This document shows, piece by piece, positions 1-64,000 of a stretch of DNA of 64,000 nucleotides. Each line of letters opens with the position of its first letter. Within the stretch, counting starts at the first letter, position 1. Below the pieces are notes generated by a model. It was not told the origin of the DNA. It was given only the letters and a program-made list of their open reading frames with translations, and ran no database searches. The translations under genes and the position numbers were made by a program. Origin of the DNA: Candidatus Lindowbacteria bacterium RIFCSPLOWO2_12_FULL_62_27 (GTDB lineage: Bacteria; Lindowbacteria; 2-12-FULL-62-27); the NCBI GenBank assembly GCA_001784175.1, contig MFPR01000001.1, positions 186,001-250,000 on the forward strand, given 5' to 3'.

Positions 1-1136
1 CGGACCGGAGAACCGAACACCGCCATGACGGCGTCGCCGATGAACTTGTCGATCGTTCCCCCGTGATCGAAGATCGTCCGGGCGATTTGCTCGAAGAAGA
101 GATTCAAAATCCGGACCAGCTCTTCCGCCGCCAGCGTTTCGGAAAGACCCGTGTAGCCGCGGATGTCCGAGAAGAAAATCGTCACGTCCCTGGCTTCGCC
201 GCCCATTTTCAGGCCGTCCTCCGCCTTCAGCACGTGATCGACCACGTCCCGCGAGACATAGCGCTCCAGCATCGCCTTGTCCCGCTCCACTGCCCGCGCC
301 GCTTTGCGCACCGTCGCGCCCTCGATGACCGCGCCAATGATGTTGCCGATGACCATCATCCGCCGCAGGTCCGATTCGACGAATGGCAAAAGAGGCGCCT
401 CCAACTGCAATACGCCGATCACTTCGCCCCCCCGCATAATCGGCGCCGCGAGAAGCGATTCAATGCCGCCGGCGATGAGCGACCGGCCGATTTCCCGGTC
501 GGCGCCCAACGCGCTCTCGGGCACGTCGCTGAATAGAACCGCGCCGCGCTTTTCGAGGACGCTCCGGATCACTTTGCGGGAAACCGTCGGCGGAGCGCTG
601 CGCGCGCGGTGGGCCGCAAGTTCGGGCTGGGAAATATTTTTCCAGAGTATGATGCCGGCGGCGGACAGGGACGGAAAATCGCGCATGAGGATGTCGAGCA
701 GATGCCCGAAAAACGCCGGAAGATCGCGGTCGGCGGTCAGGAGCAGGGATATTTCAAAAAGAACCCGGTCGAAGGAATTCTCCTGAAACAATGGGTCATC
801 GGCGGGTTTGGTCATGAGCACGCTCATGGATTCCTTCGCCGCTTTCGCCTCCTCCGGCGCAGACGCCATCGGCCGGATCGTCGTCTCGCCGATCCGGATC
901 GCCGACCCGTTCTCGCAAATGCCGCCCTCCATCACCCGGCCGTCCAGCGACGTGCCGTTGGTGGACCCGAGATCCTCGAAATATATCCCGCCAGCGAGGG
1001 CGCGAATGCGCAGGTGCCGGCCGGATACGGCGGCGTCCTCAAGCCGGAGGTCGCAGTCCTCATGCCGGCCGACAATCATCTCGCCCGCAAGGTCAATCTC
1101 TCGCCCGCCGGTTTTGTCCTGAACGAGAATTTTCAT
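1..1136 (-). CDS. FHA + GAF + class III adenylate/guanylate cyclase (3' end runs off the window)
   Basis: Own translation, not in the ORF track. ATG at 1136, MKILVQDKTGGREIDLAGEMIVGRHEDCDLRLEDAAVSGRH (FHA GR..S..H motif). Catalytic motifs VTIFFSDIRGYT and GGTIDKFIGDAVMAVFGSP; Lys in DKFIGD suggests ATP specificity. Confidence 0.9.
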   Translation of the reverse strand, partial: MKILVQDKTGGREIDLAGEMIVGRHEDCDLRLEDAAVSGRHLRIRALAGGIYFEDLGSTNGTSLDGRVMEGGICENGSAIRIGETTIRPMASAPEEAKAAKESMSVLMTKPADDPLFQENSFDRVLFEISLLLTADRDLPAFFGHLLDILMRDFPSLSAAGIILWKNISQPELAAHRARSAPPTVSRKVIRSVLEKRGAVLFSDVPESALGADREIGRSLIAGGIESLLAAPIMRGGEVIGVLQLEAPLLPFVESDLRRMMVIGNIIGAVIEGATVRKAARAVERDKAMLERYVSRDVVDHVLKAEDGLKMGGEARDVTIFFSDIRGYTGLSETLAAEELVRILNLFFEQIARTIFDHGGTIDKFIGDAVMAVFGSPV

Positions 1137-1282
1137 TCATCTTCTCCTGCTTTGTAAAGGATCCAGTCCTTCCATGGTTGTAAAACGTCCGGGATGCCTT
1201 TGTCGTCGGAGGCGCATACGGGCATCGAGGCAAGGACAAACGCGAGCAGGATGGCGACCCTCATCGGAGCTGGAAGCCGCAT
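1133..1282 (-). CDS. 49-aa small protein with signal-peptide-like N-terminus, possibly a gene remnant
   Basis: MRLPAPMRVAILLAFVLASMPVCASDDKGIPDVLQPWKDWILYKAGEDE; its TGA overlaps the cyclase ATG (ATGA). Confidence 0.45.
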   Translation of the reverse strand: MRLPAPMRVAILLAFVLASMPVCASDDKGIPDVLQPWKDWILYKAGEDE

Positions 1283-1321
1283 AGAGGGGAAATGTAGCAG
1301 AGTTTGGGCGGAAGGGCTATT

Positions 1322-1783
1322 CTAAATTATGGCGAAGAAAGAGGCGGGGCTGATGTGGAAGCGTTTGCTGAGGCGTTCGATATGTTCTCTGGAGAGTTTA
1401 CGCTTTCCGTTGAGAATATCGGAGACGACGGATTGACCTCCCAAGTCGTCGGCCAAGTCGTACTGGCTCATTCCATTTTGTTCCATCAAGAACCCAAGCA
1501 TGTTCTCCGGAGAAACCTGCTGTCTTGGATACTCCTTTTTCTCGTACTCCACGATGAATGGAACGATGGCCTCCAGATACCTTTCAATGGCGGCCCGGTG
1601 GGAACGAGTAACATCCTGTTCCAGTTCTTCCATTAAAATTCCGGCGACTTTCGCGTAGTCCTGGTGCATTTGCCGATTCCGGATGGGCATGGGCGGCAAT
1701 AGGTCGTACAGCCGTTTCAGGAACCGGTTTTGAATGGGTCCTTTATAACGCAGTATTTTCTTCTCAAGCGTCTGTATCGTCAC
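1322..1783 (-). CDS. higA: HigA family antitoxin (C-terminal HTH_XRE)
   Basis: LGFLMEQNGMSQYDLADDLGGQSVVSDILNGKRKLSREHIERLSKRF. GTG at 1783 directly follows the higB stop, with GGAGA upstream. Confidence 0.88.
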   Translation of the reverse strand: MTIQTLEKKILRYKGPIQNRFLKRLYDLLPPMPIRNRQMHQDYAKVAGILMEELEQDVTRSHRAAIERYLEAIVPFIVEYEKKEYPRQQVSPENMLGFLMEQNGMSQYDLADDLGGQSVVSDILNGKRKLSREHIERLSKRFHISPASFFAII

Positions 1784-1784
1784 G

Positions 1785-2072
1785 TCAGTCTCTCCAGTCT
1801 CCATTGTCGTATTCTGCATGCGTTAAGATGCATTTAATGAAAATGGTACCCAACTTGTAATTGACCACGGAGATCAAACGGTATTTATTGCCCGATACGT
1901 CAAAAATGGTATGAGGCTTGACGTAATCGGCCATTCCGAAGGTCTTTTTCAGTTCAATCGGCGTCTTGAACATGTTGGTTTCGACGGTTTGTACCCATGC
2001 ATCCAGCGCCGAAGCCGCGTCCGAATGCTTCGTCGAAAACTCATGAACCAGCTCTTTTCGTATCAGTCTCAC
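1785..2072 (-). CDS. higB: HigB family toxin
   Basis: 95 aa, FDVSGNKYRLISVVNY...IFIKCILTHAEYD; toxin-first gene order; lower GC than flanks. Confidence 0.9.
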   Translation of the reverse strand: MRLIRKELVHEFSTKHSDAASALDAWVQTVETNMFKTPIELKKTFGMADYVKPHTIFDVSGNKYRLISVVNYKLGTIFIKCILTHAEYDNGDWRD

Positions 2073-2079
2073 CGACTAA

Positions 2080-2107
2080 ATAATAGCAAATTGCTATCAT
2101 TTGTCAA
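2080..2107 (-). promoter_or_regulatory. higBA promoter with overlapping inverted-repeat operator
   Basis: TTGACA (2107-2102), 16 nt, TATTAT (2085-2080); inverted repeat ATAGCAA-A-TTGCTAT at 2083-2097. Confidence 0.7.
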
Positions 2108-2173
2108 ATTTTAGCAGAGTTTATTCGTATCGTAACCGCCGTAAAACTGCTGGCTGGATAGGGAGCCGGGTAT

Positions 2174-5100
2174 TTGTGTCCATGCCCGGAGTGTGAGAAA
2201 ATGTGGGCCGACATGGACACGCTGACGCAAGACACGCCGATCCACGCCTTTCCGGAAGCGCTCCTCGCGTATCGGTTGGCGGCTCGCCTGAAGAATCAAG
2301 ACGCAACGCGCGCCATCTGGGGGTCCACGGCCGATTCGCTTCGCCGGTTCGGGCGGCACGTGCGGTTTTTTGATCCGGAGATCACGATCGCGCGGGCAAC
2401 CGCCGCGCGACCGGCTTCTCTTTCGTCCGCACGGGAGGAGGATCACAGGGATTGGACGCGCGCGCTCCTCCTGATCTGCGACCGCCGGCCGGGACTTGCG
2501 CTCTTGCCGGCGGACCTCCTGAATGTGCCCATATTGTCCATTGAGAATTTCCGCGCCGGCATCGTGAGCCTCTCGGCCGGGGACGAGGTCGATCGGACGG
2601 ACCTGATCGAAGCGCTGGTGGCGCGCGGATACGAGCGGGTGTCGACCGTTCGATCTCCTCTGACATTCGCGGTCCGCGGGTCGCTCGTCGATCTGTTCCC
2701 TCCGCAGGACGACCGGCCGGCGCGCCTGGATTTTGACGACGTGCGCATCGCGCGACTCCGCGCCTTTGATCCGCAGACGCAGGAATCCCTGCAGGACCTG
2801 AAGCTTGTTCGCGTCCCGCCCGGACGCGCGCTTCTGGATGATCCGGCCGACCCGCCGTCCGAGGCGCGAGCCACGCTCAGGGACTGGCTGGCCGGATGCC
2901 GCGTGTATCGGTTGGCGGAGGACGACCCGCGGGACGATCTGCCGGGGACGCCGCTGTCCCTTTTTCCGGTCGAGGGATCGGGAGAGAGACTCGAGGAGCC
3001 GGCCATGCCGCCGGGCATGGACGCGCAGGTCGAGGAAATCCGGAAGCTCTGGGCCGGCGGCTGGACCGTGGCGCTGGGCATGCCAGCCGATCTCTGCCGC
3101 CGCGTCGGCGATTTTTTCAAGGACAAAAAACTCCCGTTTGAAAAACTCCCGCCCGGTTCTTTTCCCGACACCTGCCCGGTCGGGCTCTCACTCATCGAGG
3201 GCGACCTGCCGTCGGGGTTCCGGGACAACGCGCGCAAGCTCATGCTTCTTTCCGCCACCGATCTCTTCCCGCGGCGGCGCCAGATCGAAAGCGCCGGGGA
3301 GCCGCCCGCGCCCGTTCGCGGGTACGCGGCACGCGCCATCTCGGACGTGCTCGAGCTGGCGGAGGGCGATTACGTCGTTCACGAGCAGTACGGCATCGGT
3401 ATTTTCCGGGGGCTCAAGCGCATCAAGACCCGCGAGGAAGAGGGCGAGTACCTTGCGGTCGAATACCGCGACAAGGACATCCTCTACGTGCCGCTCGACA
3501 AGTTTCACATGGTCCAGAAATACATCGGCAGCGGCCGGAGACCCAAACCGCACCGGCTTGGCGAGGCGGCATGGCAGAAAATCAAACAGACGGCGCGGAA
3601 AAAAATAGAGGCCTTCGCGCGCGACCTCCTCGGCCTCTACGCGTCGCGCGAGCATCACAGCGGATTCGCGTTTTCGCAGGACAACGTCTATCAGCACGAG
3701 TTCGAAATGCGGTTCACGTTCGAGGAGACCGCCGACCAGACGCGGGCCATCACGGAGGTCAAGCGCGACATGGAGGCCCCCAAGCCGATGGACCGGCTGG
3801 TGTGCGGGGACGCGGGATTCGGAAAAACGGAGGTGGCCCTCCGCGCGGCCTTCAAGGCCACGCTGGACGGCAAACAGGTCGCGGTGGTCGTTCCGACAAC
3901 GCTTCTGGCGGAACAGCACCGGCTCGTGTTCGAGGAGCGATTTCAGGGCTTCGCGGCAAAAATCGCCGGCCTGTCTCGATTCAAGGCCCGTGCGGAACAG
4001 GCGGCCATCCTCCAGCAGCTCCGATCGGGCGAGATCGATATCTGCGTCGGCACCCACCGGCTCCTTCAGGATGACGTGTCGTTCCGGGATCTTGGGCTTA
4101 TCATCATCGACGAGGAACACCGGTTTGGCGTCCGGCAGAAGGAACGGCTCAAATTCTACCGCCAGTTCGTCGACGTCATTTCGATGAGCGCCACGCCCAT
4201 TCCCCGCACCCTCTACATGTCGCTCATCGGCAGCCGCGACATCTCGGTCATCGAAACGCCGCCGCGTCTGCGCGTGCCCATCCATACGGATATCTTCGCC
4301 TACGACCCGCGCCTGATTCGCGAGGCCACGGTAAAGGAAATGCTTCGGGGCGGGCAGGTGTTTTTTCTCTACAACCGCGTCGAGACGATCGATCGCGCCG
4401 CCGATTGGATTCGCCGGGCCGTGCCGGAGGCCCGGATCGGAATCGCGCACGGGCAGATGACCGAGGAGGAACTCGAAACGGTCATGCAGCGGTTTTATCG
4501 GCGCGAACTCGACGTGCTGGTCACCACCACCATCATCGAATCCGGCCTGGACCTGCCCAACGCCAACACCATTTTTATTTTCGACGCGGAACGGTTCGGC
4601 CTCTCCACGTTGTATCAACTGCGCGGCCGGGTCGGCCGGAGCGACCGGCAGGCCTACTGCTATCTGTTGACGCCGGAAGGGTCGAAACCGATGACGGCGA
4701 AATCCCGCCGGCGGCTGGAGGCGATCGCGGCCATTGCCGGCGTGGGCGGCGGATACCGCGTCGCGCTGGAAGACCTGACGCTGCGGGGCGCCGGGAACCT
4801 CCTCGGGCCGGAACAGCACGGGATCGTCTGGGAAATCGGGTTCGAGATGTACTGCGAAATGCTGCGGAGCGCCATCGTGGAGCTGAAGGGCGAGCAGCAG
4901 GAGCCGCCGTGGAACGTGCGGATCGACGTGAAACTTCCGCAATTCATCCCGGAGGACCTTCTGCCCGAATCGTCCGAACGGATCGCGCTCTACCGGCGGA
5001 TCGCCCGGTGCCGGAGCGCGCGGGAGCTCAAGGAAACCGAGACGCGGATGCTGGACCGGTTCGGCGACCTGCCGCCGCCGGTTCTGAACCTCCTGCGGGT

Positions 5101-5326
5101 GCGGCTGCTCAAATTCGTATCGAAGGAGTTTCTCATTACCGAGGTCATCGAGTGGAGCAAGAGCCTTTCCGTCTACACGGACGACGCCCGCGCCGTGATC
5201 CACCAGACGGCGCGCATAAAGCCAATGCAGGTGACGCCGCGGCAGATCGAGTACAACCTGCGCGGCATGACCGCCGATCTCTTCCTGCAGAAATTGCTGA
5301 ACGCTCTGTCGGCCGGACTGGCTTAG
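2174..5326 (+). CDS. mfd: Transcription-repair coupling factor
   Basis: RID domain (GDYVVHEQYGIG), PMDRLVCGDAGFGKTEVA, DEEHRFGV, QLRGRVGRS, C-terminal TRCF domain. True start may be ATG 2201 or 2214. Confidence 0.96.
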   Translation: MCPCPECEKMWADMDTLTQDTPIHAFPEALLAYRLAARLKNQDATRAIWGSTADSLRRFGRHVRFFDPEITIARATAARPASLSSAREEDHRDWTRALLLICDRRPGLALLPADLLNVPILSIENFRAGIVSLSAGDEVDRTDLIEALVARGYERVSTVRSPLTFAVRGSLVDLFPPQDDRPARLDFDDVRIARLRAFDPQTQESLQDLKLVRVPPGRALLDDPADPPSEARATLRDWLAGCRVYRLAEDDPRDDLPGTPLSLFPVEGSGERLEEPAMPPGMDAQVEEIRKLWAGGWTVALGMPADLCRRVGDFFKDKKLPFEKLPPGSFPDTCPVGLSLIEGDLPSGFRDNARKLMLLSATDLFPRRRQIESAGEPPAPVRGYAARAISDVLELAEGDYVVHEQYGIGIFRGLKRIKTREEEGEYLAVEYRDKDILYVPLDKFHMVQKYIGSGRRPKPHRLGEAAWQKIKQTARKKIEAFARDLLGLYASREHHSGFAFSQDNVYQHEFEMRFTFEETADQTRAITEVKRDMEAPKPMDRLVCGDAGFGKTEVALRAAFKATLDGKQVAVVVPTTLLAEQHRLVFEERFQGFAAKIAGLSRFKARAEQAAILQQLRSGEIDICVGTHRLLQDDVSFRDLGLIIIDEEHRFGVRQKERLKFYRQFVDVISMSATPIPRTLYMSLIGSRDISVIETPPRLRVPIHTDIFAYDPRLIREATVKEMLRGGQVFFLYNRVETIDRAADWIRRAVPEARIGIAHGQMTEEELETVMQRFYRRELDVLVTTTIIESGLDLPNANTIFIFDAERFGLSTLYQLRGRVGRSDRQAYCYLLTPEGSKPMTAKSRRRLEAIAAIAGVGGGYRVALEDLTLRGAGNLLGPEQHGIVWEIGFEMYCEMLRSAIVELKGEQQEPPWNVRIDVKLPQFIPEDLLPESSERIALYRRIARCRSARELKETETRMLDRFGDLPPPVLNLLRVRLLKFVSKEFLITEVIEWSKSLSVYTDDARAVIHQTARIKPMQVTPRQIEYNLRGMTADLFLQKLLNALSAGLA

Positions 5327-5327
5327 A

Positions 5328-6503
5328 ATGAACTTTGACCCTGAGAAGGCCCGGCGCTGGCTCGAGTCGCGTCCGGAGTCCCAAAACGTCTTTTATGCAT
5401 CCGTCGACGTCCGCCGCGGGGCCGGCCGGATCTGCCCGATCGACGTGAATTTGTTTCCGGCCGGGTTCAACAACCTCTGTCCGGCCGACGCCGCCCGGCT
5501 GCCGGAACGTTTTCGTGAGGCGCTTGGCCGTGCCGGCGCCGGGAGCGGGTCGGCCGTCGGCGTCGTTGCGGAAAGTCACACGCGAAATCCTTTTTATGCC
5601 GAACACCTGCACGCGTTGATCGGCCTGTTGAGATGCGCCGGGTTCCGGGCGGAAGCCTCGTGCCCCGAATGCGCGGAAGATGTCAGCGTCCGGTCGGCGT
5701 CCGGGAAAACGCTCAACCTGCTTCCCATTGCGCGCAAGGGCGACACCATCGTGTTCAGCCCCGACTTCACGCCGGACATCCTCCTCCTCAACAACGACCT
5801 CGCTGCGGGAGTGCCGCTCCTGCTCAAGGATACCGCGCAACCGGTGGTCCCCCCGACATATCTGGGATGGTGCTACCGGCGAAAACACAGTTTCTTCGAG
5901 ACCTATGAAAAACTGGCTGCCGAATTTTGCGCAGAGGCCGGCTTGGACCCGCGGGCCATTTGCCCGCGCAGCCTGCGGGTGCCGGACGTCGACTTCAAAC
6001 GGAAAACCGGCCTCGACCGGATCGCAGCCGCCGTCGAAATCGTGTTGGGCGAAACTCAAAAATGGTGCGCCGAACAGGACATCCGTGAACCACCAACGGC
6101 CATCGTCAAAAGCAACCACGGCACCTACGGCATGGCCGTGATGTCGGTCACCCGCCCGGCGGACATTCTCAACATCAACCGGAAAACGGTGAACAAAATG
6201 CACGTCGGCAAGGGCAAAGTCCAAACCACCGATGTCCTCGTCCAGGAGGGCATCCCCACCGATGACACGGTCGACGGCTGTCCGGCGGAACCGGTGGTGT
6301 ACCTGGTGGGCGGCGAACCGGCCGGCGCATTTCTAAGGCATCACTGCGAACGCGAAAACAGCTACAACCTGAACGTCTCGGGAATGTCCTTCAAACCGGT
6401 CTGCATCCATGACCTGAAACCGGACGACCCCCTCCAGCCGGCCCTGATCGTCGCGCGGCTGGCCTGTCTTGCCGCGGCGCGAGAACCGGCGCCGCGCCGT
6501 TAA
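5328..6503 (+). CDS. gshA: Glutamate--cysteine ligase, GshA (PF08886-type)
   Basis: FYASVDVR...PIDVNLFPAGFNNL, ESHTRNPFY, LLNNDL, KSNHGTYGMAVM, VQEGIPT, AEPVVY. Confidence 0.85.
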   Translation: MNFDPEKARRWLESRPESQNVFYASVDVRRGAGRICPIDVNLFPAGFNNLCPADAARLPERFREALGRAGAGSGSAVGVVAESHTRNPFYAEHLHALIGLLRCAGFRAEASCPECAEDVSVRSASGKTLNLLPIARKGDTIVFSPDFTPDILLLNNDLAAGVPLLLKDTAQPVVPPTYLGWCYRRKHSFFETYEKLAAEFCAEAGLDPRAICPRSLRVPDVDFKRKTGLDRIAAAVEIVLGETQKWCAEQDIREPPTAIVKSNHGTYGMAVMSVTRPADILNINRKTVNKMHVGKGKVQTTDVLVQEGIPTDDTVDGCPAEPVVYLVGGEPAGAFLRHHCERENSYNLNVSGMSFKPVCIHDLKPDDPLQPALIVARLACLAAAREPAPRR

Positions 6504-6509
6504 CGATCC

Positions 6510-7409
6510 TCAAGCGCGCGGGTGCGATTTTTCGTATACCGCCTTCAGGCGCTGTTTGGTCACGTGCGTGTAGCGCTGGGTGGTCGAGAGCGACTGGTGG
6601 CCGAGGAATTCCTGGACGGCGCGCAGGTCGCATCCGGCGTCGAGCATGTGCGTGGCGAAGGTGTGTCGGATCATGTGCGGGTGAACATGGCGGTTGAGGG
6701 CGATGCGGCGGACGGCGCCATCCAAAATCATGCGCACTGCCCGCGCGGTCAGCCGGCGGCCCGCCGCGTTCAGCCAGACGGCGCGCCCGTCCCGGACCGC
6801 CCCGTCTTTTCGGGCTGACAGGTAGTCCCGGAGCGCCGACGCCGCAGGATCGCCGAAGGGCACGATCCGCTCCTTGTTGCCCTTCCCAAGGACCCGGATC
6901 CACTGCGCGTCCAGATTCAGATCATCGAGGTTCAGTCCCGTCAGTTCCGAAACCCGGATGCCCGTCGCGTACAGCATTTCGAAGAGCGCGCGATTGCGAA
7001 GCGCCAGGCACTGATCCTCCGTACCGCGAGACCCGCCGGAGCGTTCAATCAGTTTTGTGATTTCCTCCAGGAACAGAAATTTCGGAAGTCGCCGGGAGGA
7101 TTGCCGGGGCGCCTGAAACCCGGCGGCGGGCGATGACGGGAGCCGGCGGCTGCGCACCAGGTACCGGAAAAAACTCTTGATCGCCGCCACCTTCCGCCGC
7201 ACCGACGCCGGCGCCAGCTTGAGGTCGGCCAGGCGGTAGAGATAGGCCCGCACGTCCGCTGGCACGGCCGATTTCCATCCGGCGCGTCCGCGGCCGTCCA
7301 GAAACACCCGAAACTGCCACAGGTCCCGCCGGTAGGCCTCCAGCGTGTGGGCCGACGCCCCGCGCTCAATCTTCAGCCACGCGGCGAACCGCTCGATCTC
7401 CTCCTCCAC
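6510..7409 (-). CDS. xerC: Tyrosine recombinase XerC/XerD family
   Basis: YATGIRVSEL, GKGNKERIVP, HPHMIRHTFATH, LGHQSLSTTQRYTH; topA-trmFO-xerC context. Confidence 0.9.
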   Translation of the reverse strand: MEEEIERFAAWLKIERGASAHTLEAYRRDLWQFRVFLDGRGRAGWKSAVPADVRAYLYRLADLKLAPASVRRKVAAIKSFFRYLVRSRRLPSSPAAGFQAPRQSSRRLPKFLFLEEITKLIERSGGSRGTEDQCLALRNRALFEMLYATGIRVSELTGLNLDDLNLDAQWIRVLGKGNKERIVPFGDPAASALRDYLSARKDGAVRDGRAVWLNAAGRRLTARAVRMILDGAVRRIALNRHVHPHMIRHTFATHMLDAGCDLRAVQEFLGHQSLSTTQRYTHVTKQRLKAVYEKSHPRA

Positions 7410-7428
7410 CCCTCGCCCTCCCGGCCAC

Positions 7429-7496
7429 TGATATCATGATATCATGATATCATGATAGCTATCATGATATCATGATATCACTATATCATGATGTCA
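7429..7496. repeat. AT-rich TGATATCA-unit palindromic element, copy 1
   Basis: (TGATATCA)x3-TGATAG|CTATCA-(TGATATCA)x2 plus degenerate units. Perfect 44-bp palindrome at 7437-7480; 7437-7482 is identical to 61387-61432. Confidence 0.95.
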
Positions 7497-8844
7497 CTTC
7501 GGCGGAGGCCGCGAGGGACCGGGGGTCCTGCGCGGCCAGGTATTGCGCGAGCGACCGAAGGGCGCGGGCCGACCGGGCCTCGCGCGGGGCGCGGGGGTCG
7601 CCGCCGAGGATGCCGAAGTTGATGTTCTGGGGCTGAAAGTTCAGGGCACGGGCGGGGTCGCGGACCGTGCGGCAGAGTGCGCCGATCGCCGTGTCGCAGG
7701 GAAACGGCGCCGGGGGCAGGCCCGCCGAAATCCGGGCGATCTGCACCGCGGCCGCAAAGCCTGTCGCGCAGGATTCGATGTATCCCTCGACGCCGCATAT
7801 CTGGCCGGCGAAAAAGATTCGCGGGTCGGTCATCATCTGCAGCGACGCGTTCAGACAGCTTGGCGCGTGAATGTACCGGTTCATGTGGATGCTCCCGAGT
7901 TGCGCGAACGCGGCGCGTTCGAGGGCCGGAATCATTCGCAGGACTCGCCGCTGCTCCGGGTAGGTCAGACAGGTTTGAAATCCGACCATCCCCAGAATCG
8001 TGCCCTCCCGGTTGTCCTTTCGAAGCTGAACCACCGCGTGAATTCCGCTTCCCGCGCTTCCGTTGCGATCCGCCGGGCCCGGCCGCAGGCCCACCGGTTT
8101 CATGGGACCATGCGCAAGCGTCTCCACGCCGCGGCGCGCCATTTCCTCGACCGGAAGACACCCTTCGAAAAAACGCAGTTTCGCTTCGCCCGGAAGGTGC
8201 GGCTGGACGGTTTCAGCCGTCCGCAGGGCTTCCCAAAATGCCGTGTATTCCTGCTCGCTCATCGGACAATTGAAATAATCCTCTCCCTCTCCCTTCCCAT
8301 AGCGCGACGCCCAGAACCCGCGGGAAAAATCGATCGAGTCGGACATGATCCTCGGCGCGATCGCGTCAAAGAAGAAACAGGCCTTGGAACCGATCCTCCG
8401 CTGAATCGCATCGAAGAGGCGGTCCGACGTAAGAGGCCCGGTCGCGATCAGGACCGGTCCCGCGCCCTCCTCCGGGATCGCATCTATTTCTCCTCGCCGA
8501 ACCGTGATGTTGGGATGGGACAGGATCGCGCGGGTTACGCCCTCCGAAAAATGCTCGCGGTCGACCGCAAACGCGGCGCCGGCCGCCACGCGGCATTCCT
8601 GCGCGACCCGCAGAATAAGCGAGCCGGCCGCCCGGAGTTCCGCCTTGAGAAGACCCGGCCCGGTCGACAACTCATCCGAACGGAACGAATTCGAACACAC
8701 GAGTTCCGCGCAGCGGTCCGTGCGGTGCGCCGGCGTGTTGGACACCGGACGCATTTCCCAAGCCACCACCTGCACGCCGCGCTCAGCCAGCTGCCAGGCC
8801 GCTTCGGAACCCGCAAGGCCGAGTCCAATGACCGTCACGCTCAT
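7486..8844 (-). CDS. trmFO: tRNA (uracil-5)-methyltransferase TrmFO (Gid)
   Basis: VIGLGLAGSEAAWQLA, ELVCSNS, FFDAIAP, FFEGCLPVEE, GPMKPVGL, AGQICGVEGY. Confidence 0.95.
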   Translation of the reverse strand: MSVTVIGLGLAGSEAAWQLAERGVQVVAWEMRPVSNTPAHRTDRCAELVCSNSFRSDELSTGPGLLKAELRAAGSLILRVAQECRVAAGAAFAVDREHFSEGVTRAILSHPNITVRRGEIDAIPEEGAGPVLIATGPLTSDRLFDAIQRRIGSKACFFFDAIAPRIMSDSIDFSRGFWASRYGKGEGEDYFNCPMSEQEYTAFWEALRTAETVQPHLPGEAKLRFFEGCLPVEEMARRGVETLAHGPMKPVGLRPGPADRNGSAGSGIHAVVQLRKDNREGTILGMVGFQTCLTYPEQRRVLRMIPALERAAFAQLGSIHMNRYIHAPSCLNASLQMMTDPRIFFAGQICGVEGYIESCATGFAAAVQIARISAGLPPAPFPCDTAIGALCRTVRDPARALNFQPQNINFGILGGDPRAPREARSARALRSLAQYLAAQDPRSLAASAEVTS

Positions 8845-8859
8845 CGAACCGTTCAACCC

Positions 8860-11277
8860 TCAGGCCGGCGCGGTTACCGCAACTTCAACGGAATGCGTGC
8901 ACTCTTTGTTCGGGCATTTAATGAGGTTCTTGCCTTTGGCCTTGGATTTCACGAGGAATCCGCCGCCGCACACCGGGCATTTCTGCGCGACCGGCTCCAG
9001 CCAGCTCGTGAAATCGCACGAAGGATAGCTGGAACAGCCGTAAAAAAATCTCCCGCGCTTGGTTCTCCGTCTCACCACCTCGCCGCTGCAACCTTTGGGA
9101 CACGCGACGCCAAGCGTGATCGGCCGGGTATACTTGCACTTGGGAAATGTCATGCACGCCCAGAATCTCCCGTAGGGGCCGCGGCGCGACATGACCTGCG
9201 AGCCGCAGAGCGGGCAGGGGGTCGGGGAAATTTCAATATCGAGAACCTTGAACACGCCTCCGGACTCGTCGATGTCCCGGACGGAGTGGCACTCCGGATA
9301 GCCGGAACACGCCAGGAATTTGCCGTAGCGGGACCACCGCATCACCATGGGCCGGCCGCAGCTCTGGCAGAAGACATCAATGGGCGGTTTGGTGATCTCC
9401 TTTTTCTTGTCCTTGAGCGATTCCTGCGCGGTTTCGTAGAGCTTGCTGAACTGCTTGTAGAAATCGGCCAGCAATTTTTTCCAGTCGGCCGCACCCTCCT
9501 CCACGCCGTCCAGTTTTTCCTCAAGACCGGCGGTGAAATCGATGTCGAGCACGAGCGGGAAATGTTCGATGAGGAGCTTGTTGGTGATCTCGCCCAGCTC
9601 GGTCGGCGACAGCTCCTTCGCCTGCTTCTGGACGTATCCCCGCTCGACGATGGTCGACAGGATCGAGGCATAGGTGGAGGGCCGGCCGATGCCCCGGTGC
9701 TCCAGCTCCCGGACCAGGGTCGCTTCGGTGAACCTCGGCAGCGGCTGGGTCTGCTTCTCCTCGACCTTGTGCTCCTTCAAATCCAGCACGTCACCCTTCT
9801 TCATCTGGGGAACGTACCCCTCTTTTTTCGGAATGCCGGTCAGCTTCAGGTGGCCGTCAAACCGGAGCGACTCGCCCCGCGCGACGAACTGGAAATCGGT
9901 CCGGTCGGACACCCCCACGTAGGCGGTCCGGACGTCATAGACGGCGGACTTCATCTGGCAGGCGACGAAGACTTCCCAGATCATTCTGTACACCTGGAGC
10001 TGCTCCTCATTCACGTATTCGGAAATTCTTTCCGGCGTGAGGGCGACGTCGGTCGGCCGGATCGCCTCGTGGGCGTCCTGGGCGGCGCGTTTGTTCTTGT
10101 AAAAGTTAGGTTTCGTCGGCAGATACGCATCGCCAAAATTTTCCCGGATGAGGGCCCGCGCCGCCGAAACGGCGCTGGCGGCGAGCCGGACCGAATCGGT
10201 CCGATGGTACGTAATAAGCCCGCGGCGTCCGAATTTGCCGAGGTTCATGCCTTCATAAAGCTGCTGCGCCACGACCATGGCATGGCGGGCCGTCATCCCC
10301 AGGCGGTTGACGGCGGCCTGCTGAAAGGCGCTGGTCACCATCGGCGGCGCCGGATGATGCTCGCGCTCCGTTTCGAGAAAATCCTGCACGGTGAGCGGCC
10401 CCGCTTTGGACTTGCCCACGATCTGGTCGGCCTCCTCGCGGGTCTTGACCCGGCGGCGCTTGCCCTCGATTTTGAAAATTTCGGCGACAAAGGATTCGTC
10501 CGGCCGGCCCTGCGGCGCGAGCGTCAGGAGGATGCGGAAATAAGTTTCGGGCACGAAATTTCGGATCTTCTGCTCCCGGTCGCAGACCAGGCGGACCGCC
10601 ACGGACTGGACGCGGCCGGCGGAGAGTCCGGATCGCACGGATTTCCAGAGAAGCGGAGACAGGCGGTAGCCGACGATCCGGTCGAGAATCCGCCGCGCGA
10701 ATTGCGAGTCGACCTTCTCCTGGTTGATCTGCCGCGGGCGCTCAAGGCTCTCGCGGACGGCGCTGGCGGTGATCTCGTGGAATTCGACGCGTTTGATGTT
10801 GGCCGACTTGATTTCCTCCGCCACATGATACCCGATCGCCTCCCCCTCCCGGTCGGGGTCGGTGGCAATCAGGACTTCAGACATGTGCGCCGCGCGGTCC
10901 CTCAGCTCCTTCAGAAGTTTGGCCCGGGCCGGAATGACGCGCCAGTAGGGTTTGAAATTGCGCTTGATGTCAATGCCGAACCGGTCCTTGGGAAGGTCCC
11001 GGACATGGCCCATGGTCGATACGACCTCGTATTTGCCTTCCAGATATTTTTCGATCGTCTTGGCCTTCGCCGGCGATTCGACCACGATCAGCCGCCCTCC
11101 GCTGGGCGATCCTGCCGCGACCGCGGCCTTGCGGGACGCCGATCGCTTCCGGACCGGTGTCGCCACGGCCGAATCCGCCGCTGCCTTTTCTTTTTCTGCC
11201 GGTGCCGACTCCGGCGCCTCTTCCGCCGCCGCTTTCGGCATTTTGGCTTTCACGCTTTTGGCGGTTTTCTTGGCCAT
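8860..11277 (-). CDS. topA: DNA topoisomerase I with C-terminal zinc ribbons
   Basis: LIVVESPAKAKTI, ATDPDREGEAI, SAGRVQS, GLITYHRTDS, AHEAIRPT, GIGRPSTY, C4 zinc fingers. Confidence 0.97.
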   Translation of the reverse strand: MAKKTAKSVKAKMPKAAAEEAPESAPAEKEKAAADSAVATPVRKRSASRKAAVAAGSPSGGRLIVVESPAKAKTIEKYLEGKYEVVSTMGHVRDLPKDRFGIDIKRNFKPYWRVIPARAKLLKELRDRAAHMSEVLIATDPDREGEAIGYHVAEEIKSANIKRVEFHEITASAVRESLERPRQINQEKVDSQFARRILDRIVGYRLSPLLWKSVRSGLSAGRVQSVAVRLVCDREQKIRNFVPETYFRILLTLAPQGRPDESFVAEIFKIEGKRRRVKTREEADQIVGKSKAGPLTVQDFLETEREHHPAPPMVTSAFQQAAVNRLGMTARHAMVVAQQLYEGMNLGKFGRRGLITYHRTDSVRLAASAVSAARALIRENFGDAYLPTKPNFYKNKRAAQDAHEAIRPTDVALTPERISEYVNEEQLQVYRMIWEVFVACQMKSAVYDVRTAYVGVSDRTDFQFVARGESLRFDGHLKLTGIPKKEGYVPQMKKGDVLDLKEHKVEEKQTQPLPRFTEATLVRELEHRGIGRPSTYASILSTIVERGYVQKQAKELSPTELGEITNKLLIEHFPLVLDIDFTAGLEEKLDGVEEGAADWKKLLADFYKQFSKLYETAQESLKDKKKEITKPPIDVFCQSCGRPMVMRWSRYGKFLACSGYPECHSVRDIDESGGVFKVLDIEISPTPCPLCGSQVMSRRGPYGRFWACMTFPKCKYTRPITLGVACPKGCSGEVVRRRTKRGRFFYGCSSYPSCDFTSWLEPVAQKCPVCGGGFLVKSKAKGKNLIKCPNKECTHSVEVAVTAPA

Positions 11278-11290
11278 ATCTGTTCCTCCA

Positions 11291-11734
11291 TCAGTGGATC
11301 ACCGGGCTGTCGATGTTGCCGTCAAAGAGATAATCGGACTGACCGGCCGTCAACCCCAAGACCTCCGCGACCGTCTGCCGGGCGCGGCTATCCTGCTGGT
11401 CCGGCGGAACAAACAAAAGGTCCGTCATCACAGACTCCAGATCCTCTTTTTTGATGTACCCAAGGTAGTACAGCCGGAACAATTTGCCAACCACCTCCGG
11501 GTTTAATCCTTGGAGCTCCTCGGACGACAGGATCCGCGTGGGCGGACTCTCTTTCTTTCCAGATGCAATGTCCCCGAGGACATCCAGCAGAAAGAGGGCG
11601 TCGGCAATGAGATGGTCGGACACGCCCTTTTCGCGAAGCCTTTCCCGAACCTGCGCAGGATCCGGCCGGGTTTGCCCGCCGGCCCCCATCTGGCTCAGGA
11701 TTTCACGCAAAATCAAAATCAAATCGCTGTTCAT
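11291..11734 (-). CDS. smg: Smg/DUF494 family protein
   Basis: Lies between dprA and topA; RILSSEE, LYYLGYI and C-terminal VIH are Smg-like. ATG at 11734. Confidence 0.6.
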   Translation of the reverse strand: MNSDLILILREILSQMGAGGQTRPDPAQVRERLREKGVSDHLIADALFLLDVLGDIASGKKESPPTRILSSEELQGLNPEVVGKLFRLYYLGYIKKEDLESVMTDLLFVPPDQQDSRARQTVAEVLGLTAGQSDYLFDGNIDSPVIH

Positions 11735-11740
11735 GAAAAA

Positions 11741-11775
11741 CCCCCCACCCAGCCTCCCCCACAAGGGGGGAGGGG
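11741..11775 (+). repeat. 35-bp GC-rich hairpin (REP-like) repeat, intergenic copy
   Basis: CCCCCCACCCAGCCTCCCCCACAAGGGGGGAGGGG, 34/35 identical to the reverse complement of 43301-43335. Confidence 0.9.
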
Positions 11776-11785
11776 ATTGCCTCGT

Positions 11786-12910
11786 TCATGCCGTCCGTTT
11801 TACCGCTTCAAATGTCCCGGCCGACGTGCGGCGGATCCGGCCGACGATTTCGAGCCTCGTCAGTTCCGAGAGAACCGCCGGAACGGCCAACCGGCTTTGA
11901 TCCACCAGATCGTCCAGACCGGTCACACCGCCTTTCAGAAGTTCATATATCGCGGACGCCGGCCCGGCGACGGCGACCGGTTCGTCCGGGGTCTGCCGGC
12001 GGAGGCGACGGCCGACCATTCGCCGGACCTCCGGCTCGATCACGGAAAGGATGTCCTCCACCCGCTCGACCAGATGTGCGCCCTCCTGGATCAGCCGGTT
12101 CGCGCCGGCGCCGAAGACTGACCGGGCCGGCTGGGGCACCGCGAAAACTTCCCGGCCCTGCTCCACCGCCAGCCGCGCCGTGATCAGCGCGCCGCTGCGT
12201 TCCGGCGCCTCCACCACGATCACGCCCAGCGTCAGGCCGCTGATGACGCGATTGCGGATCGGGAAATGATACGGCACGGGCTGGGTGCCCGGAGGATATT
12301 CGCTCACGATCACGCCACGCTCGTCTTTCAGCAGCCGGTCATAAATTTTCTGATTCCGGGCCGGATAACAGACGTCCGCGCCCGTCCCCAGCACCGCCCA
12401 CGTTCGGCCGCCTTCCGCGTCCATCGCGCCCGAATGCGCCGCGGCGTCGATGCCCAAGGCAAGCCCCGACACCACGGTGATCCCGGCCGACGCCAGCTCC
12501 AGCCCGATTTCCCGGGCGAATTTCACGCCCCCCGGCGTCGCCTTTCTCGTTCCGACCACCCCCAGCGACAGCGCATCTGTGGGGAGCGCCTCTCCATATA
12601 TATATAGCGCCACCGGAGGGTCCGGGATTTCCTTCAACCGGGCCGGATATCCGTCCTCCGTAAGCGCCACCACGGTCTGCCCCAACTTGCGGGCCGCCTC
12701 CAGTTGTTGCCCGGCCAGTTCAAAGGCCGCCCGGCGGCGCGACCGGATCGTGTCCAAGTAAGCCGCGGGGATATTTGACGACTCCGAAAGATCGGCCCCG
12801 GCCTCGAAGACGGCCTTGAAACTTCCGGCCTGCTCCACCAGCCGCTTGGCATAGGTCGGCCCGATGCCGGGAATGTTCTGGAGCGCCAGTGCCGCCAGCC
12901 TTTCGGACAT
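11786..12910 (-). CDS. dprA: DNA-processing protein DprA
   Basis: YPARLKEIPDPP, VVGTRKAT, VSGLALGIDAAAH, FPIRNRVISGL, SGALITA. Confidence 0.96.
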   Translation of the reverse strand: MSERLAALALQNIPGIGPTYAKRLVEQAGSFKAVFEAGADLSESSNIPAAYLDTIRSRRRAAFELAGQQLEAARKLGQTVVALTEDGYPARLKEIPDPPVALYIYGEALPTDALSLGVVGTRKATPGGVKFAREIGLELASAGITVVSGLALGIDAAAHSGAMDAEGGRTWAVLGTGADVCYPARNQKIYDRLLKDERGVIVSEYPPGTQPVPYHFPIRNRVISGLTLGVIVVEAPERSGALITARLAVEQGREVFAVPQPARSVFGAGANRLIQEGAHLVERVEDILSVIEPEVRRMVGRRLRRQTPDEPVAVAGPASAIYELLKGGVTGLDDLVDQSRLAVPAVLSELTRLEIVGRIRRTSAGTFEAVKRTA

Positions 12911-12914
12911 CGCG

Positions 12915-14360
12915 CTACAATCCCAGTTTCGGCCAGAGCCGGTCCACCGTCTGCCTGACCTCGTCCGTCATTCGGATCTCGTCCGGCCAGGGGCGGGTGA
13001 ATCCCTCCTCGGGCCATTTGCGGGTGGCGTCGATGCCGACCTTCCATCCCACGTCAGGCAGGTCAGACGCGAAATTCAGTGTATCGAGCGGACCTTTGAC
13101 GAACGTGAAATCTCGTTTGGGATCGATCAGATTTCCGAGCCGCCAGACCACCTCCGCGTAATCGTGGAGGTTTACGCCTTCGTCAAACACCACCACGATT
13201 TTGGTGAACATGAGCTGTCCAAGACCCCAGAGCGCGTGCATCACTTTCTGCGCGTGGCCCGGATAGCGCTTGCGGATCGATACGAGCGCCAGATTGTGAA
13301 AGATGCCCTCGACCGGAAGGTTCATATCGACGATTTCAGGCAGGGTGAGGCGGACCAGCGGCAGAAAGAGGCGCTCGACAGCCTTGCCCATCCAGCCGTC
13401 CTCCATCGGCGGCCGGCCGACGATCGTGGAAGGATAAATCGGCGCGCGGCGCCGGCAAACGCCGGTGACATGAAAGACCGGATACTTGTCCTCAAGGCTG
13501 TAATATCCCGTGTGGTCCCCGAACGGCCCTTCGGTGGCCTGCGGTTCTTTCGGGTCGATGTAACCCTCGATGACGATTTCGGCGTTGGCCGGAACCTCCA
13601 GCGGGATCGTTTCGCAGGGCGCAAGCTCCACGGGCGCGTTTCTGAGAAACCCCGCGAACAAATATTCGTCGATGTCCGGCGGAAGCGGCGCGATCGCGGA
13701 GAATATGAGGGCCGGGTCGCCGCCCAGCACCACCGCCACCGGCATTCGCTCGCCCGCTGCGCGGTATTCCCCAAAGTGCGCCCGGCCGGCCTTCTGAGTC
13801 TGCCAGTGGAGGATGCAGGTTTTGCCGTCGAGGACCTGGATGCGGTACATGCCGACGTTGCGTTTCTTTTTGACCGGATCGCGGGTGACGACCTGTGCGA
13901 AGGTGATGTACCGGCCGCCGTCGCGCGGCCAGCATTTCATGATCGGAAATTCCAGGATGTTCACGTCGCCCTTCTGCACGATTTCCTTCACCGGCCCGGA
14001 CGACGACGCCGTCGGAATGAAATTCCCGATCTTCATGAGGAGCGGGAGCATTTTTATTTTGTCGACCAGCGACCGCGGCTCCGGAATCTGGATGAGGCTC
14101 TCAAGCTCGCGGACCTTGTCGTCGAGGCGCTCAACCCCGAGGGCCCAGGCCATCCGGCGGTCCGAGCCGAACAGGTTGATCGCAAGGGGAATTTGGGACT
14201 CGCGCACGTTCGTAAAGAGGAGCGCCGGGCCGCCGCGTTTCATGACACGGTCGGCGATTTCGGTGATCTCAAGCTCGCAGGACACGGACTCCGCTACTTC
14301 TTTGAGTTCCCCCTGCTTCTTCAAAAAGGAAATGAAATCGCCAAGCCCGCCGTATTTCAT
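12915..14360 (-). CDS. UbiD family decarboxylase (menaquinone-pathway type)
   Basis: CWPRDGGRYIT, NVGMYR, EGPFGDHTGYY, GRPPMED, LWGLGQLMFTK. ATG overlaps the gmhA TGA. Confidence 0.93.
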   Translation of the reverse strand: MKYGGLGDFISFLKKQGELKEVAESVSCELEITEIADRVMKRGGPALLFTNVRESQIPLAINLFGSDRRMAWALGVERLDDKVRELESLIQIPEPRSLVDKIKMLPLLMKIGNFIPTASSSGPVKEIVQKGDVNILEFPIMKCWPRDGGRYITFAQVVTRDPVKKKRNVGMYRIQVLDGKTCILHWQTQKAGRAHFGEYRAAGERMPVAVVLGGDPALIFSAIAPLPPDIDEYLFAGFLRNAPVELAPCETIPLEVPANAEIVIEGYIDPKEPQATEGPFGDHTGYYSLEDKYPVFHVTGVCRRRAPIYPSTIVGRPPMEDGWMGKAVERLFLPLVRLTLPEIVDMNLPVEGIFHNLALVSIRKRYPGHAQKVMHALWGLGQLMFTKIVVVFDEGVNLHDYAEVVWRLGNLIDPKRDFTFVKGPLDTLNFASDLPDVGWKVGIDATRKWPEEGFTRPWPDEIRMTDEVRQTVDRLWPKLGL

Positions 14361-14947
14361 CGGCGGCGGCGCCGCGCAAGCGACGATTCGATCAGGTCGC
14401 ACAAGATGTGCAGGGTCGCAATGTGCGCCTCCTGGGTGCGGGGGGTCGAGGCGGCCGGAACCCGCAGCTCAATGTCCACGAGGCGCGCCATCGGCCCGCC
14501 GGTTTTGCCGGTTAGACCGATCCGGTAAAGGCCCATGCGCCCGGCGAGCCGCAGCGCCCGGTTGACGTTGGCCGACCGGCCCGAGGTCGAGATCGCGAGC
14601 GCCACGTCGCCCCGCCGGCCCAGCGCCTCGATCTGCCGGTCGAAGACGCGATCGTAGCCGTAGTCGTTTCCGAGACACGTCAGGACCGAAACGTTCGTGT
14701 TGAGCGAGATCGCCGGATAGCCCGGGCGCTCACGCAGAAACCGGCCGACCAGTTCCGCCGCGAAATGCTGCGCGTCCGCAGCGCTGCCGCCGTTGCCGAA
14801 CGACAGGATTTTCTTCCCGGTCCGGACGGCCCGGACGCACCGGCGCGCCGCGGCCTCGACACGCGTGAGAAATCCCCCGTCGGCCGCGAGCCGCCGCAGA
14901 AGATCGGAGCTTTCACTGTAAGACTGCCGGATATTCACTCGATCCAT
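14357..14947 (-). CDS. gmhA: D-sedoheptulose 7-phosphate isomerase
   Basis: GNGGSAADAQHFAAELVGRF, NDYGY, STSGRSAN, QEAH. Confidence 0.95.
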   Translation of the reverse strand: MDRVNIRQSYSESSDLLRRLAADGGFLTRVEAAARRCVRAVRTGKKILSFGNGGSAADAQHFAAELVGRFLRERPGYPAISLNTNVSVLTCLGNDYGYDRVFDRQIEALGRRGDVALAISTSGRSANVNRALRLAGRMGLYRIGLTGKTGGPMARLVDIELRVPAASTPRTQEAHIATLHILCDLIESSLARRRRR

Positions 14948-14953
14948 GCGCGG

Positions 14954-15019
14954 AGGCTACCCAGAACGCCGAAAGATTGCAAGAGAAGGATTGACGGCGA
15001 CGCCGGTCGAACGTATTTG
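14954..15019. promoter_or_regulatory. Divergent sigma70-type promoters for gmhA and nth
   Basis: Minus strand: TTGCAA (14982-14977)-17-TAGCCT (14959-14954)-6-ATG. Plus strand: TTGACG (14991-14996)-17-TATTTG-6-ATG 15026, with a weaker -10. Confidence 0.55.
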
Positions 15020-15025
15020 CATCGT

Positions 15026-15709
15026 ATGAAAGCTGGCGACTCAAAGAACGACACGGCGGCCCGCGCGCGGAAAATCATCGCCCGGCTTCGCAAGGCCTAC
15101 CCCGACGCGACCTGCTCGCTCACGCACGAAGATCCGCTGCAGCTTCTCGTGTCGACCATCCTGTCGGCCCAGTGCACGGACGAGCGGGTCAACCTCGTGA
15201 CGCCGGCGCTGTTCGAGAAGTACCGCACCGCCCGGGATTTTGCGGGCGCGCCGATTCCGGAAATCGAGAAATTCGTCCGCTCCACCGGCTTCTACCGCAA
15301 CAAGGCCCGAAGCATCAAGCTCTCGTGCCAGTCCATCTGCGACCGGTTCGGCGGACGCGTGCCGGACACGATGGAGGAGCTTCTTTCGCTGCACGGCGTC
15401 GCCCGAAAAACCGCGAACGTTGTCCTGGGGAACGCGTTCGGGAAAAACGAGGGGATCGTCGTCGACACGCACGTCTTTCGCATCGCCCACCGGTTGGGCC
15501 TGTCAGCCGAAAAGAAAAACCGGGACCGGATGGAGCGGGACCTCATGCCGATGGTGCCGAAAAAAGACTGGACCGACTTCAGCCACCTCCTGATCCACCA
15601 CGGCCGCGCCGTCTGCAAGGCGCCGAAACCCCGGTGTGAGGGCTGTCCGGTCGAGACGCTATGTCCCAGGGTCGGCGTTATGTCAGGCCGGGGTCGAGCG
15701 GGAGGCTGA
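15026..15709 (+). CDS. nth: Endonuclease III
   Basis: LSAQCTDERVN, HhH motif GVARKTANVV, VDTH, 4Fe-4S motif CKAPKPRCEGCPVETLC. Confidence 0.96.
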   Translation: MKAGDSKNDTAARARKIIARLRKAYPDATCSLTHEDPLQLLVSTILSAQCTDERVNLVTPALFEKYRTARDFAGAPIPEIEKFVRSTGFYRNKARSIKLSCQSICDRFGGRVPDTMEELLSLHGVARKTANVVLGNAFGKNEGIVVDTHVFRIAHRLGLSAEKKNRDRMERDLMPMVPKKDWTDFSHLLIHHGRAVCKAPKPRCEGCPVETLCPRVGVMSGRGRAGG

Positions 15710-16864
15710 GGACCGGAGGAACGGGATCGTCGAAACGAAAATCAGGACGCCGAGGACCAGGAACACCAGCCGGATGCCGACGCGGTCGTAGACGAGACCC
15801 GCCAACAGAGGGCCTGCCGCCGTGCCAAGACTCATCGCGGTATTGAACAGTCCGATGAGCGCGCCCGGCCCGTAGATCCGGCCCAGCCGCCCGCTTTCCG
15901 CGGTGGCCGCCGCAACGGCCAGGCCCGTGCCGATGCTCATGAAAAAAAGCGGAGCCCAGCTCCCCGCCCGGCTGGTCATCCATGACATGAGAACCAATCC
16001 GAAGACATGGAGGATCTGACCCGTGACAATCATCCGCCCGCGGTCGAATCGGTCGGCCATTTTGCCGAACGGTTTCTGGAGGAATCCCGAGAACAGAAGA
16101 AATCCCGAGACGATGAGTCCGATCGACGTCAGTTTCACGCCCCGCTCCACGGCCAGAATCGGCATGAACCCCATGATGGACGACACAATGACGGCGTTCG
16201 CAAACCGGAACAGGCAGACCGCACGCACCTGCGGGTCGACCAACGGAGACAGGATCGACGCCATGGGCGCGTCGGTCTGGAGGGAGACGGGACGCGGGGC
16301 GGAGGGAGGCAGAAGCCACAGGACAAAGAACATCGTCAGGACCGAGAGAACGCTGATGGTGTAAAAGGCGGCGGCCATCGAATAGACATGGGAGATCCAG
16401 CCGCCCAGGAGCGGGCCGAGGGCCATGCCGGCAAAGAGCGAAATCGAAAATGTCCCGAGCGATTCGCCCTCCACTTCCGGCGGCGTCTGCTCCACCACAT
16501 AGGCCATCGAAATCGGCGTGACGACGCAGGAGGCCAGGCCCTGGAAAAACCGGATCAGCGCCATGTCCACCGCGTCCCGCGCCAGCGGGTAGAGTGCTGA
16601 GAGAACGGAGAAAAAAAACAGGCCGGTCACGATGAATCGCTTGCGGCCCGACAGGTCCGACAGCCGGCCGAAGACGGGCGTGCCGATGCCGCGGGCCAGC
16701 GCGAACGCGCCGAAGATGAATCCGATCGCGAGGCCGGACGCGTTGAACTGCTGGGCATAAATCGACAAGAACGGCGCGACCATTCCGACACCCAGCATGG
16801 TGATCAGGTTCGAGACAAACAGAACGGCGAACACCTGCCGCCGCGTGGATTGGTCCGGAAACAT
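15683..16864 (-). CDS. MFS transporter (DHA1-like)
   Basis: 393 aa, about 12 hydrophobic segments, motif A GRLSDLSGRKR and GKMADRFDRGR. Confidence 0.9.
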   Translation of the reverse strand: MFPDQSTRRQVFAVLFVSNLITMLGVGMVAPFLSIYAQQFNASGLAIGFIFGAFALARGIGTPVFGRLSDLSGRKRFIVTGLFFFSVLSALYPLARDAVDMALIRFFQGLASCVVTPISMAYVVEQTPPEVEGESLGTFSISLFAGMALGPLLGGWISHVYSMAAAFYTISVLSVLTMFFVLWLLPPSAPRPVSLQTDAPMASILSPLVDPQVRAVCLFRFANAVIVSSIMGFMPILAVERGVKLTSIGLIVSGFLLFSGFLQKPFGKMADRFDRGRMIVTGQILHVFGLVLMSWMTSRAGSWAPLFFMSIGTGLAVAAATAESGRLGRIYGPGALIGLFNTAMSLGTAAGPLLAGLVYDRVGIRLVFLVLGVLIFVSTIPFLRSSASRSTPA

Positions 16865-16882
16865 GTCGGAACGCCGCCCGGG

Positions 16883-18103
16883 TTAGAGTTTCGCGCCCTT
16901 GGGGATGACGATGATGCCGCTCTCGCTTACGAAAAACCGCTTGCGGTCCTCTTCGAGATTGTATCCGATCTCGATTCCCTGCGGAATGCGAACCCCCTTG
17001 TCGACGATGGCCCGGCGGACCTTCGCGTGGCGGCCCACGTCGACCTTGTCGTACAGGATCGAATCCTCGACCTGCGCGTAGGAGTGGACAAAACACCCCG
17101 GTGAAAGAATGGACCTCAAGACCATGGCGCCGGAAATGATGCAGCCCTCCGACACCAGACACTCGACCGCATGGCCCCGCCGGGTCGGACCTTCGTCCAG
17201 GGCAAATTTGGCCGGCGGATAATCGATCGGATAGGTCCGGAACGGCCAGGCGACGTTGTAGAGGTTCAGGACCGGCGAAACGCTTCGCACATCCATGTTG
17301 GCCTCATAATAGGCGTCGACGGTCCCGACGTCGCGCCAGTACCCGATTTCCTTGTCGGTCATCCCCGGCACGCGGTTGGTGGCGAAATCGTAGGCGTAAA
17401 CGCGCCGGTGCGGGATCATCGCGCGGATGATGTTTTTTCCGAAATCGTGCTCGGAATCCTCATGCGCGTCGGCGTCCAGCTCCTCAATCAGCACGTCCGA
17501 ATTGAAAATGTAATTACCCATCGACGCCAGGCACCAGCCCGGTTTGGAGGGAATCGTCTTGCCCTCGGCCGGTTTCTCCTCAAACCCCACGATCTGCCAG
17601 TCCTCGTTGACCTCGATGATGCCGAACTGGTTCGACTGGTCCTGCCGCACCGGGATGGCGGCGATCGTGAGGTCGGCGGTCTTGCTCGTGTGAAACTCCA
17701 TCATCTGGTTGATGTCCATCTTGTAGACGTGGTCCCCGCCGAATACGGCCACCCGCTCGGCGCCGGAATCGACGATCAGGTTCGAGTTCTGGTAGATGGC
17801 GTCGGCCGTGCCCCGGTACCACACTTCGCCAATCCGCATCTGGGCCGGCACCGGGTCGACGTACATGCCCATGCTCCGAGGCAGGTTGTAGGCGACCATG
17901 ATGTGCCTAATCAGCGAGTCGGCCTTGAACTGCGTCAGGACCTTGATCTTGCTCAGGCCCGAGTTGATGAAATTGTTGAGCACAAAATCGATGATCCGGT
18001 ACTTGCCCGCAAACGGCACCGCAGGCTTCGCGCGGTCCTGCACGAGCGGCCCCAGCCGCGTCCCGCGACCGCCGGCGAGGATCATCCCAAGCGTGTTTTT
18101 CAT
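16883..18103 (-). CDS. glgC: Glucose-1-phosphate adenylyltransferase
   Basis: [50 protein letters not shown]. Confidence 0.97.
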
Positions 18104-18111
18104 GTTACTGC

Positions 18112-18140
18112 ATCATACTCCGCCGGCCCCGCAGACACAA
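18112..18140 (-). promoter_or_regulatory. glgC promoter
   Basis: TTGTGT-17-TATGAT, 8 nt before the ATG, no SD. Confidence 0.55.
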
Positions 18141-18147
18141 GACAGGT

Positions 18148-18384
18148 TCAAGGATGTACCCTCAAATCAAGAAAGGCGAGGATGCGCCCCTTTCGGTCGT
18201 AACGAATGATTTCTCCCGCTTCGGTCTCGACTTCGAGCGTCAAACCGTTCGACATGCCTTCAATTTCGGCCGTTCGAAGTCTCCAGATCCAATCGTCCAC
18301 CCGCTTTCGCCCCTCTTCGTCCAGCTCATACGAAAAGGCTTCACGAAAACGGCGGGAGTAAACGGCCTCGTATCGAATCCTCAC
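18148..18384 (-). CDS. Putative toxin, divergent RelE/ParE-like
   Basis: 78 aa, GTGA-coupled to a Phd antitoxin; N-terminus [13 protein letters not shown] is RelE-like. Confidence 0.5.
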
Positions 18385-18650
18385 GCCAGGCCGAATTCCT
18401 TCCGCAGGTCATCATACTTGCGGCCTTTGCCCGCGGCAATTTCGGCCCGGGCCTCCTGAATCCGTTTCATATCGCCGGGGTTCCGGAACAACCGCTCCAT
18501 CGCCTTGTAGGATTGATATTCCTTGAACGACATGAGCACGGCCGCCGGCTCGTCCCTGTGACGAATGAAAATCCGCCGCCCCCGCTTGATCTCCTTGACC
18601 AGCTTCATAAAATCCGCGCGCGCAACGCTCGCCGCAACCTCGTATGGCAT
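18381..18650 (-). CDS. Phd/YefM family antitoxin
   Basis: ARADFMKLVKEI..GRRIFIRHRDEPAAVLMSFKEY; SD AGGAGG upstream. Confidence 0.88.
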   Translation of the reverse strand: MPYEVAASVARADFMKLVKEIKRGRRIFIRHRDEPAAVLMSFKEYQSYKAMERLFRNPGDMKRIQEARAEIAAGKGRKYDDLRKEFGLA

Positions 18651-18676
18651 GGACGCCACCTCCTGTACTGTGTATA

Positions 18677-18705
18677 AGCATATGCCGGGTTGTAGCCTTT
18701 GTCAA
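18677..18705 (-). promoter_or_regulatory. Promoter of the Phd toxin-antitoxin operon
   Basis: TTGACA (18705-18700)-17-TATGCT (18682-18677). Confidence 0.65.
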
Positions 18706-18781
18706 CCGGCAGGGATGAAAAGAGGGGGGTTGACCCCTTTGCCTTGACTTTGGATGCGCGCCAAATTTGTATGGACGGCGC

Positions 18782-19783
18782 ATGAATTACATCGGCTTTC
18801 TGGTGACGGCCTTCGGTCTCTATGCGGCGATGACACTGGAGCACCTCCCACTCCATATCTTTTACGCCCCCAGCGCCATCTGTCTGATCCTCTTTATGGG
18901 CCTCGGCGGGACTCTCGTGTCTTACCGGTGGGCAGAGATCCGACGGGCCGTATCGGCGTGTTTCGACCGGGCAACCCCGCGGCCGAAAGAGGACTGGCTG
19001 ACGTACTCCCGAATTTTTTCGCTTCTGTCGAACTACACATTCGCCGCCGGGTGGATGGGCGTCATCCTCGGGACCATACACGTCCTCGGCAGCGTCGAGG
19101 AGGTGGATGGCGACATCGGGAAATTGGCCGCTGGACTTGCCCTGGCATTCCTTTGCCCTCTGATCGGAACGCTCATCTCCAAGTTTTTGTTCGATCCGAT
19201 GCGGAATTTTTCGGAACGAAAGGCGCTCGATACGGGGCCAGCAAGCGCGCCCGTGGAACAGGCGGCCGCGCCGGCCCCCACTCCCAATCTCCTCTTTAGA
19301 ATCGTTCTTTTCTCCGCATCCGCCCTTGTCTTATTGGCAATCGCCGTCATGGTTTCATGGAAGGTCGGGTCGATGCAGGCTGAGCACAGGCGCGACCGGG
19401 CTGCGACAAATCCGGACACCGCCCCCGTCATCCATAGAGACCGTACCACGATCCTCGACACCTTCCTGCTCGGCACGAAGCAGAAACCCGGCCTGGATAT
19501 CTCCATCCGCGATCAGGGGAAGATCCACCGGCTCCGATGCACCGTGTATCTCGGATATTCGCGCGACTACAACAGGAGCGGCTCCGGATTCTTCGAAGAA
19601 CTGCGGTCCCGCACGCCCATGCTGCGGGAAATCGTGATCCGCGTCCTTGGCAATAAAACCGCGGATGAACTCCAGCCGCAACATCTGGATGCGATTGAGG
19701 ACGAGCTTCTCAGCCGCATCAACGAAGTGCTGAATCACGGAACCGTCGTCGACATCATGTTCAGCGAATACGTCGTTGATTGA
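18782..19783 (+). CDS. Fusion of a truncated MotA/TolQ/ExbB-like membrane domain and a FliL domain
   Basis: N-half: APSAICLILFMGLGGTLVS, AAGWMGVILGTIHVL, LAAGLALAFLCPLIG, FLFDPM. C-half: TM helix then ELRSRTPMLREIVIRVLGNKTADEL...LLSRINEVLNHGTVVDIMFSEYVVD. Confidence 0.78.
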   Translation: MNYIGFLVTAFGLYAAMTLEHLPLHIFYAPSAICLILFMGLGGTLVSYRWAEIRRAVSACFDRATPRPKEDWLTYSRIFSLLSNYTFAAGWMGVILGTIHVLGSVEEVDGDIGKLAAGLALAFLCPLIGTLISKFLFDPMRNFSERKALDTGPASAPVEQAAAPAPTPNLLFRIVLFSASALVLLAIAVMVSWKVGSMQAEHRRDRAATNPDTAPVIHRDRTTILDTFLLGTKQKPGLDISIRDQGKIHRLRCTVYLGYSRDYNRSGSGFFEELRSRTPMLREIVIRVLGNKTADELQPQHLDAIEDELLSRINEVLNHGTVVDIMFSEYVVD

Positions 19784-19816
19784 TTTCGCCCGGGCGCGGT
19801 AGTAGTCTTTACGCGC

Positions 19817-20305
19817 ATGAAGAACACGGCTGAGTTTTCGCTCGAAAACATTCTCAAAACCGACAAGATCCGCCATCTGCGTCCCCACGTCGTGCCGATG
19901 CTGGGCCGGAAGGCCACCATTTCGGACGCGATCCGGGCGATGCAGACGACGCGGCGGAGCTGTGTCCTCATTTGCCACGGCAAAGAGGTGGTCGGGATTT
20001 TTACGGAACGCGACGTGCTCCTCAAGGCCGCGAATCGAGGGCTCGAGGCGTTCGACCAGACGCTTGACGCCGTCATGACGCCGAATCCCCGGACCATCTC
20101 CATCAACGATTCGATCCTTTCCGCCATCCGAATCATGACCGAAAAGGGGTTCCGGCACCTCGCCGTGATCGGCGAAGACGGAGAATGCATCGGGACGATT
20201 TCGATGCGCAATGTCCTCGGGTATCTTGCCGAGCATTTTCCGGAAACGGTCTACAACCTGCCGCCGGTCTCGGGGCAGGTCAACGAAGACAGGGACGGCG
20301 CCTGA
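19817..20305 (+). CDS. CBS-pair protein
   Basis: VVGIFTERDV, VMTPNPRTI, MTEKGFRHLAV. Confidence 0.9.
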   Translation: MKNTAEFSLENILKTDKIRHLRPHVVPMLGRKATISDAIRAMQTTRRSCVLICHGKEVVGIFTERDVLLKAANRGLEAFDQTLDAVMTPNPRTISINDSILSAIRIMTEKGFRHLAVIGEDGECIGTISMRNVLGYLAEHFPETVYNLPPVSGQVNEDRDGA

Positions 20306-20310
20306 CGGCG

Positions 20311-22194
20311 ATGAGCGCCAAGGAGCGGCGGATCGAGGACATCGATCACATCGTGATCAGGTTCGCTGGCGACTCCGGCGACGGCATGCAGCTCACCGGC
20401 ACGCAGTTTACCGATACCTCCGCCATCCTCGGCAACGACATCAGTACCCTGCCGGATTTCCCCGCCGAAATCCGCGCGCCCGCCGGGTCCCTCGCCGGCG
20501 TCAGCGGCTATCAGGTCAATTTTTCCAATTTCGACATCCGCACGCCCGGCGACGCGCCGAACGTCCTCGTCGTGATGAACCCGGCCGCCCTGAAAACCAA
20601 CGTGGGCGACCTCGAGCCCGGCGGCATCCTCATTTCCAATTCGGACGCCTTCGTCGCCGACAACCTCCGGCAGGCCGGCTACACGCAAAATCCCCTGGAG
20701 GACGGCACGCTCAGAAATTTCCGGCTTTATAAAGTCCCCATCACCAAATTGGTCGACAACGCCCTCAAGGAAAATCCGCTGTCATTTAGGCAGAAGGAAC
20801 GCTGCAAGAATTTTTTCGCGCTGGGGCTGGTCTACTGGATGTTCAACCGGCCGATGGAATCGACGCTGAAATGGATTCAGGACAAGTTCAAGAAAAACCC
20901 GGACGTCCTGGACGCCAACACCCGCGCGCTCAACGCCGGGTTTTATTATGGAGAGACCACCGAGGCCTTCGAAACTCGATACCAGGTCCGCAAGGCCATG
21001 ATCGCGCCGGGCACCTACCGCAAAATCACCGGCAACGAGGCGCTCGCGCTCGGCCTCATGTGCGCCGCCGAACGCGCCGGCAAGCATCTCTTCATGGCCG
21101 GATATCCGATCACGCCCGCGAGCGACATCCTGCACGAGCTGTCGAAACACCGGCGGTTCGGCGTGAAAACGTTTCAGGCCGAGGACGAGATCTCGGCGAT
21201 CGGCGCCGCCATCGGCGCGGCCTTCGGCGGGGCCATGGCCGTCACGGCGTCCAGCGGGCCAGGCATCGCGCTCAAGACGGAGGCCATGGGTCTGGCCATC
21301 ATGCTGGAGCTGCCGCTTGTCATCTGCAACATCCAGCGCGGCGGGCCGTCGACCGGACTGCCGACCAAGACCGAGCAGGCGGACCTTCTGCAGGCAATGT
21401 TCGGCCGGAACAGCGAGTCGCCGCTGGCGGTCATTGCGCCGGCGACGCCCGGCGAATGTTTCACGATGGCCTTTGAGGCGTTCCGGATCGCGGTCAAATA
21501 CATGACGCCGGTGATGGTCCTGTCCGACGGGTATCTCGCCAACGGGGCCGAGCCGTGGGCGATTCCGAAAATCGAGAGCCTGCCGGTCATCCCGGTCCAC
21601 CATCCGACGTCGAAGACCGACGGCGCGTTCCTTCCGTATCAGCGCGATCCCGGGACGCTGGCCCGGCCGTGGGCCGTGCCGGGCACGGCCGGATTTGAGC
21701 ATCGGATCGGCGGGATTGAAAAGGCGGACGTGACCGGAAACGTGAGTTACGATCCGGACAACCATGAGCACATGGTCAGGACCCGCAAGGCGAAAATCGA
21801 CGGCATCGCCAATGACATCCCCCACGCGGATATTTTCGGAAGTCCCGAGGGCGATCTGCTCGTCGTGGGATGGGGCAGCACCTACGGCGCGATCGTTTCG
21901 GCGGTCGAAAAGGCGCGCGCGGAGGGACTGGACGTGTCCGCCCTGCATCTGAGATATCTCAACCCGTTCCCGAAAAATCTCGGAGACGCCCTGAAACGAT
22001 TCCGGCGCGTGCTGGTGCCGGAAATGAATCTGGGACAGCTCCGGATGCTCCTGCGCGCCGAGTTTCTTGTCGACGCCATCGGGCTGAACAAGGTTAAAGG
22101 CCAGCCGTTCAAGATTGCGGAGATAGGCCGGAAAATCCACGACCTGAATCCCAAACAGATGCCCTCGGCTCGCCGGGCCGCGGCGGTCGCCTGA
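20311..22194 (+). CDS. korA: 2-oxoacid:ferredoxin oxidoreductase, fused gamma-alpha subunit
   Basis: FAGDSGDGMQLTG, PAEIRAPAG, YPITPAS, QAEDEI, QRGGPSTGLPTKTEQ. Confidence 0.95.
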   Translation: MSAKERRIEDIDHIVIRFAGDSGDGMQLTGTQFTDTSAILGNDISTLPDFPAEIRAPAGSLAGVSGYQVNFSNFDIRTPGDAPNVLVVMNPAALKTNVGDLEPGGILISNSDAFVADNLRQAGYTQNPLEDGTLRNFRLYKVPITKLVDNALKENPLSFRQKERCKNFFALGLVYWMFNRPMESTLKWIQDKFKKNPDVLDANTRALNAGFYYGETTEAFETRYQVRKAMIAPGTYRKITGNEALALGLMCAAERAGKHLFMAGYPITPASDILHELSKHRRFGVKTFQAEDEISAIGAAIGAAFGGAMAVTASSGPGIALKTEAMGLAIMLELPLVICNIQRGGPSTGLPTKTEQADLLQAMFGRNSESPLAVIAPATPGECFTMAFEAFRIAVKYMTPVMVLSDGYLANGAEPWAIPKIESLPVIPVHHPTSKTDGAFLPYQRDPGTLARPWAVPGTAGFEHRIGGIEKADVTGNVSYDPDNHEHMVRTRKAKIDGIANDIPHADIFGSPEGDLLVVGWGSTYGAIVSAVEKARAEGLDVSALHLRYLNPFPKNLGDALKRFRRVLVPEMNLGQLRMLLRAEFLVDAIGLNKVKGQPFKIAEIGRKIHDLNPKQMPSARRAAAVA

Positions 22195-22195
22195 C

Positions 22196-23266
22196 ATGGA
22201 ACCCGGAAACGGCGGGAGCGCGGCGACGACGACGGCGGCGACGGCCGCGCCTGCGGCGCTCACCAAAAAGGATTTCGTTTCCAATCAGGACATCCGCTGG
22301 TGCCCGGGCTGCGGCGATTACGCGATCCTGTCGTCGGCGCAAAATGTGTTTCCCAAACTGGGGATCCCGCGCGAGAATTTCGTGGTGATCTCCGGCATCG
22401 GCTGTTCCAGCCGGTTTCCCTATTACGTCAACACCTACGGCTTTCACAGCATTCACGGCCGCGCGCCGACGTTCGCCACCGGCCTGAAACTCGCGCGGCC
22501 CGACCTGTCGATCTGGATCGTCACGGGCGACGGCGACGGCCTTTCCATCGGCGGTAACCACCTCGTCCACATCATGCGCCGCAACGTCGACTGCACCATC
22601 CTCCTCTTCAACAACCGCATCTACGGACTCACCAAGGGCCAGACGTCGCCGACCTCCGAATTCAACAAGAAAACCAAGTCGACCCCGCTCGGGTCCATCG
22701 ACTATCCGATCAACCCCATCTCGCTCGCGCTCGCCTCCGAGGCGACCTTCATCGCGCGCACGCTCGATACGGACCCCAAACACATGGCCCGGATTTTCCA
22801 GCAGGCCGCCGAGCACAAGGGGACATCGTTCGTCGAGATTTATCAGAACTGCATTATCTTCAACGACGGCGCCTTCGAGCCGATCAGCGACAAGACCACG
22901 CGGGCCGACAACGCGCTCTTCCTCGATCACGGCCGGCCACTCGTGTACGGCAAGGACAGCCACCAGGCGATCCGGCTGAACGGCTGGCAACCGGAAGTCC
23001 TGACGTTCGACGGGACGCCGCCCGCTAATGTTGCGGTACATGACGAAACCGCCGTCGACCCCAGTTGGGCCTATCTGCTCAGCCGGATGGACCCGCAGGC
23101 CGGATTTCCAGTCCCGTTGGGCGTGTTCCGGCGCGTCACGCGCGACACTTATGAAAACCTGATGACCCGCCAGATCGAGGAGTCGCGGAAAAAATCCGGA
23201 CCCGGCTCCGCGAGCGAACTTCAGGCGCTCCTTACGGGCGAAGACACATGGACGGTGCCGGCATGA
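22196..23266 (+). CDS. korB: 2-oxoacid:ferredoxin oxidoreductase beta subunit
   Basis: WCPGCGD, SGIGCSSR, GDGDGLSIGGNH, YGLTKGQ. Confidence 0.95.
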   Translation: MEPGNGGSAATTTAATAAPAALTKKDFVSNQDIRWCPGCGDYAILSSAQNVFPKLGIPRENFVVISGIGCSSRFPYYVNTYGFHSIHGRAPTFATGLKLARPDLSIWIVTGDGDGLSIGGNHLVHIMRRNVDCTILLFNNRIYGLTKGQTSPTSEFNKKTKSTPLGSIDYPINPISLALASEATFIARTLDTDPKHMARIFQQAAEHKGTSFVEIYQNCIIFNDGAFEPISDKTTRADNALFLDHGRPLVYGKDSHQAIRLNGWQPEVLTFDGTPPANVAVHDETAVDPSWAYLLSRMDPQAGFPVPLGVFRRVTRDTYENLMTRQIEESRKKSGPGSASELQALLTGEDTWTVPA

Positions 23267-23778
23267 TTTGTCCGGATTGTGGATACGACAACTACCAGGG
23301 CGAGGAGGTCTGCGAGCGATGCCTCCATGATCTCACGCAGGTCGACACCGCGCCGCGCCCGAAAAATGAGATGCACCGCCACATCATCGAGGATCCCGTG
23401 TCACGGCTCAATCCCGCCGCACACCTCCTGTCGTGCAAGCCGGGCGATAAAGTATCGGATGTCATCGAGTCCATGAAAAAGCAGAGGCTCGGCTGCGTGG
23501 TGATCGAGGACAACCGGCGGCTGATCGGAGTATTCACCGAGCGCGATGTGGTCATGAAACTGACGGGAAAACCCGTCGATCCCCGCGTCACACCCGTCCG
23601 GGCCCTCATGACGTCGCCGGCCGAATCCGTCAAATCGACCGATTCGATCGCCTATGTGTTAAACAAGATGTCGATCGGGGGGTTTCGGCACGTTCCGATC
23701 GCCGACGAGTCCGGCCGCGCCACCGGCGTCGTCTCCGTCCGAAACATCCTCGAGTATCTCGCCGCGCAGATTCACTGA
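23263..23778 (+). CDS. Zinc-ribbon + CBS-pair protein
   Basis: MICPDCGYDN...CERC followed by IGVFTERDV and GGFRHVP; ATGA overlap with korB. Confidence 0.88.
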   Translation: MICPDCGYDNYQGEEVCERCLHDLTQVDTAPRPKNEMHRHIIEDPVSRLNPAAHLLSCKPGDKVSDVIESMKKQRLGCVVIEDNRRLIGVFTERDVVMKLTGKPVDPRVTPVRALMTSPAESVKSTDSIAYVLNKMSIGGFRHVPIADESGRATGVVSVRNILEYLAAQIH

Positions 23779-24854
23779 GCGGCGCCGGCGGACCCGCCGG
23801 ACCGGATCCCGTTCCTGACGGATTCCATCACCGACTGCACATAAAACAGGTTGTGATACGTCGCCAGTTTCAGACCTAGAATTTCGTCGCACTGGAACAG
23901 GTGGCGCAAGTACGCCCGGCTGTATTTCCGGCATACGCGGCACGCGCAGGCCGGGTCCGGCGGTGATTCGGAACGCTCGTGCTCGCTGTTCCGGATGTTG
24001 ACGGGCCCCTGCGAGGTGAGAAGCTGTCCCCGGCGCGCGTTGCGCGTGGGCAGGACGCAGTCGAAAAGATCGACGCCGAGCCGCGCGCAGGTTTCGAGAT
24101 CCGCCGGCGCGCCGACGCCCATGAGATACCGTGGGCGGTCCGCCGGATAATCGGGCAATATCCGGTCGAGCGTTTCGTACATCACCTCGTTCGGCTCACC
24201 AACGGCCAGACCGCCCACGGCATAACCGGAAAATTTCAGCGACTGGAGCGCGTCCAGGCACTGTCGACGAAGGTCGAGGTCGGTACTGCCCTGCGTGATC
24301 GCAAACACGCAGCCGCCCAACGGATTTTCGCCGAGCCACCGCGCCGAACGCCGGGCCCAGTCGATCGTCCGCTCGACGGCCTTTCGCAGCGCCTCGGCCT
24401 CGCACGGAAACGGCGGACACTCGTCGAGGACCATCGCGATGTCGGCGCCGAGGTCGCGCTGGATTTCGAGCGCGCGTTCCGGCGTCAGGCGGTGGACATC
24501 CCCGCCGTCCTCGGGGGCGCTGAACGTGACGCCGTCGTCGTCGAGTTTGCGGATCTTGGAAAGCGAAAAAATCTGAAAGCCGCCGCTGTCCGTCAGGAGC
24601 GCGCCCGGCCAGCCCATGAACCGCTTGAGGCCGCCGAACCGCGAGATCACCTCCAGCCCCGGCCGAAGCCACAGATGATAGGTGTTGCCGAGAATCAGGC
24701 GGTAGCCGAGTTCCAGCACTTCTTCCGCTTCCAGTGTGCGAACCGTTCCGAGCGTTCCGACGGGCATGAAGGCCGGCGTTTCGATCACCTGGCCGGCGAT
24801 TTCCAGCCGCCCGAGCCGGGCACGGCCGGATGTCTGCAGAACCTGAAACTTCAG
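23772..24854 (-). CDS. tgt: tRNA-guanine transglycosylase
   Basis: TPAFMPVGT, LGNTYHL, TDSGGFQ, PRYLMGVG, DCVLPTRNAR, CxCxxC. The conserved N-terminus extends to a CTG at 24854; the first canonical start is GTG 24788. Confidence 0.95.
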   Translation of the reverse strand: MKFQVLQTSGRARLGRLEIAGQVIETPAFMPVGTLGTVRTLEAEEVLELGYRLILGNTYHLWLRPGLEVISRFGGLKRFMGWPGALLTDSGGFQIFSLSKIRKLDDDGVTFSAPEDGGDVHRLTPERALEIQRDLGADIAMVLDECPPFPCEAEALRKAVERTIDWARRSARWLGENPLGGCVFAITQGSTDLDLRRQCLDALQSLKFSGYAVGGLAVGEPNEVMYETLDRILPDYPADRPRYLMGVGAPADLETCARLGVDLFDCVLPTRNARRGQLLTSQGPVNIRNSEHERSESPPDPACACRVCRKYSRAYLRHLFQCDEILGLKLATYHNLFYVQSVMESVRNGIRSGGSAGAAQ

Positions 24855-24863
24855 GGACGGGAA

Positions 24864-25649
24864 CTAGGCGCCCTTGCCGGACGCCTCTTCCAACGCGCGC
24901 TGCCGGTCGAGAATGTCCTTGGCGGTTTGAATCGTCAGCGACGCGTAGGAAAGCAATAGTTCGAGCAAGCCGACCTGCTCCAGCGTGATTTCCGGGGTGG
25001 GATGCGCGGGGAGGTTCGAAACCGACATGATGCCCATCACCTGTTTGCGGGACCGCGTCGGCAGCGGAAAAATCGCGATGCATTTCGCCGGCGCCAGGTC
25101 CGGCGCCGTCTCCCGCGCGACCAAGTCCCGGTACTGCGGATCGCCCGACCGGTCATTGACGATGATCCGCTCGCCGGTGCGGGCCACATGGCGGATCATG
25201 CCGTAGCCGGAGGCGTCCTCCTCCTGATCCGACTCGATGGAAATGTCAAAATTCTCGATGTAGCGTTTGGGCAGCCCGATGAGCCCAATTCCGCGGATCC
25301 GGTTGCTTCTTTGATCCACGAGATACGCGCCGACTCGGTCGAACCCGTACAGGTCGTGCACCATTTTGATGAGATCGTAAAGAATGGTCGGCAGATCGGG
25401 CGTTGTGAACAGGCCCAGCATCCGGACCTGCTGCCAGAGCGTCCGGCTGAGCTGCCGCCGCAGCGCGGGCGGCTCGATCGCGTTGAAGGCCGGCCGGCAC
25501 GCATCGCACAAAATCCGGGCCACGCGCACATCCCGGCCGCACAGCACACACGTCTTGAAATTCCAAAACTCGCGGATCTCCGGCACCGCCGGGTCATCCT
25601 TCGAGTACGCAAACATCTGCTCGCGGTCGTCCTCGGTCAACTCGATCAT
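24864..25649 (-). CDS. Stand-alone GAF-domain protein with N-terminal CxxC..CxxC motif
   Basis: CVLC...CDAC; GMIRHVARTGERIIVNDRSGDPQY, IAIFPL, GIMSVSN. Confidence 0.75.
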   Translation of the reverse strand: MIELTEDDREQMFAYSKDDPAVPEIREFWNFKTCVLCGRDVRVARILCDACRPAFNAIEPPALRRQLSRTLWQQVRMLGLFTTPDLPTILYDLIKMVHDLYGFDRVGAYLVDQRSNRIRGIGLIGLPKRYIENFDISIESDQEEDASGYGMIRHVARTGERIIVNDRSGDPQYRDLVARETAPDLAPAKCIAIFPLPTRSRKQVMGIMSVSNLPAHPTPEITLEQVGLLELLLSYASLTIQTAKDILDRQRALEEASGKGA

Positions 25650-25655
25650 GCGTGC

Positions 25656-25684
25656 ATCCTAGCTCCGCGCGGCGACAAACGCAA
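25656..25684 (-). promoter_or_regulatory. Promoter of the GAF-tgt unit
   Basis: TTGCGT-17-TAGGAT, 6 nt before the ATG. Confidence 0.5.
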
Positions 25685-26737
25685 TCAGAGCACCAGCATC
25701 GCGTCGCCGAAACTGTAGAACCGGTAATCGCCGCCGATCGCCGCCTCGTACGCCTCGCGCACGAGGGACCGGCCGGCCAGGGCGCACACCAGCATGAGCA
25801 GGGACGTGCGCGGGAGGTGGAAATTCGTGAGGAGCGCGTCGACGGCGCGGAACGAAAATCCTTCGCGGATGAACAGGTCCGTCGCGCCGGCGTCCGCACG
25901 GACCTCTCCGAACTTCGCCGCAATGTGCTCCAATGTCCGGCAGACGGTCGTTCCGACCGCGACGACCCTTCGGCCCGCAGCCCGCGCGCAGGTGACAGAG
26001 GCCGCCGCCTCCGAAGGCAGCCGGTAAACCTCCGGATGGAGCCGGCCCGCGTCCAGCTCCCGGCGCGTGACCGGCCGGAATGTTCCGGGCCCGACGTGGA
26101 GCGTCAAGAACGCCGTTCCGATTCCCGCGCGCGACAGGCGGGCGAAAAGCTCCGGCGTGAAATGCAGCCCCGCCGTCGGCGCGGCCACGCTGCCCGCTTC
26201 CCGCGCAAAACACGTTTGATAGCGCTCGGATGGAATTGAAGAATTGTGGATGTACGGAGGCAGCGGAACTTCCGCCATTGTCTCGATCACCTCGTCCAGC
26301 GGCCCGGCGCCTTCCGCGGCGCTCACCCGCAACCTCCGGCCGATCTCCGTCGTGGCCAGCACGTCCACCACAAGCGCCGCCGCGTCCGGCGCGCCGCCGA
26401 TCCGCACTTGCGAGCCGGGCCGGAACCGCCGGCCGGGACACACCATGGCGTCCATTTCCCACACATCCGGCGTCCGGCACAGAGTGGTCACCGCCATAAA
26501 TTCTGCCGCGCGGCTGACCGGCGTAACGCCGGACACGCGGCACCGCGCGACTTTCGTGTCGTTCATCACCAGACAATCTCCGGGATTCAACCATTCCGGG
26601 AGGCGATCGATGCTTGAATGCAGAATAACGCCGTCCGAGCGGCGAAGCACCAACAGGCGCGCCATGTCCCGCCGCTCGATGGGCGTCTGCGCGATCCGCC
26701 CGGGGGGCAGATCGTAGTGGTAAAGCTCCTCTGTCAG
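25685..26737 (-). CDS. queA: S-adenosylmethionine:tRNA ribosyltransferase-isomerase
   Basis: PLPPYI, RYQT, GSVAAPTAGLHF, LHVGPGTF, TNFHLP, YRFYSFGDAM. Conserved YDLP..IAQTP lies upstream of the first ATG (26665) and is reached from CTG 26737. Confidence 0.95.
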   Translation of the reverse strand: MTEELYHYDLPPGRIAQTPIERRDMARLLVLRRSDGVILHSSIDRLPEWLNPGDCLVMNDTKVARCRVSGVTPVSRAAEFMAVTTLCRTPDVWEMDAMVCPGRRFRPGSQVRIGGAPDAAALVVDVLATTEIGRRLRVSAAEGAGPLDEVIETMAEVPLPPYIHNSSIPSERYQTCFAREAGSVAAPTAGLHFTPELFARLSRAGIGTAFLTLHVGPGTFRPVTRRELDAGRLHPEVYRLPSEAAASVTCARAAGRRVVAVGTTVCRTLEHIAAKFGEVRADAGATDLFIREGFSFRAVDALLTNFHLPRTSLLMLVCALAGRSLVREAYEAAIGGDYRFYSFGDAMLVL

Positions 26738-27015
26738 CGGACTTTTTGCTTCATGATCCGGCCGGCCATGAACTTCACGGCCTTCCGCGGCGGGATCGGC
26801 ACCACCTCGCCGGTCTTGGGGTTGCGCCCCTTCTTCGCCTTGCGCTGTACCACCTCGAAGACGCCGAAATTCCTAAGCTCTATCCGGCGGCCCCCCTCCA
26901 GCGCTTCGATCACCCGGTCCAGAAACTGGTCCAGCACGTCCCGGACCACCAATTGTTTCACGCCGAGCTTGTAGGAAATCTGCACCACAAAGTCCCTCTT
27001 TGTCACCGCTGCCAT
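26734..27015 (-). CDS. HU/IHF family DNA-binding protein
   Basis: IELRNFGVF, GRNPKTGEVVPIPPRKAVKF. Confidence 0.93.
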   Translation of the reverse strand: MAAVTKRDFVVQISYKLGVKQLVVRDVLDQFLDRVIEALEGGRRIELRNFGVFEVVQRKAKKGRNPKTGEVVPIPPRKAVKFMAGRIMKQKVR

Positions 27016-27036
27016 CTTCTGTGTCCTCCTTGCGCC

Positions 27037-28254
27037 CTATTTCGGATTATGTTCCACGCCGGTCAACAACCAGCGATTGCCCTTTTCCGCAAACCACAGC
27101 TTTTCCTTCACGGTCCGCTGGACCTCGTCGTTCTTGGCGCGGTCCAGATATTTTTCGATGTAGGTGTGATTCACCACCGCGGTCCGGCTGTCCTTGAAAC
27201 GGATCTCCTTCTTCTTCGTATCCACCCGGATCTTGTCCGAATGGGTGAAGAAAAACCGCAGGTCCTTTTCGAGATCGTAATAGCCCTCCTTGCCGTGCGC
27301 GTAGTCCCGGCTGACATGCGCCATGATCTTGTCGACGTCCTCGGCCTGATAGGCCGTGTAGATCAGCGTGAAGACCTTGTCGATCTGCGCCTCCTCCTCC
27401 TTGAACGAATGGCCGGACATGACGGCCGCCATGTCCTCCCCTCCGATCGCCGACTTCGCGCGCATCCCGCCTTCGGCCGCCTGCCAGAGTTTGAGGTTCT
27501 CGATCGCCTGCCGCGTGTTCTCGACGCGCTTCGACGTCGGCGGGTGATCCCACACCAGCTCCTGCACGCTCGAGGGCTGGCCGATCCCCGCATCTTCCTG
27601 CTCGTGCCGCAACACGTCGAAAAATCCCAGCATCTCGCGCGGGTCGTATCCCGCGGCATAGGCGTATTTGACGCCCAGCGCGTCGGCGCGATACTCGGCT
27701 TCGCGGTCGTACCCGAGAAAAATCAGCGCCGCCATGTCCCCGGCCGCTCCGGAACTCGCGATGTCCCTCGCCGTCCCGCCCTTCACGGCGCCCGCGATCT
27801 GCGCCAAAAGCGTCACGGCCTGCGCCTGCAGGCGCTTCATCGCGTGCCGCTCGACCACATGCGCGATCTCGTGCCCCAGAATCCCCGCAAGCTGCGCTTC
27901 GTTTTCAACCACCGATAAAAGACCGCGTGTCACAAACACGTATCCGCCCGGCGCCGCAAACGCGTTCACCACCGGATGGTCGAGCACCGTGAAATGATAC
28001 GGGATGTTGGACCGGTCCGAAATCCGCGCGACCGCCTGGCCCACGCGGTTCACGTAGGCGTTGACCTCCGGGTCATCGTAGGCCGAGTACTCCCGCAGAA
28101 CTTCCTGCACAACCGACCGGCCCATCTCGATCTCCCGGCTCTCGCTGATGATCGCCCCGCCCGTCTCCGCCTTCGGGCTGCTCCGGTCGGCCGTGGCGCA
28201 GCTTGAGAGCATCGCGGGCAGCGCCAGAAATCCCCACACCCAGATGCGGCTCAT
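27037..28254 (-). CDS. M48 family metalloprotease lipoprotein with C-terminal NTF2/SnoaL-like domain
   Basis: Lipobox LSSC, NAFAAPGG, LGHEIAH, EYRAD, HP; ATG 28254 overlaps the upstream TGA. Confidence 0.88.
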   Translation of the reverse strand: MSRIWVWGFLALPAMLSSCATADRSSPKAETGGAIISESREIEMGRSVVQEVLREYSAYDDPEVNAYVNRVGQAVARISDRSNIPYHFTVLDHPVVNAFAAPGGYVFVTRGLLSVVENEAQLAGILGHEIAHVVERHAMKRLQAQAVTLLAQIAGAVKGGTARDIASSGAAGDMAALIFLGYDREAEYRADALGVKYAYAAGYDPREMLGFFDVLRHEQEDAGIGQPSSVQELVWDHPPTSKRVENTRQAIENLKLWQAAEGGMRAKSAIGGEDMAAVMSGHSFKEEEAQIDKVFTLIYTAYQAEDVDKIMAHVSRDYAHGKEGYYDLEKDLRFFFTHSDKIRVDTKKKEIRFKDSRTAVVNHTYIEKYLDRAKNDEVQRTVKEKLWFAEKGNRWLLTGVEHNPK

Positions 28255-29177
28255 CGGGCCTGCCTCTCGTTCGCCGCGAGCGGCTTTCGGCCGGGATCGT
28301 AGTCGACCAGCTTGGCGTAGAGATTGCCGAGCTTGATGTTGCACTTGATCAACATCGGAATCCGCCGGAGGTCGTCCGTGAACCAGATTCCCACGCTTCC
28401 GATGATCCGGTACTTCCCGTCCAGCTCGATGTGCGGCCGGCCCATGCGCGCGGGCAGGCGCTTGGACAAAAACGCCATCGGCTGGGCCTTGCCGAGTTCG
28501 AACGACATCTGATAATTGCGCTTCCAATCGTTCAGAGGCGCGTAGATCGTGTCGGCCTCCGGCTGCCATTCGATGCCGCGCAGGTAGTAAATGGCGGAGA
28601 TGAAATCCTGCGTGAACGGCAGGATCTCGCCGCGCATCTCGCCGTTCTTGCTCCAGAGTCTTCTGCCCTGATCGTATTCGTAAATCTCAAGCGTGTCCTG
28701 CCGGGGCTCCTTGAATTTCTTTTCGTGAATCTCCTTCACCATCCTCCACGTGAACAGCCCCTCCGCGTCGACGTAGCTCGTGAGCGTGTCCGATATTTCG
28801 TAAATCAGAGAAAAGGCCTTGTTCGTGTAGAGATGCGCGCTCGTCACGTACACCGGCCGGCCGCGGTACGTGGAGAGTTCCGAAACGCTCAGCACCACTT
28901 CCCCGCAGGGAATTCCCATGTACCGGACCGACAGCGTGATTTTCTCTCCGACGTTGAACGCCTGATGAGGGATCTGGCGAAACACAACCGCCGTGTCGCC
29001 GGAAGAAATTCCGGAGGTGTCAGCCCACGCGGCCGCCGACGCAAAGAGCGAGGCGGCCAGCCATCCGCTAAGGAGAAGGCCGGGGCGCAGGAGGCACGCC
29101 GGGCGAATCCTTCGGCGCGAATCTGGCGGTGTCGGATGAAGTTGTTCCGAAAAAACCGGGAACCAATTCACTGACAC
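28251..29177 (-). CDS. DUF3108-like exported protein
   Basis: AFNVGEKITLSVRYMGI, QDFISAIYYLR, IWFTDDLRRIP; start uncertain. Confidence 0.7.
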   Translation of the reverse strand: MSVNWFPVFSEQLHPTPPDSRRRIRPACLLRPGLLLSGWLAASLFASAAAWADTSGISSGDTAVVFRQIPHQAFNVGEKITLSVRYMGIPCGEVVLSVSELSTYRGRPVYVTSAHLYTNKAFSLIYEISDTLTSYVDAEGLFTWRMVKEIHEKKFKEPRQDTLEIYEYDQGRRLWSKNGEMRGEILPFTQDFISAIYYLRGIEWQPEADTIYAPLNDWKRNYQMSFELGKAQPMAFLSKRLPARMGRPHIELDGKYRIIGSVGIWFTDDLRRIPMLIKCNIKLGNLYAKLVDYDPGRKPLAANERQAR

Positions 29178-32022
29178 GCCCCCGAATCACGGACACAAAC
29201 GGTTCTTCGGTCCATAAGAGGTTAGAATTATTATAGTTACCAACAAGGTCAAAGTCAAGTTTTATCCCTTCGCGCATTCCGCCGAAAAGATCGAGGATTT
29301 TGCTCTCGTGAAGAATCCTTGTGAAGATATTTTCCTTCGGATACATCGTGACGTGAAAGGCGCGGTCCGAGTCGGTGAGCGGCGCGTAGGACGCATCCAA
29401 CCCCAGCCTTCCGCGAATGACCCAGCGGCCGACATTGGAGGATTGATCCAGATCGAGCTTCAACATCCCGCGCTCGATGTCGGATTTGAGTTGAAACGGC
29501 TGGAACACGGCGGCCTCCGTGAACGACAGGCGCATAAGATCCAGCACCTTCAACATGGGCGGCGCTTTCTTGAACGTGAGCCGGTCCAGGAAGAGATCCA
29601 TGTCTCCCGAAATCGTACGGGAGTCGGCGAAGCTCCCCGCGCGGAGCGACACGGTTCCGGCAATGTCGCCGGCCAGCGCGGCCTGGGGAACAAAAAGTTT
29701 CCGGATTGGATAGGAATCACGGACGGCAAACATCAGCTCCTGGTCCCCGCCGCCCTCTTCCGTGCGCGGCCCGCGCCGATACTCGCTGACGATCGGATCG
29801 TCGACATGCACGGTGAACCCGTCCGGCGCGATCCTGAATCTTCCCCGGACATCGGGGATGTCGAAGGCCTGGAACAGGAGATGGTCCGCCGAAACGTCCG
29901 CCACAATTTCGAACGGCTTGGGCGACGCGCCCGGGCGTGTCGGCCGCACCCGCCGCAGGAGATCTGCCAGGCGAAGCTCCGGCGTCTGAAAGGTCAGCGT
30001 CCAGCTTCGCGGGTCTCCGGGAACGCTCCGGCCCTCCACCCGAAGCGGCGTGCCGGCAAGGTCGCCGGTGACCTGCGTGAGACGCATCGACTGTGTTTCA
30101 AAAACCAGAACCCCGGAAACAGAATCGACCGGCGCGGAAAACGGCGGAAGGAAGAGCCGGCCGCCGCGAATGTCGGCCGAGCCGTCCATCCGCCAGGCCG
30201 GCGCCTCCACTTTGAGCGTTACCTCGCCCCGGCCCGCAAGCGGCACAAACGAAATCGAATCCGGGTTCGCCCATGCCCTCGACAGGCGGTCCCACGAAAT
30301 GTTCGGATCCTTGAATAGCGCGCCGTACTCGACATCGGGCGTGAAGAGTTGCCGGACGTAGGGACTGACCCGGGTTTCATAGCTGCCGAGCCGCACAAGC
30401 ATCGCGCCGTCGGCTGTCGATCCCGAAAACGTCATCCGGCCGTACGCGCGCGCGGGCGACGCCAGAAACCTGAGCGGGGCCGACATGCGTCTGAAATCGA
30501 TCGATCCATCGAGGCCCCACGCAGGACCGAATCGCGTCAGAACCAGGTCGACGTCCGCCTGACCCGCCGGCGGCGGCGAACCGCCGTCCTCCGGCGCGTC
30601 GGACCGGAGGCTCGACGGAATATAATATTGAATCATGGGCCCGATCTGGAGACCCCGGCCCTTGAGCGTGAGCCGTGCCGTGCGCGTCGCGTAATCAACC
30701 GCCGTGCCGGTCATGACGAGGTTCGAGGCGCCGAAGGGAATCAGGATTTCGGGAACCTGGACCCCGTGTTCGTTGAACTCGATGGCGCCCAGGAATGAAT
30801 ACTGTCCGAGGAACGGTTCATACGCAAACGTGTCCTGTCGGATGTCGACCAGCCCCTCATACCGCCAATCGACGGGGCGGGCCAGCGGTCCCCGCAAATG
30901 CATCTTGGCTTGAAGGTCGGACGGGCTTTCGATGGTTTTTAGAAACGCGTGAAGGAACCGCAGCGCGTGAAAATGCCGGCTCACGCGTTCCAGCGCGGGC
31001 TCGTCGAAACTCGACGCATAAAATTCCAGGTCCGCGTCCAGCCGCCGCGACCGCGTGACCCGGCCGCTCGTTCGAATCCGGACCCCGGCCACTTCGAGAT
31101 CGCCGTCCACCACCCGCAGTTCCGGATCGTCCCATCGACCGGACCACGTGAATTGGATGTCGAGGGGCGGGTCGATGAACGGGATGATCTCGGGCGCAAC
31201 AGGCTCTGTATCCGCCGGCTCTGTATCCGGAGCGGCCGGCGCCTCTTTCGGTCCGGACCACTTCAGACCCTCCACGCGGATCTCTCCGGAGGTCTGGCCG
31301 TCATCGCGGAAAACCTGCGCGGAAATCTGGCCCTGCAATTTTTGGGGCAGGCCCAGAATGTCCGTCAATACGGAAAGGCTGAAGGCCCGAACGTCCAGAT
31401 GAAGCCAGTGGTCTTCCCGGTACGTGAGTTCAATATCACCGAGCTCCCGGCTGTCCAGTCGCACCACCGCCGACATCGTTCCGGGTCCGGACCGACCGAT
31501 TTCCGCGTCCAGCGGTTCAATCACAAGCGACGGGCCGCCGGGCCCGCCCTCCCGCATCAGATGAATCTTCGCCCGGCGAATCGCCAGATCAAACGTCGGC
31601 GGCCACCGAAGTCCCCCGGGCGGCGGCCCGTCGCTTCGGACCGGCAACGCCGCGGGGAAGTCCTGCGACGCGGGGAGGCGCAGGGTGAACGTCGGATGCA
31701 GAACTTTGAGGCGCTCAAAAACCGGCCGGCCGCGCGAGAGACTCTTGAGCGGGCTCCATCCGAGCGTCAGCTCATGGATCTCCAGAGTCGCCTGCCGCGC
31801 CGGCCACACGGAGGTCACGCCGGTCACAATCAATCCCCGGATGCTCACCCGCACCGACCCGACGTCGACGTGCAGCCCGTACCGGTCCCGCAGGTGGCCC
31901 TGAACGGCCGGCCGGAGAAACCCGATGGGCACGCCGTAGTAGGCAAGCGCGGCCAGCAAGAGTCCGGCGAAGATCAGCGTCCGTTTCCGAAATCGGCGGT
32001 TCCCCGCTGGTGCTTCACTCAT
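29068..32022 (-). CDS. AsmA-like (TamB/YhdP-type) envelope protein
   Basis: 984 aa, single N-terminal TM anchor, long beta-rich body. Confidence 0.6.
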   Translation of the reverse strand: MSEAPAGNRRFRKRTLIFAGLLLAALAYYGVPIGFLRPAVQGHLRDRYGLHVDVGSVRVSIRGLIVTGVTSVWPARQATLEIHELTLGWSPLKSLSRGRPVFERLKVLHPTFTLRLPASQDFPAALPVRSDGPPPGGLRWPPTFDLAIRRAKIHLMREGGPGGPSLVIEPLDAEIGRSGPGTMSAVVRLDSRELGDIELTYREDHWLHLDVRAFSLSVLTDILGLPQKLQGQISAQVFRDDGQTSGEIRVEGLKWSGPKEAPAAPDTEPADTEPVAPEIIPFIDPPLDIQFTWSGRWDDPELRVVDGDLEVAGVRIRTSGRVTRSRRLDADLEFYASSFDEPALERVSRHFHALRFLHAFLKTIESPSDLQAKMHLRGPLARPVDWRYEGLVDIRQDTFAYEPFLGQYSFLGAIEFNEHGVQVPEILIPFGASNLVMTGTAVDYATRTARLTLKGRGLQIGPMIQYYIPSSLRSDAPEDGGSPPPAGQADVDLVLTRFGPAWGLDGSIDFRRMSAPLRFLASPARAYGRMTFSGSTADGAMLVRLGSYETRVSPYVRQLFTPDVEYGALFKDPNISWDRLSRAWANPDSISFVPLAGRGEVTLKVEAPAWRMDGSADIRGGRLFLPPFSAPVDSVSGVLVFETQSMRLTQVTGDLAGTPLRVEGRSVPGDPRSWTLTFQTPELRLADLLRRVRPTRPGASPKPFEIVADVSADHLLFQAFDIPDVRGRFRIAPDGFTVHVDDPIVSEYRRGPRTEEGGGDQELMFAVRDSYPIRKLFVPQAALAGDIAGTVSLRAGSFADSRTISGDMDLFLDRLTFKKAPPMLKVLDLMRLSFTEAAVFQPFQLKSDIERGMLKLDLDQSSNVGRWVIRGRLGLDASYAPLTDSDRAFHVTMYPKENIFTRILHESKILDLFGGMREGIKLDFDLVGNYNNSNLLWTEEPFVSVIRGRVSELVPGFFGTTSSDTARFAPKDSPGVPPAPRPSP

Positions 32023-32064
32023 GCCGATGAACTCTCCTTCACGCCGGCGGGTGTGTCAATAAAT

Positions 32065-32107
32065 AAAAAAATCCCCGGCGTCCGCCGCTGGGGCGGGCTG
32101 CCGGGGA
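32065..32107 (-). terminator. Intrinsic terminator after groEL
   Basis: TCCCCGGC/GCCGGGGA stem with an inner stem, followed by T7 on the minus strand. Confidence 0.75.
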
Positions 32108-32137
32108 ATCGAAAGGCGCAAATGGCCGCTCGGAGAA

Positions 32138-34092
<1,955 letters not shown>

Positions 34093-34125
34093 GCTTGAGA
34101 TCACCCCCCATGGCAAGTTGAATTG

Positions 34126-34152
34126 TTAGCACTCGCCTTAGGTGAGTGCTAA
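34126..34152. promoter_or_regulatory. CIRCE element (HrcA operator)
   Basis: Perfect TTAGCACTC-N9-GAGTGCTAA upstream of groES. Confidence 0.97.
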
Positions 34153-34156
34153 CGGC

Positions 34157-34186
34157 AGTATAGGACGGGGGCGCGGGCTTTGTCAA
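34157..34186 (-). promoter_or_regulatory. groESL sigma70 promoter
   Basis: TTGACA-18-TATACT immediately upstream of CIRCE. Confidence 0.85.
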
Positions 34187-34215
34187 GCTCGCGGCGGAAA
34201 AATTTCTTTCGGAAG

Positions 34216-34623
34216 TTACGCGCTGCGGTCGAAGTCGCCGTGCCGGGCTTGGCGGCGGCGGGATTTGAGGTGAGAGAGTTTGCGGCCCAGGTCCCGCCGA
34301 AGATCCTGCAACCGGGACTTGGCCGACATGAGCGTGGCAGTGGCGGACGTAAGACGCGCGCGCAGGTCGTCGCGGGCCTGCGACACCGGCGATGGCGGAG
34401 AAAGGGTCAGCGACTCCCGCATCTCACGCTCGCCGAACTTCTCCGCGTACCGCGCGTCCACCCCGTTCAGTTCCTCCACCAGCCGCTCGGCGGCCGGAAG
34501 ATTCTTGAGGACACGCCCCGGCGCGGACCGGGCGATCTCGCGCCACTTCTCCTCCAGTTGGAGCACGATCGAGATTTTCTCCCGGTAATACGCCCGGAGA
34601 TCCTTTTCGGTAAGCGTTGTCAC
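34216..34623 (-). CDS. Helical protein, possible FlgN/FliT-like flagellar chaperone
   Basis: 135 aa coiled-coil-like protein directly downstream of fliS; assignment by context only. Confidence 0.45.
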   Translation of the reverse strand: MTTLTEKDLRAYYREKISIVLQLEEKWREIARSAPGRVLKNLPAAERLVEELNGVDARYAEKFGEREMRESLTLSPPSPVSQARDDLRARLTSATATLMSAKSRLQDLRRDLGRKLSHLKSRRRQARHGDFDRSA

Positions 34624-34627
34624 GGCC

Positions 34628-35077
34628 TCACCCCGAGACGCTGAAACCGCCCGCGTCGGTCGGCCCCGGCGGTTGGGCCTGTCCAGGCTCGGCGCTCACG
34701 TCCCGCGCCGGGCCGAGCTTCTTGAACATCTCCTCCCAGGTCTGGTGAAGCGTGCTCAGCATTTTTTCGATCTCGTCGAGAATCTGCGGATTTTTTTTCA
34801 TGTTGGCCTCGATCAGCCGGCGGTTGACGTAATCGTAGATCCGGTACAGGTTCTGGGCGATGGGACCGGCCTCCATTTTGAGGGAAACCATCAGTTCCGT
34901 CACAATGTCCTGGGCCTTGATGATGTGGTTGGACACCACATCATATTTCTTGCCGGGCATGGCCTCCCGCGCGGTCTGGATCGATTTGATCGCGTGCGCA
35001 TACATCATCAGGATGAGTTGTTCCTGCGAGGCCGTCTGGATCTGGACTTCGCGGTATTCGCGGATCGGATTTTTCAT
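34628..35077 (-). CDS. fliS: Flagellin export chaperone FliS
   Basis: IQTASQEQLILMMY, KAQDIVTELMVSL, IAQNLYRIYDY, LIEANMKK. Confidence 0.93.
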   Translation of the reverse strand: MKNPIREYREVQIQTASQEQLILMMYAHAIKSIQTAREAMPGKKYDVVSNHIIKAQDIVTELMVSLKMEAGPIAQNLYRIYDYVNRRLIEANMKKNPQILDEIEKMLSTLHQTWEEMFKKLGPARDVSAEPGQAQPPGPTDAGGFSVSG

Positions 35078-35125
35078 TCGGTCTCGAGTGCCTCGGTGAT
35101 GTCCCGGCGGCGCCCGGCCTGTGGT

Positions 35126-36712
35126 CTAGGCCCCAAGCGCCCGCCTCAATTCGTCGGCGACCTCACGGGCCGTTTCCGACAGTATGTCTTTGGGGGCTTG
35201 CCGCGTTCTTCTCATCCGGTTGAACACGGCGGATTCCACGGCGATCCGGAAAAGCGGATCGGCCTCGACCCCCGACGACAGCCGCCCCAGAAGCTCGCGG
35301 CGGACGGCCTCGTATCCCGCCGGCGTCGACCATGCGCTGGCCGTCGCCGACGTCTCTTCCATATTATATATCGGCACCCCCGCAAGGCTGCTCAAATCCT
35401 CGACGCCTTCGACGCCCCCAAGTCCAAGGGCCGGACAGAGCTGCCGGCAACGGCCACGGTATCCGGCCACCAGGCGTTCCAGTTGCCGCCGGTACGCCAG
35501 GAGATTCTCGCCGGTCCGGAGCCTGCGTCCGCCGGCGATCTCCAGCCGCGGCGCCCTTTTCTCCGCCTCGTCGTAAGTCCAGTTTTCGACCGTATCAAAC
35601 CGGCCAGCCGACAACAACGCCCTTCGCACTTTGGCGCTTTGCCGGCTGTGCGAAACACGGCCGGGTCCCAGAGAAAAGTCGGCGCCCGCAAGGATGATCT
35701 CCGACGCGCCGGCGCGGCAGGCCAGATCAAACGCCGGCAGAATCACCGATCCGCCCCCGGCGAGAGTTCCCGGATCGCCCCACGTGTCACACAGCCACCG
35801 CTCCAGCGGATGGTCGCCGGCAAACACGCACAAGCGATCCGCCGGAAGTCTCCGCAGAACCTGTGGATGGACGGCGGCTGAAACGGCCCATCGACCCGGC
35901 GACCGCGACGACTTGCCGAGCCCCGCAAGATGCTCTGCGGTGTCCGGCCGCGGATCCAAGCACACCCCGACGTCCACCCGGACGCCATACTCGAGCAGCG
36001 GCAACACCGCGCTGTCGACGGCGATCACCCGCAGACGGTCATGCCGGCGCGCAATTTCCGGAGCGGACCGGTCCAGACTCGGCCCGGACCCCGCCACGCA
36101 GACAGCCTCGCCGGCCCACGCCGAAAAGAGCGTCCGCACCGGTCGCATCGCCGACAGCGCCGAAAGATTCGCGATGAGGTTGCCGGCCACGAGCCGGCCG
36201 ATTTCCGACAGCGTCATCACGGCGGCGATCCGCTCCTCAAACGCCGCACGCGCCGCGCCAGACAGCGCGTCCAGATATTTATCCAGGGGCCGCTTCAACG
36301 ATGGATGCGGAATGAAACGGTATTGGATCATGTCTTCAACGCCGACTTCGCGAAGGAACGCCATTAGGTCGGGCGCGTGCGTGAAACACCGCGCCCGGCC
36401 ATCGGCCGGAGGCGGCTGCAACGCCAGCTCAGAGAAAGGCTCGAAGTACGCGAGCAGAATGGCGCGGCCGGTGTTCAGGATCGACTGCGCCGCGCGCGCG
36501 CCGCCGCCCACCAGAACCACAAGGTCCCCGTCCTTCACGTCCAGCCCCGCCACCCATCGTTCGGATTCCCGCGATGGGTCATATCGGCTGGCCATGTAAA
36601 ATCGCTCGCCGCCCACTTCAAGGACCGGCGCCGGCTCGCCATTCTGCGCCTTTTCCATCCGCAAACGGTAAGGGGGAAGCTCCGGGCATCCGGAGTCGCT
36701 GGCATCAGGCAT
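35126..36712 (-). CDS. Motility-associated factor (Maf/DUF115) family glycosyltransferase
   Basis: SRYDPSRE, VAGSGPSL, IAVDSA, GGSV, IILAGADFS; upstream of fliS. Confidence 0.8.
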   Translation of the reverse strand: MPDASDSGCPELPPYRLRMEKAQNGEPAPVLEVGGERFYMASRYDPSRESERWVAGLDVKDGDLVVLVGGGARAAQSILNTGRAILLAYFEPFSELALQPPPADGRARCFTHAPDLMAFLREVGVEDMIQYRFIPHPSLKRPLDKYLDALSGAARAAFEERIAAVMTLSEIGRLVAGNLIANLSALSAMRPVRTLFSAWAGEAVCVAGSGPSLDRSAPEIARRHDRLRVIAVDSAVLPLLEYGVRVDVGVCLDPRPDTAEHLAGLGKSSRSPGRWAVSAAVHPQVLRRLPADRLCVFAGDHPLERWLCDTWGDPGTLAGGGSVILPAFDLACRAGASEIILAGADFSLGPGRVSHSRQSAKVRRALLSAGRFDTVENWTYDEAEKRAPRLEIAGGRRLRTGENLLAYRRQLERLVAGYRGRCRQLCPALGLGGVEGVEDLSSLAGVPIYNMEETSATASAWSTPAGYEAVRRELLGRLSSGVEADPLFRIAVESAVFNRMRRTRQAPKDILSETAREVADELRRALGA

Positions 36713-36763
36713 GGCTGCATTTTGGCATTGAATCGACCGATGTCAATAAGATTAGATGCGGTC

Positions 36764-37786
36764 ATGAAGGTTCTTGTCACGGGGGGATGCGGTTTTATTG
36801 GAAGCTACGTGGTGAAGCTCCTGCTCGCGGAAGGCGTCCGCGTGGTCAATCTGGACAAGCTGACCTACGCGGGCAATTTGGCCAACCTGCGGGAGGTGGA
36901 ACGCCACCCGAAGTATCGGTTCATTCGCGGGGACGTCTGCGATCCGGGAGCGGTGGCAAAAGCCGCCCGGGGCGTCGACGGGATCGTGCACCTTGCGGCC
37001 GAAACGCACGTCGATCGATCGATCCTCAGTCCCGGCGCGTTTGTCCGGACCGACATGCTCGGAACGTATGTGCTCCTGGAGGAGGCGCGCAAACAGCGGC
37101 TGAAATTTTTCGCGTACGTCAGCACCGACGAAGTCTACGGATCGATCGCGCGCGGGAAATTCCGGGAGACCGATCCCACGCGGCCCACCAACCCGTACGC
37201 CGCGTCCAAGCTCGGCGCGGACCGGCTGGCCCACAGCTATTTCGCGACGTACGGGCTCAAGGTCGTGATCACGCGCGGGAGCAACACGTACGGGCCGCGC
37301 CAGTTTCCGGAGAAGCTCATCCCGCTGACCATCATCCGCGCGCTTCAGCGGCAACCGATCCCGGTGTACGGCGACGGCCGGCAGCGCCGCGACTGGCTGC
37401 ATGCCGAGGACCACGCGCGAGCCATCTGGCGTGCCGCCACACGCGGTCGCGCCGGAGAGACCTACAACGTGTCGGGACACGGCGAGCGCGAAAACATCTG
37501 GATGGTGCGGAAAATCCTCGCAGAATTGCACGCGCCGGACTCGCTCATCCGCTTCGTCCGCGACCGCGAGGGCCATGACCGGCGGTACGCGCTGGAGGAC
37601 GGCAAACTCCGCCGCGACCTCGGATTCCGCCTGAGCCGGCCGGACATCGGCCGGGAGCTTCGCCGGACCGTCCGCTGGTATGTCGACAACAGACGATGGT
37701 GGGAGCCGGTGATCCGGCGGAACGCGGCGTTCAAGGAATACTTCAAAAAACAATACGGTGACCGACTGCGGCGTTCCAGGAGTTGA
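36764..37786 (+). CDS. rfbB: dTDP-glucose 4,6-dehydratase
   Basis: VTGGCGFIGS, DKLTYAGN, AAETHVDRSI, STDEVYG, YAASK, QFPEKLIP, GHDRRY. Confidence 0.96.
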   Translation: MKVLVTGGCGFIGSYVVKLLLAEGVRVVNLDKLTYAGNLANLREVERHPKYRFIRGDVCDPGAVAKAARGVDGIVHLAAETHVDRSILSPGAFVRTDMLGTYVLLEEARKQRLKFFAYVSTDEVYGSIARGKFRETDPTRPTNPYAASKLGADRLAHSYFATYGLKVVITRGSNTYGPRQFPEKLIPLTIIRALQRQPIPVYGDGRQRRDWLHAEDHARAIWRAATRGRAGETYNVSGHGERENIWMVRKILAELHAPDSLIRFVRDREGHDRRYALEDGKLRRDLGFRLSRPDIGRELRRTVRWYVDNRRWWEPVIRRNAAFKEYFKKQYGDRLRRSRS

Positions 37787-39111
37787 CCCGGCCGATAATC
37801 TTCGACATACTTATAACCGATAAGATGAGAATGGAGCGGTTTGAGGGGAATACAGGATCAGCCGCCCGGCGGTGGGGATGGGTCGGGATCTGTGTGGGGG
37901 TGATGGCGCTGCCGGCACTCGGTGTCGAGCAGACCAAGTCGACCACCATCGACAAACCCAACGTCGCCGCCGCCCGCACGTCCTATGACATCAATCGGAA
38001 CGTCGGGCAGACTACGTATCTGGATCGCCAGATCTCCGGGCTGTCCTTTGCGCCGAATGGATTTTCCTCCACGAAAGCCCAGCGAGGCATGACCCTCGAC
38101 ATGTACTACACGCTCGTGACCGGGTCCCTCTTGGGGAGCCGCCGTGGCATCGGGAGCGAGTTTGCGGACCCGATCCTTTCCCAGATCGCGTCGATCCAGG
38201 GGAAATGGACGCTGCTGCGCGAAGGCCCCTTGTGGCCGGCCATGGCCGGCGGCGTCGATCTCAACCTCGATTTCAACTGGCGCGGCGGGTTCCCGTTTTC
38301 CAAGTACCGCGTGCTGACCTATCCGAGTTTCATCGCGTTTTCCAAAACGATCTATCCGCGCACCGGGACGTTTCTCACGGTCGGCCGCTATTCGTCTCTC
38401 CAGATGGAACACCTGGCGTATCTGACGAGATTCCTGGATCCCAAGGCGACGAGCGTGCCCTTCGCCGGAATGGACTTCAAGGTGAAGGACCCCTCGAAGG
38501 GATTCCGGATGGAAATCTTCGCGCCGGCCGCGCACATCGACGGCGCCAAGGTCATGAATATTTACATCAAGGCCCTCGCGGCGATGCCGATGACGCTGAT
38601 CAGCTACGCGCGAAGCGACGCCGGCCGCGCGGTGGTGCTGTCCTTCTCTTTCCGGTACGCCTTCTTTCCGTCCCTCACCCGCGAGGAGCGCTACAAGAAA
38701 CGCTGGTGGAACCCCCTCTCGTGGTATCAGGATGACAACAAAAACATGGCGGCCCGGCTCGCGCAGCAGGCCGACACGTTTCTGGCGCGCAAGGAATACG
38801 AGAAGGCAAGAAAGAAATATCAGGAAAGCCTCTTTCTGAACGCCAATGTTCCCGAAGTCCACTACAACATGGCGACGACCGCCCTCCAGATCGGCGGCCC
38901 CGAGGAGGTGGCGCGCGCGATCTTCCATTACAACCGCGCCATTGAACTCGGCGGCGCCGACGCCGCGAAACTCTACGCGCTCGGCCTCGCGTATTTCAAA
39001 GTCGGCGAAAAAGACCACGCGCAGAAAGTCTTCTCCGACGCGCTCATCTTCGACCCCGAATACAAACCGGCCAAGTACGCGCTCGACCGCCTCAACGGCG
39101 GCAAGAGCTGA
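37783..39111 (+). CDS. Exported protein with beta-rich N-terminal domain and C-terminal TPR repeats
   Basis: Signal-like segment, beta-strand patterns, TPR helices (EVHYNMA, LYALGLAYFKVGE...AL.FDP). Start may be ATG 37825 or 37831. Confidence 0.7.
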   Translation: MTRPIIFDILITDKMRMERFEGNTGSAARRWGWVGICVGVMALPALGVEQTKSTTIDKPNVAAARTSYDINRNVGQTTYLDRQISGLSFAPNGFSSTKAQRGMTLDMYYTLVTGSLLGSRRGIGSEFADPILSQIASIQGKWTLLREGPLWPAMAGGVDLNLDFNWRGGFPFSKYRVLTYPSFIAFSKTIYPRTGTFLTVGRYSSLQMEHLAYLTRFLDPKATSVPFAGMDFKVKDPSKGFRMEIFAPAAHIDGAKVMNIYIKALAAMPMTLISYARSDAGRAVVLSFSFRYAFFPSLTREERYKKRWWNPLSWYQDDNKNMAARLAQQADTFLARKEYEKARKKYQESLFLNANVPEVHYNMATTALQIGGPEEVARAIFHYNRAIELGGADAAKLYALGLAYFKVGEKDHAQKVFSDALIFDPEYKPAKYALDRLNGGKS

Positions 39112-39115
39112 TTTT

Positions 39116-39850
39116 CTATTTGATCTTCAACACCACCAGAAGCATCCCGACCCCCACGCTGAGCCAGAGGGTCGAGTGCCAGAATCGCAGGGAGGCGTTG
39201 CGGATGTAGACGGCCGCGAGACCCCACGCGAGCGGCAGGGAGACCGGCATGCCGGTCGAGGGGAAGGCCGGCTGGGTGTAATGCCAGAGGCCGTTCTGGA
39301 TCGCGAGGTACTCGCCGAGCGTGCCGCCAAGGCCCGCGACGACCAGCGTCATGACATCGATCGGCGTGCGCCAGATCGACAATCCAACCGCCAAAAACAG
39401 GACGTAATAGCAGGCGATCCCGACGTGAATGCGAAGGAAAACTTCGCGGAGAAAAAGAAAGAACAGGACGCCAAACACGATGGAGAGAATCGTTCTCAGC
39501 CGCTCGCCGAACTTCCGCCAGAGTTCCTCCAACGGCTCCGCCATCAGGACGAAGAGCGCGTAGAGATAACCCCACACAAGGCCGATCCAGACCGGCAGGC
39601 CATCCCGGAATGTCGGGAAATGATATTGCCACAGATTGAATTTCCGGACGCAAACCCACTCGCCGATCGTTCCCAGCGCGGCCGCCACCAGCATCAGTTT
39701 CAGGATCTGCATCCGGCGCGCTCCCGACCACACGAAAAGCCACGCCCACCCGGCCGACAGCGCCAGCGCGCATACCCACGGCCACCGCGAAACGTACAGC
39801 ACGACGCCGATCACGTACAAGCTCGCCAGTGCCAGAAACGCTCCTCGCAT
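39116..39850 (-). CDS. Integral membrane protein with internal duplication (DUF2878-like)
   Basis: Two similar halves: GTIGEWV..NLWQY..GLPVWIGLVWG and GTLGEYL..GLWHY..GMPVSLPLAWG. Confidence 0.7.
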   Translation of the reverse strand: MRGAFLALASLYVIGVVLYVSRWPWVCALALSAGWAWLFVWSGARRMQILKLMLVAAALGTIGEWVCVRKFNLWQYHFPTFRDGLPVWIGLVWGYLYALFVLMAEPLEELWRKFGERLRTILSIVFGVLFFLFLREVFLRIHVGIACYYVLFLAVGLSIWRTPIDVMTLVVAGLGGTLGEYLAIQNGLWHYTQPAFPSTGMPVSLPLAWGLAAVYIRNASLRFWHSTLWLSVGVGMLLVVLKIK

Positions 39851-40629
39851 CAATATTTCCTTCCGAAGAGGAGATATCCCGTAAACCCGATCATGCGTTC
39901 CGACGGCCGCACGCCCTCTTTCTGCCGCACCAGCATGCGGCGTTCGAGAATTTCGAGGGCGGTCAGGTCCTGAAAGCCGGCCGATTCGGCGGCGCCCTGC
40001 GCCGCCTTGAGCTGCTCCGCGTTCGGAATGATCAGCCCGAGCGCGCCGCCCAGCCGGAGCGACTCGTGGGCCGGCCGGATCGCAAGCCACGGTTCCGGCA
40101 TGTCCAGCACGACGGCGTCGACGTCCGACTGGCCGAAGGGCTGGCCCGCTTCCAGAACAAAGAATTCCACAAACGCCGCCAGACCCGCTTTGCTCACGTT
40201 CTCTTTCGCCACCTCCTGGAACTCCGCGTTCCGGTCGTACGAATAGATCCTGCCGTCGGGCCGGACCAGCGTCGCCATGAGGAGCGTGAGTGCGCCGCTG
40301 CCGCCGCCCATCTCGATCACGCGGGCGCCGGGCGCAATCGAAAGTTCGAGTGCGATCCGGGCCGCGTCCTTCGGATAAATGATCTGCGTCCGGCGTTTCA
40401 CTTTCATCATCTTCTGCACCAGCGTCGGCCGGACCGCCACGAAGGGCATCTGCATGTGCGAGAGAATGGCGGATCCCTCCGGCCGGCCGATGACGTCGTC
40501 ATGTTTGATGACCCCGTCATGCGTGTGAAGCGTCCGGCCCGGCGTCAGCTCCACGAGAAACGTTTTCCGGCCGGACCGGGCCTGCAGCAAAATCCGCTCG
40601 CCGGCCTGCAGGGTCGTGGGCGCCGTCAC
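39850..40629 (-). CDS. trmI: tRNA (adenine-58-N1)-methyltransferase
   Basis: RRTQIIYPKD, VIEMGGGSGALT, LDMPEPW, RPSERMIGFTGYL. Confidence 0.92.
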   Translation of the reverse strand: MTAPTTLQAGERILLQARSGRKTFLVELTPGRTLHTHDGVIKHDDVIGRPEGSAILSHMQMPFVAVRPTLVQKMMKVKRRTQIIYPKDAARIALELSIAPGARVIEMGGGSGALTLLMATLVRPDGRIYSYDRNAEFQEVAKENVSKAGLAAFVEFFVLEAGQPFGQSDVDAVVLDMPEPWLAIRPAHESLRLGGALGLIIPNAEQLKAAQGAAESAGFQDLTALEILERRMLVRQKEGVRPSERMIGFTGYLLFGRKY

Positions 40630-42626
40630 GATCCGGCCACCAGTTTCTCGAACGCCTCGCCCGTCATCGTCGCCACGCCCAGCGCGCGGGCCTTGTCGAG
40701 TTTGGACCCCGCGTCCTCGCCCACGATCAGAAAGTCCGTGGCTTTTGTGACCGAACTTCCGGCGACCCCGCCGAGGCGGCGCACCGCGTTTTCCGCGGCG
40801 CTGCGCGTCAGCGCCGGCAGAGCCCCCGTGATCACCACCCGTTTGCCTTTCAGCGGATTGTCCCGGGCTTCTATTTTTCTGGGGGCGGCGGGACGCAGCC
40901 CGACGCGTTTGAGATCGTTCAGAAGTTTTCGGTTTCGCTTGAAAAAGGAAACCAGGCTGTCCGCCATTTTCGGGCCGATGCCGTCGATCGCAATGAAGTC
41001 GGCCGCGACCGCCTTCTGCAGCTTGTCCAGCCCTCCGAACTGAAGCGCCAGGTCCCGCGCCGCCACCTCACCCACGTTTGGAATGCCCAGCGCGCAGATG
41101 ACCCGCTCCAAGGGCGCGGATTTGGTCCGATCGATGGCCGACAGGAGATTTTCGACGCGCTTTTCCGCGAATCCCTCAAGCTCCAGCATCCCGGCGCGAC
41201 GGCGGTCGAGCCGGTAGAGGTCGGCGATCGAGCGGATCCACCTCTGCCGGACAAACAGCTCAACCACCTTCTCGCCCATCCCCTCGATGTCGACGCCGGC
41301 TTTCGAGGCGAAATATTCTATCCCTCGCTCCAGTTGCGCCGGACACGACAGGTTCGCGCATCGTACCGCGACTTCCCCCTCCACCCGCGTGAGCGGTCCG
41401 CGGCAGCTCGGACAGGTCCGGCCTTTGTAGGTGAACGGCGCGCTGCCGCGAGGCCGTTTCCGCCGGACGACCTCGACGACCTGCGGGATGATCTCGCCGG
41501 CCTTTTCGACGATCACCGTGTCCCGGATCCGGATGCCTTTGCGCTCGATCTCGTCGAAATTGTGGAGGCTCGCCCGCGACACGGTGGTCCGCGACAGGTA
41601 CACGGGCTTTTCGAAAACCGCGGTGGGCGTCACGGTTCCGGTGCGGCCGACGGAGAGTTCGATGTCCTGGATTTTTGTCTCCTTCCGTTCGGCCGCATAT
41701 TTGTAGGCGATCGCCCATCGCGGGGCCTTGGCGGTCTCTCCCAGCCGCCGGCGGTCCGTGAGGCGGTCGATCTTCATCACCGCACCGTCGACGTCGAACG
41801 CGAGATTTGATTTTTCGAGATATATCCGCTCGATCTCTTTGAACAGAGGGTCCAATCCGACGGCGATGGCCACGCCGGGCGGGATCAAAAATCCGGCCGA
41901 ATCGAAAAATTTCAGGGCTTCGGAGTAGGTTTCGAAGAGACTGCTGTCGGCATGACCCAACGAATGCGCAATGAACGCCAGCTTGCGGCGCGCGACCTCG
42001 TCCGGGTCCAGGAGTTTCAGGGAACCGGCCGCGGCGTTGCGCGGGTTGACGAAGGGCGCCTCATCGGCGAGGGCCCGCGCGCGGTTCAGATCCTCGAAGG
42101 CCCGGTTGTTCATGAAGACCTCGCCGCGGACTTCGAGGGTGACCGGCTTCGGCAGGGTCAGCGGGACGGTGGAAAGCCGTTTCAGATTCTCGGTGATGTC
42201 GTCTCCCGTCTCGCCATCCCCGCGCGTCAGGCCGCAGGCCAGGCGGCCCTTCTCAAACTGAAGGTTCACCGCCACACCGTCGATCTTCGGCTCGACCGCG
42301 AAGGCCACATCGGTCCGCTCAAGCCCCCGATGCACGCGCTCCACAAATTCCGCAAGCCCCTCCCGCGAATAGACGTTGTCCAGCGACAGCATCGGCAAGC
42401 GGTGCGGACGGCTCACGAATCCTTCGAGCTTGCCGCCCCCCACCCGCCGCGTCGGAGACGACACGTCCGCCAGCTCCGGATGCCTGTCCTCAAGCGCCAG
42501 AAGTTCGCGGTAGAGCCGGTCGTAGTCCGCATCCGAAATTTCCGGCCGGGCGTCCACGTAGTATTTCCGGTTGTGTCGATCGAGTTCCTCCCGAAGCTCC
42601 AGGAGACGGTCCTTTTCGCTTTTCAT
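40626..42626 (-). CDS. ligA: NAD-dependent DNA ligase
   Basis: EPKIDG, EVRGEV, NPRNAAAGS, PRWAIAYK, VGRTG, zinc finger, BRCT domain. Confidence 0.97.
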   Translation of the reverse strand: MKSEKDRLLELREELDRHNRKYYVDARPEISDADYDRLYRELLALEDRHPELADVSSPTRRVGGGKLEGFVSRPHRLPMLSLDNVYSREGLAEFVERVHRGLERTDVAFAVEPKIDGVAVNLQFEKGRLACGLTRGDGETGDDITENLKRLSTVPLTLPKPVTLEVRGEVFMNNRAFEDLNRARALADEAPFVNPRNAAAGSLKLLDPDEVARRKLAFIAHSLGHADSSLFETYSEALKFFDSAGFLIPPGVAIAVGLDPLFKEIERIYLEKSNLAFDVDGAVMKIDRLTDRRRLGETAKAPRWAIAYKYAAERKETKIQDIELSVGRTGTVTPTAVFEKPVYLSRTTVSRASLHNFDEIERKGIRIRDTVIVEKAGEIIPQVVEVVRRKRPRGSAPFTYKGRTCPSCRGPLTRVEGEVAVRCANLSCPAQLERGIEYFASKAGVDIEGMGEKVVELFVRQRWIRSIADLYRLDRRRAGMLELEGFAEKRVENLLSAIDRTKSAPLERVICALGIPNVGEVAARDLALQFGGLDKLQKAVAADFIAIDGIGPKMADSLVSFFKRNRKLLNDLKRVGLRPAAPRKIEARDNPLKGKRVVITGALPALTRSAAENAVRRLGGVAGSSVTKATDFLIVGEDAGSKLDKARALGVATMTGEAFEKLVAGS

Positions 42627-44317
42627 CGTACCCTGAATGTCCATTCCTTTCGGCTCACATTTCCGATCCGGTCCGCCACCGTCACGGCCAGCCGGTGCGG
42701 CCCACGCCCGACGCGCGTCAGAATCACCCGCACCCAACCGCGGTCTGCATCATAATACCACTCCTCATGCGCCCTGCCATCCACCTCCACACCTCCGGTG
42801 TCGGCCATACCGGAGCCGCGGTCGCTCACGACCACATGAATCTCGTCGTCACGGGACCACCGCCCGGCCGCCGGAAAGGAAACCCGCGGCGCAACCGAGT
42901 CGTCGGAGAGAATGTAAAAGGCCGTTCGATCGATTTTTGCGGACACGGCGCCGGCGGCCGTGTCCGCAAGAGCGCCGACGAATGACCATTTTTCGGGCTG
43001 CCCGTTCAAGGACGCCCGTCGATAAACAGCTAATTTCCCCGTTGGAATCTGCATCGTGACTGGCACGCGGAAGCGGAGAACGGCCGGCGAAGCCAGCGGA
43101 ACACCTGTCGGCTCGAGCAAACACGCGGAGACAACGGGCAGAACGGATTCGTGAGGCGGCGTGAAATCGTTCCCGGAAGATCCGGCCCACACGCTCACGG
43201 CTTCCGAGGAATAGAACATCGAGGGCGCAAGCAGACATTCGACGGCGCCGTCCGGAGACGCCAGTTGACGCGTTTCCCCTTCGGAGGGCCGGAACATTAA
43301 CCCCTCCCCCCTTGTGGGGGAGGCCGGGTGGGGGGTACCTATTCCTATCTCTGTCTCTGTTGCATTCCCGCTGTTGTCCTCCGCCCGGATCCACAGAACG
43401 TGCGTGTCCCCGCGCACGCGCGAAACATCGAGCGCCGGAGACTCGGCCGCCGATGGCGCGCGCGGCCGCGGCAATCCCGTGAACAGCCGGAATCGGTAAC
43501 GGCCGCCGGCGCCGGAGGAACGCAAATCGTAAATCAAACCGACCCGCTTGTTCTCCTGCGACGCGTAACTCAAACGATCAAACAGAATTGTTTTCGTGTC
43601 CTTGTGATCAAGCGCGTAAATGATTTTCCTCGGACTCAGGTGATAGGCCGGAGCATATTCCGACGTGTCGGTCGCCACAAGATCGATCCAATACCTGCCG
43701 GGAAGATCTTCGGCGCCTTCAAAGACGCGGGTAAGAATAACGGACGACACGATCGGCGCCGTCCTGTCCGTGGGCGCCGGCAAAAATTCAAACGGATGGA
43801 TCGGCGTCTCTTCGTCCCGGCGCAACTCAAAATGCAGGTGCGGCAGGCCCGCGCCGCTTTCGCCGCTGTATCCGATCAGTTCGCCCTTCCTCACCGGCGC
43901 AAGTTCCCCCGGCGCTACGGCGGCGTCGAGCTTGTCGCGAAATTTCATTCCGCGACGCCGGTGCGCCACCCACGTCTGGATCGCGCCCGCGAACCGGTCC
44001 AGATGCGCGTAGACCGACCGGCGGCCCTCCGGATGCCTGAGATAAATCGCCTTGCCGAATCCCGTCAGGCTGTCCGCCACGCGGTAGACTTCTCCGTCGG
44101 CCACCGCATACACCGGCCGGCCGACTTCGCCGTTCGTCGAAAAATCGATCCCTGTGTGAAAATGCCCCTCGCGGTATTCGCCGAACGTCCCGGTCACAGG
44201 CGCCTCTTTGCCCAACGGCCACGCGTAATCGCCCCGGACACCGGAGCAGAAGACACCGGAGCAGAAGACAGAATACAGAAGACAGAATACAGAAGAACCC
44301 AGCAGACGCAGACGCAG
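42623..44317 (-). CDS. M23 family metallopeptidase, exported
   Basis: FGEYREGHFHTGIDF, YAHL, GLPHLHFE. A signal peptide is present only if translation starts at CTG 44317; the ORF track starts at TTG 44215. Confidence 0.88.
   Translation of the reverse strand: MRLRLLGSSVFCLLYSVFCSGVFCSGVRGDYAWPLGKEAPVTGTFGEYREGHFHTGIDFSTNGEVGRPVYAVADGEVYRVADSLTGFGKAIYLRHPEGRRSVYAHLDRFAGAIQTWVAHRRRGMKFRDKLDAAVAPGELAPVRKGELIGYSGESGAGLPHLHFELRRDEETPIHPFEFLPAPTDRTAPIVSSVILTRVFEGAEDLPGRYWIDLVATDTSEYAPAYHLSPRKIIYALDHKDTKTILFDRLSYASQENKRVGLIYDLRSSGAGGRYRFRLFTGLPRPRAPSAAESPALDVSRVRGDTHVLWIRAEDNSGNATETEIGIGTPHPASPTRGEGLMFRPSEGETRQLASPDGAVECLLAPSMFYSSEAVSVWAGSSGNDFTPPHESVLPVVSACLLEPTGVPLASPAVLRFRVPVTMQIPTGKLAVYRRASLNGQPEKWSFVGALADTAAGAVSAKIDRTAFYILSDDSVAPRVSFPAAGRWSRDDEIHVVVSDRGSGMADTGGVEVDGRAHEEWYYDADRGWVRVILTRVGRGPHRLAVTVADRIGNVSRKEWTFRVR
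43301..43335 (-). repeat. 35-bp hairpin repeat, in-frame intragenic copy
   Basis: One mismatch to 11741-11775; lies in the M23 ORF and encodes TPHPASPTRGEG. Confidence 0.9.
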
Positions 44318-44319
44318 AT
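44237..44319. repeat. Short tandem repeats in the M23 signal-peptide region
   Basis: (GACACCGGAGCAGAA)x2, (GACAGAATACAGAA)x2, then GCAGAC-GCAGAC-GCAGAT. Confidence 0.85.
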
Positions 44320-45660
44320 TTACGAGTCCATCCCGAATTTTTTCAGCTTCATCAGGAGCGTCGTTCGCTTCAGGCCCAACAGCGCGGCCGCCTCCGTCTG
44401 GTTGCCGCCGCTTCGGCGGAGCGCCTCGGTCAGAAGCGTTTTCTCGTACGTGTCGACCAGCGTGTCAAAATCGGCGAGACCCACGTGCGCCGGCGCGTAC
44501 ACGCTGTCCGGCGCGAACGCCGCCGCTTCGCCGTGCTCGACCGACTGGAGCACGCCCGCTTGCGCCAGCGCGACCGCGCGCTGGATGGCGTTTTCAAGCT
44601 CCCGGACGTTGCCCGGCCACGCATACATGAGAAGGGAGGCCTTGGCCGGTTCGGCGAGGACGATGTCGGGCTTGCCGTACCGGGGGCCGTATTCTTTGAC
44701 AAAATATTCGGCCAGAATGGGAATATCGCCGGGCCGTTCGCGTAGCGGCGGGATTTGAATGGGGATCACGTTGAGCCGGTAAAAAAGATCCTCCCGGAAA
44801 AGATTCTGTTTCACCAGCTCCGTAAGATTCTTGTTCGTGGCGGCCACCACCCGGATGTCCGCGCGGAGGGTTCCCTGGCCGCCCACGCGCCGAAATTCGC
44901 CGCCTTCCAGAACCCTCAAAAGCTTCGGCTGAATCTGCACCGGCAGTTCCGCCACCTCATCCAGAAACAGCGTCCCGCCGCCGGCCACCTCCACCAGGCC
45001 CAGCTTGCGCCGCTCCGCGCCCGTGAACGCGCCCTTTTCATAGCCGAACAGTTCCGCCTCCAGCAGGTTTTCCGGGATCGCCGAACAGTTGACGGCGACA
45101 AACGGACAGTCGCGGCGGCGGCTCAGGTGATGAAGGCCTCGCGCGATCAGCTCCTTGCCTGTCCCGCTTTCGCCCATGACGAGAACGCTCGCGTCGGTCG
45201 GCGCCACCCGCGCAACCAGATCCAGCAGGTCCTTCATCTTGGCGTCCTGCGTCACAAACGCGTCGGCCATGCCCGCGCCCTCCGCCGTCTCCCGGCGCGC
45301 CGGCTGATCGAGCCGCTGGAGCACGCGGTCGACGTCCGTCACGGAAAAGGGTTTCATCAGGAAATCGTCCGCGCCGAGCTTCATCGCAGAAACCGCCGTG
45401 TCGACGGTGCCGTAAGCGGTGATCACGCAGATGTGGCACCGCGGATGCCGGGCGCGCAGGTCCCCGAGGATGCTGAGACCATCGCCGTCCGGCAGCCGGA
45501 TGTCGAGGAAGGCGGCGTCGTACGGCGCCGCGCCGATCTTCTCGCGCGCCGTCCGGATGCTGTCCGCGTGCGTGACGACAAACCCGATGCGCTCGCCGGC
45601 CTCGCACAGAAAATCCCCCATGATCGGCTCGTCGTCGACCACGAGGAGATGCCGGGCCAT
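44320..45660 (-). CDS. Sigma54-dependent response regulator (NtrC/PilR-like)
   Basis: Receiver domain, GESGTGKE, GAFTGA, FREDLFYRLNV, WPGNVRELEN, Fis HTH. Confidence 0.95.
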   Translation of the reverse strand: MARHLLVVDDEPIMGDFLCEAGERIGFVVTHADSIRTAREKIGAAPYDAAFLDIRLPDGDGLSILGDLRARHPRCHICVITAYGTVDTAVSAMKLGADDFLMKPFSVTDVDRVLQRLDQPARRETAEGAGMADAFVTQDAKMKDLLDLVARVAPTDASVLVMGESGTGKELIARGLHHLSRRRDCPFVAVNCSAIPENLLEAELFGYEKGAFTGAERRKLGLVEVAGGGTLFLDEVAELPVQIQPKLLRVLEGGEFRRVGGQGTLRADIRVVAATNKNLTELVKQNLFREDLFYRLNVIPIQIPPLRERPGDIPILAEYFVKEYGPRYGKPDIVLAEPAKASLLMYAWPGNVRELENAIQRAVALAQAGVLQSVEHGEAAAFAPDSVYAPAHVGLADFDTLVDTYEKTLLTEALRRSGGNQTEAAALLGLKRTTLLMKLKKFGMDS

Positions 45661-45662
45661 GA

Positions 45663-47621
45663 TCAGGCGCGCGGAACCACGATCCGGACGGTGGCGCCGC
45701 CGCCCGGCGGACTTTCAATCTGAAGCGTTCCGGAAAATTCCTCTTCCACGATTTTTTGAACGATCGGGAGGCCCAGGCCCAGGCCCTTGTCCTTGGTGGT
45801 GTAAAAGGGATCGAAAATCCGGGACGGCTCCTCGTGGATCCCGACCCCGTTGTCCGACACCTGCACCTCGACCTTCCCGTTTTTCTCCTCCGCCGTCAGA
45901 CGCACGCGGCCGTCGCCCATCCGGCACGCCTCGACGGCGTTTTTCAGAACATTCACCAGCGCGCGCTTGAAATGGTCCGGCGAGCCGACCATCGGGATGT
46001 CCGGCGCGGAAACCCGCACGGACACGCCGCGGCTCTCGGCCAGAAACGAAATCTCCGCCGCCGCCTTCTCCGCCACCTCCCGCATCTCGAACCGGCGCTC
46101 CTGCTGCGGCTGCCGCTCCAGCGACAGCTCCAGAAACTGGTTGATGGTGCTCGAGATGCTGGCCACGCCCTCGATGACCCGCTCGGCATGCCGGGCCAGC
46201 TTGGGATCGCGCTCCAGTTCCTTTTTGAGCAGCGACGCGAATCCCTCGATGCCGCCGAGGGGGTTTTTTATTTCGTGCGCGAACTCGGCCATGAGTCGCC
46301 GGTAAATGCCCAGATGCTCCTTCCGCGCGATTTCCGCGCGCAGACGCTGGAGTTCCGCGATGTCGAGCGCGGTGAACAGCACCCAGGTGGTGCCGTCGCC
46401 ATGGACGAATCGCGTGGTGGCGTACTGGATCGGCACCTGCGTGTGATCGCCGCGGAGGAGGTTCCCCTCCGCGATCCGCACCTCCTCGGAAAGATGCAGG
46501 CACCGGAGAATGGGATCCGCCTCCTTGCTCGGAAAAAGATACACGTCCTCGCACAGGCGCTTGTCGATCAGCGCCTCCAGCGAAACCTGGCCGGTCAGAA
46601 TCAGCGCGTTTCGGTTGACCAGCCGGATCCGGCCGCCCGAATCGACGGCGATGACGGCCGCCTGGCTCGCTGCCAGGACACGGTCGAGAAAATCGCGGGT
46701 CTGGCGCATGTCGTCGTGGATCAGACGGTTTTCCATGAGCAGCAGCGAATAGTCGCGCATCGCCCGGGCAATCTCAAGGTCCTCGTCTTTGAACCAGATG
46801 TCGTTTTGCCGGTCGGCCAGCACGAAACAGGCCGTGATGTCCCGGATCCGGAACGGCACGACCATCACCGAATGCGTGTGCGGCGGAATGTCGCGGCCGC
46901 GCTTGAGAACCCGAACGTCGCCCTCGAGGTCCGCGCTTTTCAGCCACTCCTCCAACTCGGGATTCGCCGGCGCGTTGATCGAGTGGTCGATCGTCCGGTC
47001 CCGCCCGCGAAACCGGACCATCGCGGAGGAAACCGGGCGCAAAACTTCGACGAGTTGCCGGAAATTCTCGCCCAGAAACAAATCGGGATCCATCCGGCCC
47101 TCGATGTTCGACACGTTCCGCAGCCGGCGCAGGGTCGTGACCTGCGCGATCTTTTGAAATGTCTCGCGTTCCTGCCGGACCTTCTGCTCGACCTGAAAGC
47201 CGAGAATGATCGCGACGGTGTAGAGCGGAATCAGGAGCGTCAACGTCCCCGGGGAGAACAGCTCAAAACCGGGATCGCCGGAGGCCGACGAGAGATAATA
47301 CAGGATCGTGTTGAAAAACGCCGCGCCCACGCTCCCCACAAGACCAAACGACAGCCCGCCCGAAAACACCGGCAGAAGGTACAGCCAGAACATGACCTTC
47401 TGGTACTCGTGGCTGGCCATCCAGGCGGCGTGGGAAAAGAAAATGTAGAGGAGCAGGATGGTCAGGTTGGCCTCGGTGTACGGAAACCGCTTTCGAATCG
47501 ACGGCTCGATGATGAAAAACAGCACGAAGGCCGCGATGATGACGACGTTGACCTTGTTCGGAAGCTCCTGAAAATAGCTGAAGGCGATGACCAGAAAGAG
47601 CGCAAGCCCGAGGAGGCTCAA
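45663..47621 (-). CDS. Membrane PAS sensor histidine kinase (PilS-like position)
   Basis: Several TM helices, PAS domain, AHEIKNPL, NAVEA, DNGVG, PFYTTK, GLGLGL; start uncertain. Confidence 0.92.
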   Translation of the reverse strand: MSLLGLALFLVIAFSYFQELPNKVNVVIIAAFVLFFIIEPSIRKRFPYTEANLTILLLYIFFSHAAWMASHEYQKVMFWLYLLPVFSGGLSFGLVGSVGAAFFNTILYYLSSASGDPGFELFSPGTLTLLIPLYTVAIILGFQVEQKVRQERETFQKIAQVTTLRRLRNVSNIEGRMDPDLFLGENFRQLVEVLRPVSSAMVRFRGRDRTIDHSINAPANPELEEWLKSADLEGDVRVLKRGRDIPPHTHSVMVVPFRIRDITACFVLADRQNDIWFKDEDLEIARAMRDYSLLLMENRLIHDDMRQTRDFLDRVLAASQAAVIAVDSGGRIRLVNRNALILTGQVSLEALIDKRLCEDVYLFPSKEADPILRCLHLSEEVRIAEGNLLRGDHTQVPIQYATTRFVHGDGTTWVLFTALDIAELQRLRAEIARKEHLGIYRRLMAEFAHEIKNPLGGIEGFASLLKKELERDPKLARHAERVIEGVASISSTINQFLELSLERQPQQERRFEMREVAEKAAAEISFLAESRGVSVRVSAPDIPMVGSPDHFKRALVNVLKNAVEACRMGDGRVRLTAEEKNGKVEVQVSDNGVGIHEEPSRIFDPFYTTKDKGLGLGLPIVQKIVEEEFSGTLQIESPPGGGATVRIVVPRA

Positions 47622-47701
47622 AAACAGAAACCAGCCCCACGTCTCCCGCCGCGTCTCCGTTCGCAGGTAGCGGTATAACTGTTTGAAAGCTTCGATCGCG
47701 G

Positions 47702-48910
47702 CTATTTCACCAGGTTGATCATTTCGAACATCGGGAAAAACATGGCCATGACGATGATGCCGATCGCGCCGCCCATCGCGACGACCATGAGAGGCTCGAT
47801 CAGGGACGAGAGGGCGTTGACGGTCTCATCCACGATGAGGTCGTAGTTGTCCGCGATCTTGGTCAGCATCGAGTCCAGCGATCCCGTTTCTTCGCCAACC
47901 GCGATCATGTGCGTGACCATCAGCGGAAAGACCTTGGACTTGTGGAGGGGCTTGGAGATCGTCTCGCCCTGGCTGATCGAGGCCGAAACGTCATCCATCA
48001 CGGCGGCCAATACTTCGTTGCCGATCGTGTCCTTCACGATCTTGATCGCCTGCAAAATCGGCACGCCGCTGGCCACGAGCGTGCCCAAGGTCCGCGTGAA
48101 CCGCGAGATCGCGACTTTCTTGATGAGGTCCCCGAATACCGGAAGTTTCAGGCGGACCTTGTCGCACTGCAGGCGGCCCCGGCCGGGCTGGTCGTACCAG
48201 TTCAACGCAATGATGGCGCCGATAATGCCGAGGATGCACATCCACCAGTAGCCGACCAGAAAATTGCTGATGGTCATCACGACCCGGGTCGGCAGCGGCA
48301 ACGCCACGCCCATCTGCAGAAACATGGTCGCGAAGGTCGGAATGATCTTGATCATCAGGAACGTCACCACGGTCGTCGCGACCAGCGCCATCACGGCGGG
48401 ATACGTCATCGCGCCCTTCACTTTCGTCCTCAGCTCCTGCTCCTTCTCGGCAAATTCGGCCAGCCGGTTCAGGACCTTCTCCAGCACACCGCCGATCTCT
48501 CCGGCCTTCACCATGTTGTAATACAGGGGCTGAAAGACCCGCTTGTGCTTGGACAGCGCATCGGAAAAAGAACTGCCGCTCTGAATGTCCGAGCTCAGCG
48601 TCGTGATCAGCTCCTTCAGCTTCGGATTTTCGGCCTGGTCCTGCAGGATGGTCAGGGCCCTGAGCAGCGGCAGGCCCGCGTCGAGGAGCGTGGCCATCTG
48701 GCGGGTGAACATCGTGGTTTCCTCCGTCTTGACGCCCCGCTGAAGAAACGGAATGGAAAACCCGGCCGCTTCCTTCTTCTCCTTCACCTGGTACGGCCGC
48801 AGGCCCATCTCGCGCAGCCGAGCCGACGCCAGCTTCTCGCTGGCCGCCTCGATCAGGCCGTTCATGTCCTTGCCGGCCGCGTCCATCGCCTTGTATTCGA
48901 AGACCGGCAT
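47702..48910 (-). CDS. pilC: Type IV pilus platform protein PilC (GspF family)
   Basis: FTRQMATLLDAGLPL, AGEIGG, AMTYP, VGEETGSLD, LIEP. Confidence 0.93.
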   Translation of the reverse strand: MPVFEYKAMDAAGKDMNGLIEAASEKLASARLREMGLRPYQVKEKKEAAGFSIPFLQRGVKTEETTMFTRQMATLLDAGLPLLRALTILQDQAENPKLKELITTLSSDIQSGSSFSDALSKHKRVFQPLYYNMVKAGEIGGVLEKVLNRLAEFAEKEQELRTKVKGAMTYPAVMALVATTVVTFLMIKIIPTFATMFLQMGVALPLPTRVVMTISNFLVGYWWMCILGIIGAIIALNWYDQPGRGRLQCDKVRLKLPVFGDLIKKVAISRFTRTLGTLVASGVPILQAIKIVKDTIGNEVLAAVMDDVSASISQGETISKPLHKSKVFPLMVTHMIAVGEETGSLDSMLTKIADNYDLIVDETVNALSSLIEPLMVVAMGGAIGIIVMAMFFPMFEMINLVK

Positions 48911-48933
48911 CCCTCAATCCCTCCCTGCGGCGT

Positions 48934-49983
48934 TCATATTTGTTTCTGAATCTCCTCGCGGTCCTGCGCCTTCAGCAGGACCTCCTGATGGGTGATCAGG
49001 CCGCGCTGATAGAGATAGATCAGATGCTGATCCATCGTCTGCATGCCGAGTTGCCCTCCGGTCTGGATCGCCGACACAATGTTGTGGGTTTTCATTTCGC
49101 GGATCAGGTTCCGGACCCCGGGCGTCACAAACATGATCTCGAACGCCGCCACCCGGCCGGCGCCCTGGGACTTCGGACACAGCGTCTGCGAAATCACTCC
49201 CTCCAGCGCCACCGAAAGCTGCGTCCGGATCTGCTCCTGCTGGTCCGTCGGAAACACGTCGATGATCCGGTCGACCGTCGCGGACGCGCTGTTGGTGTGG
49301 AGGGTGCCGAACACCAGGTGCCCGGTTTCGGCCGCCGTGATCGCCGCTTCGATCGTCTCCAAGTCCCGGAGTTCGCCGACCATGATGACGTCCGGGTCCT
49401 GCCGCAGGGCCCGCTTCAGCGCCTCCTTGAAGGACGGCACGTCCACGCCCAGCTCCCGGTGGGTCACCACGCTCTGCTTGTGTTGGTGGATGAATTCGAT
49501 CGGATCCTCGACTGTGATGATGTGCGTCGACCGCTCGGTGTTGATCCAGTCGATCATCGCGGCCAGGGTCGTCGTCTTGCCGGAACCGGTCGGGCCGGTC
49601 ACCAGGACCAAGCCCCTGGGTTTGGTCAGAAGGGTGAGGATGTGTTTCGGGAGGCCCAACTGTTCCACGGAATAGATTTTGTTCGGAATCAGCCGGCACA
49701 CCATGCCGTGGTAGCCGCGCTCCTTGAAAATCGACACGCGGAACCGGCATTTGCTCTCGTAAGAGTATCCGTAGTCGGACCCGCCGTGCTGTTCGAGCCG
49801 GGTGATATGCTCGTCCGGCGTGATGGACTTGACGATGATCTGGGTGTCGTCCGGCGTGAGGACCGCCGTTTCGATGTTCACCAGTTCCCCGTCGATCCGA
49901 AGCACCGGCGGGCGGCCCACCCGGAAGTGGATGTCCGACGCCCCCCGCTCGATGGCCAGCTCCATCACATCGTGAATGTACAT
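48934..49983 (-). CDS. pilT: Pilus retraction ATPase PilT
   Basis: TGPTGSGKTTTLA, LRQDPD, AETGHLVFGTLHT, VRNLIRE, GMQTMD. Confidence 0.95.
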   Translation of the reverse strand: MYIHDVMELAIERGASDIHFRVGRPPVLRIDGELVNIETAVLTPDDTQIIVKSITPDEHITRLEQHGGSDYGYSYESKCRFRVSIFKERGYHGMVCRLIPNKIYSVEQLGLPKHILTLLTKPRGLVLVTGPTGSGKTTTLAAMIDWINTERSTHIITVEDPIEFIHQHKQSVVTHRELGVDVPSFKEALKRALRQDPDVIMVGELRDLETIEAAITAAETGHLVFGTLHTNSASATVDRIIDVFPTDQQEQIRTQLSVALEGVISQTLCPKSQGAGRVAAFEIMFVTPGVRNLIREMKTHNIVSAIQTGGQLGMQTMDQHLIYLYQRGLITHQEVLLKAQDREEIQKQI

Positions 49984-50006
49984 AGGTCAGCACATTAACT
50001 CGATCC

Positions 50007-51686
50007 TCAAGTGTTGGCAATAACCTCCTCGATCGTCGTCATGCCCAACGACACCTTCCGGAACCCGTCCTCGCGCAGACTCCGCATCCCGTTGCGCTTC
50101 GCGGCGTCGGCGATCACATAAGAGGGCTTCACCTGAAGAATCAGCTCCTTGATCTCCTCGTTGAGAACCATCATCTCGAAAATACCGCTCCGGCCCTTGT
50201 AGCCGGTGTTGTTGCAGACTTCGCAGCCGGCCCCCTTCTGAAATTTGGTCGCCGCCGCCATCTCGGGCGGAAACTTGACTTCCTTCAAAATCTTCTCCGA
50301 CGGCGTGTAGGCATGCTTGCAGTTCTTGCAGATCGTCCGCACGAGCCGCTGGGCCATCGCGGCCTGGAGCGAGGAGGCGATCATGAAGGGGCTGACGCCC
50401 ATGTCGATGAGCCGCGTCACCGAACTGGGGGCGTCGTTGGTGTGAAGGGTCGAGAAAACGAGGTGGCCGGTGAGGGCGGCGCGGATGCCGACCGACGCGG
50501 TCTCGAGGTCGCGCATCTCGCCGACCAGGATCACGTCCGGCGACTGGCGAAGAATCGACCGGAGGCCGGCGGCGAAGGTGAGGCCGATTCCGGAGTTGAC
50601 CTGCATCTGGTTGATGCCGTCGAGCTGATACTCGACCGGGTCCTCCACCGTGATGATCTTGCGGTCGGGCGTGTTGATCTCGTTCAGGGCCGAATAGAGC
50701 GTCGTCGTCTTGCCGGAACCGGTCGGCCCGGTCACGAGGATGATGCCGTTGGGCTTGCGGATGAGATCGTTGAAGATCCGCAGGTTGTCCTCGATGAAGC
50801 CGACCTGCTGAAGGCCCAGGGACACCGAGGCCTTGTCCAGAAGCCGGAGCACCACGCTCTCGCCGTAGATGGCGGGTAGGGCGGAAACGCGGAAATCGAT
50901 TTCGCGGCCCATCATCTTGATCTTGATCCGGCCGTCCTGCGGCGACCGCTTTTCGGAGATGTCCATGCCCGACATGATCTTGATCCGCGCCAGGACGGCG
51001 CCCTGGAATTTTTTCGGAATCTTCGGCTGATGCTGCAGAATGCCGTCCAGCCGGAACCGGACGTCGAACATTTTTTCATTGGGCTCGAAATGAATGTCGC
51101 TGGCCTTGTTCTTGAGCGACTGCATGAGCAGCATGTTCACGAGCCGGATCACCGGCGCCTGCTCGGCGGCGGCGGCCTCGTCGGCCAGCGACATGTCCTC
51201 CTTCTCCTCATCGACCATCTGCAGCTCGCCGAGAACGTCGTTCAGGTTCTCCTCGGCGACGGCGTAAAAGGAGTCGATTAGCGCGGAGAGCTTGCGCGGG
51301 TTCACCATCACAAAATCCAGGTTCGACTCCAGAACGTGCCGCAGGTCCTCCTGGGTCCGCAGGTCAATGAACTCGGCGCAGGCCATTTTCAGGAAACCGT
51401 TCTCCGCGGCGACCGGGAAAATCTGGTACTGCTGGGCGCTGATGGTGTCCAGGCGCTTGATCAGGTCCTGGTCCGGCGTGTAGGCGTCGATGTCCTCGTA
51501 GGGAAGGCCGATGTGCTGGGCGTAGGCCTCGTAGACCTGCTCCTCGTTCATGATGCCCATGTCCTGCAGGGCGAAGATGGCCGACTTCTCCTCGGCCTGC
51601 ATCGTCGCCTCGACGGCCTCGATCTGGCCGTCCGCCAAAAGGCCCTGCTTGGCGAGAATCTTCAACAGCTCCGCGGACTCAACCAT
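50007..51686 (-). CDS. pilB: Pilus assembly ATPase PilB/GspE, paralog 2
   Basis: ASDIHFEP, PQDGRI, GPTGSGKTTTLY, TGHLVFSTLHTN, tetracysteine motif; N-terminus lacks RLG motifs. Confidence 0.92.
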   Translation of the reverse strand: MVESAELLKILAKQGLLADGQIEAVEATMQAEEKSAIFALQDMGIMNEEQVYEAYAQHIGLPYEDIDAYTPDQDLIKRLDTISAQQYQIFPVAAENGFLKMACAEFIDLRTQEDLRHVLESNLDFVMVNPRKLSALIDSFYAVAEENLNDVLGELQMVDEEKEDMSLADEAAAAEQAPVIRLVNMLLMQSLKNKASDIHFEPNEKMFDVRFRLDGILQHQPKIPKKFQGAVLARIKIMSGMDISEKRSPQDGRIKIKMMGREIDFRVSALPAIYGESVVLRLLDKASVSLGLQQVGFIEDNLRIFNDLIRKPNGIILVTGPTGSGKTTTLYSALNEINTPDRKIITVEDPVEYQLDGINQMQVNSGIGLTFAAGLRSILRQSPDVILVGEMRDLETASVGIRAALTGHLVFSTLHTNDAPSSVTRLIDMGVSPFMIASSLQAAMAQRLVRTICKNCKHAYTPSEKILKEVKFPPEMAAATKFQKGAGCEVCNNTGYKGRSGIFEMMVLNEEIKELILQVKPSYVIADAAKRNGMRSLREDGFRKVSLGMTTIEEVIANT

Positions 51687-51692
51687 GGATCA

Positions 51693-53417
51693 TCAATCCT
51701 TGATCGCGACGCCGGTCTCGATCGGCGCCACCCGCAGGACTTCCTCGAGGGCGGTCTGGCCCTGCAGCACTTTCAGCCAGCCGTCCTCCCGCATGGGCCG
51801 CATGCCCATCTCCATCGCCTTCCGGTGGATCACGTTCGCCGGCTGCCGCTCCACGATCAGGTCGCTGATCTCGTTGTTCAGCTCGAGCACTTCATACAGG
51901 CCGATCCGGCCCTTGAACCCGGTCATGGCGCATTCGGAACACCCGCGCCCCCGGAAAAATTCCTGGCCCTCGTAGTCGGAGGAACGCTTGCCTATTTTTT
52001 TGAAATCATCGGAGTTCGGCGTGTATTTCTCCCGGCACGCCGGACAGATCTTGCGCACCAGCCGCTGGCCGATGATGGCCCGGATGCTGGACGTGAGCAG
52101 AAAGGGCTCGCAGCCCATGTCGATGAGACGGGTGACGGCGCCGGCCGCCTCGTTCGTGTGGGCCGTCGCCAGCACCAGGTGGCCGGTCAGGGCGGACTGG
52201 ATGGCGATCGAGGCCGTTTCGGCATCGCGGATTTCGCCGATCAGGATGATGTCCGGGTCCTGGCGGAGGATGGACCGGAGGGCGGCGGCGAAGGTCATGC
52301 CGACCTTTTCGTTCACCTGGCACTGGACGAGTCCCCGGATCTCGTACTCGACCGGATCCTCCACCGTGATCAGCTTGATGTCCGGCGTGTTCACTTCCTG
52401 CACGCCCGCGTAGAGCGTGGTGGTCTTGCCCGAGCCGGTGGGGCCTGTGACGAGAATGATCCCGTTGGACGCCCCCAGGTTCTTTTTGAATTTCTCCGCG
52501 TCGTCCGGCTGGAAGCCGAGCTGGGCAATGTTGAGGACGGTCGCGCTGCGGTCCAGAAGACGCATCACGACGCTCTCGCCGAACATCGTCGGCAGGCACG
52601 ACACGCGGATGTCGATCTCCTTGCCGGCCAGCTTCACCCGGATCCGGCCGTCCTGCGGCAGGCGCGTCTCGGCGATGTTCAGGTCCGCCATGACCTTCAC
52701 GCGAGACACGATCCCCGACTGCAGCGCGCGGGGCGGCGACGGAAGGTCCTTCAGCACGCCGTCGATGCGCTCCCGCACCTGGAACCGGTGCTCAAAGGGC
52801 TCGATGTGAATGTCGCTGGCGCGGTCCCGCAGCGATTGAAGAATGACCATGTTGACGAGCCGGATGATCGGCGTTTCGCTCCCGACCTGCTCGGCCCCGC
52901 CGCCCAACACGCCGTCGACGTCCTGGATGATCTGCACGTCGTCCTCCGTCAGCTCCTGCAGGACGCTTTCGACCGAAATCTGCTCGCCGTAGAGATGCTC
53001 GATGGAACGCATGACGTCCGACTCGGCGGCGATGACCGGCTCGATGTCCAAGCCCAGCATGAGCTGCAAATCGTCCAGGGCCGTGATGTCGAGCGGGTCG
53101 GCCACCGCGACGATCAGCTTGCCGCTCACTTCCTCGATCGGCAGGAGCTTGTGCTGGCGGGCGACACGCTCGGGAATTTTTTGGATGAGTTCCGCCGTGA
53201 TCGAGTAATCGGAGAGGCGCACGTAGGGGATGCCGAGCTGGGCCGAAAGCGCGGCGGCAATCTGTTCCGGCGTCACCAGGCCAAGCTCCACCAGGGTCTG
53301 GCCCAGCCGGTGGCCCGTCTCTTTCTGGCGCGCGATCGCCTGCGCCACGGCCTCCTCCGACACCAGCCCCGCCTCCATCAGAATGTCGCCGAGCCGGCGC
53401 CGCTCCGGGATCGCCAT
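51693..53417 (-). CDS. pilB: Pilus assembly ATPase PilB/GspE, paralog 1 with MshEN domain
   Basis: RLGDILMEAGLV...Q and RLGQTLVELGLV...Q, plus ATPase motifs. Confidence 0.92.
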   Translation of the reverse strand: MAIPERRRLGDILMEAGLVSEEAVAQAIARQKETGHRLGQTLVELGLVTPEQIAAALSAQLGIPYVRLSDYSITAELIQKIPERVARQHKLLPIEEVSGKLIVAVADPLDITALDDLQLMLGLDIEPVIAAESDVMRSIEHLYGEQISVESVLQELTEDDVQIIQDVDGVLGGGAEQVGSETPIIRLVNMVILQSLRDRASDIHIEPFEHRFQVRERIDGVLKDLPSPPRALQSGIVSRVKVMADLNIAETRLPQDGRIRVKLAGKEIDIRVSCLPTMFGESVVMRLLDRSATVLNIAQLGFQPDDAEKFKKNLGASNGIILVTGPTGSGKTTTLYAGVQEVNTPDIKLITVEDPVEYEIRGLVQCQVNEKVGMTFAAALRSILRQDPDIILIGEIRDAETASIAIQSALTGHLVLATAHTNEAAGAVTRLIDMGCEPFLLTSSIRAIIGQRLVRKICPACREKYTPNSDDFKKIGKRSSDYEGQEFFRGRGCSECAMTGFKGRIGLYEVLELNNEISDLIVERQPANVIHRKAMEMGMRPMREDGWLKVLQGQTALEEVLRVAPIETGVAIKD

Positions 53418-53422
53418 GATCG

Positions 53423-55003
53423 CTACCTTTCCGAATTTCCGACGCCGGCCGGCGGAAGTTCGTCGCCGTCGGGGGCGACACACGCTTCCAGGAAAAGGGT
53501 GACGAGGTCCGCGTTCAGATGACCCGCCGCGGCCGTGTCCCGCAAAATCTTCTGCGCCTCCGGCTCAGGGATCCGCTTCTTGTACGGCCGGTCGGCCGCG
53601 GTCAGCGCGTCGTAGATGTCGGCGACCGCCAGAATCTGGCCTTCCAGCGGAATCTCGTCGCCTTTCAACCCCTGCGGGTAGCCGGTGCCGTTCGGCCGCT
53701 CGTGGTGCGTGGCGGCCCAGACGGGAATCTCCTTCAGATCCTTCGGCCAGTGGATCTTGGCAAGAATGTCCCACGTTTTTCGTACGTGGTCCTTCATCAC
53801 TTTGAACTCCTCATCGGAAAGGTTTCCCTTGGCCAGAACCAGGTGTTGATATTCGGTCTCGGTAAGCTGCGGCGTCGGATCGTCGGCGATCCGGTACACC
53901 GACCGCCGCATCCGCTCGAACGCGCCCTTGTCCTCCGCGCTGACGGCGCCTGGCGTGATGTTCCGGCGGATCCGATCCAGGTCCGAGTCCAGCCCCGCGC
54001 AAAAAGACCGGTAGGACTCCGGATTCAGGCCGCCGTTTTCCAGAGCGCGGATCTTCTCCGCCAGCTTGATCTGCCCGAACCTCAGCCGGATCGCTTCGAT
54101 CTCGTGCGGCTCCAGCTTGTCACGCTTGTTCAGGATCGCCTCCGGCACCGTGATCTTGCCGATGTCGTGCAAAAGCGCGGCGAACCGAAGCTTCCGCAGC
54201 GACTCCTCCGAGTAATGAATGCGCTTGAACGGCGCCCGGCCGCTCGCGCTGATCGCGCGCGCGATCCGGTCGGAATAGAGCGCCACCCGCACGGTGTGGC
54301 CGTAGGTGATCCGGTCGCGTTCGCCGAGGGCGTGGATGGAGGACTCGATGAAGGACTCGAAGAGATTGATCTGGCTTTCGATGAGCAGGGAATTCTCCAG
54401 CGCGACGGAGGCGATGGAGGCGATCGACATCAGCATCTTTTCGTCCTGCGGCCGGAATGCTCCGGACTTTTTGTTGAGGACCTGCATGACGCCCGTCACG
54501 CCGCCGCCGTGCGACCGCATGGGCGCGGCCAGAATGTTCCGCGTGTGATAGCCGGTCTGCTTGTCCACGTCGGGGTTGAAGTCCGGATGGCGATGGACGT
54601 CCGGGACGTTCACCAGCTTGCCCTTCCGGAGCGCCAGACCCGCGATCCCGCGGTCCGACGGCACCCGCAGCATCTTCCGGCCCGTGCCCTCCGCAACCTT
54701 CGACCAAAGCTCCTCCCGGGACTCGTCGTAAATGAAAATGCTGGTCCGCTCGGCGCCGAGCAGCACCGACGTCTCCATTGCAAGAAATTTCAGAAGCTGA
54801 TCGACCCCGCGGGTCGACGAAAGAAGGGTCGACAGCTCAAGGAGCGTGTAGAGCCGGTCGTTTTCCTCCGCAAGCGCCTGCCGCGCGGGCGCACGACGCC
54901 CGCCGCCGCCTTTCATGCTGACACCTTCTCCCTTGGCGCTCTGGGACCGCAGAGCGCGCTTGGCCCGCACGGAACCCGGCCCCGGATGGGTATTCCTTGC
55001 CAT
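53423..55003 (-). CDS. GAF + HD-GYP cyclic-dinucleotide phosphodiesterase
   Basis: GAF (FNPDVDKQTGYHTRNILAAP), LLHDIGK, HHERPNGTGYP, ADIYDALT..DRPYK; alternative start ATG 54916. Confidence 0.92.
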   Translation of the reverse strand: MARNTHPGPGSVRAKRALRSQSAKGEGVSMKGGGGRRAPARQALAEENDRLYTLLELSTLLSSTRGVDQLLKFLAMETSVLLGAERTSIFIYDESREELWSKVAEGTGRKMLRVPSDRGIAGLALRKGKLVNVPDVHRHPDFNPDVDKQTGYHTRNILAAPMRSHGGGVTGVMQVLNKKSGAFRPQDEKMLMSIASIASVALENSLLIESQINLFESFIESSIHALGERDRITYGHTVRVALYSDRIARAISASGRAPFKRIHYSEESLRKLRFAALLHDIGKITVPEAILNKRDKLEPHEIEAIRLRFGQIKLAEKIRALENGGLNPESYRSFCAGLDSDLDRIRRNITPGAVSAEDKGAFERMRRSVYRIADDPTPQLTETEYQHLVLAKGNLSDEEFKVMKDHVRKTWDILAKIHWPKDLKEIPVWAATHHERPNGTGYPQGLKGDEIPLEGQILAVADIYDALTAADRPYKKRIPEPEAQKILRDTAAAGHLNADLVTLFLEACVAPDGDELPPAGVGNSER

Positions 55004-55011
55004 ATTCCAAA

Positions 55012-55041
55012 ATTATATGGGTGAGGAGTGCGACTTGTCAA
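55012..55041 (-). promoter_or_regulatory. Consensus sigma70 promoter of the HD-GYP/pil operon
   Basis: TTGACA-18-TATAAT, 8 nt before ATG 55003. Confidence 0.8.
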
Positions 55042-55048
55042 TAAATGC

Positions 55049-56041
55049 TCATTCGGTGGGAATCAACCGCCCGAAATAGACGACCTTTTCGGTTGCCGTG
55101 TCGCCTGAGTCCATCTGCGAGAGGCGCTGCCCGAGCTTTTGTTTGAACGTCACCCGCCGCACCGCCTGGCCCGTGCCCGGGCCTTCGATCAGATATTCGC
55201 CGCCCGCGAAGATCATCACGTGAACAACGCGGTCCGGTTTCTTCGCGTTCGCGAGAAACACGAGATCGCCGCGCCTCAAGTCCCGGCGGCGGATCGCCCG
55301 CGACACCATCCATTGCTCGTGCGAGTCCCTCGGAATCGAAAGCCCGGCCGCGCGATAGGCCACATGCGCGAGGCCGGAGCAGTCAACACCTGTCACCGCG
55401 CGGCGATAGTCCGGCCCGTACGGACTGAGACCGCCCCAGTAATATGGAGTACGGATGAAGCCCTGCGCGTTTTTCAGAATCTCCAGCCGGGTCCGCCATT
55501 CGGAAGACTTCGGCCCATCGACAAGCCGGACGTCCTTTTTTCGCATCCAGCCTGTCAGACCCCCATGATAGGAGACTTCCATCCATCCGCCGCGCCGGCC
55601 CAGAACCGAGAGCCGGCTCCCGAAGGGAATCGTCAGCAACGGATCGCTCTTCTCTCCGAAAAGCCCCGCCGGCGCCGGGAAAATGTCCGACCACCCGCGC
55701 CGCGCCACGCCCGACGCCCCACCCGGCGCCGCCGGCACGGCACTCAGCGCCGACCGCCGAACCCAGCCCGGATATCCCTCCCACTGCTTCTTGTGCGTGT
55801 ACTCCGCCTGCCCCGGAACCTCAACCAGCGCCCAGTCGTCCCGCCATTCGCGGATGACGACCGTTTCGCCAAACAGAAGCTGCGTTTCCTGCAAAGGATC
55901 GTGAACGTAACTGTCGATCGCGTCCTTCGGCTCCGACCGCACGTCGGCCACGGGAACAATCACGCGCATGATCTCATCCGACGCGCCCGCCATCGACGCG
56001 CAGAGGACAACGCAGACGAGGGCGGATAAAAAATACCTCAT
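55049..56041 (-). CDS. SH3 + NlpC/P60 peptidase (YkfC-like)
   Basis: Signal peptide, ETQLLFGE, YPGWV, PYYWGG, GVDCSG, IPRDS, HV; ATG overlaps the dsbD TGA. Confidence 0.9.
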   Translation of the reverse strand: MRYFLSALVCVVLCASMAGASDEIMRVIVPVADVRSEPKDAIDSYVHDPLQETQLLFGETVVIREWRDDWALVEVPGQAEYTHKKQWEGYPGWVRRSALSAVPAAPGGASGVARRGWSDIFPAPAGLFGEKSDPLLTIPFGSRLSVLGRRGGWMEVSYHGGLTGWMRKKDVRLVDGPKSSEWRTRLEILKNAQGFIRTPYYWGGLSPYGPDYRRAVTGVDCSGLAHVAYRAAGLSIPRDSHEQWMVSRAIRRRDLRRGDLVFLANAKKPDRVVHVMIFAGGEYLIEGPGTGQAVRRVTFKQKLGQRLSQMDSGDTATEKVVYFGRLIPTE

Positions 56042-57825
56042 GAGCCGTGCCCGCCCAGCTCCGACAACAACGCTTCTGCCGAAAACTCGCCGACCCAACG
56101 GATCCGCTCCACGCCGGCGGTGTCGAAGTAGATCAGCGTCGGCACGCCGGAAATGCCGAATCTCTCCCGCGCCTCCTGCGCCTCCGGCGCGTCGTACAGG
56201 GTGAGGTCCACCTTGAGCCGGACGGCCTGCTCCAGCGCCGCGCGCACGCGCGGGTCCGCGTACGTTGTCCGGTCCATCAGCTTGCAGGGCAGACACCACT
56301 CGGCGGAAAAATCGAGGGCGACGGGCCGGCCGGCGGCGCGGGCCGCGTCGAAACTCGCAGCATCGTACGGAAGCCAGAATTCCCCGGCGGCGTCCTCGCG
56401 CGGCGCGGTCAGAAAAAAGCTCGCGCCGACAACCGCCAAGCCGATGGCGGAAAGACCGGCCCACAGGCGCGGCCACCGGCGCGCGCGTTTCACACAAACC
56501 CACGCCGCCGTCCCGCACGCCGCCAGTAATGTAAGGCCGAACAACGCCCGCTCGGCCGCGTCCGGAATCAGGGGCGCGCAGAAATAGACGGCCAGCCCCA
56601 GAAGCACAAATCCGAAACACCATTTCACCACATCCATCCACGCGCCCAGTTTCGGGAGCGCTGGAATACGCTCCGAAAAAAGGCCCAGGAGCAAATACGG
56701 CAAGCCCAGTCCCGCCGACAGCACCGAAAACAGCAGAAACCCCAGCGCCGGAGACTGGCGCGAACCGACATACGCCAGAAGCGCCACCACGAAGGGCCCG
56801 ATGCATGGCGCGGCCACCACGCCCATCGTCGCGCCCATCCCGAACGCTCCCAGCGGCGCGCTCCCGCCGCTCACGCGCTGCGCCCACGAGGCCGGCAGGC
56901 CAAAGCCGACCCAGCCGAACATGCCGGCCGACAGATACAGCATGAGAAGCGACAGCGCGATCAGGACCGGCGGATTCTGAAGCGCCGCGCCGAAGAATCC
57001 GCCCGTGAGGCCCGCCACGGTCCCGAGCGCGCTGAAGACGAGGACGAGACCGAGAAAATAGGCCACCGCGTCGGTCACCGGGCGGCGGCTCGGCCCGCGG
57101 CCGCCGAAAAAGGCGACGGTGATCGGAATCATCGGATACACGCACGGCGTGAGGTTCAGGGCCACGCCGCCCCAGAAAATCAACAGGAGCGCAAGAAACA
57201 CGCCCTTCTCTTGCATGAGATGTGCGATCGCGTTCCCGCCGACCGATTCCTCCGGCGGGTTCGGGATGCGCAGGCCGCGCGCCAGACCATAATCCAACTG
57301 GGGACTCGGGTGAGCTTGGGGAAGCGGCGCGACCGTGAGCGGAATGTCAAGCCGCGCCTCGGCCGGCGGCAGGCACTTCTCGTCATCGCAGGCCTGATAC
57401 CGGAGCGCCGCCGTCATGCGATGAACGCCTGCGCCAACGTCCGCGATGTGTACTTTCCATTTGAAAACGGTCCGCCCTTCATACAAATCCAGCGGTGACT
57501 CGTCAAAGGACAAAACCTTGCGGACGCCCGCCGGATAGGCGACCTCCGAAACCGTGAACCCCTCCGGCGCCGTCACCCGCACGTCGGTCGGAATCAGATA
57601 CTCCATGGCAGGCCGATGAGAATTGATGTGCCAGCCGCCCGCAACATCCGCGGTCAGCCAGACCTCCACCGTTTGCATGGCCGTGACCGTTTCGGCGCGC
57701 ACGTCCGCCGAAAGCCGCACCGGCTGCTCCGCATCCGCGGGCCCGGCCGCGAAGGCCGGACACACCCCGATTAGAAACACAGACAAGAGGAAAAACGTCG
57801 ATCGACGGACAGCGCCCAACCGCAT
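56038..57825 (-). CDS. dsbD: Thiol:disulfide interchange protein DsbD
   Basis: YQACDDEKCLPP, LTPCVYPMIP, APCIGP, thioredoxin domain WCLPC. Confidence 0.92.
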   Translation of the reverse strand: MRLGAVRRSTFFLLSVFLIGVCPAFAAGPADAEQPVRLSADVRAETVTAMQTVEVWLTADVAGGWHINSHRPAMEYLIPTDVRVTAPEGFTVSEVAYPAGVRKVLSFDESPLDLYEGRTVFKWKVHIADVGAGVHRMTAALRYQACDDEKCLPPAEARLDIPLTVAPLPQAHPSPQLDYGLARGLRIPNPPEESVGGNAIAHLMQEKGVFLALLLIFWGGVALNLTPCVYPMIPITVAFFGGRGPSRRPVTDAVAYFLGLVLVFSALGTVAGLTGGFFGAALQNPPVLIALSLLMLYLSAGMFGWVGFGLPASWAQRVSGGSAPLGAFGMGATMGVVAAPCIGPFVVALLAYVGSRQSPALGFLLFSVLSAGLGLPYLLLGLFSERIPALPKLGAWMDVVKWCFGFVLLGLAVYFCAPLIPDAAERALFGLTLLAACGTAAWVCVKRARRWPRLWAGLSAIGLAVVGASFFLTAPREDAAGEFWLPYDAASFDAARAAGRPVALDFSAEWCLPCKLMDRTTYADPRVRAALEQAVRLKVDLTLYDAPEAQEARERFGISGVPTLIYFDTAGVERIRWVGEFSAEALLSELGGHGS

Positions 57826-57931
57826 GCTATGTGAGATACCGGACATCCCCGCAAATGTCAATTCCCAGCGACGACCCCGTCCCTTTTATTTTCAGGATTT
57901 TTCTTGTATTGAGATAGATGGACGTTCAAAT

Positions 57932-58002
57932 TGGGGCGTCGTCTAACGGTAGGACTGCAGGCTCTGGACCTGCCTGTCCAGGTTCGAATCCTGGCGCCCC
58001 AG
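57932..58002 (+). tRNA. tRNA-Gln(CTG)
   Basis: Acceptor stem TGGGGCG/CGCCCCA, anticodon arm GCAGG-CTCTGGA-CCTGC, T arm CCAGG-TTCGAAT-CCTGG; CCA not encoded. Confidence 0.95.
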
Positions 58003-58040
58003 TATCACAGTCTCTGACAGCCATCCACGGCTCCCTCCGC

Positions 58041-58070
58041 TTGCGTGTCCGCCGTGTCGCATCCTATGCT
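58041..58070 (+). promoter_or_regulatory. Promoter of the RmlD-like gene
   Basis: TTGCGT-18-TATGCT, 6 nt before ATG 58077. Confidence 0.55.
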
Positions 58071-58076
58071 CCGAGC

Positions 58077-58847
58077 ATGCGCATCGTGATCACCGGCTTG
58101 AACGGTACGGTCGGGCCCAAGGTCGCGCGGGTGTTTCGGGGGCAGGGGGCCGACGTCGTCGGGTGGGACAGGAGCGAGGTTCCTCCGGACGACAGGAACG
58201 CCGTGGCGAAGTACATCGAGCGGACGCGGCCGGACGCGATCTGCCATCTGGCCATGGGGAGCGAGGCATGGGCGGGAGTTCTGGCCAGGTATGCGGCGGC
58301 GAATGACATCCCGTTCCTGTTTGCCAGCACGGCGATGGTCTTTGACGCAAGCCCCGACGGCCCGCACCGCCCGGGCGACCGGCGGACGGCGAAAGACGAC
58401 TATGGACGATACAAGATACGCTGTGAAGACGCCGTGCTGGAGAATCATCCCGGCGCCATCGTCGCGCGATTTGGATGGCAGATCGATTCTGATGCAGTCG
58501 GAAACAACATGCTCGCGCATCTGGATCAACAACAGTCGCGGGACGGAAACGTACAGGCCAGTCGCCGGTGGATTCCGGCGTGTTCGTTCATGGACGACAC
58601 GGCAGTGTCGCTTTGGGCGCTGATCGCCGGGCGCGAGCGCGGCGTGTTTCACCTCGACAGCAACGCCCGGGACGCTTGGACGTTTGACCGCATCGCCCTC
58701 GCCGTCCGGCGCCGGTTCGGCCGGGAGAGGTGGGCCATCGAAGTCACCGAATCCTACACGCACGATCAGCGACTGGGCGGCCACGAAAACCGCATCACAA
58801 GCCTCTCCGACCGCCTGCCTTTACAAGGGCTGGGGGATAGGTCATGA
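58077..58847 (+). CDS. RmlD-like extended SDR (sugar-nucleotide reductase family)
   Basis: MRIVITGLNGTVG, STAMVF, YGRYK. Confidence 0.82.
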   Translation: MRIVITGLNGTVGPKVARVFRGQGADVVGWDRSEVPPDDRNAVAKYIERTRPDAICHLAMGSEAWAGVLARYAAANDIPFLFASTAMVFDASPDGPHRPGDRRTAKDDYGRYKIRCEDAVLENHPGAIVARFGWQIDSDAVGNNMLAHLDQQQSRDGNVQASRRWIPACSFMDDTAVSLWALIAGRERGVFHLDSNARDAWTFDRIALAVRRRFGRERWAIEVTESYTHDQRLGGHENRITSLSDRLPLQGLGDRS

Positions 58848-58900
58848 TGCCGGGCCTAGGATGCGGGCTACAAATTATGGAGTCGCGAAAGGAGTTTCAC

Positions 58901-59101
58901 ATGGGAGAAATCAGTTTTGACGAGTACAAGGGGCGCGCCATGATGGTCATCTCGAACGGTCCGAACGACCGGTTTCCGTTCAAGTTCGGGCTCAAGAAGG
59001 CGAAGATGGTGGTGGAACACATCGAGGACATCAAAAAATGGGTGGCCGAGCAGGAGGCCATGCAGGCGAGCTTGAAGGCCGACGGCGAGCCGGAGGAATA
59101 G
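58901..59101 (+). CDS. Small hypothetical protein
   Basis: 66 aa, SD AAGGAG, MGEISFDEYKGRAMMVISNGPNDRFPFKFGLKKAKMVVEHIEDIKKWV. Confidence 0.75.
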   Translation: MGEISFDEYKGRAMMVISNGPNDRFPFKFGLKKAKMVVEHIEDIKKWVAEQEAMQASLKADGEPEE

Positions 59102-59377
59102 GTGGCGCCCGGCGGCGCCTGCGATCTGTGTGATCGCCAAGTCGGGGAGGAAAATCTTCACGAACACCACCTCATCCCGAAACTTCAGTTGCGCCGCATG
59201 AAACGCAGAGGGAAAAAAGTCGCGTCCGCCACGGTCCGGTTTTGCAAGCCCTGCCACAACGAAGTCCACGGGCTCTTTGAGCCCCCCGTTCTGGCGCGGG
59301 AATATTCGACGCTCGAACTCCTGCGCTCCGCCGGGGCGATTCAGCCGTACCTGGAGTGGATCAGGAAGAAGAAATAG
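59102..59377 (+). CDS. Small HNH endonuclease-like protein
   Basis: CDLC...HEHHLIPK...CKPCHNEVH. Confidence 0.78.
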   Translation: MAPGGACDLCDRQVGEENLHEHHLIPKLQLRRMKRRGKKVASATVRFCKPCHNEVHGLFEPPVLAREYSTLELLRSAGAIQPYLEWIRKKK

Positions 59378-59389
59378 GCGCCGGACGCG

Positions 59390-61360
59390 TCATTCGTACC
59401 GCAGCGCGTCGATCGGCTTGAGGGACGCCGCTTTTCTCGCGGGCCACAGGCCGAAGAGGACGCCGACGGCGACGGAGAATCCGAAGGCGAGGGCCACGGC
59501 CGACGGGGCAACGGCGGCGGTCCAGCCGGCCCAGTGGGATAGGCCGAGCGTGATGAGCCAGCCAAGCACAATACCGGAACAGCCGCCGACGATGCTGACC
59601 GCGACCGCTTCGATGAGGAATTGCCACAAAATATCTTTCGGGCGCGCGCCGATGGCCTTCCGGAGGCCGATTTCGCGCGTTCGTTCCGTGACCGAGACCA
59701 GCATGATGTTCATGATGCCGATGCCGCCGACGAGGAGCGAGATGGCGGCGATGGAGGCGAGGAGCGCGGACAACGTGCGGCTGGTTTCGGTAAGCGTTTC
59801 CTGGAACTGGACCAGATTGCGTATCTGGAAACTGTCGTACCGGGCGGGCGGCAGGCGGTGGCGGCGGATGACGGTTTGCCGCACCGATTCCTCCACGCCC
59901 GCCATGTGCTCCGGCCCCTCGACTTCAATGTCGATCTGGTCGACATATTCTTTTCCGAAGAGCCGCTTCATCGCGGTGCCGAGCGGCACCACGACCAGGT
60001 CGTCCTCATCGCGCCAGGTCGTGGCGCCTTTTTCGGGCAGGATCCCGATCACCTGAAAATTCACGCGGTTGATTTTGATCATCTCCCCGATCGGATTGAC
60101 CGGGCCGAAAATTTCCCGGACGATCGTCATGCCGACGACGGCGACCCTCATCCGTGACTGTTCCTCGGCCGACGTGAAGAACCGGCCGACAACCGGCCGG
60201 GACGCGCGCATGTCGGCGTAGTCGGGGAGCGTTCCCGACACCGTCGTATTCCAGTTCGCGGCGCCGTACACAAGCTGGCCCCGGCCGGACGCGGTCGGCG
60301 ACACCCGGCGGACGCGCGCAAGTGTGCGGACGGCCTCCGCGTCCTCCAGCGTGAAACGGGTCACCGTGCCGGCCTCGAGCATCACGCCATGCGTGCGGAG
60401 CGACCCGGGCCGAAGGACGAGGAGGTTCGACCCCATCGAGGCCAGACGCTCTTCGATCGATTTCTTCGCGCCGTGCCCCAGCGCCAGCATGGCGATCACC
60501 GCCGCGACGCCAATCAGAATGCCCAGAACCGAAAGACCCGTTCGGACCTTGTTGGCCGACAGCGCGCGCACGGCCTGCCGCAGGTACTCGCGGGCGTCGC
60601 GCCAAAAAAGTTTCCATCGACTGCCGGCCACCGCCGGCGGCTCGGCCGCCTCGGCCGGGATGGGCGCAACGGATGCCCGGGCGCCGGGATGCGCCGCGTC
60701 GTCCACGATCCGGCCGTCGCGCATGCGGATGATCCGCCGGGCCTGTTTCGCCACGTCCTCTTCGTGCGTTACCAGAACCACTGTGATGCCGCGGTCATTC
60801 AATTTCCGGAAGATGTCCAAGATTTCGACCTGGCTCCGGGAATCCAGGTTGCCAGTCGGCTCATCCGCGAGAATCATGCGCGGGCGGTTCATCAACGCCC
60901 GCGCGATCGCCACCCGCTGCTGCTGCCCGCCGGACATCTGGTTGGGCATGTGACCCGACCGCTCGGCAAGCCCGACATCGGCGAGCAATTCGCGCGGGCG
61001 GGAGGCAGGATCGACGCCGTTGGCGCAATAGATCAGCGGGAGAGCCGCGTTTTCGAGGGCGCTCATTCTCGGCAGGAGATTGAATTGCTGAAACACGAAT
61101 CCAAGCCAGCGCGACCGCAGCGTGGCCAGGTCCTGCTCCGCGAGCCGCGAAACCCGGCGGCCCATGAGTTCATACACGCCGTCGTCCGGCGTATCGAGAA
61201 GCCCCAGCACATGCAGAAGCGTTGACTTGCCGGACCCCGACGGCCCCATGATGGCCACCCACTCGCCCGGCTCGATCGCCAGGCTGACCCCGTCCAGCGC
61301 GCGGACGACCGTGTCGCCCATGACATAGGATTTGCGGAGATCAACGCAGCGGACGATCAT
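59390..61360 (-). CDS. macB: MacB family ABC transporter (ATPase-permease fusion)
   Basis: GPSGSGKST, MSGGQQQRVA, ADEPTGNLD, GGIGIMNIMLVSVTERTREIG. Confidence 0.95.
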   Translation of the reverse strand: MIVRCVDLRKSYVMGDTVVRALDGVSLAIEPGEWVAIMGPSGSGKSTLLHVLGLLDTPDDGVYELMGRRVSRLAEQDLATLRSRWLGFVFQQFNLLPRMSALENAALPLIYCANGVDPASRPRELLADVGLAERSGHMPNQMSGGQQQRVAIARALMNRPRMILADEPTGNLDSRSQVEILDIFRKLNDRGITVVLVTHEEDVAKQARRIIRMRDGRIVDDAAHPGARASVAPIPAEAAEPPAVAGSRWKLFWRDAREYLRQAVRALSANKVRTGLSVLGILIGVAAVIAMLALGHGAKKSIEERLASMGSNLLVLRPGSLRTHGVMLEAGTVTRFTLEDAEAVRTLARVRRVSPTASGRGQLVYGAANWNTTVSGTLPDYADMRASRPVVGRFFTSAEEQSRMRVAVVGMTIVREIFGPVNPIGEMIKINRVNFQVIGILPEKGATTWRDEDDLVVVPLGTAMKRLFGKEYVDQIDIEVEGPEHMAGVEESVRQTVIRRHRLPPARYDSFQIRNLVQFQETLTETSRTLSALLASIAAISLLVGGIGIMNIMLVSVTERTREIGLRKAIGARPKDILWQFLIEAVAVSIVGGCSGIVLGWLITLGLSHWAGWTAAVAPSAVALAFGFSVAVGVLFGLWPARKAASLKPIDALRYE

Positions 61361-61382
61361 TCTGCTTCGCGGTCCCAAAGCC

Positions 61383-61434
61383 AAAGTGATATCATGATAT
61401 CATGATAGCTATCATGATATCATGATATCACTTT
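61383..61434. repeat. AT-rich TGATATCA-unit palindromic element, copy 2
   Basis: Perfect 52-bp palindrome AAAGTGATATCATGATATCATGATAG|CTATCATGATATCATGATATCACTTT. Confidence 0.95.
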
Positions 61435-62401
61435 ACTCCCGGCGGGAACTGCGGCGCTGGCCGAAGGGCGAGAACGGATTGGTCGGCGCCTGCGATGCGC
61501 GGTCCGGCAGGCGGGACCGTGCGACCAGGATTTCCTGGCCCTCCGCCAGACCCGAAACGATCTCGGTGCGCTTGCCGTCCGTCAATCCCGTGCTCACCGG
61601 CCGGCGGTCCGGGTCTCGGCCGCCCGGGGCCGGCAAAAGCACCCAGCGGTCGCCGTCGCGGTCGCGCACCGATTCGGCCGGCACGAGGAGGACGCCCGAT
61701 TTTGCCGCGACCTTGAACGTGACGTTGGCCGTCATGCCGCTGCGCATGAAGGGCGGGACGTCGCCGGGCAGGACGTCGACGGCGTAGACGGTGACGTTGT
61801 TGACCGTTTGGGCCTCGTACGCGATGTGATCGACCACGGCGGCGATGGAATGTTGGGGATAGGCGTCGAGGACGACCGATGCGGCCTGCCCGACCTGAAC
61901 GGCGCCGATGTCCGTTTCATCCACCTGCGCCTTGACGATCAGCCGGTCCGATAGAACCACGACGGGATCGGCCGACGTGACCGACTGGCCGGGTTCGACG
62001 CTGCGCGCGATGACGGCGCCGTCGATGGGCGAAACCAGCGGCGCCGGCTTGTACAGCTCGCTCCAGCGCGCGACCTCCTCCGGGCCCTTCATGCGGGCCG
62101 CGTCGAGCAGGGCGGCGCGCTCGGTCGAACTCATCCACGCGACGATCTGGCCCCTTCGGACGGACGCGCCCTCGCGCACGAGGATGTCCTCGATCCGGCC
62201 GCCGATCGGCGGTTTGACCTCCACCCGGTTCTGCGGCTCCACCCCGCCCGTCGTCAGCACGACCGTTTCGATGTCCCCGCGCCGCACGCGCACCGTGTCC
62301 CATTCGATTCCATCGGCCCGACGCCCGCCGCCGCGCCACCAGCCCCAGGCGCCGATGGCCAGCGCCACCACGACCAGCGCGATCATCCATTTGACCCTCA
62401 C
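61433..62401 (-). CDS. macA: MacA-like periplasmic adaptor subunit
   Basis: N-terminal TM, biotinyl-like halves (GGRIEDILVREG, SPIDGAV), VDETDI; GTGA overlap with tolC. Confidence 0.88.
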   Translation of the reverse strand: MRVKWMIALVVVALAIGAWGWWRGGGRRADGIEWDTVRVRRGDIETVVLTTGGVEPQNRVEVKPPIGGRIEDILVREGASVRRGQIVAWMSSTERAALLDAARMKGPEEVARWSELYKPAPLVSPIDGAVIARSVEPGQSVTSADPVVVLSDRLIVKAQVDETDIGAVQVGQAASVVLDAYPQHSIAAVVDHIAYEAQTVNNVTVYAVDVLPGDVPPFMRSGMTANVTFKVAAKSGVLLVPAESVRDRDGDRWVLLPAPGGRDPDRRPVSTGLTDGKRTEIVSGLAEGQEILVARSRLPDRASQAPTNPFSPFGQRRSSRRE

Positions 62402-63648
62402 GGCTCCAGCTCCTTTCCTGTCGCGTTCAGCCACTCGGCCTCGGCTAGGACGGCGTCCCGGCGGGCCGCGAGCGCGGCCCGTTCCTGTGAAATGAGATCA
62501 TTTTCGATGATATCCCAATCCTGATACGTGAGCAAACCGCTCGCATACTGCGCCTGCGCGATTTCGGCCCGGACCCGCGCGGCTTCCAGAAACTCCTCGC
62601 GAACGGCGACGAACTCCGCCGCGTCGACGAAGCCGGCGTGCCGGTCCCGCAGATCCAGCGACGCGAAGTTCCGCGCCGACTCCTCCACAAACGCGAGCCG
62701 CTCCGCATCCGCGCGCGCCGACTCGACGTCGCGCCATTCCTTGCCGCCGGAAAAGAGCGGGAGCGACAGCGCCAGGCCGCCGGACCAGTCACCCGTGGTT
62801 CGTCGCGGCGGCCAGCGGCCGTCCGAGCGTTTGGCGGACCCGGACAGCGACAGGGTCGGATAGAAATTCCGGCGCTCGATGGTGACGCCCAGTTCCCCGG
62901 CCCGCCGGTCCGCAACTGATTTTCGCACGGCGGGCGTACGATCGGCGAGCGCCGCAAAGTCCGGTTCCTCCGGCGGCACGCCGGCTTCAAGCCCGCCCAC
63001 CGCGCGAACCTCGCCGTCGTCCCGCCCGCCCAGCGCGCGGCGCAGTTCCTGCTGCGCGACCCGCACGGCGCGCCGCGCCTGCCGGACATCGAAATCGGCC
63101 TCGTGGGCCTGAGCCTTTGCGCGCAAAAATGACCCCTTATGCTCGCGGCCGGCGTCAAACCTCGCGCGGACCAGATCGACGTTCTGCTTGCGGCGGTCCG
63201 CGATTTTTTCCGCCAGCGTCAAAAATTCCTGCGCGTGCAAAAGGCGGGCGAAGGCCGACCGAAGATCGATCTGCACATCGGCCGACGTTGACGCGAGGTC
63301 CGCCCGCGCCGCGTCGAGCGCGGCCTTCGCCTTCGCTACTTCCGGCTGGTCGGTCAGGCCGGGGAACAGGCGCTGGCTGGCGGAAAGGCTGTAGGCATAC
63401 TGATCGCCGGAGGCGGACGAATGAGACCGCGAGTAATCGACGCCTCCATCCAGATCCGGCCAGTACTCGGCCCGCCCGGACCCGACCGCCGCCGCGGCCG
63501 ATCGAACCGACGCTTCGGCCGCCCGAAGGTCCGGATGCCGCGCGCGGGCTTCGCGCGCGCATTGCTCCCAACTCACATCGCCGGCCCAAGCCACCATCGC
63601 CCCGAATGCGACGGCAGCGCCGACCGCAAACGTCCTTGCGATCTTCAT
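62398..63648 (-). CDS. TolC family outer-membrane efflux protein
   Basis: Signal peptide, two helical OEP repeats (YWPDL, FYPTL, LPLFSG). Confidence 0.9.
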   Translation of the reverse strand: MKIARTFAVGAAVAFGAMVAWAGDVSWEQCAREARARHPDLRAAEASVRSAAAAVGSGRAEYWPDLDGGVDYSRSHSSASGDQYAYSLSASQRLFPGLTDQPEVAKAKAALDAARADLASTSADVQIDLRSAFARLLHAQEFLTLAEKIADRRKQNVDLVRARFDAGREHKGSFLRAKAQAHEADFDVRQARRAVRVAQQELRRALGGRDDGEVRAVGGLEAGVPPEEPDFAALADRTPAVRKSVADRRAGELGVTIERRNFYPTLSLSGSAKRSDGRWPPRRTTGDWSGGLALSLPLFSGGKEWRDVESARADAERLAFVEESARNFASLDLRDRHAGFVDAAEFVAVREEFLEAARVRAEIAQAQYASGLLTYQDWDIIENDLISQERAALAARRDAVLAEAEWLNATGKELEP

Positions 63649-63716
63649 CGACAATGGTAATATCACAAACTTTCAAATCTGGCGATTCAAAACCGCCCAA
63701 AGGGGAGACGCATCCT

Positions 63717-64000
63717 ATGAATACCATCTTGCTCTTGGTTTTCTCAAATGTGTTCATGACCATCGCATGGTACGGGCACCTGAAATACAAATCGCACGCG
63801 CTCGGGGCCGTGATCCTGATCAGTTGGCTGATCGCGCTGCCTGAGTACATGCTCCAGGTGCCCGCGAACCGGTTCGGCCACGGGGCGTTCACGGCGCCTC
63901 AGTTGAAGATCATCCAGGAGATCATCTCGATTTCGGTGTTTGTTCTCTTCTGCATGACGTACCTCAGGGAACCGATCCGGTGGAACTACGTGGTCTCGTT
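63717..64000 (+). CDS. DMT family protein (DUF486-type), partial
   Basis: Own translation: MNTILLLVFSNVFMTIAWYGHLK...SWLIALPEYMLQVPANRFG...QLKIIQEII; runs off the window. Confidence 0.9.
   Translation, partial: MNTILLLVFSNVFMTIAWYGHLKYKSHALGAVILISWLIALPEYMLQVPANRFGHGAFTAPQLKIIQEIISISVFVLFCMTYLREPIRWNYVVS

Follow-up and report, generated by a model that had tools for sequence, protein, structure and literature searches.

The window (the whole stretch of DNA analysed, 64,000 nucleotides of contig MFPR01000001.1 of Candidatus Lindowbacteria bacterium RIFCSPLOWO2_12_FULL_62_27, an uncultured groundwater bacterium) contains a gene in which a short form of the MotA membrane core is joined to FliL in a single chain. 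Its open reading frame runs on the forward strand from a TTG at 18767 to 19783, and an ATG at 18782, which gives 333 residues beginning MNYIGF, is the likely start because all homologues begin with M-x-x-[IL]-G-F. No obvious ribosome-binding site was found upstream of this ATG, and the source annotation (P0002, 242 aa) starts at Met92, within the third transmembrane helix (TM3). The product is organized as follows:

18782..19783, + strand: whole coding sequence of the mini-MotA-FliL fusion, 333 aa plus stop
18785..18916, + strand: TM1 (residues 2-19), periplasmic loop (E20, YAPS motif) and TM2 (30-45); helices in the model, 32% identity to the genome's own MotA 3-58
18917..19006, + strand: short cytoplasmic connector (residues 46-75) with one short helix (50-61), replacing the MotA torque-generating domain
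18986..19231, + strand: TM3 (continuous helix 69-103), periplasmic loop 104-111 (EEVDGDIG), and TM4 with its extension (helix 112-150); PF01618, 43% identity to own MotA 142-206
19232..19288, + strand: Pro/Ala-rich cytoplasmic linker (residues 151-169), from sequence; pLDDT <50 over 153-169
19289..19360, + strand: TM5 (residues 170-193), corresponding by homology to the membrane anchor of FliL; start of the BLASTP alignment with own FliL
19361..19447, + strand: periplasmic spacer of low confidence (residues 194-222); pLDDT <50 over 193-222
19448..19780, + strand: periplasmic FliL-C domain (residues 223-333); PF03748, Foldseek matches 7sgn and 9hmf_O

The gene is real, conserved and rare. Contigs from two non-source runs bridge the MotA-FliL junction with 0 differences each (X6, spanning 18529-19391, and X7, spanning 19012-20000), providing the support across the linker that the earlier note had asked for. 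Full-length orthologues with 42-46% identity are present in two of the three sister genomes (G001 and G003) and as the metagenome proteins P0003 and P0008; three fusion sequences share 100 invariant columns, with conservation on both sides of the linker. The third sister genome, G002 (91% complete), has flagellar genes and lacks a full-length fusion, so the gene is dispensable. Among 1.84 billion representatives the architecture was found only in these proteins; a scan of genome contigs returned three loci (the fusion of a G003-like MAG and two MotAs) and one of metagenome contigs returned only the window's own contig and a MotA-like fragment. The fusion is carried by only a handful of genomes. 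The initial impression that such a protein was undescribed agrees with literature searches, which turned up no published MotA-FliL fusion, and with a 2025 survey of MotAB (PMC12505986), where the words "FliL", "fusion" and "fused" have 0 occurrences.

The MotA-like and FliL-like halves

The N-terminal half matches PF01618 (MotA_ExbB) with 26.3 bits over residues 63-147 (Pfam cut-off 22.9) and stays far under the cut-offs of all NCBIfam MotA equivalog models (e.g., 25.9 vs 340). Residues 1-150 form a four-helix membrane core (the "square fold"), the model of which (pLDDT 94.2) superposes on solved MotA/PomA subunits with a query TM of 0.77-0.82 and an rmsd of 2.7-4.0 Å (8ucs_C and three 8brd chains), whereas ExbB/TolQ reach a query TM of at most 0.47; the first ~145 residues are thus MotA-like, as they had been read from the letters alone. 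BLASTP against the genome's own MotA aligns residues 2-56 with MotA 3-58 (32% identity) and 76-140 with MotA 142-206 (43%). Since only these flanks align, 19 residues of the fusion (57-75) stand in place of 83 residues of MotA (59-141), and the match to Bacillus subtilis MotA splits into two pieces as well. Between TM2 and TM3 the model contains a single short helix (50-61), and the torque-generating interface is absent; in the relevant passages of PMC12505986 this interface comprises at least four cytoplasmic helices, and partial deletions of the torque domain of Escherichia coli MotA abolish motility.

The C-terminal cytoplasmic domain of MotA is also absent from the fusion, which retains Pro139 (FDP), the residue that in MotA precedes the C-terminal cytoplasmic part. 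The Pro of TM3 and the Thr of TM4 have a role in the ion path of MotA. In the alignment, the Pro of the TM3 "YAPT" motif is present in 12 of 13 canonical MotAs and the Thr of the TM4 "xTxxG" motif in all 13, while neither is found in any of the 13 rows of the clade formed by the fusions and related short proteins (mini-MotAs), 8 of which carry a Pro at the Thr position. The atypical TM3 and TM4 noticed earlier thus recur in all 13 of these rows.

The C-terminal half matches PF03748 (FliL) with 42.7 bits over residues 244-332 (cut-off 24.6), on the same chain as PF01618. Residues 170-332, including the TM helix, are 45% identical to the genome's own FliL, so that the linker, further TM helix and FliL-like domain described at first sight are borne out. 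Foldseek relates the FliL-C domain to Helicobacter pylori FliL-C (7sgn, target TM 0.81-0.89) and Campylobacter jejuni FliL (9hmf_O, 0.86); stomatin SPFH domains are also among its fold matches, and the domain is stomatin-like. The fusion shares with FliL (7sgn, 6ahq, 9hmf_O) the TM anchor and the stomatin-like periplasmic FliL-C, but it has five TM helices instead of a single one, and where FliL has a Lys/Glu-rich cytoplasmic N-tail it carries the MotA-like four-helix bundle and the Pro/Ala linker. MotF, a FliL paralogue of Sinorhizobium meliloti (PMC9541039), provides another case of a second FliL-family gene in a flagellated genome.

Compared with the MotA/PomA ("FIT") group (Puente-Lelievre et al. 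2025, PMC12505986), the fusion is alike in its N-in four-helix core, its continuous TM3 (in the model) and P139, and its periplasmic loops are similar to those of its lineage's MotA; it differs in having no torque domain, no C-terminal domain and no adjacent B subunit, in the replaced Pro and Thr, and in its C-terminal FliL. ExbB/TolQ and other A subunits of non-flagellar 5:2 motors (the "GIT" group) have, like the fusion, a small cytoplasmic domain and PF01618, although the fold match is poor (TM ≤0.47), TM1-TM2 of the fusion are of MotA type, and the ExbD/TolR partners are already paired.

Gene context, relatives and ancestry

The genes around the fusion encode a Phd/YefM antitoxin, GlgC, an MFS transporter, a CBS protein and KorAB, and the flagellar fliL-fliM-fliN cluster is ~80 kb away. 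FliL is encoded in the flagellar gene cluster (the genome's own copy between flgE and fliM/fliN), whereas the fusion gene is outside any such cluster. A conserved neighbourhood was considered and rejected, as the neighbours are unlike one another in this genome (G000), G001 and G003. Upstream of the three fusion genes and of the genome's own motA and fliL, searches with simple sigma-28 and sigma-54 patterns found no match, and a sigma-70 scan gave nothing usable; neither gene context nor promoter pattern searches tied the fusion to the flagellar regulon.

No B subunit (TM Asp, plug, OmpA-like domain) is encoded between 17900 and 20700, and no other ORF of at least 25 aa with a TM-like segment occurs there, in agreement with the earlier remark that motB, exbD and tolR are not adjacent. 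The genome has one canonical MotAB pair, away from the fusion, with the single MotB beside motA on contig C28; profile matches amount to one for PF13677 and two for PF00691 (one of them MotB), and both ExbD-family genes adjoin their own ExbB/TolQ genes (on C18 and C28). The genome is therefore without a spare B subunit. The gene shows that a MotA membrane core can be maintained by selection even when it has neither a torque domain nor a B subunit of its own. Canonical MotA and FliL are present in this genome and in all three sister genomes.

The short MotA module makes up a separate family; it occurs singly, as tandem copies and, probably, in fusions with a kinase or a lectin. Standalone clade members have 144-217 aa (P0013-P0018, P0021 and P0026); in G002, a Ser/Thr kinase domain is followed by two tandem copies in uninterrupted ORFs (613 and 629 aa, two loci), and in a broader set of MotA-like proteins, short or in tandem, one has a C-type lectin domain (P0024). 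A search for longer N-domain fusions among proteins of 584-2000 aa scored none, a weak negative, and it also missed the kinase ORFs of G002. The context of the module was never flagellar in the loci examined, and the clade to which the fusions belong turned up only in a flagellated lineage.

A FliL-type TM helix without the periplasmic domain is also borne by mini-MotA proteins of G001 and by a FliG_C-domain protein of G000, the latter yielding only partial matches (canonical FliG-like or FliL-TM-like) in the sister genomes. These proteins recall laboratory alleles of FliL that retain the cytoplasmic N-terminus and the TM region but not the periplasmic domain and that, according to Liu, Roujeinikova and Ottemann (2023, PMC10127578), lose motility; the fusion differs from such alleles in retaining that domain.

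Judged by their sequences, the two halves seem to be paralogous to the flagellar MotA and FliL of the same lineage. The periplasmic TM3-TM4 loop of the lineage's MotAs and fusions is 4 residues longer than in the other MotAs aligned (12 of 12). A tree made by a quick method, with SH-aLRT support only, places a mini-MotA clade of 14 (support 99) outside a canonical MotA clade of 20 (support 95) and does not show the former arising inside the lineage's MotA; because of this position, the loop signature is the sole argument for descent from that MotA.

The periplasmic loops of the fusion also co-vary with the MotA of the same genome. Over 57 MotA-variable columns in G000, G001 and G003, fusion and own MotA share 18, 20 and 21 identities vs 7-17 with the MotAs of the other genomes (three genomes only, the matched assignment being the best of 6 permutations), and G001 alone has a loop extended by 5 residues, which its MotA and its fusion share. 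Nothing points to gene conversion as the source of this pattern: where residues are identical, third codon positions agree at 33-52% in matched and 32-50% in unmatched pairs, and the longest stretches of exact DNA match between fusion and MotA measure 10-11 nt and 9-13 nt, respectively. The FliL halves gave no clear signal in the same three genomes (identities with the FliL of G000/G001/G003: 24/15/28 for the fusion of G000, 16/17/19 for that of G001 and 14/11/16 for that of G003).

Possible roles of the fusion

The joining of a MotA core to FliL suggests a flagellar motor accessory not described before, and we tentatively favor, at somewhat under even odds, a non-rotary protein that mimics the stator or serves as a scaffold associated with it. 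Such a protein would cross the inner membrane five times and consist of paralogues of two of the lineage's flagellar motor parts. Because the torque domain, the C-terminal domain, the TM3 Pro and the TM4 Thr are absent, we infer that it does not push on FliG and probably does not conduct ions. After TM4 the chain would re-enter the cytoplasm and continue through the Pro/Ala linker into a FliL-type TM helix and a complete periplasmic FliL domain, placed where FliL normally encircles the MotB linker above MotA (sections of PMC12222027 describe FliL arcs or rings surrounding this linker at the stator). The MotA-like core would present the same periplasmic face as the cell's real MotA, with FliL covalently attached, so that the fusion could join stator/FliL assemblies, or compete with real stators for FliL or MotB, and thereby tune stator assembly or activation. 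The analysis establishes the architecture of the fusion, its folds, the signals of its ancestry, its conservation and rarity, and the co-variation; its oligomeric state, its partners and any effect on motility are inferred.

This stator-mimicking role, suggested in the earlier note as a modulator or decoy, fits the match of both Pfam domains and of the MotA/PomA and FliL-C folds, the resemblance to own FliL (45%) and own MotA (43% in TM3-TM4) with the shared longer loop, the loss of torque and channel residues, and the loop co-variation without recent gene conversion. Orthologues and bridging contigs indicate a gene under selection, in genomes that all have canonical MotA and FliL. Against it stand the distance of ~80 kb from the flagellar cluster, the variable neighbours and the missing tie to the flagellar regulon; the flagellar genes of G002 without a full-length fusion; the co-variation seen in three genomes and not clearly in the FliL halves; and the position of the mini-MotA clade, which is not next to own MotA. 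A place in a non-flagellar 5:2 ion motor, the other role that had been suggested, is less likely because the fusion has no B subunit of its own, Pro and Thr are gone, and its closest relatives are flagellar.

A second explanation, with perhaps one chance in four, is that the four-helix bundle is a general anchor, oligomerisation or sensing domain that left the flagellar system and acquired varied outputs (FliL domain, Ser/Thr kinase, lectin), the fusion being an SPFH/stomatin-like membrane scaffold unrelated to motility. The standalone members, the wider short and tandem group with its lectin protein, the consistently non-flagellar contexts and the stomatin-like fold of FliL-C would all suit such a module, as would the probable kinase-linked module of G002, which in this respect counts against the stator mimic. 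However, the FliL half, with its TM helix, is a close paralogue of flagellar FliL, the periplasmic loops follow the MotA of the same genome, and the clade with the fusions has been found only in a flagellated lineage.

Five mini-MotA cores might instead gather around the single MotB dimer of the cell as a 5:2 assembly that generates no torque. Such an assembly could free-wheel or leak protons while spinning or positioning a collar of FliL, or it could act as a sink that keeps MotB from real stators. This alternative is improbable, although the pore-lining TM3-TM4 region is the part nearest to own MotA (43% vs 32% for TM1-TM2) and the genome offers a single MotB. A complex prediction with 4 N-domains and 2 MotB(10-80) chains scored 0.35 (best of 3 controls 0.00), with at least 72% of contacts agreeing between runs and a partner pLDDT of at least 49. 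In calibration, 116 of 157 solved complexes attained the mark for this score, as did 2 of 215 mismatched pairs, but with a score of 0.60 or less only 18 of the 157 did so, along with both passing mismatches. The result is a weak pass, it concerns a 4:2 and not a 5:2 assembly, and it may reflect memory of solved MotAB complexes. Moreover, each of the 13 aligned clade members has other residues at the TM3 Pro and TM4 Thr positions, and one FliL domain per core would give five, whereas parts of PMC12222027 describe arcs of four in C. jejuni and mention complete FliL circles for other motors. Finally, an artefact or decaying gene (misassembled junction, two genes read through as one, or the pseudogene remains of a duplicated motA-fliL region), to which the internal gene call at Met92 and the missing ribosome-binding site might point, is contradicted by the bridging contigs, by four further full-length proteins conserved on both sides of the linker and by an N-domain model with pLDDT 94, and is very improbable.

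What is known of the contact between FliL and the stator comes mostly from in situ maps of low resolution, and the role of FliL is debated. A natural covalent chimera of the MotA core and FliL is independent genomic evidence that MotA and FliL act as one unit, and it provides a ready-made construct for structural work on their interface. It also widens the view of what parts of 5:2 motors can become (a scaffold, a decoy or a sensor), and the loop co-variation, should additional genomes bear it out, would be a rare sign, visible in sequence, of a periplasmic partner that both proteins share. As a long shot, the fusion could be a natural "torque-less stator", in which five cores without the FliG-binding domain sit on the only MotB dimer (or mix into MotA pentamers), each with its FliL, occupying motor or peptidoglycan sites and gating access to MotB and FliL. 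If true, the cell would have an inbuilt means of braking or buffering the number of its stators, which arose when parts of the motor itself were duplicated, and the kinase- and FliG_C-linked relatives would represent a toolkit of the lineage for targeting regulators to stators via MotA-core or FliL-TM modules.

Architecture and fold of the fusion protein

The fusion gene is an ORF of 333 codons (window 18782-19783, + strand) beginning with an ATG, which gives an MNYIGF... N-terminus in agreement with the beginning of every homologue; a TTG five codons upstream is a possible alternative start. Residues 63-147 match PF01618 (MotA_ExbB) with 26.3 bits (Pfam cut-off 22.9) and residues 244-332 of the same chain match PF03748 (FliL) with 42.7 bits (cut-off 24.6), while the MotA and FliL equivalogs of NCBIfam give only partial matches, all far under their cut-offs. 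When three full-length homologues are combined into a profile, it matches Campylobacter jejuni FliL (9hmf_O, E 8.4e-11) and Bacillus subtilis MotA (6ysl, E 1.6e-10), the latter in two pieces (query 3-69 with MotA 6-71, and query 57-172 with MotA 125-236), indicating that the middle of MotA is absent. The public gene call, P0002 (window 19055-19783, 242 aa), begins at Met92, within TM3, and therefore hides the MotA half; database records for the locus show just a 242-aa 'FliL' protein, and this late start may be why the architecture was overlooked.

A model of the N-domain (residues 1-155, from 30 homologues; pLDDT 94.2) resembles flagellar MotA/PomA in Foldseek, with query TM of 0.77-0.82 for 8ucs_C and three 8brd chains and 0.78-0.79 for 6ysl_C and 8gqy_A, and of at most 0.47 for ExbB/TolQ. 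In the full-length model (pLDDT 73.6), the C-terminal domain matches Helicobacter pylori FliL-C (7sgn, target TM 0.81-0.89) and C. jejuni FliL (TM 0.86), stomatin SPFH domains being lower-ranked fold matches. The elements of the chain are:

Residues 2-19: helix
Residues 30-45: helix
Residues 50-61: short helix
Residues 69-103: continuous helix
Residues 112-150: helix
Residues 151-169: Pro/Ala linker, which remains cytoplasmic
Residues 170-193: TM5, which carries the FliL domain into the periplasm

MotA has its N-terminus and the end of its TM4 on the cytoplasmic side, and FliL domains act in the periplasm; the overall topology of the fusion is coherent. The arrangement described in the earlier note (a MotA-type core, a Pro/Ala linker, a further TM helix and a FliL domain) is thus borne out by the fold matches and by two Pfam matches above cut-off on a single chain.

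Compared with the canonical MotA of the same genome, fusion residues 2-56 are 32% identical to MotA 3-58 and residues 76-140 are 43% identical to MotA 142-206; since the alignment skips the region in between, 19 fusion residues replace the 83-residue MotA cytoplasmic domain, in keeping with the short loop first noticed there. The final ~58 residues of MotA are also missing. The unusual TM3 and TM4 noticed earlier extend to all 13 aligned members of the fusion clade: the TM3 Pro is present in 12/13 canonical MotAs and 0/13 clade members, and the TM4 Thr in 13/13 and 0/13, respectively, with Pro replacing this Thr in eight of the 13 and a further Pro after TM4 (P139) nearly invariant. According to the available text of Puente-Lelievre et al. 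2025 (PMC12505986), what defines a flagellar A subunit is its four-helix 'square fold', a TM3 without a break, a torque-generating interface with four helices or more and a neighbouring plug-bearing B subunit; Escherichia coli loses motility when parts of that interface are deleted. By this definition, the fusion keeps the square fold and the unbroken TM3, but lacks the torque-generating interface and the adjacent B subunit.

Authenticity, rarity and genomic setting

The fusion is not an artefact. Contigs from two non-source runs span window 18529-19391 (X6) and 19012-20000 (X7) with 0 differences, and the whole stretch is present in a single contig in each of two possible source runs. Full-length proteins of the same architecture are encoded in the sister genomes G003 (44% identity) and G001 (42% identity), and a further one, P0003, shares 45-46% identity with the fusion. 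P0004 is the same protein as that of G003, and P0008 seems to correspond to that of G001, agreeing with its ORF from the third codon on. Across three of these sequences, 100 invariant columns are distributed over both halves. A misassembly at the junction is therefore not borne out, and an artefact or pseudogene is highly improbable.

Searched with a profile, 1.84 billion representative proteins gave 707 matches (E ≤0.001); among the 150 listed, only P0003, P0004, P0008 and the shortened P0002 span both halves in one stretch. Of 41 genomes searched, three of the four of the family (the window's own, G000, with G001 and G003) contain a full-length match, and none was found in the 37 others, which have only the domain Bacteria in common; scans of genome contigs and metagenome contigs added nothing new. 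Literature searches found no description of a MotA-FliL fusion, and 'FliL', 'fusion' and 'fused' have 0 occurrences each in the available text of the MotAB survey PMC12505986. Rather than common and already characterised, the architecture is rare and undescribed, built of known MotA and FliL families and so far found only in uncultured groundwater bacteria of one small, deep-branching lineage (groundwater according to record titles and run labels).

The window comes from a flagellated genome of 4.39 Mb (94% complete). Some 80 kb upstream of the fusion gene, the same contig encodes FliG and a fliL-fliM-fliN cluster; the genome has one TolQR pair, one ExbBD pair and only two OmpA-domain genes, MotB being one. 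The fusion gene stands alone, because its neighbours are unrelated (a Phd/YefM antitoxin with a small partner, glgC, an MFS transporter, a CBS protein and korAB), window 17900-20700 contains no additional ORF of at least 25 aa with a TM segment, and the neighbours of the G001 and G003 orthologues differ again. The absence of a neighbouring B subunit, as first reported, agrees with this and with the location of the sole motA-motB pair on contig C28. Surrounding features are:

Window 18148-18659 (-): Phd/YefM-type antitoxin (91 aa, PF02604) overlapping a 77-aa ORF without Pfam match
Window 19817-20305 (+): CBS-pair protein, beginning 34 nt past the fusion stop
Window 23248-23778 (+): CBS-pair protein with a Cys-rich N-terminal stretch that may, by eye, be a zinc ribbon
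Locus L029 of the same contig, ~80 kb upstream, 11550-14705 (+): 1051-aa ORF just upstream of the canonical fliL-fliM-fliN, with both ends FlgE-like (flagellar hook protein, named by eye) and a very long middle insert

The first resembles a toxin-antitoxin pair, placed on the opposite strand immediately upstream of the fusion gene, and a similar pair, judged from ORF appearance, lies upstream of the G003 orthologue. The CBS-pair genes flank korA/korB-like 2-oxoacid:ferredoxin oxidoreductase genes; co-transcription of the first with the fusion is possible, because only 34 nt separates them, and this neighbour was not seen at the G001 and G003 loci.

Origin of the halves and related proteins of the lineage

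The C-terminal half, including its TM helix, is 45% identical to the canonical FliL of the same genome. In a quick tree the N-half falls in a clade of 14 (SH-aLRT 99) composed of four fusions, eight short stand-alone proteins and two domains of one protein of the sister genome G002. This clade lies outside the canonical MotA clade (n=20, support 95), so the tree gives no descent from the MotA of the lineage, and also outside a wider group of short or tandem MotA-like proteins. In the fusions and in the MotAs of G000, G002 and G003, the periplasmic loop between TM3 and TM4 (HVLGxxEExxGDxGKLAxG) exceeds that of 12/12 other aligned MotAs by four residues, a shared signature suggesting that the N-half descends from the lineage's MotA.

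Members of the wider group (P0020, P0024, P0025, P0027, P0040, P0048, P0092, P0096, P0135, P0142) have four TM helices, a short loop and often a fifth C-terminal TM, and many are tandem duplications of 340-540 aa; P0024 carries a C-type lectin domain and P0027 a MotB_plug match at its C-terminal helix (22.7 bits, below the cut-off of 24).

Related modules, including the short four-helix MotA core without torque domain (mini-MotA), occur in:

G002, L025 2185-4026 (+) and L024 3790-5679 (-): paralogous ORFs of 613 and 629 aa, with a Ser/Thr kinase domain (PF00069, 173.8 bits) ahead of two mini-MotA domains in tandem
G001, contig C350, L026 2156-2809 (-) and 6550-7188 (-): 217 and 212 aa, mini-MotA with a FliL-like TM helix, stopping just past the membrane
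G000, contig C17, L008 1219-2184 (-): 321 aa, FliG_C domain (PF01706, 83 bits) joined to a C-terminal TM helix that is almost the same as the FliL anchor of the lineage, without periplasmic domain

G002 has no MotA-FliL fusion. Its two ORFs are continuous and would be receptor kinases with a membrane part derived from the stator core; the joining is probable rather than certain, because gene calling broke one of them up (P0009, 326 aa). The surroundings of the L026 genes look low in G+C from the sequence, and the genes there have no family matches. The L008 protein would tether to the membrane a copy of the rotor domain on which MotA pushes, and a search of the three sister genomes gave no full-length orthologue. 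Such TM-only derivatives are of interest because, in the available text of Liu et al. 2023 (PMC10127578), FliL alleles with the N-terminal cytoplasmic and TM regions but without the periplasmic domain lose motility.

Co-variation with MotA and possible function

The MotAs and fusion N-domains of G000, G001 and G003 were aligned with the MotA of G002.

Table. Identities of each fusion (FUS) with each MotA at the 57 columns where MotA varies among the three fusion-bearing genomes
FUS_G000: MotA G000, 18; MotA G001, 10; MotA G003, 10
FUS_G001: MotA G000, 10; MotA G001, 20; MotA G003, 7
FUS_G003: MotA G000, 17; MotA G001, 12; MotA G003, 21

Own-genome pairing totals 59, against 32-47 for the five other permutations. 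The matching sites are concentrated in both periplasmic loops: KLAAG, LAGG and KLASG are each common to the MotA and fusion of one genome, LEHxHFAxL is present in both G003 proteins, MAIEGxxxGLFxAPSA in both G001 proteins, and a five-residue loop extension only in the G001 MotA and fusion. The DNA gave no sign of recent gene conversion: where residues are identical, third codon positions agree in 33-52% of cases in matched and 32-50% in unmatched pairs, and the longest exact matches are 10-11 nt and 9-13 nt, respectively. In these three genomes, the pattern suggests that selection favours contact with MotA itself or with a periplasmic partner common to both proteins; the FliL halves have no clear equivalent co-variation with own-genome FliL.

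What the analysis shows is a torque-less MotA core, in which the TM3 Pro and TM4 Thr of ordinary MotAs are missing, joined to a complete FliL; the protein is conserved, its relatives are of flagellar type, and its loops co-vary with MotA. It would be unable to drive FliG, ion conduction is improbable, its periplasmic side would look like the one presented by the cell's real MotA, and FliL arcs or rings are placed above MotA and around the MotB linker in the available text of PMC12222027. For these reasons, the leading though still tentative reading is that of a non-rotary stator mimic, or stator-associated scaffold, bringing its own FliL. A general membrane module unconnected to flagella, for which the kinase ORFs of G002 may speak and the flagellar-type relatives and loop co-variation do not, is rather unlikely. 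Less probable still is a torque-less rotor, or sink, on MotB. That the core could hold the cell's MotB was weakly supported by a complex prediction with four N-domains and two copies of MotB residues 10-80, which scored 0.35 (best of 3 controls 0.00); solved MotAB complexes exist, and likeness alone may explain this pass. Contact agreement between runs was at least 72% and partner pLDDT at least 49. In calibration, 116 of 157 solved complexes passed the mark, as did 2 of 215 mismatched pairs; at scores ≤0.60 it was passed by only 18 of those 157 and by both of these mismatches. The interpretation of the earlier note is partly supported, a stator modulator or decoy being favoured over an autonomous non-flagellar motor; as a stator mimic or scaffold, the fusion would join the stator/FliL assemblies of these bacteria or compete with them.
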